Assembly: GCA_964476435.1 (NCBI GenBank)
Contig: CAYZAF010000083.1
Span: 1-26,344 of the forward strand
Length of the DNA stretch: 26,344 nt
Direction: 5' to 3'
From: an uncultured Syntrophaceae bacterium
GTDB lineage: Bacteria; Desulfobacterota; Syntrophorhabdia; Syntrophorhabdales; WCHB1-27
The notes under the pieces were generated by a model. That model was not told where the DNA came from, made no database searches, and worked only from the letters and a program-made list of their open reading frames with translations. Each line of letters opens with the position of its first letter. Position 1 is the stretch's first letter. The position numbers were made by a program, and so were the translations under genes. Positions 1 through 26,344 of the stretch are shown piece by piece.

Positions 1-647
1 ATGAAATGGCGGATGTACGCAGAGACGGTCCGCCGGGGCTCGTAGATCCCCGAATGGCCGTCGCAGAGGACATCGGCTTCCAGCCCTAGAAGCCTTTCCA
101 TTGATCGGCGCCATGCCTTCGGGTCACAATCGAAGTCGGCCAAAAGCGGCGCGCCGAGATCCTGACCGAAGAGGATCCTCTTTGCGTCGGTGTCGATGTA
201 AGGGGAGATGGAACCGGGCGTGTGGCCCGGCGTGTGGAGAAATGAGATTTTGTCCGCGCCGAAGGGGATCTGCCCTTCGGAGCCCCTGATCCTCACGTCA
301 ATCATCAAAGGGTGGAACTCGACCTCGAAACAGAACGCCGCGGTCAGCCTATCATCACCGCGCTCGACGATGTCCGCGTCAAGCTCGTGCATGTAGAGTC
401 GAGCTCCAAGACGCTCCCTCAAGGAGGATGCGCCGCCCATGTGGTCTATGTGACAGTGGGTTAGTATGATTGCCGCGATGGAGGAAGGGAGAACGCCCGA
501 GGCCCCGATGTTGGCGATCGTTTCGTCCAATGCCATTCCGAATCCGCTATCGATGAGCACCGGCTCTGCCATATCGATGAGGTAGACGTTGCAGTCCCTG
601 CTGTCCGTAAGATCGGGTCCCGCAACCCGGTGAACGCCCTTTATCAT
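1..647 (-). CDS. MBL-fold metallo-hydrolase (3' end runs off the window)
   Basis: Not in the ORF track (no stop in window). Hand translation from ATG at 647, with GGAGG at 661-657, gives MIKGVHRVAGPDLTDSRDCNVYLID...LTHCHIDHMGG...HTPGHTPGS...LFGQD...LCDGHSG. This has the HxHxDH, HTPGH and terminal GH motifs of the MBL fold. Confidence 0.9.
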   Translation of the reverse strand, partial: MIKGVHRVAGPDLTDSRDCNVYLIDMAEPVLIDSGFGMALDETIANIGASGVLPSSIAAIILTHCHIDHMGGASSLRERLGARLYMHELDADIVERGDDRLTAAFCFEVEFHPLMIDVRIRGSEGQIPFGADKISFLHTPGHTPGSISPYIDTDAKRILFGQDLGAPLLADFDCDPKAWRRSMERLLGLEADVLCDGHSGIYEPRRTVSAYIRHF

Positions 648-782
648 AGTCCGTTTCCTCCGATACGAAGAAGCGTAATCGAAACCCCGGCAAGCTTTTC
701 GATCATACCGGGGCGAGCAAAGGTGCCTCCCTTTCGAAACAGGGCCTCATCCGCCTTGCGGGAAAGGGTCAGGCTGCCATAT

Positions 783-810
783 ATTATGCCTGACACCGTG
801 GTTTTGTCAC
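783..810 (-). promoter_or_regulatory. Possible sigma70 promoter for the MBL gene
   Basis: Minus strand GTGACA (810-805)-N16-CATAAT (788-783). Both boxes match 5/6, but the spacer is short. Confidence 0.35.
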
Positions 811-925
811 GGCCCCCATACAATAGATAGCAAAACCCTAATATCAGGCCCGAGAGGAGCGGCCGACCGCTCCGACGAGTGCACGAGTTGCGATACTTGT
901 TCAGCTTGTGCCTTGGCAGTGCCGA

Positions 926-934
926 TGATAGAAT
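926..934 (+). promoter_or_regulatory. Possible extended -10 promoter for the zincin gene
   Basis: TGaTAGAAT about 50 nt upstream of the ATG at 985. No clear -35. Confidence 0.35.
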
Positions 935-984
935 CCGAGAGAGGCGCCTGAGAAGCCAAGGGCATCGGGGGGCACGTTAGCAAA

Positions 985-1359
985 ATGAGGGTGAGCCGAA
1001 AGGCGTTCGATCGAATAGTAGAGACGGCCATTGAGCGCATACCAGAGGAGATACGGCGCCACCTCGACAATCTCGTCATTGCCGTGCGGAGGGCGCCTTC
1101 CCAGGACATGGAGCGCGAGATGGGCATCGATCCTGGCGAGGATCTCCTCGGGCTCTTTCAAGGCGTTCCGATGATAGAACGGTCGGTCTCAGCGCCCTCC
1201 CTTTTTCCCGACACGATATTCCTGTTTCAGGGGCCTCTCGAGAGGATGTGCAGGACCGTCGAAGAGCTGGAAGAACAGATAGAGATAACGCTCGTGCACG
1301 AAGTGGCACATTTTATCGGAATGGGCGAAGAGAGGCTCGCTGAGCTGGGATATGCGTGA
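985..1359 (+). CDS. Small zincin-like metallopeptidase family protein
   Basis: 124 aa with LLGLFQG, PDTIFLFQGPL and ITLVHEVAHFIG (HExxH), typical of the minimal Zincin_1 family. Confidence 0.88.
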   Translation: MRVSRKAFDRIVETAIERIPEEIRRHLDNLVIAVRRAPSQDMEREMGIDPGEDLLGLFQGVPMIERSVSAPSLFPDTIFLFQGPLERMCRTVEELEEQIEITLVHEVAHFIGMGEERLAELGYA

Positions 1360-1375
1360 CCAGGAAGCGTCCGTG

Positions 1376-1578
1376 CTCCCGCCCCTCTTATGGGCCGTGA
1401 GCTTCATATTGAGGGGCGCCGGCGGGAGGCTGACCGGGAGCGCTCCGCAAGCCCCACCCTGTGGGCGGGGTCGAGGAGCGCCAAGAATTGGACTTTATTC
1501 CTTTCCGGGAAGCCCCGCCCTGTGGGCCGGGAGCTTCATTCTATTAACCTCTCTTTCGAGCGCTCGTGGGCTCATAAG
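1376..1578. repeat. Palindromic repeat cluster resembling IS200/IS605 terminal hairpins (REP/PATE-like)
   Basis: AAGCCCC(A/G)CCCTGTGGGC(G/C)GGG at 1449-1470 and 1510-1531 (2 mismatches in 22). TGGGCCG(T/G)GAGCTTCAT at 1391-1407 and 1523-1539 (1 mismatch in 17). Several nested inverted repeats. No transposase nearby. Confidence 0.6.
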
Positions 1579-1630
1579 TCTTCAAATGCGTCGAAGAGAA
1601 AAGAATCATTAAATTGTTTTAAGATTTCCC

Positions 1631-1660
1631 TTGACATATTATTTCTGACTCAATTATCAT
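1631..1660 (+). promoter_or_regulatory. sigma70 promoter of the cold-shock gene
   Basis: TTGACA (1631-1636)-N18-TATCAT (1655-1660), with an AT-rich upstream tract. Confidence 0.75.
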
Positions 1661-1704
1661 TAATCAGCAGTATTATTCAATCTTTTCGAAAGGAGTTTAG
1701 TAGG

Positions 1705-1908
1705 ATGCCAGTAGGTAAGGTGAAGTGGTTCAACGATTCAAAGGGGTATGGGTTCATCGAGCAGGACAACGGGGGGGACGTGTTCGTACACTATTCCGCT
1801 ATCAAGCAGAATGGCTTCAAGACACTCAAGACAGGGGAGGCCGTAGAATTTGAAATCGTGAGCGGGCCAAAAGGGCCGCAGGCATCTAATGTGGTAAAAG
1901 TCGAATAA
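1705..1908 (+). CDS. csp: Cold-shock domain protein (CspA/CspD family)
   Basis: 67 aa [18 protein letters not shown]...DVFVHYSAI with RNP1/RNP2 motifs. AAGGAG upstream. The true start is ATG 1705, not 1390 as in the ORF track. Confidence 0.97.
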
Positions 1909-1944
1909 GAAGGGGGTCTATTTCCCCTCCTTCTCCTTTTTTTT
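1908..1944 (+). terminator. Intrinsic terminator after csp
   Basis: AGAAG-GGGG / CCCC-(TC)-CTTCT stem, then CC and T8 (1937-1944). It overlaps the mazG stop on the other strand. Confidence 0.7.
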
Positions 1945-2673
1945 CGTTTCGTTCCAAAGGGCGTCCATGGCTCGAAGGTTGCCTTTTGCCAATTCGAGAT
2001 TAGCCTCAACGTGGGCGAACCGCTTGACGAACTTGTCATTCGCGCGTCTTAGAGCGGCTTCTGGATCGATGCCGTGGAATCGGGAGATATTCGCCATGGT
2101 AAAGAGAAGGTCTCCCACTTCCTCCTCGATCCGGTCAGCGGCGCCCGATGCTTCCGCCTCCCTCAGTTCGTCCATCTCCTCGCGCATCTTTTCGTAGACG
2201 TCCTCCAGGTTCTCCCAGTCAAATCCAATTCTCGCTGCCCGCTTCGAGATGACGTAGGCGCGAAGCAGGGCAGGGAGGATCCGGGGAACGTGAGAAACGG
2301 GAGAATAGTCCACCTTCTCCTCCTTCTTTATCTCTTCCCATCTCTTTTCCACAGGCTTAGCCTCTTTGCCAGGGAAGAAAACGTGGGGGTGCCTTCTGTA
2401 CATCTTGTCGTATGCGCCGCTGATCACGTCCCTGATGGTGAATTGCCCCTTTTCTCCACAGATTTGGGCTATGAAAACGATGTGGAAGAGTAGGTCTCCC
2501 AACTCCTCCTTCAAGGCCTGATGGTCCTCCCGATCGATTGCCTCGACGACTTCGTATACCTCCTCAAGGAGGAACGTTCTGAACGATTTCTCCGTTTGCT
2601 TCTTGTCCCAGGGGCAGCCCTGTGCTCCCCTCAGTGACTCCATCAAATCTACGAGCTTCGCGAATTCTTCCAT
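1918..2673 (-). CDS. mazG: Nucleoside triphosphate pyrophosphohydrolase MazG
   Basis: GCPWDKKQT, LLEEVYEV, EELGDLLF, RRHPHVF, EEEVGDLLF, DPEAALRRANDKFVKRF: the two-domain MazG signature. Confidence 0.96.
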   Translation of the reverse strand: MEEFAKLVDLMESLRGAQGCPWDKKQTEKSFRTFLLEEVYEVVEAIDREDHQALKEELGDLLFHIVFIAQICGEKGQFTIRDVISGAYDKMYRRHPHVFFPGKEAKPVEKRWEEIKKEEKVDYSPVSHVPRILPALLRAYVISKRAARIGFDWENLEDVYEKMREEMDELREAEASGAADRIEEEVGDLLFTMANISRFHGIDPEAALRRANDKFVKRFAHVEANLELAKGNLRAMDALWNETKKKEKEGK

Positions 2674-3893
2674 ACTATCTCCGATATGAAATGAGCCGCC
2701 TTTTCCATGGTTTCCTTCTGCATCTCTAGAACGGTTTTTCCAGCCTCCACAAGGCCCCGCCTGATTTCAGGGTCTGTGAGGATGCGTGTCATGATCGAGA
2801 GGAGGTCTTCTGCCCCCCGTACCATGAAGCCTGCGCCGCGCGAGAGAATTTCGTCGGCTATGGTCTTGAAGTTTTCCACGTACGGACCGAACAAGACAGG
2901 GGTGCCCACAAAGAGCGGCTCGAGAACATTCTGACCTCCGTAGGGAGCGAGGCTGCCCCCCACGAAAGCAACAATGCTTCTTGCGTATATGTCGAATAGG
3001 TCCCCAACGGTATCGACCAGCACCACATCTCCCTTTGCTCCCTGATCCCCCTTTATGACGGAATAGTGCGCTACCTCATGGTGCGCCGAGAGTTGTCTTT
3101 CCATGGCAGCAGCCAGGCTCAGGTCACGGGGCGCCACGAAAATGGAGAGATCGGGAAACCGCTTCCTGATTTCGTCGATCACAGGGAAAAGGATGGGCAA
3201 TTCCTTTTCCTTCAGGCTGCCGAACGTGACAGCGTTCTCTTTACGGAAGGCGTGAGGATTTCCTCCGATTTCGCGGTAATACTTGAGGTTCCCCGTATTG
3301 ACGACGTTCGAGGGGGCCATGCCTAGCGAGACGAACCTGCGGGCGTGCTCTTCCGATTGGGCGAGGACTAGGTCTACGGACGACAGCACTTTCGAAAGAA
3401 AGAAAGAGAGTCGCGAGTATCGACCTAGGGTGCGGTCCGAGATCCTCCCATTCACGATTATGACCGGTATGCGCCTCTTTTTGGCCGTCCATATGAGGTT
3501 AGGCCAAATCTCAGTCTCAACGAGGAGAAGGGCGGCGAGCTTCGGCCTGCCCATGAAGCGCACGATGGGGGCTTGCAGATCAATGGGCAGGGATCGGACG
3601 ACCAGGGATTGGTGAAACTTCATGCGGATCAAGTCCCTGGCATAATACGTGTTTGTCGTAATGAGGAATGGATTGGTCATTTTCCTGCGTAAGTAGTTTA
3701 CTAGATTCTCTGCTATGACGGCCTCTCCCAGGGAGGCCGCGTGTATCCACACGCCGTTCTCGAGGCTCCGGTCCAGGGGTCTGGGGAAGAGCCGCTCACC
3801 GAGATTGGACCTGATCTTTTTCTTCGTCAAGGCATATACCACGAAAAATGGCAGGGCCAGAGAGACAAGGAGACTGTAGGTCAGCTGCCACAT
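2649..3893 (-). CDS. waaA: 3-deoxy-D-manno-octulosonic acid (Kdo) transferase
   Basis: VWIHAASLGE, VETEIWPNL, VNGRIS, TGNLKY, FVGGSLAPYGGQNVLEP, FGPYVENF; lipid A operon context. Confidence 0.95.
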   Translation of the reverse strand: MWQLTYSLLVSLALPFFVVYALTKKKIRSNLGERLFPRPLDRSLENGVWIHAASLGEAVIAENLVNYLRRKMTNPFLITTNTYYARDLIRMKFHQSLVVRSLPIDLQAPIVRFMGRPKLAALLLVETEIWPNLIWTAKKRRIPVIIVNGRISDRTLGRYSRLSFFLSKVLSSVDLVLAQSEEHARRFVSLGMAPSNVVNTGNLKYYREIGGNPHAFRKENAVTFGSLKEKELPILFPVIDEIRKRFPDLSIFVAPRDLSLAAAMERQLSAHHEVAHYSVIKGDQGAKGDVVLVDTVGDLFDIYARSIVAFVGGSLAPYGGQNVLEPLFVGTPVLFGPYVENFKTIADEILSRGAGFMVRGAEDLLSIMTRILTDPEIRRGLVEAGKTVLEMQKETMEKAAHFISEIVWKNSRSS

Positions 3894-4546
3894 ACCATAC
3901 GATCCGCTTCTTCTGTCAGGGAAACGAGGGCCTTCTCCAGTTCCTGGCGTTTTGCCTCAACAGCGCTGCCACTTGCGTCCCGGGGCACGTAGAGGGGATC
4001 CCCCCACAGGAAAAGGACCCTGGAGAAAGGGTAGGGGAAGACAAAGCGGTCCCAGGATGAGAAGACCATCTTTCTGCTCGCGCTGTACGCGACTGGCAGA
4101 ATGGGCCGCTGGGTCAGTTTTGCGAGCTCGACTATCCCCGGCTTGATGCGGTATCGGGGACCCTTGGGGCCATCAGGCGTTATTCCCACAATAGAGCCTT
4201 GTTGCAACTCCGAAAGGATCTCCCGTATTGACGATACGGATGCCTTTCTGAAGGAGCCCCGGACTGCGCCGAGGCCGAAGTACCTTATCACCCTCGCGAT
4301 GAACTCACCGTCGCCGTGGCGCGAGATGAGTACCTTGGCGCGGCGCCCCTTATAAGCAAAAGGCATGGCGAGTAATCTGCCATGCCAGAAGCAGACGATG
4401 ACGCCCTGTCCGTCCCCCCACAATCGATCCGCCTTTTCCCGGTCTACCTGCGTGATTCTCATAGTTGCCCCCAAGAGGAGGAGAAACAGGTAGACAGCCG
4501 GGGGCAGGAGATTGAGCATGATGAGGTATTTGAGGCGCTTAAGCAT
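3881..4546 (-). CDS. Lysophospholipid acyltransferase-family protein (DUF374)
   Basis: FWHGRL, LISRHGDGE, VRGS, ITPDGPKGP, SWDRFVFPYPFS motifs; lies between msbA and waaA. Confidence 0.88.
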   Translation of the reverse strand: MLKRLKYLIMLNLLPPAVYLFLLLLGATMRITQVDREKADRLWGDGQGVIVCFWHGRLLAMPFAYKGRRAKVLISRHGDGEFIARVIRYFGLGAVRGSFRKASVSSIREILSELQQGSIVGITPDGPKGPRYRIKPGIVELAKLTQRPILPVAYSASRKMVFSSWDRFVFPYPFSRVLFLWGDPLYVPRDASGSAVEAKRQELEKALVSLTEEADRMVCGS

Positions 4547-6305
4547 GCCTCGGTCTCTTGGCCATCCTTATGACTTTCTTTTTCTGCGCCTCGTCCCTGA
4601 ATTGCAGCTCGTAGAGCCTTTTGTACGGTCCGTCAACCTCGATCAGCTCCCGGTGCGTCCCTTCCTGGACAATGGTACCCTCCTCGAGAGCGATGATGCG
4701 ATCTGCATTCATTATGGTCGAAAGCCGATGGGCTATTACAATGGTCGTCCTGCCTTTCATGAGGTTCTCGAGGGCTTTCTGGACCTCTGTCTCGGACGCG
4801 GTGTCGAGGGAGCTCGTTGCCTCGTCGAGGATGAGGATAGGGGCGTCCTTGTAAAGGGCCCTGGCGATGGCTATCCGCTGCTTCTGGCCGCCCGAGAGCC
4901 TGACGCCCTTCTCCCCTACCACCGTGTCCAGCTTCTTCGGCATCCTGGAGATGAAATCATAGGCGTAGGCCGAACGGGTCGCCTGCTCCATCTTGGCTGA
5001 ATCCTCCGCGATGCCGTGGACAATGTTTCTTGCGATCGTGTCATTGAACAGGATCACATCCTGGGTGACGAGAGCGATGTTGCGTCTCAAGGAATCAAGG
5101 GTGAGGTCCCGTATGTCGATCCCGTCGATACTGATTGACCCGAGGGCTACGTCATAGAACCGGAGGATCAGATTGACGAGGGTTGTCTTTCCCACGCCGC
5201 TCTCCCCCACGATGGCCACGGTCTCATTTCTATCGATGCGCAGATTGATGTTGTTGAGCACCATCTTCTCTTCGTACCTGAAGGAGACGGCCTTGAACTC
5301 GAGGAGCCCTTGCACGTGGGCAAGCTCTCTCGCATCGGCCTTGTCAGCGATCTCGGGCTGTCGATCGATGATCTCGAATACCCTCTGCGCTGCTGCAAGT
5401 CCCTGCTGGATGTTGTGATTCTCCTTGTTGAGCCGTTTTACTGGCTCATACAGGAGAAGCATGGCCGCAATGAAGGAAAAGAGATTCCCCGGCGTCGATC
5501 TTCCTGAAATCACGGCATTCCCGCCGTACCAGATGATCACCGCCACGGCAATGCCGCCTATCACGTCCGTAATGGGAGAAGAGAGGGCCCTTATTTTGTA
5601 CCGTTTCAATACGATCCGGAAGAGGCTCTCGTTCTCCTCCCGGAATTTCCCGTATTCGTATTCCTCCATGGCAAAGGCCTTGACGATCCTCTGGCCTGTT
5701 ATCGTTTCGTGCAAGAAGCTCGTGAACTTGGCCATGGCCCTCTGATTCCGGGTGCTGTTCTTTCGGAGTTTCCTTCCGAAGGAGGCTATGGGGTACGTGA
5801 CAATGGGCATGACGATGAAGGCGACTATGGCCAATCGCCAGTCTCGGTAGAAGATCACGAAGACGAGGCCCATGATGGTGAATATGTCTTTGAGTACGGC
5901 GGTAAAGGAATCGGAGACTGCGCCTTGGACCAGAGAGATATCGTTCGTGATGCGGGAGATAATGGTCCCCGTGGGGGTCTTGTCGAAAAAGGCGAGGGGT
6001 TGTGATTGAAGGCGCCTGAAAATGAGGTTCCTGATGTCCGTTATCACCTTCTGGCCCACGAAACCCATGAGGTAGGCCTGCATATAATCGGCAGCCCCCT
6101 TTGCCAGGTAGAAAAGGATGATGGCGACAGGGATGAGGAGCAGCAGGCTGCCGTTCTTCTCGAAGAAGATCTGGTCCATTACGGGTTTGACGAAATAGGC
6201 GGTGAACCCGTCCGTGCTGCCCACAAAAGACATGAAGACCATGGCAAAGGCGAGCTTGACCCAGTAAGGCTTGAGAAACTTAAGCAGTCTGAGATACAGG
6301 GCCAT
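4539..6305 (-). CDS. msbA: Lipid A export ABC transporter, permease/ATPase
   Basis: N-terminal TM domain, Walker A GESGVGKT, LSGGQKQRIAIARA, ILDEATS, IAHRLST; next to lpxB. Confidence 0.92.
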   Translation of the reverse strand: MALYLRLLKFLKPYWVKLAFAMVFMSFVGSTDGFTAYFVKPVMDQIFFEKNGSLLLLIPVAIILFYLAKGAADYMQAYLMGFVGQKVITDIRNLIFRRLQSQPLAFFDKTPTGTIISRITNDISLVQGAVSDSFTAVLKDIFTIMGLVFVIFYRDWRLAIVAFIVMPIVTYPIASFGRKLRKNSTRNQRAMAKFTSFLHETITGQRIVKAFAMEEYEYGKFREENESLFRIVLKRYKIRALSSPITDVIGGIAVAVIIWYGGNAVISGRSTPGNLFSFIAAMLLLYEPVKRLNKENHNIQQGLAAAQRVFEIIDRQPEIADKADARELAHVQGLLEFKAVSFRYEEKMVLNNINLRIDRNETVAIVGESGVGKTTLVNLILRFYDVALGSISIDGIDIRDLTLDSLRRNIALVTQDVILFNDTIARNIVHGIAEDSAKMEQATRSAYAYDFISRMPKKLDTVVGEKGVRLSGGQKQRIAIARALYKDAPILILDEATSSLDTASETEVQKALENLMKGRTTIVIAHRLSTIMNADRIIALEEGTIVQEGTHRELIEVDGPYKRLYELQFRDEAQKKKVIRMAKRPRHA

Positions 6306-7440
6306 GTGTCTGCTCTAAGAAGCTAAGAATTGCCAGGGCTGCTATCTGGTATGGATCGGTGCCGGAAGCGGTCAGTCTGTTCCTTATCTCTTCCAGATCT
6401 CTCTGCACAGCGGACCTATCAATATGTAACATAGATGCAACGGTCTTGGCAATCCTTTCAGGCTTCACGGACCCGACGAACTCCGGGAACACTTCTTTCC
6501 CGGCTATTATGTTGGGCAGGCTTATGTAGGGCACCTTTACGACCATACGGGCGACAAGATACTCAAGGTAGGATATCTTGTAAAAGACGCAGGAAGGTAC
6601 CCCGAGGATCGCAGCCTCCAAGGCGGCGCTGCCCGACGCAATCACGGCCGCGTCGGAGTAGGCGAGAGAGTCGTGGGCCAGGCCCCGGACCTGGATCACG
6701 TTGTCCCTCCCTTTAAGAAAGGGATTGAAGAAATCGGCTGCGAGCGTATCGGCCACGGGCAGAAGCACGGTGTGGCGGCCCACCTCCCGGTCCAGATGCT
6801 TCATCACCTCGACGAGGATCCGTATGTGCTTTCTCGCCTCGTTTTGCCTGCTTCCCGGCATCATCGTGATCACAGGCCCATCTTCGCTTAGGGCGCATAC
6901 CTCATAAAAGGCCTCTTTCGAGTGGATAGGCCTTACGAGCTTCCCGTAGGGGTGGCCTACGTAGGAGACCGGGACGCCCCATTGGCGGTAGAACGCCTCT
7001 TCGAAGGGCAGAATGGAAAGAACGAGACTCACATTGGCCTTGATTTGCCTCATCCTGCTCTTGTGCCAAGCCCATACCTGGGGGGCGACAAAGTAGACGA
7101 CGGGGATGCCGAGCCTCCTGGCCAGCCGGGCTAGCCGTAGGTTAAAGCCCGGAAAATCGACCAGTACGAGAAGTCGGGGAGACGTCTTTGATAGGTGCTC
7201 TTTTAGGACACGAAAGGCCCGCCGGATGTGGCCGGCCTTGGAGAGCAAATCAATCAAGCCCATGCCGGTGATGGAGATCTTCCGGTAGTCCTCGATTACA
7301 TGAACACCTGCATCGCGAAGGATTCCGCTGCCCATTCCGCTGAAGCTCATGGGAGAGAGGGCATTGACGGCGCGCACCAGGTTGGCTGCGTGCACCTCGC
7401 CGGACAGTTCTCCGGTGACGATCACTACCCTGTTATTCAA
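6280..7440 (-). CDS. lpxB: Lipid-A-disaccharide synthase
   Basis: TGELSGEVH, VDFPGFN, VAPQVWAW, ILPFE, YVGHP, MPGSRQNE, ASGSAALE, ISLPNII, VFPEF. Start placed at TTG 7440, overlapping the upstream stop; the ORF track start at 7530 looks too early. Confidence 0.95.
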   Translation of the reverse strand: MNNRVVIVTGELSGEVHAANLVRAVNALSPMSFSGMGSGILRDAGVHVIEDYRKISITGMGLIDLLSKAGHIRRAFRVLKEHLSKTSPRLLVLVDFPGFNLRLARLARRLGIPVVYFVAPQVWAWHKSRMRQIKANVSLVLSILPFEEAFYRQWGVPVSYVGHPYGKLVRPIHSKEAFYEVCALSEDGPVITMMPGSRQNEARKHIRILVEVMKHLDREVGRHTVLLPVADTLAADFFNPFLKGRDNVIQVRGLAHDSLAYSDAAVIASGSAALEAAILGVPSCVFYKISYLEYLVARMVVKVPYISLPNIIAGKEVFPEFVGSVKPERIAKTVASMLHIDRSAVQRDLEEIRNRLTASGTDPYQIAALAILSFLEQTHGPVSQTA

Positions 7441-8383
7441 CGGAACCAGCTTTTCTTTCCGAGATGAGCCGTTCGATCTCCGCTGAGATGCTGTTCGCGA
7501 CGATGAGGGCCTTAAGGCCGTCCTCGCCATCGACGGCGGCTCTCCTATGCGCCTTGATTGCCCTCACGAAAGCTCTCAACTCATCTCTCACAGGGTCGGG
7601 CCGGGCCACCCGGTACGTTTTCGACCTCTTCTTGCCGCTTTTGTCAGGTTCGACGGAGAACATGTGTCCTTCGGCCATGTCGAGCGACGCATACCTGTCC
7701 TTCCCTACTATGGTGAATCGCCGTTCCCTCGCATTGGAAGCCCTGCTCGCGCTTAAGTTGGCCACACACCCATCGACGAACTCGATGCGAGCGTTTGCAA
7801 CATCTATCTTTTTCGTAATCACCGGCGTGCCTTCAGCAGATATGCGCCGGATGTCCGCCTTGGCGAGGGACAGGACGAGGTCGATGTCGTGGATCATTAG
7901 GTCGTGAATCACGTCGATGTCAGTAGATCTGCCGGTGAAACCGCTTATCCTGCGGGCCTCCATAGCCAGCGGCGTGCCCATAGATCGGCAGGCCCGTCGA
8001 AAGGTTGGATTGAAACGCTCCAGGTGTCCCACCTGCAAGAGGAGGCCGTTCTTCGCGGCGAGCTCAACGAGCGCCTCAGCCTCTCCCGGGTCGGCAGCAA
8101 TAGGCTTCTCCACGAACACATGTACCCCCCCTTCGAGCAACTCCCGTGCTATGGGAAAGTGGGTCTCCGTCGTGGTAGCAATGACCGCCCCTTGTACCCC
8201 ATCGACGAGGGCCTCCTCGAGGCGCTCTGTAGCCTTGACGCCATAGTTCCGAGCAGTCTCTTCGGCCCGTGACCGGTTGATGTCCACGATGCAGGTCAGG
8301 GCGACGTCTTTCATCCCTGCCAGCTTCTTGGCGTGAATCCTTCCCATGTGACCGGCACCGATGAGGCAGACCTTCAGCGGCAT
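7433..8383 (-). CDS. Gfo/Idh/MocA NAD-dependent oxidoreductase, GnnA-like (UDP-GlcNAc 3-dehydrogenase)
   Basis: IGAGHMG, VFVEKPIA, VGHLERFNP, DLMIHDID; located between lpxA and lpxB, the known position of gnnA. Confidence 0.85.
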   Translation of the reverse strand: MPLKVCLIGAGHMGRIHAKKLAGMKDVALTCIVDINRSRAEETARNYGVKATERLEEALVDGVQGAVIATTTETHFPIARELLEGGVHVFVEKPIAADPGEAEALVELAAKNGLLLQVGHLERFNPTFRRACRSMGTPLAMEARRISGFTGRSTDIDVIHDLMIHDIDLVLSLAKADIRRISAEGTPVITKKIDVANARIEFVDGCVANLSASRASNARERRFTIVGKDRYASLDMAEGHMFSVEPDKSGKKRSKTYRVARPDPVRDELRAFVRAIKAHRRAAVDGEDGLKALIVANSISAEIERLISERKAGSVE

Positions 8384-9150
8384 ATTCCCCGCTCCGACGA
8401 ACGGATAAACGCGACAAGCTCGCGCACGTATTCGCCTTCCAGCTCTCCCTCAATCCTTTGGACGGCCGCTTCCAGAGAAAGCCCCGATCTGAAAATGAGG
8501 CGATAGGCCTTCTTCAAGGTGGCGATATCGTCGCTGGAAAAACCATGCCTTTTGAGGCCCACGACATTGAGACCATGGAGAGTGGCCCTGCTTCCCGCCG
8601 TATGCGCGGCCATGACAAAGGGAGGAATGTCCTGGGGGACTCCCGTGAGACCGCTCACCATAGCGAATCTTCCGATCCTGCAGAACTGATGTACAGCCAC
8701 GAGGCCGCTGACGACTGCAAAGTCAGCTACGTGAACGTGGCCTCCGAGGGTCGCCGCGTTGGCCATTTGCACATCGTTTCCGACCACGCAATCGTGGCCG
8801 ATGTGGCTGTACGCCATAATGAAGTTTCCGTCCCCCACCCTGGTGACGCCGTCAGCCTTCGTGCTGGCCTTGTTGATGGTCACGTACTCTCCGATGGTGT
8901 TGCGGTCCCCAATGATGCAGGCCGTGTCTTCGCCCTTGTAGGTGATGTCCTGAGGAGGGCCGCCGAGGGACGCGAAGGAATGGATGGTGCAATGCTCTCC
9001 TATCTCCATCCGGCCCGCAATACAGACATGACTGACGAGTCTCGTTCTGCGCCCTATCTTTGCTTTTCCACCTACGACACAGTAGGGCCCTATTTCTACG
9101 TCATCGGCCAGCTCAGCCCCTTTCTCGATAACGGCCGTAGGGTGTATCAC
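8374..9150 (-). CDS. lpxA: Acyl-ACP--UDP-N-acetylglucosamine O-acyltransferase
   Basis: IHPTAVI, GGPPQDITYKGE, YSHIGHDC, TLGGHV, VHQFCRIG, GLNVVGLKR. GTG 9150 overlaps the fabZ TGA. Confidence 0.97.
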   Translation of the reverse strand: MIHPTAVIEKGAELADDVEIGPYCVVGGKAKIGRRTRLVSHVCIAGRMEIGEHCTIHSFASLGGPPQDITYKGEDTACIIGDRNTIGEYVTINKASTKADGVTRVGDGNFIMAYSHIGHDCVVGNDVQMANAATLGGHVHVADFAVVSGLVAVHQFCRIGRFAMVSGLTGVPQDIPPFVMAAHTAGSRATLHGLNVVGLKRHGFSSDDIATLKKAYRLIFRSGLSLEAAVQRIEGELEGEYVRELVAFIRSSERGICR

Positions 9151-9587
9151 ACGCCCTCCTTGTTTTCCTGAAGCGTTGCCATGATCTGGGCTTCCGCCAC
9201 CTTTTTGTCTTCCACGAATGCGGCTCCATCGAATACCCATATTTCCCTTCGGTGCTTGACCACCTCCAGCATGAGCCTGAGCTGGTCGCCAGGCGTCACC
9301 GGCTTTCTGAATCGCGCGTTGTCTATGCCGATGAAGCGCACGTCACCTTTAAGGTCGGGGAAGGACTTAAAGGCCAATATGCCGGCTGTCTGGGCCAAGG
9401 CCTCGATGATGAGAACCCCTGGCATGATAGGCTTTCCCGGAAAATGGCCGGGGAAGAAAGGCTCGTTGAAGGTGACGTTCTTTATGCCCACGATCCGTTT
9501 TTCGGGCTCGTATTCGATGATTCTATCGACGAGCAGGAAAGGAAAGTTGTGGGGTATAAGGGTCAGGATTTCATCGATCTCGATCAT
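9147..9587 (-). CDS. fabZ: 3-hydroxyacyl-ACP dehydratase
   Basis: IPHNFPFLLVD, KNVTFNEPFFPGHFP, MPGVLIIEALAQ, ARFRKPVTPGD. Confidence 0.97.
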   Translation of the reverse strand: MIEIDEILTLIPHNFPFLLVDRIIEYEPEKRIVGIKNVTFNEPFFPGHFPGKPIMPGVLIIEALAQTAGILAFKSFPDLKGDVRFIGIDNARFRKPVTPGDQLRLMLEVVKHRREIWVFDGAAFVEDKKVAEAQIMATLQENKEGV

Positions 9588-10608
9588 CTTCGCCCTCTGG
9601 GGAGAGTCTTGCTTCCACGTTTCTCATCCGTTCAAACAAGTCGGGCAGCCTCTTCAGATAAGCTTGCATTCGGAGCCAGTCCCGCTGGGCCATGTGGGGA
9701 TTACCACCGACTATCGAATTGGCCTTGACGCTCTTCGTGATGCCGGTGCCCCCCGCAGCCATCACATTGTCGCCCACGGTTACGTGGTCAGCTATTCCCA
9801 CCTTGCCGCCCAGGACGACATGCTTCCCGAGGGAGACGCTTCCCGCTATGCCCACCTGCGCCGCCATAACCGAGTTCTCACCCACAGATACGTTGTGGGC
9901 GATCTGCACGAGGTTGTCTATCTTGGTGCCCTTCTCCACAACGGTCCTGTGAAGAGCGCCGCGATCTATGCATGTGTTCGCCCCTATCTCCACATCGTCC
10001 TCGATCACGAGTACCCCTAATTGGGGTTTCTTCCGGTGCCGGCGCCCGTCCCAGACGTAGCTGAACCCGTCGCTTCCGAGTACAGCCCCCGCGTGGATGA
10101 TGACCCTTTTGCCGATGATTGTCCTGTCGTAGATGGATACGTTGGGGTAGATGACGCTATCTTCGCCCACCACCACCTCCCTTCCCACGAAGCAGAACGG
10201 GTAGACGACGACATTTTTCCTAATGACCGCGCCTTCGTCGATGTAAGCGTAAGGAAGAATCGAAGCTTCCGGCGAGACTGACGCTGTCTTGCACACATGG
10301 GCCCTGCCGTCTGTGCCCTTGTCGAAGGTCCGTGGGGCCTGGAACAGCTCGGCAGCGATCGCCTGGGCGAGATCAGGGTTCGCAACAACGACGAAGTTCC
10401 TGCCAATGAGCAACCCCTGGTCCGCATCTTGACCGACGACGTAGGCAGAGGCGCGGCACTGTGGCAACTGCCTCTCGAACGACCGGTTCAACAGGAAGGT
10501 GATGTCCCCTTCCTGCGCTTCTCCTATGGCAGCGATGCCCCGTATCTCGGTCTCGCCGTTGCCGGACAGTCTCCCCTCTATCCTCGCGGCAATATCTGCA
10601 AGCTTCAT
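9571..10608 (-). CDS. lpxD: UDP-3-O-(3-hydroxyacyl)glucosamine N-acyltransferase
   Basis: Hexapeptide repeats, GSDGFSY, EIGANTCIDRG, GTKIDNLVQIAHNV, AAQVGIAGS. Confidence 0.96.
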   Translation of the reverse strand: MKLADIAARIEGRLSGNGETEIRGIAAIGEAQEGDITFLLNRSFERQLPQCRASAYVVGQDADQGLLIGRNFVVVANPDLAQAIAAELFQAPRTFDKGTDGRAHVCKTASVSPEASILPYAYIDEGAVIRKNVVVYPFCFVGREVVVGEDSVIYPNVSIYDRTIIGKRVIIHAGAVLGSDGFSYVWDGRRHRKKPQLGVLVIEDDVEIGANTCIDRGALHRTVVEKGTKIDNLVQIAHNVSVGENSVMAAQVGIAGSVSLGKHVVLGGKVGIADHVTVGDNVMAAGGTGITKSVKANSIVGGNPHMAQRDWLRMQAYLKRLPDLFERMRNVEARLSPEGEDDRDR

Positions 10609-11168
10609 TATTTCTTGGGCACAGGCTTTTTCTTCGCCGATTGGTAAGTTTGGTTAAATTGGGAGATCACCTTGTCGGTAATGTCGATGCCAGGCGTCGC
10701 ATAGATAATACCTGAATGGGTCCTTTCGAGGATGAGGGTATACTTGTCGCTATCTCCTATGCTTTTGACGACCTCGTCGATGTCTTTCAGGATTTTCTGG
10801 GTCAGCTCCTGGTCTTTCTGCTGAAGCTCGGCTTGGTAGTCGCTTGTGATTCTCTGGTAATCCTTGACTTTGGCCTGGTACTGCTTCTCCTTCTCGGCAC
10901 GCGCCTCGGGCGTAATCGTGGCCGTCTGTTTTTCAAGGGCATCTTTCATCTTCTGGAGCTCATCCTGCCTCTGGGTGACCTCCTTCTTTCGTTTCTCGAC
11001 CTCGTCGGAAAGGTTCTTTTTCGCCTCTTTTCCCTTATCTGATTCCATCATCACTTTCTGCAGATCGACATAGGCGATCTTAGGTGTGGGTGTCTGCCCC
11101 CATACCCCGAGAGGCAGAAAGACGACCACCATCACCAAAGCCGCAAGGGTCATCAGACTTCTTTTCAT
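10608..11168 (-). CDS. skp: Periplasmic chaperone Skp/OmpH
   Basis: Signal peptide, KIAYVDLQKV, coiled-coil core, YTLILE...DITDKVI. GGAGG precedes ATG 11168. Confidence 0.92.
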   Translation of the reverse strand: MKRSLMTLAALVMVVVFLPLGVWGQTPTPKIAYVDLQKVMMESDKGKEAKKNLSDEVEKRKKEVTQRQDELQKMKDALEKQTATITPEARAEKEKQYQAKVKDYQRITSDYQAELQQKDQELTQKILKDIDEVVKSIGDSDKYTLILERTHSGIIYATPGIDITDKVISQFNQTYQSAKKKPVPKK

Positions 11169-11179
11169 ACTTCCTCCTG

Positions 11180-13456
11180 TCAAAACGGTTTTCCCATTGA
11201 AAAATTGAAGACAGTCAACGGTTCTCGGGCGAGTCTCGGTAAACTCGGACTCGTATTCCTGTCGAGGTTGAACCCGAGCTCAAACCTGATGGGGCCCATG
11301 GGGGAGTACCAGCGTATGCCGAAGCCGGCAGCGGGTCGCAAAGGCTCCAGAAAGCCGATCATATTATCGAAGCCTTTGCCGTAATCGAAGAATATGTCGC
11401 CTTTCAAACCCGCCGGCTTCCATATGTTGAAAATCCACTCGGAGTTGAAAAACAGCTCGTTCGTGGAGCCGATCACGTCGCCCGTCACAGGGTCGTGGGT
11501 ACTTGCCGCGCCATAGTTAAAGCCCCTATTCGTGTCGATGCCGCCCACGAAGAAATTGTCGAAAACAGGCACGGGCACGCCGCCGTACTGCCTTGCGGTC
11601 CCCGCGGTGCCCCTTAAGAAGAAGGTGGTATCCCACTTGTAGGGAAAGTAACGCCCCCAGGATATGATCGTTTTGAAGAACTTCTCATCCCCCATGAGCG
11701 GCCCCCCGGCAATTTGTTCACTCATCGAGGCGATCGTCCCTTTCATGGGGTTGAGGATATTGTCTATGGAATTGTAGAGAACCCCGGGGGTTATGCTACT
11801 CGTTGTCGAGGTACCTTCCTGCCGTAGCAGGTAACTCGAGGCATTGGATGCCACGCGGGTGACGCTGTTCGTTCCGTAGGCGTAAGAGAGGCTGGCGCTT
11901 ACGTAGTCCGTAAGGAAGCGGCTCTCCGTGACGGAGCCGCCGTCCCCGCTGAAAAGGTAGGTAGGGAAGATTTGCTCCAGATTGTAGACGTTGAAAGAGC
12001 TCGCTATGTTCGTGTCGAAGGTATAGGGCTGCACGTAGGTGAGATCGTAGAGGTGCGATATGGAGCTCAAGGAGGCGTTCAAGTACACTTTCTGCCCTGT
12101 TCCGAAGATGTTCTCCTGGCTGATGCCGCCGGTCACCATGGCCTTCTCGTATGTGCTGTATCCCACACCCATAGAGATCGTGCCCGTAGGCTTCTCTTCC
12201 ACAACGGTGTCGAGGTTGACGAGGTCCGGCTCGTCCGTTTTGACCGTCTTCAGGTCCACGCTCTTGAAATACGTGGTGTTGGTGAGTTTCCTTTTGCTTT
12301 CCTTGAGCTTCGAGCTCGAGTAAAGGTCCCCCTCCGCAACTTTCAGCTCCCGCCGCACCACCTTGTCCCTTGTCCTGATGTTGCCCACGATATTGATGCG
12401 GTTGAAATAGACCTCGGAACCCTTTGCTATGTCGAAGGTTATGTTGACCAGGCGATTCTCGTCGTCGATGGCGGTAAGAGGAGCGATGTCGGCGAAGGCG
12501 AATCCCTTATCCTGGTAAAGGTCAGTGAGGGTTGTAATGTCCTCTTGGAATAGGGAAGACCTGAAGGTCTTTCCCACCTTGCTTTTCAGCTTCTTCGTCA
12601 TTTCAGCCTGATCGAAAACAATATCCCCGTTGAACTGCAAATCGCCGATCTTGTATTCGTTCCCTTCCTCCAGGGGGATAGTGATCGATATCGTTTTTCC
12701 ATCCCGTGAAATGACGATGTCGGGTGTGCCTACCTTGGCCTTTACGTACCCGTTGTCATGGTAGAGACCTTCTATCTGCTTCCGGTCTTCATCGATGACC
12801 TCTTCGTCCAGGGTACCCGAGCCGGTGAACCAGGAGAAAATTCCTTTTTCCTTCGTCCTCATGACGCCCTTGATCTGTGCGGCCTTCAGGTGATTGTTTC
12901 CGGAAAAGGTGATCTTCCGCACGTAAGCCTTCTGCGGTTCCTCGATGACGAATCGGAGGGCCGTCCGGTAACCCCCCTCGGTCTCGATCTCGTAGGTGAC
13001 TTTTGCTGCGTAATACCCTTTGCTTGCGTACAGTTTCTTGATTTCGGCGACGCTATCGTTCACCTTGTCCAGGTTGAGAATAGTACCGGTTTTTATCTTC
13101 AGCTTGTCCCTTATGTCTTCTGTTTTGACCTTCTTGTTCCCCGATATGTAAATGACATTTACCGCCGGCCTTTCCACAACGACGAAGGTGACGACTTTTC
13201 CCATATCCGTATCCTTCACGTCGACCATGACATCGCTGAAATAGCCAGTCTTGTAAATGCTTTTCAGATCCTCTCCTATCTTTCCCGGATCGTAGACGTC
13301 ACCCTCTCTGGACTTCACCGCATTTGTGACGACACCTCTGTCGATGCGCTCATTGCCCACCACATCGATCCTCGCTATCCTGTCGTTCTCCGCGGCGAAT
13401 AGAAGGGTGGTGAATATGACGCAGCAAAAAAGGAACGAAAAAGCCAGTTGTTTCAT
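11180..13456 (-). CDS. bamA: Outer membrane protein assembly factor BamA
   Basis: 758 aa with signal peptide and POTRA repeats (GNERID, GNKKV, GNNHL, GNIRTRDKVVRRE), VEEKPTG, GFGIRWYSPMGPIRF and a C-terminal F. Confidence 0.96.
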   Translation of the reverse strand: MKQLAFSFLFCCVIFTTLLFAAENDRIARIDVVGNERIDRGVVTNAVKSREGDVYDPGKIGEDLKSIYKTGYFSDVMVDVKDTDMGKVVTFVVVERPAVNVIYISGNKKVKTEDIRDKLKIKTGTILNLDKVNDSVAEIKKLYASKGYYAAKVTYEIETEGGYRTALRFVIEEPQKAYVRKITFSGNNHLKAAQIKGVMRTKEKGIFSWFTGSGTLDEEVIDEDRKQIEGLYHDNGYVKAKVGTPDIVISRDGKTISITIPLEEGNEYKIGDLQFNGDIVFDQAEMTKKLKSKVGKTFRSSLFQEDITTLTDLYQDKGFAFADIAPLTAIDDENRLVNITFDIAKGSEVYFNRINIVGNIRTRDKVVRRELKVAEGDLYSSSKLKESKRKLTNTTYFKSVDLKTVKTDEPDLVNLDTVVEEKPTGTISMGVGYSTYEKAMVTGGISQENIFGTGQKVYLNASLSSISHLYDLTYVQPYTFDTNIASSFNVYNLEQIFPTYLFSGDGGSVTESRFLTDYVSASLSYAYGTNSVTRVASNASSYLLRQEGTSTTSSITPGVLYNSIDNILNPMKGTIASMSEQIAGGPLMGDEKFFKTIISWGRYFPYKWDTTFFLRGTAGTARQYGGVPVPVFDNFFVGGIDTNRGFNYGAASTHDPVTGDVIGSTNELFFNSEWIFNIWKPAGLKGDIFFDYGKGFDNMIGFLEPLRPAAGFGIRWYSPMGPIRFELGFNLDRNTSPSLPRLAREPLTVFNFSMGKPF

Positions 13457-13466
13457 TCAGGTAGGA

Positions 13467-13495
13467 AACTTAGCAAAAAAAAGTGCGATTGTAAA
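13467..13495 (-). promoter_or_regulatory. sigma70 promoter of the bamA-lpx operon
   Basis: Minus strand TTTACA (13495-13490)-N17-TAAGTT (13472-13467), with TG at the extended -10 position. Confidence 0.65.
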
Positions 13496-13572
13496 GGTAA
13501 AAAGCTGGAGGCTAAGGATCAAGCGGGGCTCGATGTGGATCCGGTTCCTGCTTCAAGGGGGGTAGCAGCGAC

Positions 13573-14223
13573 CTATCGGGACTTTGTCACCCCCTTCTTT
13601 GCACAGATGTCGAAAACGGGACAGGTGCTGCAAAAGGGAGAGAGGGGCGTGCATGTTCTGCGGCCGTGGGTCACGAGGAGGGGATTAAACGAAAGCCAAT
13701 ACTTCCTGGGCAGGATTCTTCTCAGGGCCTCCTCGGTCTGGTCAGGGGTCTTTGTGGCGACCGCCCCGAGCCTGTTGGAGATGCGGTGAACGTGCGTGTC
13801 GACCGCTATGCCCGCCTTGCCGAACCCTTCTGTCACCACTATGTTCGCTGTCTTTCTCCCGACGCCTCTTATCGTCAGCAGTTCTTCTATGGTATCGGGC
13901 ACTGACCCGGCGTATCTCTCGATGATCACGCGTGATATCTCTTTGAGCAGGCGGGCCTTGTTTCGGTAGAAGCCCACGGGATAGATGATGCGCTCCAGCT
14001 CCTCGGTCGGGATCGCTATCAACTCCTCGGGTGCGCGCGCCCTCTCCATTACCCGCTCCATAGCCTTTTCGGTGGTCTCGTCCTTGGTCCGGAGGCTCAA
14101 GAGACAACCGATGAGCACGAGGAAAGGGCTTCTCTGCTCGTGAGCGATCTTGGTGAGGGCAGGTCTGTCGGACCCGTAGAACTCCCTGAGCCTTCCGATC
14201 AAAAGCGCGAAAGGGAAGGCCAT
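13573..14223 (-). CDS. nth: Endonuclease III
   Basis: FLVLIGCLLSLRTKD, VGFYRNKA, HhH GVGRKTAN, VDTHVHRI, and the 4Fe-4S motif CTPLSPFCSTCPVFDIC. Start ATG 14223; the 476-aa track ORF is an upstream run-on. Confidence 0.95.
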   Translation of the reverse strand: MAFPFALLIGRLREFYGSDRPALTKIAHEQRSPFLVLIGCLLSLRTKDETTEKAMERVMERARAPEELIAIPTEELERIIYPVGFYRNKARLLKEISRVIIERYAGSVPDTIEELLTIRGVGRKTANIVVTEGFGKAGIAVDTHVHRISNRLGAVATKTPDQTEEALRRILPRKYWLSFNPLLVTHGRRTCTPLSPFCSTCPVFDICAKKGVTKSR

Positions 14224-14666
14224 CACGAGAGAAGTTCCTTTATCATCCGCTTCATTCCTTCTATGTGCGATCCTTCCCAATAGACCCTCTTGCAGCCAGG
14301 GCATACCTTGAAATGGGCGTAGGTGTGGAAGACGAATTCGGGCACCAGCGATTCGATCTCGGTCTTCTCTACGTCGGCCAGCTCTGCGTTGCACTCGAGA
14401 CACCTGTGGAAGACCCTGTCCGCGTTTAGCACTGATTTGATGAGCTCCTTTATCTGTATGAGCTGCTGGCGGGCCTGCTCCGACTCGATGTGAACGGTTC
14501 GGCTGAAGCCCGCGGCTGTGTGGCGCCGGGTCAGAAAAACCCGGTCGCCCTCCTTTCGACTGTACTCTTCCAATGCACCCACGCTCCTCGCATAAACCGT
14601 GTCGAACCCCAGGAGGCGCAAACGTTTTGCGAGCTTGCCGAGCATCACGTCGCAGATGAATCTCAT
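14223..14666 (-). CDS. Mut7-C RNase domain protein (DUF82-like, with zinc ribbon)
   Basis: MRFICDVMLGKLAKRLRLLGFDT, FLTR, RCLECN...CPGCKRVYWEGSH. Confidence 0.9.
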   Translation of the reverse strand: MRFICDVMLGKLAKRLRLLGFDTVYARSVGALEEYSRKEGDRVFLTRRHTAAGFSRTVHIESEQARQQLIQIKELIKSVLNADRVFHRCLECNAELADVEKTEIESLVPEFVFHTYAHFKVCPGCKRVYWEGSHIEGMKRMIKELLS

Positions 14667-15922
14667 CGCCTTGAGAGTTTTCTCGCCACCTTTCGGGTGG
14701 CTTCCATGATCTCCTCTTCGCCGTCGACGTATCGGTTTTCCATGAGTACCCGCCCCAGGCAGATGACCGCGTCCACCGAGTAGCCGTTTGCCGCGTAGAC
14801 AATATCGGATCGCGAATCGAAACCGGGTACGAACTCGGGTCTCGAAGTGTCAAGAAGGATAATGTCCGCGGTCGCTCCTTCCTTAATCCGCCAATCACCC
14901 AGCCTGAATATGGAGGCCGCGGCGGTGCTTGCCCTATGGAGCGCCTGCCCCGCAGGAAGGAACGTCGGATCGTTGGTGCCGAATTTGGCCAGGAGGGCGG
15001 CAAACTTCATCGTCTCCATCATGTCGAGATTGTTGTTTGAAGAGCAGCCGTCCGTTCCGAGACAGAAGGGGATGCCCTTCTCCAGTACGAGCCGATAGGG
15101 AAGGGTTTTCCCCACGCTGAGCTTCAGGTTGGAGACAGGCGTGTTGACAAGGCTGGCCTTGGCGTCCGACAGTATCTGCGCGTCGGCCTCGGTAAGCCAG
15201 CACCCGTGAGCGCCGACGAACCTCTCGGAAAGCACGCCCTCCTCGCTCAGTAGCTCCACCGGCGAAAGACCGTATCGTTCCTTGCTGAACGCGGTCTCGC
15301 CCTCTGTCTCGCTCAAATGCATGTGGATGATCGCTCCCGTTTCTTCCGAAAACTCCCTGATCCATTGGAGGCTTCTCTTGGAGACCGTATAGACGGCGTG
15401 CGGCCCGAGGGCAAAGGTGACGTAGGGCTTGTACTTCTCCGCTGTCCTGTGGAGCTCGATATTCGCATGTATCTGTTCTTCGGCTTTCTTGAGGTCGAAC
15501 ATGTCGATGAAGACACCGCTCAGGATGCCCCTCATTCCCATGTCCCTGACCGCTCTGGCCGAATCCTCCCAGAACCAGTACATGTCGTTGAAAACGGTGG
15601 TGCCGCTCTTGATCATTTCAAGGCAAGCCAGCTTCGTCCCCCAGTAGACGTCCTCCCCGGTGAGCTTCGACTCCCGTACCCAGATCTTCTCTTCCAGCCA
15701 CTCTTTGAGCGGCATGTCATCGGCAAAGCCTCGCAGGAGAGTCATTGCCGCATGGGTATGTCCGTTTATGAAAGCGGGTATCGCGATCCTGTTCTTTCCG
15801 CTCAAGACCCGGTCCGCAACTCTCTGGCTCGACGCCGAGATCTCTACTATCCTCCCGTCCTCGATGAAGATGTCGCGGATCTCTCCGCCTAACAGGGCCA
15901 CCCCGCGTATGAGCAGTTTCAT
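14663..15922 (-). CDS. mtaD: Amidohydrolase, MTA/SAH deaminase (MtaD/DadD) family
   Basis: NGHTHAAM, GPHAVYT, HMHLSET, GAHG, LGTDGCSSNN. ATG 15922 overlaps the upstream TGA; adjacent to an MTAP-family gene. Confidence 0.85.
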   Translation of the reverse strand: MKLLIRGVALLGGEIRDIFIEDGRIVEISASSQRVADRVLSGKNRIAIPAFINGHTHAAMTLLRGFADDMPLKEWLEEKIWVRESKLTGEDVYWGTKLACLEMIKSGTTVFNDMYWFWEDSARAVRDMGMRGILSGVFIDMFDLKKAEEQIHANIELHRTAEKYKPYVTFALGPHAVYTVSKRSLQWIREFSEETGAIIHMHLSETEGETAFSKERYGLSPVELLSEEGVLSERFVGAHGCWLTEADAQILSDAKASLVNTPVSNLKLSVGKTLPYRLVLEKGIPFCLGTDGCSSNNNLDMMETMKFAALLAKFGTNDPTFLPAGQALHRASTAAASIFRLGDWRIKEGATADIILLDTSRPEFVPGFDSRSDIVYAANGYSVDAVICLGRVLMENRYVDGEEEIMEATRKVARKLSRR

Positions 15923-16614
15923 CAGAAGCCTTCGCCGAGGATAGTTTGTATGACTGCCTCGACCGTTCTCATGTTTTTTGCGATCTGTTCCTCCACTTCG
16001 CTGGCGGCGAGAGGGGTTTTCAGAATGCCGTTGCAATAATTGTCGATGGAGCAAAGGCTCACATATGGGATAGAGTACTCCATGCAGAGGGTCGCTTCCG
16101 AGGCCATGGTCATGCCTACCACGTCACCCACTTTTTTCAACACGCTTATCTCGGCCTTCGTCTCGAAGCGGGGCCCGGAAGTCTGGATGTAGATGCCGCC
16201 GAGGGTCGTCTCTATTTCGAGGCCGGTGCAAACGGTGTGCATCTTCTGGGCATAAGTCGCATCCAGAAGAGGGATCATGAATCGCATCTCGTAGTCGAAG
16301 AACGTGGGAATCCCGCAAAACGAGATGAAATCGTCAGGGATGATGAAGGTACCGGGCCTCAAATTCGTTTTGAGGCTTCCTACCGAATTGACGGAAATAA
16401 CGCCATCCACTCCGAGGCTTCTTAGGGCCCAAATGTTGGCGTGATGAGGAATCTTATGCGGCGGCAGCCGTTTCTTCCCATGCCGTTGAAGGAAGAGATA
16501 CTGCGATGCCTTGAGGATCGATACCTTGCCGTATGGCGTATCGGCAACGATCTCGTCCCAGTTGGCGAAAAGAGCCGAGTCTAAGAGCGACGTGCCTGCG
16601 ATGAAAGCCTTCAT
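15922..16614 (-). CDS. MTAP-family nucleoside phosphorylase, predicted 6-oxopurine-specific (methylthioinosine phosphorylase-like)
   Basis: TPYG, LQRHG, HHANIWAL, NSVGSL, GPRFETKAE, VVGMT, SIDNYCNG. Confidence 0.85.
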   Translation of the reverse strand: MKAFIAGTSLLDSALFANWDEIVADTPYGKVSILKASQYLFLQRHGKKRLPPHKIPHHANIWALRSLGVDGVISVNSVGSLKTNLRPGTFIIPDDFISFCGIPTFFDYEMRFMIPLLDATYAQKMHTVCTGLEIETTLGGIYIQTSGPRFETKAEISVLKKVGDVVGMTMASEATLCMEYSIPYVSLCSIDNYCNGILKTPLAASEVEEQIAKNMRTVEAVIQTILGEGF

Positions 16615-16618
16615 AGGA

Positions 16619-18766
<2,148 letters not shown>

Positions 18767-18768
18767 TC

Positions 18769-18798
18769 ATTATATCCACTGGAGGTAACCCTCGGCAA
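18769..18798 (-). promoter_or_regulatory. sigma70 promoter (proximal) for the ligA leader/operon
   Basis: TTGCCG (18798-18793)-N18-TATAAT (18774-18769). Confidence 0.6.
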
Positions 18799-18847
18799 GC
18801 CTGTGCGAGCCCTACCGCCTTTCCTCGACGGCCTTGGGGCAACGTAT

Positions 18848-18856
18848 ATTGTAGCA
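18848..18856 (-). promoter_or_regulatory. Extended -10 promoter (distal) for the ligA leader
   Basis: TGcTACAAT on the minus strand, immediately followed by a GC-rich hairpin; weak -35. Confidence 0.45.
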
Positions 18857-18990
18857 AATTTTGGGATTTATCTATAAAATGTTCTGTCCACGAAAAGCGT
18901 TTGCGCCTTTTCGAGAAGACGACCCTCACGACAGACATAACGTTATCTCAGTGCGGCTCGAGAAAAGAGCGACCCTGAAAACGGGGAGGC

Positions 18991-20346
18991 ATGATGGAAA
19001 AGAGGACGACAAAGGAAGAACTTCTTGCCAGGGCTGCAAAGCCGGCCCGCGATGCAATGCAGATGCATCCGCACTACCGGGGAAAGATAGAAATGGTACC
19101 CAAGTGCGTGATAAGGGACATCGATGATTTCGCCGTATGGTACACGCCGGGAGTTGCCGAGACGAGCAAAGACATAAAGAAAAACCCTGAAATGGTCTTT
19201 CGGCACACGAACAAAGCGAATATGGTGGCTATCGTGACCGATGGCACGCGTGTCCTCGGTCTGGGGAATGTAGGCCCCCTGGCCGCCCTCCCCGTGATGG
19301 AGGGAAAGGCCTTGCTCTTCAAGTACTTGGGAGGGGTGGACGCGTTCCCCCTCTGTCTCGACACGACGGATGCGGACGAGCTCATCAAGACGGTAAAGTA
19401 CCTCTGCCCGACCTTCGGTGGCATAAACCTGGAAGACATAGAAAACCCGAAGTGCTTTTACGTTCTGGAACGACTGCGCCGGGAAGCTCCTATCCCCGTC
19501 TGGCACGATGATCAGCAGGGCACGGCTGCAGTTACCGTGGCGGGTCTCATAAACGCCCTCAAGGTGGTGGGGAAGCGCATGGAGGATGTGAGAATTGCCC
19601 TCATCGGCGTAGGGGCGGCCAATGTCTGCATCGCCCGCATGCTCATCAAAGCGGGGGTTGACCCGAGGAAGATGATGATCGTCGACAGCAAGGGGATACT
19701 CTCTGCGCGGCGTGACGACATTGACAGGAACACACACAAGGAGAAGTGGGACCTGAGTCGGATGACGAACGGGGAGGGCAGGGATGGCACCATGGAAGAG
19801 GCCATCGCCGGCAAGGACGTGCTTATTGCTCTTTCAGAGCCGGGACCCGAGGTGATCAAAAAGGCGTGGATCACCACAATGACCGATGACGCCGTCGTTT
19901 TCGTCTGTGCCAATCCGATCCCCGAAATATGGCCGTGGGAGGCAAGAGAGGCAGGAGCCAGAGTGGTGGCGACGGGAAGGAGCGATTTTGCGAATCAGGT
20001 GAATAACTCCGTAGGGTTCCCCGCGATCTTCAGGGGCGTCCTCGATGTCATGGCGCGGACCATCACCGACGAAATGTGCCTGGCGGCCGCTGCCGAGCTT
20101 GCGAGATGCGCGGAGGACAAGGGGCTCTCCGAGGATTACATTTTACCCAGTATGGACGAGTGGGAAGTCTTTCCCCGGGAAGCGGTTGCCGTTGCGAAGA
20201 AGGCTATGGAGCAGGGCGTGGCTCGGCTTCGTCTGACTGAGAAGGAGCTTTTTGCCATGGCGGAGCAGAAGATCAGGAGGGCCAGGGACGAGGTAGGCGT
20301 GCTCATGGAGAAGGGAATCATACGGCCCAATGAGGAGTGTCCATGA
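18991..20346 (+). CDS. NAD(P)-dependent malic enzyme
   Basis: WYTPGVAE, VAIVTDGTRVLGLGN, PVMEGKALLFK, FGGINLEDI, PVWHDDQQGT, GVGAAN, CANPIPEI, ATGRSDFANQVNN. GGGAGG RBS. Confidence 0.95.
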   Translation: MMEKRTTKEELLARAAKPARDAMQMHPHYRGKIEMVPKCVIRDIDDFAVWYTPGVAETSKDIKKNPEMVFRHTNKANMVAIVTDGTRVLGLGNVGPLAALPVMEGKALLFKYLGGVDAFPLCLDTTDADELIKTVKYLCPTFGGINLEDIENPKCFYVLERLRREAPIPVWHDDQQGTAAVTVAGLINALKVVGKRMEDVRIALIGVGAANVCIARMLIKAGVDPRKMMIVDSKGILSARRDDIDRNTHKEKWDLSRMTNGEGRDGTMEEAIAGKDVLIALSEPGPEVIKKAWITTMTDDAVVFVCANPIPEIWPWEAREAGARVVATGRSDFANQVNNSVGFPAIFRGVLDVMARTITDEMCLAAAAELARCAEDKGLSEDYILPSMDEWEVFPREAVAVAKKAMEQGVARLRLTEKELFAMAEQKIRRARDEVGVLMEKGIIRPNEECP

Positions 20347-21182
20347 GGGACGTGGCATGTGCGGACATCTCCTCGGCGCTGGAGAGGCTCTTCATCGCAG
20401 CCAACACGGACCTCCCCGCCGCAGTGGTGGAGAGAATTGAGCTGGCGTTGGGCGAAGAGGCGTCGCCCGTGGGTAGGGAGGTGCTCGCAGAGCTTCTGGC
20501 GAACGCCCGGCTGGCCCGGGAGCTTGAGGTGCCCATATGCCAGGACACCGGCCTTGCCGTCGTCTTCATAGAGGTGGGTCAGGACGTGCATCTGACGGGC
20601 GGAGAGCTTGCCGAAGCCGTCCGTGAAGGCGTGCGCGATGCATACGCGAAGGGCCATCTCCGGCTGTCCTGCTGCGACCCTTTTTCCAGGGTGAACACAG
20701 GAGACAACACGCCGCCCATCCTCCATACGTCCATCGTGGGCGGAGAGCACGTAAGGATCATCGCCATGGCGAAAGGCGGGGGAAGCGAGAACTATGGTGA
20801 GGTGAGAATGCTCCTCCCTTCGGAAGGGATGGAAGGGGTGAAGGCCTTTGCCAAGGAGATGGTCCGGAAAGGGGGGCCCAATATCTGTCCGCCGATCACC
20901 ATCGGGGTGGGGGTCGGTGGGAACCTCGAGGCTGCGGCGATCCTATCGAAAGAAGGGCTCCTCGTGCCTTTTGGCCAAAGGAATGTCGATCCCCGCATTG
21001 CAAAGCTTGAGCTCGAAATCCTCGGAGAGATCAACCGGCTGGGCATAGGCCCCGGGGGATATGGGGGGAGAGTGACGGCCCTGGATGTGCACATCAGGAT
21101 ACTGCCCTGTCACATAGCGTCACTCCCCGTTGCGATAAACATTCAGTGCCATGCGCACCGGGTGAGGGAAGTCACGCTTTAG
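20343..21182 (+). CDS. Class I (Fe-S) fumarate hydratase / tartrate dehydratase alpha subunit
   Basis: PICQDTG, RVNTGDN, AKGGGSEN, ICPP, GGRVTAL, PCHIAS, CHAHR; overlaps the malic enzyme stop. Confidence 0.93.
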   Translation: MRDVACADISSALERLFIAANTDLPAAVVERIELALGEEASPVGREVLAELLANARLARELEVPICQDTGLAVVFIEVGQDVHLTGGELAEAVREGVRDAYAKGHLRLSCCDPFSRVNTGDNTPPILHTSIVGGEHVRIIAMAKGGGSENYGEVRMLLPSEGMEGVKAFAKEMVRKGGPNICPPITIGVGVGGNLEAAAILSKEGLLVPFGQRNVDPRIAKLELEILGEINRLGIGPGGYGGRVTALDVHIRILPCHIASLPVAINIQCHAHRVREVTL

Positions 21183-21190
21183 GTGGATCA

Positions 21191-21745
21191 ATGGACATAA
21201 GGCGGATTGAGACGCCCCTGGTGGAAGACGAGATATCGGTCTTGAGGTCGGGCGACAGGGTGCTCTTGACGGGCTACGTGTACACGGCGCGCGATGTGGC
21301 GCATAAGAGGTTCGTTGATGTCCTCGCCGCGGGCGAGCCGTTGCCCGTGGACATTTCCGGCCAGGTCATCTACTACTGCGGCCCGAGTCCCCCTCGCCCG
21401 GGCAGGATCATCGGCGCAGCAGGACCGACGACCAGCTCGCGAATGGACGTTTATACGCCAGCTCTTCTGTCACTGGGCCTCAAAGGCATGATAGGGAAAG
21501 GCAAGAGATCGGAAAGCGTGAAAGAGGCTATCATGCTTCATAAGGCAGTCTACTTCGGGGCGACCGGAGGGGCGGGTGCGCTCCTTTCCCAGAACGTGCT
21601 CTCCTATGAGATTATTGCGTATGCGGATTTGGGGCCGGAAGCAGTAGCCAGGCTCTACGTCCGTGATCTACCGCTCTTTGTGGTAAATGACTCTTTCGGG
21701 AATGATTTGTATGAGATGGGGGAGAGCACGTTCAGAACCACATGA
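21191..21745 (+). CDS. Class I fumarate hydratase / tartrate dehydratase beta subunit
   Basis: YTARDVAHKR, YYCGP, GPTTSSRM, MIGKG, GGAGALL, LGPEAV, DSFGNDLY. Confidence 0.93.
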   Translation: MDIRRIETPLVEDEISVLRSGDRVLLTGYVYTARDVAHKRFVDVLAAGEPLPVDISGQVIYYCGPSPPRPGRIIGAAGPTTSSRMDVYTPALLSLGLKGMIGKGKRSESVKEAIMLHKAVYFGATGGAGALLSQNVLSYEIIAYADLGPEAVARLYVRDLPLFVVNDSFGNDLYEMGESTFRTT

Positions 21746-21814
21746 TCCAGCTGATTTTCCTTTGACTTTTTGGGGCAAATATTTTAAAAAGGGAGAAACC
21801 ATGTTGGGGCTTTG

Positions 21815-22912
21815 ATGCGCGAGATTCGGATAGGAATCGTGGGGGTGGGCAATTGTGCGAGCGCCCTGGTACAGGGGATAGAGTACTACGGAGAAAAGAA
21901 GGAACAGGAAATTGCATCGGGTTTGATGCACTACGACATCTGCGGATATACAGCGCAACATATAAAGGTCGTCGCGGCCTTTGATATCGACAAAAGAAAG
22001 GTTGGCAGGCCTCTTCAGGAGGCCATTTTTTCTCCGCCCAATTGTACGAAGAGGATCGCTCGCACTTTGCGCGACGCCGGCGTGACCGTCGCCATGGGGA
22101 ACCCCCTCGACGGGATTTCGGACCATATGAGAGACTATCCGGAGAACAGAAGGTTTGTTCTCGCAGACGCTGAGCCAGAGGACGTTACGGGGATCCTGAG
22201 AGAGCGGAAAATCGATATCCTTGTCAACTATCTTCCCGTGGGATCAGAGGAGGCAACGAGGTACTACGCCCGTTGTTGTCTCGATGCCGGGGTGAGCCTC
22301 GTGAACTGTATCCCCGTGTTCATAGCATCGGACGAGAGATGGGCAGCCATGTTCGCGGAAAAAGGGATTCCTGTGGCAGGCGACGACGTGAAATCGCAGC
22401 TCGGGGCGACCATCATCCATCGCACCCTCGCAAAGCTGTTCAACGACAGGGGCGTCGCAATCGACAGAACGTACCAGTTGAACACCGGAGGAAACACGGA
22501 TTTTCTCAATATGCTCAACAGGGAGAGGCTTGTGTCGAAGAAGATATCGAAGACGGAATCGGTTCAATCCCAGCTGGATGTGCCGCTTGCGCCGGAGAAT
22601 ATCCATGTGGGTCCGTCCGACTATGTTCCTTGGCAGTGCGACAACAAGGTGTGCTTTTTACGCATAGAGGGCAGGATCTTTGGGGATATCCCCATTGACC
22701 TTGAGCTGCGCCTGTCGGTCGAGGATTCGCCGAACAGCGCAGGATGCGTCATAGATACGATTAGGTGCTGCAAGGTGGCCAGGGACAGGGGAGTAGGCGG
22801 CGTCCTCGAATCGATATCGGGCTACACTATGAAGCATCCCATAAAGCAGTTCTCGGACGAGGCTGCTCGGAGTATGGTCGAAGAGTTCATAAGAGGGGAG
22901 AGGCTCAGGTAG
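21815..22912 (+). CDS. ino1: Inositol-3-phosphate synthase (myo-inositol-1-phosphate synthase)
   Basis: VGVGNCASALVQG, VNYLPVGS, NCIPVFIA, GDDVKSQLGATIIHR, QLNTGGNTDFLNM, SKKISKT, GPSDYVPW, EDSPNSAG, MKHP. Confidence 0.95.
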   Translation: MREIRIGIVGVGNCASALVQGIEYYGEKKEQEIASGLMHYDICGYTAQHIKVVAAFDIDKRKVGRPLQEAIFSPPNCTKRIARTLRDAGVTVAMGNPLDGISDHMRDYPENRRFVLADAEPEDVTGILRERKIDILVNYLPVGSEEATRYYARCCLDAGVSLVNCIPVFIASDERWAAMFAEKGIPVAGDDVKSQLGATIIHRTLAKLFNDRGVAIDRTYQLNTGGNTDFLNMLNRERLVSKKISKTESVQSQLDVPLAPENIHVGPSDYVPWQCDNKVCFLRIEGRIFGDIPIDLELRLSVEDSPNSAGCVIDTIRCCKVARDRGVGGVLESISGYTMKHPIKQFSDEAARSMVEEFIRGERLR

Positions 22913-22921
22913 GTAGGATCG

Positions 22922-23506
22922 TTGATAGGCTCCAGAATAGGTCATCGCCTAGATCCGCTCCTCGTGCGGGTCTACCGTCTTCTTTTCGGAAATGCCTCGA
23001 TCAGCCCCAACATGCTCACCTTCTTCGGTCTGGCCTTTTCGCTTCTCACCTTTTTCTTTACTGCCGTAAGGAGCCAGCTTCTTGCGGCCGGCCTTTGTCT
23101 CCTGGTTTCCGCCTTCTTTGACCTCCTCGACGGCGCTGTGGCCCGCGGCACGAATATGGTGACCAGGTTCGGGGGCTTTCTCGACTCTGTTCTCGACCGC
23201 TACTCGGATCTCATCGTGATGTTTGGAATTTCCATCTATTTCCTGCGTCGGGCAGATGCTTTCTTTGCAATGGCGGCATTCTTTGCAGCCATCGGTACGG
23301 CCATCATACCTTACGCGAGGGCGCGCGCCGAAGCCTCGTCCATCGACTGCAGAAACGGTCTTCTCGAGAGGCCTGAAAGGATCATTCTCCTTTCAATAGG
23401 ATTGTTCTTCCAGGTCCTGAAGCCCGTCATCCTTATCCTTGCCGTACTTTCCCATGTTACGGTCCTTCAGCGGATGCTTCTCGTGAGAAAGGCCAGTCGG
23501 CCGTAA
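22922..23506 (+). CDS. CDP-alcohol phosphatidyltransferase, phosphatidylinositol-phosphate synthase type
   Basis: SPNMLT, DLLDGAVARG...FGGFLDSVLDRYSD (family motif), plus YARARAEA and ERPER as in actinobacterial/archaeal PIP synthases; 9 nt downstream of ino1. Confidence 0.85.
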   Translation: MIGSRIGHRLDPLLVRVYRLLFGNASISPNMLTFFGLAFSLLTFFFTAVRSQLLAAGLCLLVSAFFDLLDGAVARGTNMVTRFGGFLDSVLDRYSDLIVMFGISIYFLRRADAFFAMAAFFAAIGTAIIPYARARAEASSIDCRNGLLERPERIILLSIGLFFQVLKPVILILAVLSHVTVLQRMLLVRKASRP

Positions 23507-23545
23507 GAGATGAAAGAATGCTTCTTTTCAAGGGGGATGGGGCGC

Positions 23546-24604
23546 CTAGCGGGAAAGGTTGGCAATTTCTTCGAGAAGCACCCCTTTGGCAAGCTCCAAT
23601 CGGATGCCTGTCTTTCGAACTGACCCTTTGCCGAACAGGGTTGCCCGCTGTGCCCCGAAGGCTATTCCGATGTCGGCTTCCCGCGCTTCTCCGGGACCGT
23701 TCGCTTCGCAGCCCATGATCGCCACATTGAGATACGTATCGATATGGCTGGTCTCCTTCTCGAATTCCGCGACGATCCCCCGCAGGTCGACCCGGCACTT
23801 GCAGCATGTAGGGCAGGAGACGATGTTAACCCCCCTCTTTCTCAGACCTAAGCCTCTCAATAGATGAAAGGCTGCCGCGACTTCCTGGACTGGGTTTCCG
23901 GTCAGGGAAACCCTGATGGTATCCCCCACGCCTTCGTTGAGGAGAATGGCCAAACCGGCCGAAGACCTGATCACGCCGGAAAAAAGGGGCCCCCCTTCAG
24001 GGAGATGGAGGCAGAGAGGGTAGTCCGAGGCATCGGAGATGCGACGGTAGGCTTCCACGGTCTCAAGCGTGCCGGACGCCTTGAGGGAGATCCCTATCGC
24101 TGCATGGCCCGCGTCCTCAAGGAGCCTTGCGTGGTAAAGGGCACTCTCCACGACAGCAGCAGCGTTCGGGGTCTGGTACTTCTTTTGGATCCTCTTCTCG
24201 AGCGAGCCTATGTCTATGGCTATGCAGACCGGAATGCGGCTCTCTCTTGCCGCAGTCGCCACTTCCTTCACTTTTCTCGCATTGCCGATCACGCCGGGGT
24301 TTATCAAGACGCCGTCGATACCCAGTTCCATGGCCTTCAGCGCGATGGCGTGGTTGAAAAGGACATCCCCTACGATGGGCATCTCCACTTCCTTTTTCAG
24401 GAACGGAATGCTCCTACAGATGTCCTCGTGGGCGAGCGCAACAGCCGCCACCTCACAGCCGACCCTTTTGAGGTCGCGCAGCTGGCCGAGGGTCTGTTGG
24501 AGATCCTGGGGGTCGGTCTTCACCATGGATTGGACGACGACCGGGTTGCCCCCGCCGATCATAGTGCCGCCGACGCTGATTGTCCTCGTTTTCTTTCTTT
24601 TCAA
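23546..24604 (-). CDS. ispG: IspG (GcpE) homolog with an intact Fe-S domain but a degenerate substrate site
   Basis: Full-length 352 aa. Contains VQSM, INPG, GSLEK, KAS, GDTIRVSL, CPTC, MGCxxNGPGEA. Several normally invariant Arg/His/Asn/Thr residues are replaced (see findings), so the function is uncertain. Confidence 0.8.
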   Translation of the reverse strand: MKRKKTRTISVGGTMIGGGNPVVVQSMVKTDPQDLQQTLGQLRDLKRVGCEVAAVALAHEDICRSIPFLKKEVEMPIVGDVLFNHAIALKAMELGIDGVLINPGVIGNARKVKEVATAARESRIPVCIAIDIGSLEKRIQKKYQTPNAAAVVESALYHARLLEDAGHAAIGISLKASGTLETVEAYRRISDASDYPLCLHLPEGGPLFSGVIRSSAGLAILLNEGVGDTIRVSLTGNPVQEVAAAFHLLRGLGLRKRGVNIVSCPTCCKCRVDLRGIVAEFEKETSHIDTYLNVAIMGCEANGPGEAREADIGIAFGAQRATLFGKGSVRKTGIRLELAKGVLLEEIANLSR

Positions 24605-24635
24605 GTCGATTTCCTGCGGACCCGATTCTAGCCTG

Positions 24636-24665
24636 ACTCTACCCTAGTTGCCGGTCTGTTGTCAA
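24636..24665 (-). promoter_or_regulatory. sigma70 promoter of the ispG homolog
   Basis: TTGACA (24665-24660)-N18-TAGAGT (24641-24636). AGGA RBS before TTG 24604. Confidence 0.6.
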
Positions 24666-24817
24666 CCGGCAAAGGACTATCGGAAGCCCTCCCAAGTTAT
24701 TGAGACAGGATTGGTGAAAGCTTCCGGCTTCCACGAAAAATGGAGAGGAGCCTTAAGGGAAGGGAAAAGCACATGAGCGGACAGCCGCTCCAAGAGCTAC
24801 TGACGGCCAGGCTATGG

Positions 24818-25828
24818 TCACGCCACCGAGGTAACGCAGTTTCTCCCCCCATTCTTTGCATTGTAAAGCGCACGGTCTGCCCTGAGCAGGAGGTCATTCG
24901 GCGATTCACCCTGGCTGTGGCACGCGGCCCCAATGGACACGGTGAGCACTCCGAGGTCTTTGCCATCCGCGACCGCCCGTAAAGACTTCTTTGAAAAATA
25001 CTTCCTGATGTTCTCTGCTACCGAGAGGGCACCGCTCAAGAGCGTTTCAGGAAGTATCACCGCAAACTCCTCTCCGCCGAAACGGCAGACGATGTCTTTT
25101 CCCTTCACGTTCTTCCTGATCATTTTTGCCACGAGTCTGAGGACGTTATCTCCGGTCAAGTGGCCGTGCCGATCGTTAAAGTCCTTGAAATGATCTATGT
25201 CCACGAGAAGTATGGACAAGCTGCCGGGTGCCTCGCGAATCATCGAGGTGAGCGTCTCATTAAAGTACCTTCGGTTGGGGATGCCGGTGAGGAAATCGAT
25301 CGACGACTCCTTCTTCACCTGGACGAACTTCTTCTTGAGGACATCGAAGGACTCCGAGGTCTCGTCGAGCTGGACACGCAATGCCCTGCCGCATTCCCCC
25401 AAGGTCTTCGTTGCATTGATTATCTCTTCTGCGGCATTTCTGATATCGGCAACGGAAGGATTGTCGGAGAGCTTATCTATGGTGGAGGAAACGAGGGACT
25501 CGTATTCGGAGGCCTGTTCCGAGAGAACCGTTAGTTCGCCAGCCACGGTGACAAAGATTCGCTTAAGACTGCTCCTGATCTCCTCTAGGAGATCCTCGTC
25601 CCCTTCGTTCCGGCAGAACGTCCGGTAAAGCTCCTCGTTCTTTTCAGACGAGAAGGGAGCGCCTTCCCTCACGAGAAGGTCGATCGCCTTGCTCAAAGAA
25701 ACATCCCAACCGGATACATACCGGTACCACACCATGTAGTTCTCAGGCGTTACCGGCACGCTCAGCTTTGTCATGAGGGGGAGTGCGAGCCTGAGATAAC
25801 GATAAGGTTCATCCAATAGTTCTTCCAC
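24818..25828 (-). CDS. Diguanylate cyclase (GGEEF) with an N-terminal helical domain
   Basis: DFLTGIPNRR, DIDHFKDFND, GHLTGD, RFGGEEF, TVSIG, ADRALYNAKNGGRN. Start GTG 25828 with GGGAGG. N-terminus VPVTPENYMVWYRY resembles the VdcA/DgcB-type cytoplasmic cyclases. Confidence 0.93.
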   Translation of the reverse strand: MEELLDEPYRYLRLALPLMTKLSVPVTPENYMVWYRYVSGWDVSLSKAIDLLVREGAPFSSEKNEELYRTFCRNEGDEDLLEEIRSSLKRIFVTVAGELTVLSEQASEYESLVSSTIDKLSDNPSVADIRNAAEEIINATKTLGECGRALRVQLDETSESFDVLKKKFVQVKKESSIDFLTGIPNRRYFNETLTSMIREAPGSLSILLVDIDHFKDFNDRHGHLTGDNVLRLVAKMIRKNVKGKDIVCRFGGEEFAVILPETLLSGALSVAENIRKYFSKKSLRAVADGKDLGVLTVSIGAACHSQGESPNDLLLRADRALYNAKNGGRNCVTSVA

Positions 25829-26082
25829 GTATCCTCCCTGCCGAATAGGGTGAGAAAAGCACATTATTCAAGGATCGAACATCTGAGATCAGAGAAAGGC
25901 ACAAGGACATGAACCCCTTCCTTAGCTCTTTTTTAGCCTCAAAGTTGTACAAGCCTGATGTCTTAAGTATGTTTTCGGCAAAGAAAGAGGCGCCTTAAGA
26001 CGGGAAGTTCCAGCTCCCGTTCGTGTCGATCACGATGTCGCCTAGATTATCATCAGTGAGTAGCCAGGCGGATCATCTTTTG

Positions 26083-26111
26083 TTGAAAAGCCTCAAGGGA
26101 CTGAGTATAGT
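26083..26111 (+). promoter_or_regulatory. sigma70 promoter of the rhodanese-like gene
   Basis: TTGAAA (26083-26088)-N17-TATAGT (26106-26111). Confidence 0.65.
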
Positions 26112-26142
26112 TAGGAGTATCGATACACAATGGGAAGGAAAT

Positions 26143-26344
26143 ATGCGAAGAAGGGCACTTCTTGTGGTTCTGGCGCTCATCGCAACTGGTTTTGCGGGAA
26201 CGGCTAGCCGCTCGGCAGCGGCCCTTACTCCCGACAGTGTCCAGAAGATCTCTATCGACGGGTTGAAAGCACTGCTCGGAAAGCCCGACGTGGTCATCCT
26301 CGATGTGAGGACAGCCCATGACTGGGACGACGCCAAGACGAAGA
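26143..26344 (+). CDS. Exported rhodanese-like domain protein (5' part only)
   Basis: Hand translation: MRRRALLVVLALIATGFAGTASRSAAA (signal peptide), then KISIDGLKALLGKPDVVILDVRTAHDWDDAKTK, the start of a rhodanese fold. AAGGA RBS. Runs off the window. Confidence 0.8.
   Translation, partial: MRRRALLVVLALIATGFAGTASRSAAALTPDSVQKISIDGLKALLGKPDVVILDVRTAHDWDDAKTK

Follow-up and report, generated by a model that had tools for sequence, protein, structure and literature searches.

A displaced native ispG with an altered substrate pocket is maintained by purifying selection in an uncultured peat bacterium

IspG, (E)-4-hydroxy-3-methylbut-2-enyl-diphosphate (HMBPP) synthase, is generally regarded as an essential drug target with one function and one gene copy. 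The stretch of DNA analyzed here, 26,344 nucleotides from an uncultured Syntrophaceae bacterium (hereafter the window), encodes an IspG homolog whose cluster ligands are in place and whose barrel carries replacements at positions that are conserved across the family. What is such a protein, and how did the genome come to keep its gene?

The gene and its altered substrate pocket

The gene is intact, as the preliminary description of the locus had stated: its 352 codons are read without an internal stop or a frameshift (Table 1). The same gene is carried by three independent peat metagenome assemblies at 98 to 100% identity, with point differences only and no indel in the open reading frame; hence, assembly error is ruled out as the source of the substitutions. 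The promoter-like element and the ribosome-binding site noted earlier are present as consensus matches, and their function is putative. One 380-nt metatranscriptome contig spanning positions 23779 to 24157, from an RNA library that may contain DNA, gives a weak indication that the gene is transcribed.

By sequence, the product belongs to the IspG/GcpE family. It matches Pfam GcpE (PF04551) over its whole length with 366 bits, and against the NCBIfam equivalog NF001540/TIGR00612 it scores 364.5 bits, a marginal pass over the 345-bit cutoff; the canonical copy in the same genome, described below, reaches 502 bits. The closest structural matches of its AlphaFold model (pLDDT 92.8) in Foldseek are the IspG entries 4s38, 4g9p, and 3noy, with a TM score of 0.84 to the IspG-MEcPP complex 4s38 and of 0.74 to 3noy. 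The predicted fold, a TIM barrel followed by a C-terminal alpha/beta Fe-S domain, is shared in kind and domain order with the bacterial two-domain IspG/GcpE proteins (PDB 3NOY, 4G9P, 4S38), of which the Aquifex aeolicus enzyme is 42% identical to the window protein.

Table 1. Features of the window and of the codons discussed in the text
Feature	Positions	Strand	Remark
ino1 and CDP-alcohol phosphatidyltransferase (PIP-synthase type)	21812..23506	+	Pfam; marks the ancestral ispG locus
Degenerate native ispG	23546..24604	-	352 aa, TTG start, IspG/GcpE homolog
TIM barrel (about residues 1-255) and Fe-S domain (about residues 256-352) of IspG	23546..24604	-	
Codons 264-306, with cluster ligands C264, C267, C299, E306	23687..23815	-	Retained
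Codon 127, Cys, T. thermophilus R141 site	24224..24226	-	Loss limited to the window copy
Codon 100, Leu, T. thermophilus R110 site	24305..24307	-	Loss limited to the window copy
Codon 54, Ala, T. thermophilus R56 site	24443..24445	-	Thr in the other three clade members
AGGA, putative ribosome-binding site	24615-24612	-	7 nt before the TTG start; consensus match only
TTGACA-N18-TAGAGT, promoter-like	24665-24636	-	Consensus match only; function putative
GGDEF diguanylate cyclase	24818..25864	-	Pfam; upstream of the window ispG, same strand

In the Thermus thermophilus enzyme, MEcPP is bound by R56, R110, R141, K204, and R260, the catalytic glutamate is E232, and the [4Fe-4S] ligands of IspG are three cysteines and one glutamate (PMC11218510). 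We mapped these residues by aligning the window protein to T. thermophilus IspG (2y0f/4s38). Like the bacterial enzymes, the window protein has the three Cys and the Glu of the cluster, the catalytic Glu (E203), and the equivalents of K204 and R260 (K175 and R231). Unlike them, it is without the equivalents of R56, R110, and R141, so that three of the five MEcPP-binding basic residues are replaced (A54, L100, C127), and it has also lost the barrel-face residues His82, His198, Thr202, and Asn131, all otherwise conserved. The arginine equivalent to R56 is found in 100% of the 136 native and 117 canonical IspGs that we compared. The pocket is less cationic and has acquired cysteines at 127, 198, and 268, and the neighbors of the cluster ligands are altered as well (G268C, R269K, V301A). 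The ligand set itself (C264, C267, C299, E306) is what would be expected of a protein that binds a [4Fe-4S] cluster. The contrast drawn in the preliminary description, substrate-binding residues lost and Fe-S ligands kept, is thus borne out by the alignment for this protein.

The individual motif changes on which that contrast was built were checked against the IspGs of A. aeolicus, Bacillus anthracis, and T. thermophilus and against the genome's own canonical copy, and they are real: the window motifs read QSMVKT, EVAAVAL, GDVLFN, VLINPGVIG, VCIAIDIGSLEK, PLCLHLPEGG, and CPTCCK, with GSLEK, SLKAS, GDTIRVSLT, and MGC..NGPGEA kept. Not all of them concern invariant positions, as had been supposed. 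QSM-L/V-KT, G-D-x-H-F-N, and NPG-T are the usual forms in the working IspG of this lineage, and T. thermophilus IspG itself carries GDFHFN and NPGT; hence, the three changes at QSM-x-K, G-D, and NPG-T/V are partly normal for the lineage and are not, or not fully, losses.

To place the remaining changes on a common scale, we used the 96 positions at which the same residue is at least 95% conserved in both a set of 136 lineage-type and a set of 117 mainstream-type IspGs. The window protein deviates at 18 of these 96, and the four degenerate proteins described below have 15 to 18 changes each; the 253 other IspGs show no more than 4 at the same positions, with a median of 0. The changed positions lie mostly at or just after the barrel strands predicted in the AlphaFold model (54/56/58, 82, 100/102/105, 127/129/131, 175, 198/200/202-204, and 229/233), the usual place of the active site in TIM barrels. 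A second group (268, 269, 301, and 305) adjoins the cluster ligands. Of the six named substrate-binding or catalytic residues, three are changed, versus 15 of the 90 other conserved positions, a count made by hand and suggestive only.

A native ortholog and a foreign newcomer

The origin of the window gene is apparent from its location. As had been noted, it lies tail to tail with the ino1-PIP synthase pair, whose end at 23506 faces the end of ispG at 23546. The same convergent arrangement, with a single native ispG, recurs in at least 20 relatives. Among 30 relatives from the same genus, family, and order, each genome with a match has a single IspG scoring about 450 bits, and in all 27 relatives that were scored the one IspG is of the QSMLKT/RINPGTIN type, with no catalytic residue missing. 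The native proteins share the lineage signature QSMLKT, GDxHFN, RINPGTIN, and CEVNGPGEA, and their substrate-binding residues are intact. Since IspH is present in all 31 genomes examined, it is this divergent native type that works as IspG in the lineage. The window protein branches from within the natives of its own family in the tree. This placement and the ino1-PIP synthase synteny make the window gene an ortholog of the lineage's native ispG by both position and phylogeny. It had been described as an IspG paralog; duplication is rejected by the synteny, the tree, and the distribution of copies, which instead identify a native ortholog and a newcomer.

The native proteins, named Syntrophorhabdus or Syntrophorhabdaceae in the databases, are 58 to 70% identical to the window protein, and the two have in common the markers of the QSMLKT/RINPGTIN subtype, including Cys63 and the CxxCxxC-like Cys270. 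They differ in that the natives, each the only IspG of its genome, have lost none of the substrate-binding and catalytic residues and evolve at an omega of 0.02 to 0.09, whereas the window protein and its closest relatives combine a dismantled pocket with an omega of 0.10 to 0.21. The genes upstream of the native ispG vary among the relatives examined; no GGDEF gene was found in the 1.5-kb flanks of the relatives' ispG or upstream of it in five that were followed further.

Unlike the typical bacterial ispG, the window gene is not the only one in its genome. The search for a second, canonical ispG that the preliminary description had proposed found one on another contig (C152), with 502 bits and every canonical motif, and the MEP genes dxs, dxr, ispF, and ispH are also present in the genome. 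Across 22 genomes of the family and 31 at the level of the order, this 502-bit type is limited to one genus, where it is found in the window genome and in a congener (G001, contig C213). The protein encoded on C152 is 45% identical to the window protein and 45 to 47% identical to the natives. Among the IspGs of 150 genomes sampled from the same phylum, none exceeds 64% identity to it, whereas many clusters, named only as Candidatus Moranbacteria where they have a name, reach 68 to 72%. In the tree, the native and canonical types are separated by a branch of 1.67 to either side of the root. An ispG of the canonical type is directly preceded by an IS4-type transposase in one related contig. Between the window genome and G001, the canonical gene evolves under very strong constraint (omega 0.012). 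With affinities outside the host clade and a shallow host range, the canonical ispG is a xenolog that displaced the native gene.

In xenologous gene displacement, a foreign ortholog replaces the function of the resident gene. The present case resembles it in that a foreign ispG took over the function and the resident copy was lost in one congener. G001 retains the fumC-ino1-PIP synthase block, but neither a native ispG nor a remnant of one was found after the PIP synthase gene or elsewhere in the genome, which has the canonical type only; the native gene has therefore been deleted there. In the closest congener (G002, an 80%-complete MAG), no IspG was found, and the contig ends inside the PIP synthase gene. 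The case departs from the usual course of displacement in that the displaced gene persisted in four lineages, with its active site remodeled and under selection.

Selection on a clade of four

Among 5.8 billion protein clusters, the degenerate pattern was found in only four proteins, namely, the window protein and three others, here termed P0003 (79% identical to it), P0013, and P0020 (both 67%). A profile built from the four detected no further member among the 8,000 candidates sharing most words with them, a search that could miss divergent ones. The four form one clade (SH-aLRT 98), and the contigs carrying them are 70 to 88% identical in nucleotide sequence to contigs of the window genome, from which it follows that they come from close relatives. 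All four are from uncultured peat organisms.

Eight residues are replaced in all four proteins (R54, P58, T105, L140, M151, T202, G268, and V301), and at seven of these eight positions two different derived residues occur. Further pocket positions differ from one member to another. In the order window protein, P0003, P0013, and P0020, position 82 is L, H, R, and R; positions 100 and 127 are L, R, R, R and C, R, R, R; position 198 is C, C, H, and H; position 200 is H, G, S, and C; and position 203, the catalytic Glu, is E, E, E, and D. The loss of three arginines is accordingly true of the window copy only; the other three have lost the R56 equivalent alone and keep four of the five basic residues. 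The cluster ligands C264, C267, C299, and E306 are invariant across the clade. The expectation of conserved neighbors was not supported, the four genes lying in four different contexts without a shared neighbor. The expectation that the pattern defines a clade under purifying selection held: there is one clade, and omega within it is 0.10 to 0.21.

These values come from a pairwise maximum-likelihood codon analysis (GY94, F3x4, own script). For the window gene and P0003, omega is 0.099 (dN 0.11, dS 1.11; likelihood ratio against omega = 1, 185); for P0013 and P0020, it is 0.21 (dN 0.09, dS 0.45; likelihood ratio, 66). A least-squares treatment of the pairwise distances puts the branch leading to the window gene at about 0.08, a value that is indicative only, as dS to the outgroups is saturated. 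Over more recent time, 14 of the strain variants found in the three DNA assemblies and the RNA-library contig are synonymous and 4 are nonsynonymous, giving a pN/pS of about 0.11 (binomial P = 2e-5 against the mutational expectation). In simulations of neutral evolution, the reading frame stayed open in at most 0.2% of cases at 0.28 substitutions per site, with indels left uncounted. Low omega, the synonymous bias of the variants, and the simulated loss of open frames together mean that the gene is held by selection: purifying selection has acted on it over the long term as well as recently, with the constraint relaxed 2- to 4-fold relative to working IspG. Neither hallmark of a pseudogene, a disrupted frame or an omega near 1, is found, and a recent pseudogene is rejected, in agreement with the earlier view that this is not a decaying gene. 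In P0013 and P0020, the barrel (omega 0.29) is less constrained than the Fe-S domain (0.087), a difference that comes from this one pair; in the window gene and P0003, the two domains are equal, at about 0.09.

Possible roles of the displaced protein

We consider it probable that the window protein is an "ex-IspG," i.e., a displaced native IspG that performs no useful MEcPP reduction and is selected for a role independent of the MEcPP pocket. The starting state would have been the one seen in the family and order, with one divergent, catalytically complete ispG convergent to ino1-PIP synthase. An ancestor of the peat genus would then have gained a foreign, mainstream-type ispG, which assumed MEcPP reduction, and the native gene would have been either deleted, as in G001, or kept, as in the four known lineages. 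Where it was kept, constraint on the catalytic face of the barrel and on the residues facing the cluster may have been lifted, such that all four copies lost the equivalent of R56 and the window copy additionally lost those of R110 and R141 along with two conserved histidines. The fold, the three Cys and the Glu ligand, and especially the Fe-S domain would have remained under purifying selection throughout. Under this scenario, the window protein presumably still folds as an IspG-like [4Fe-4S] protein, would no longer make HMBPP at a useful rate, and would serve a role for which the scaffold and probably the [4Fe-4S] domain, but not the MEcPP pocket, are required. Having lost key residues while under purifying selection, it also fits the operational definition of a pseudoenzyme. 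Some observations run against this proposal: three members of the clade retain four of the five basic residues and could still be converting MEcPP, at least one congener does without the native gene, and with only four members and no shared neighbors there is no contextual clue to a new role.

If the protein is indeed such a displaced IspG, we lean toward a pseudoenzyme-type role, either as a partner of the incoming IspG or as an Fe-S or redox protein, roles akin to the heterodimer partner and the sensor that the preliminary description had raised; that it acts instead as an enzyme on a less anionic substrate is a lesser though real possibility. The pocket residues vary among the four proteins while the rest is conserved, and this weakly favors a role independent of catalysis rather than a new active site that has become fixed. 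The same variation argues against the option, raised in the preliminary description, of an enzyme repurposed for a new substrate. A new [4Fe-4S] reductase could nevertheless be imagined, in which the unique-iron site, Glu203, Lys175, Arg231, and a less cationic pocket with the gained cysteines C127, C198, and C268 would serve a mono-anionic or neutral substrate; we regard this as unlikely.

Other readings do without a new role. The protein might be a working, perhaps weak or conditional, HMBPP synthase that backs up the xenolog or serves as an isozyme under particular conditions. The retention of E203, K175, R231, and all four cluster ligands, the strong purifying selection, the four basic residues in P0003, P0013, and P0020, and a score still above the equivalog cutoff are all compatible with this, and residual IspG activity is possible, mainly in these three less degenerate members, judging from their residues. 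The absence from the window copy of three of the five diphosphate-binding residues together with His82, His198, Thr202, and Asn131, the 18 changes at conserved positions against a maximum of four in 253 IspGs, and a pocket that varies among the four, which is unexpected for a conserved reaction, make a working synthase quite improbable. Alternatively, the gene might be a dying relic, functionless and with its frame open by chance. A redundant canonical copy in the genome, a congener that is already without the native gene, active-site losses that are lineage specific and progressive, and the greater number of known xenolog clusters (about 16 versus 4 degenerate ones) would all suit such a relic. 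It is largely refuted already by the rejection of neutrality in both gene pairs (omega 0.10 and 0.21), by the excess of synonymous strain variants, by three independent assemblies without indels, and by four frames that remained intact across a dS above 1 when so few neutral ones survive in simulation, and we give it very little credence.

The remaining alternative concerns the genome itself, a peat MAG of 647 contigs with 87% completeness and 4% contamination, in which the co-residence of the window contig (C83) and C152 rests on binning, composition, and one congener. If C152 came from another organism, the window gene would be the sole, working ispG. The number of contigs and the estimated contamination leave room for such an artifact, as do the short length of C152 (5.7 kb), its GC content (0.602 versus 0.559 for the window contig), and a second ino1 on contig C303 that hints at redundancy in the bin. 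Against it, C152 is colinear with C213 of G001 at 66 to 71% nucleotide identity, which matches the divergence that separates the window contig from the corresponding contig of G001 (72%); its tetranucleotide profile is typical of the bin (52nd percentile); and G001, a separate MAG of the genus, has the canonical type only and no native copy. We therefore see a binning artifact as highly improbable.

A displaced IspG kept for another role would have parallels in the trypanosomatid AdoMetDC prozyme and the dead DHS paralog, which are described as pseudoenzymes that occur beside an active homolog (PMC5201418, PMC3663545). The cases have in common the loss of substrate-binding residues, purifying selection, an active counterpart, and an enzyme family that is dimeric. 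They differ in that here it is the resident ortholog that is presumably dead, the active copy being a horizontally acquired xenolog 45% identical to it, and in that any interaction or regulatory effect of the window protein is hypothetical. In the full-text literature that was searched, there is no report of a degenerate IspG, of an IspG pseudoenzyme, or of noncatalytic or repurposed relatives; matches to "ispG2" refer to the insertion sequence ISPg2 of Porphyromonas or to plant isogenes.

The locus thus offers a clean case of xenologous displacement of ispG followed either by deletion or by long retention with a dismantled pocket and a preserved Fe-S domain. Should the retained protein prove to be an IspG partner, a redox or Fe-S protein, or a new reductase, the known scope of the IspG fold would be widened, and the last of these would be the first non-MEP activity known for this fold. 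Automatic annotation labels all four degenerate proteins HMBPP synthase, which could mislead the reconstruction of pathways in peat Syntrophorhabdaceae-like MAGs.

Extra cysteines and reading frame of the native ispG

The native IspG of the window's family and order possesses two additional conserved cysteines, seen among the natives in L004-L027 and corresponding to window residues 63 (99%) and 270 (92%), for which mainstream IspG has no cysteine equivalent. C270 gives a C264-x2-C267-x2-C270 spacing resembling a ferredoxin motif.

In the relative G010, a four-contig assembly, a frameshift near model position 200-206 splits the only ispG, probably owing to an indel error in long reads. The sole metatranscriptome contig covering the window ispG (X6) has a 1-nt insertion after window position 23979, along with an I189F change reverting to the native consensus residue. 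The contig could have been misassembled at low coverage, or it could come from a strain variant with a frameshift. The contig of P0020, another member of the degenerate-IspG clade, has many short or split gene calls, suggesting a region rich in pseudogenes or a poor assembly.

Feature coordinates in the window and the compared contigs
Feature	Location	Strand	Remark
Codon of residue 63	window 24416-24418
Codon of residue 270	window 23795-23797
X6	window 23779-24157
Split ispG of G010	L030 (G010:C3:515855-516836)
Broken gene calls, P0020 contig	L039:1-21059		Hydantoinase_B (two pieces); Lactamase_B (46 aa); sigma-54 activator fragment (207 aa); aldo-keto reductase (split)
DNA downstream of G001 PIP synthase gene	L035:5200-9965 (G001:C177)
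DDE_Tnp_1 (IS4-type) transposase	L040:3857-5650	-	directly upstream of canonical-type ispG
Canonical-type ispG	L040:6001-6990		adjoins transposase
Outer-membrane and lipid A block	window 2649-13456	-	kdtA-like transferase, DUF374, MsbA-like ABC exporter, lpxB, GFO/IDH oxidoreductase, lpxA, lpxD, BamA
Second ino1	G000:C303:263-1357	-	outside window

Loss of the native gene and origin of the xenolog

In the congener G001, which is devoid of the native ispG, the PIP synthase gene is followed by DNA that shows no relation to the window's, and one ORF in this DNA matches contig C65 of the window's own genome bin (G000). Hence, loss of the native gene was accompanied by local rearrangement. The canonical-type ispG was also found in a related organism, on a contig of 95 kb (L040), where it is followed by a Peripla_BP_6 gene, the same as on G000 contig C152; the adjoining transposase and this common neighbor would fit a xenolog that arrived on a mobile element.

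Other genes of the window and bin

The lipid A block is ordinary, and no unusual features were seen in it or in the genes farther along the window, which code for an NAD-dependent DNA ligase, malic enzyme, and a two-subunit fumarase. Elsewhere in the bin, we found no PIP synthase beyond that of the window. The bin has a second gene for myo-inositol-1-phosphate synthase (ino1), with 83% amino acid identity to the window version; it could be a paralog, or else the bin includes a fragment from a related strain.
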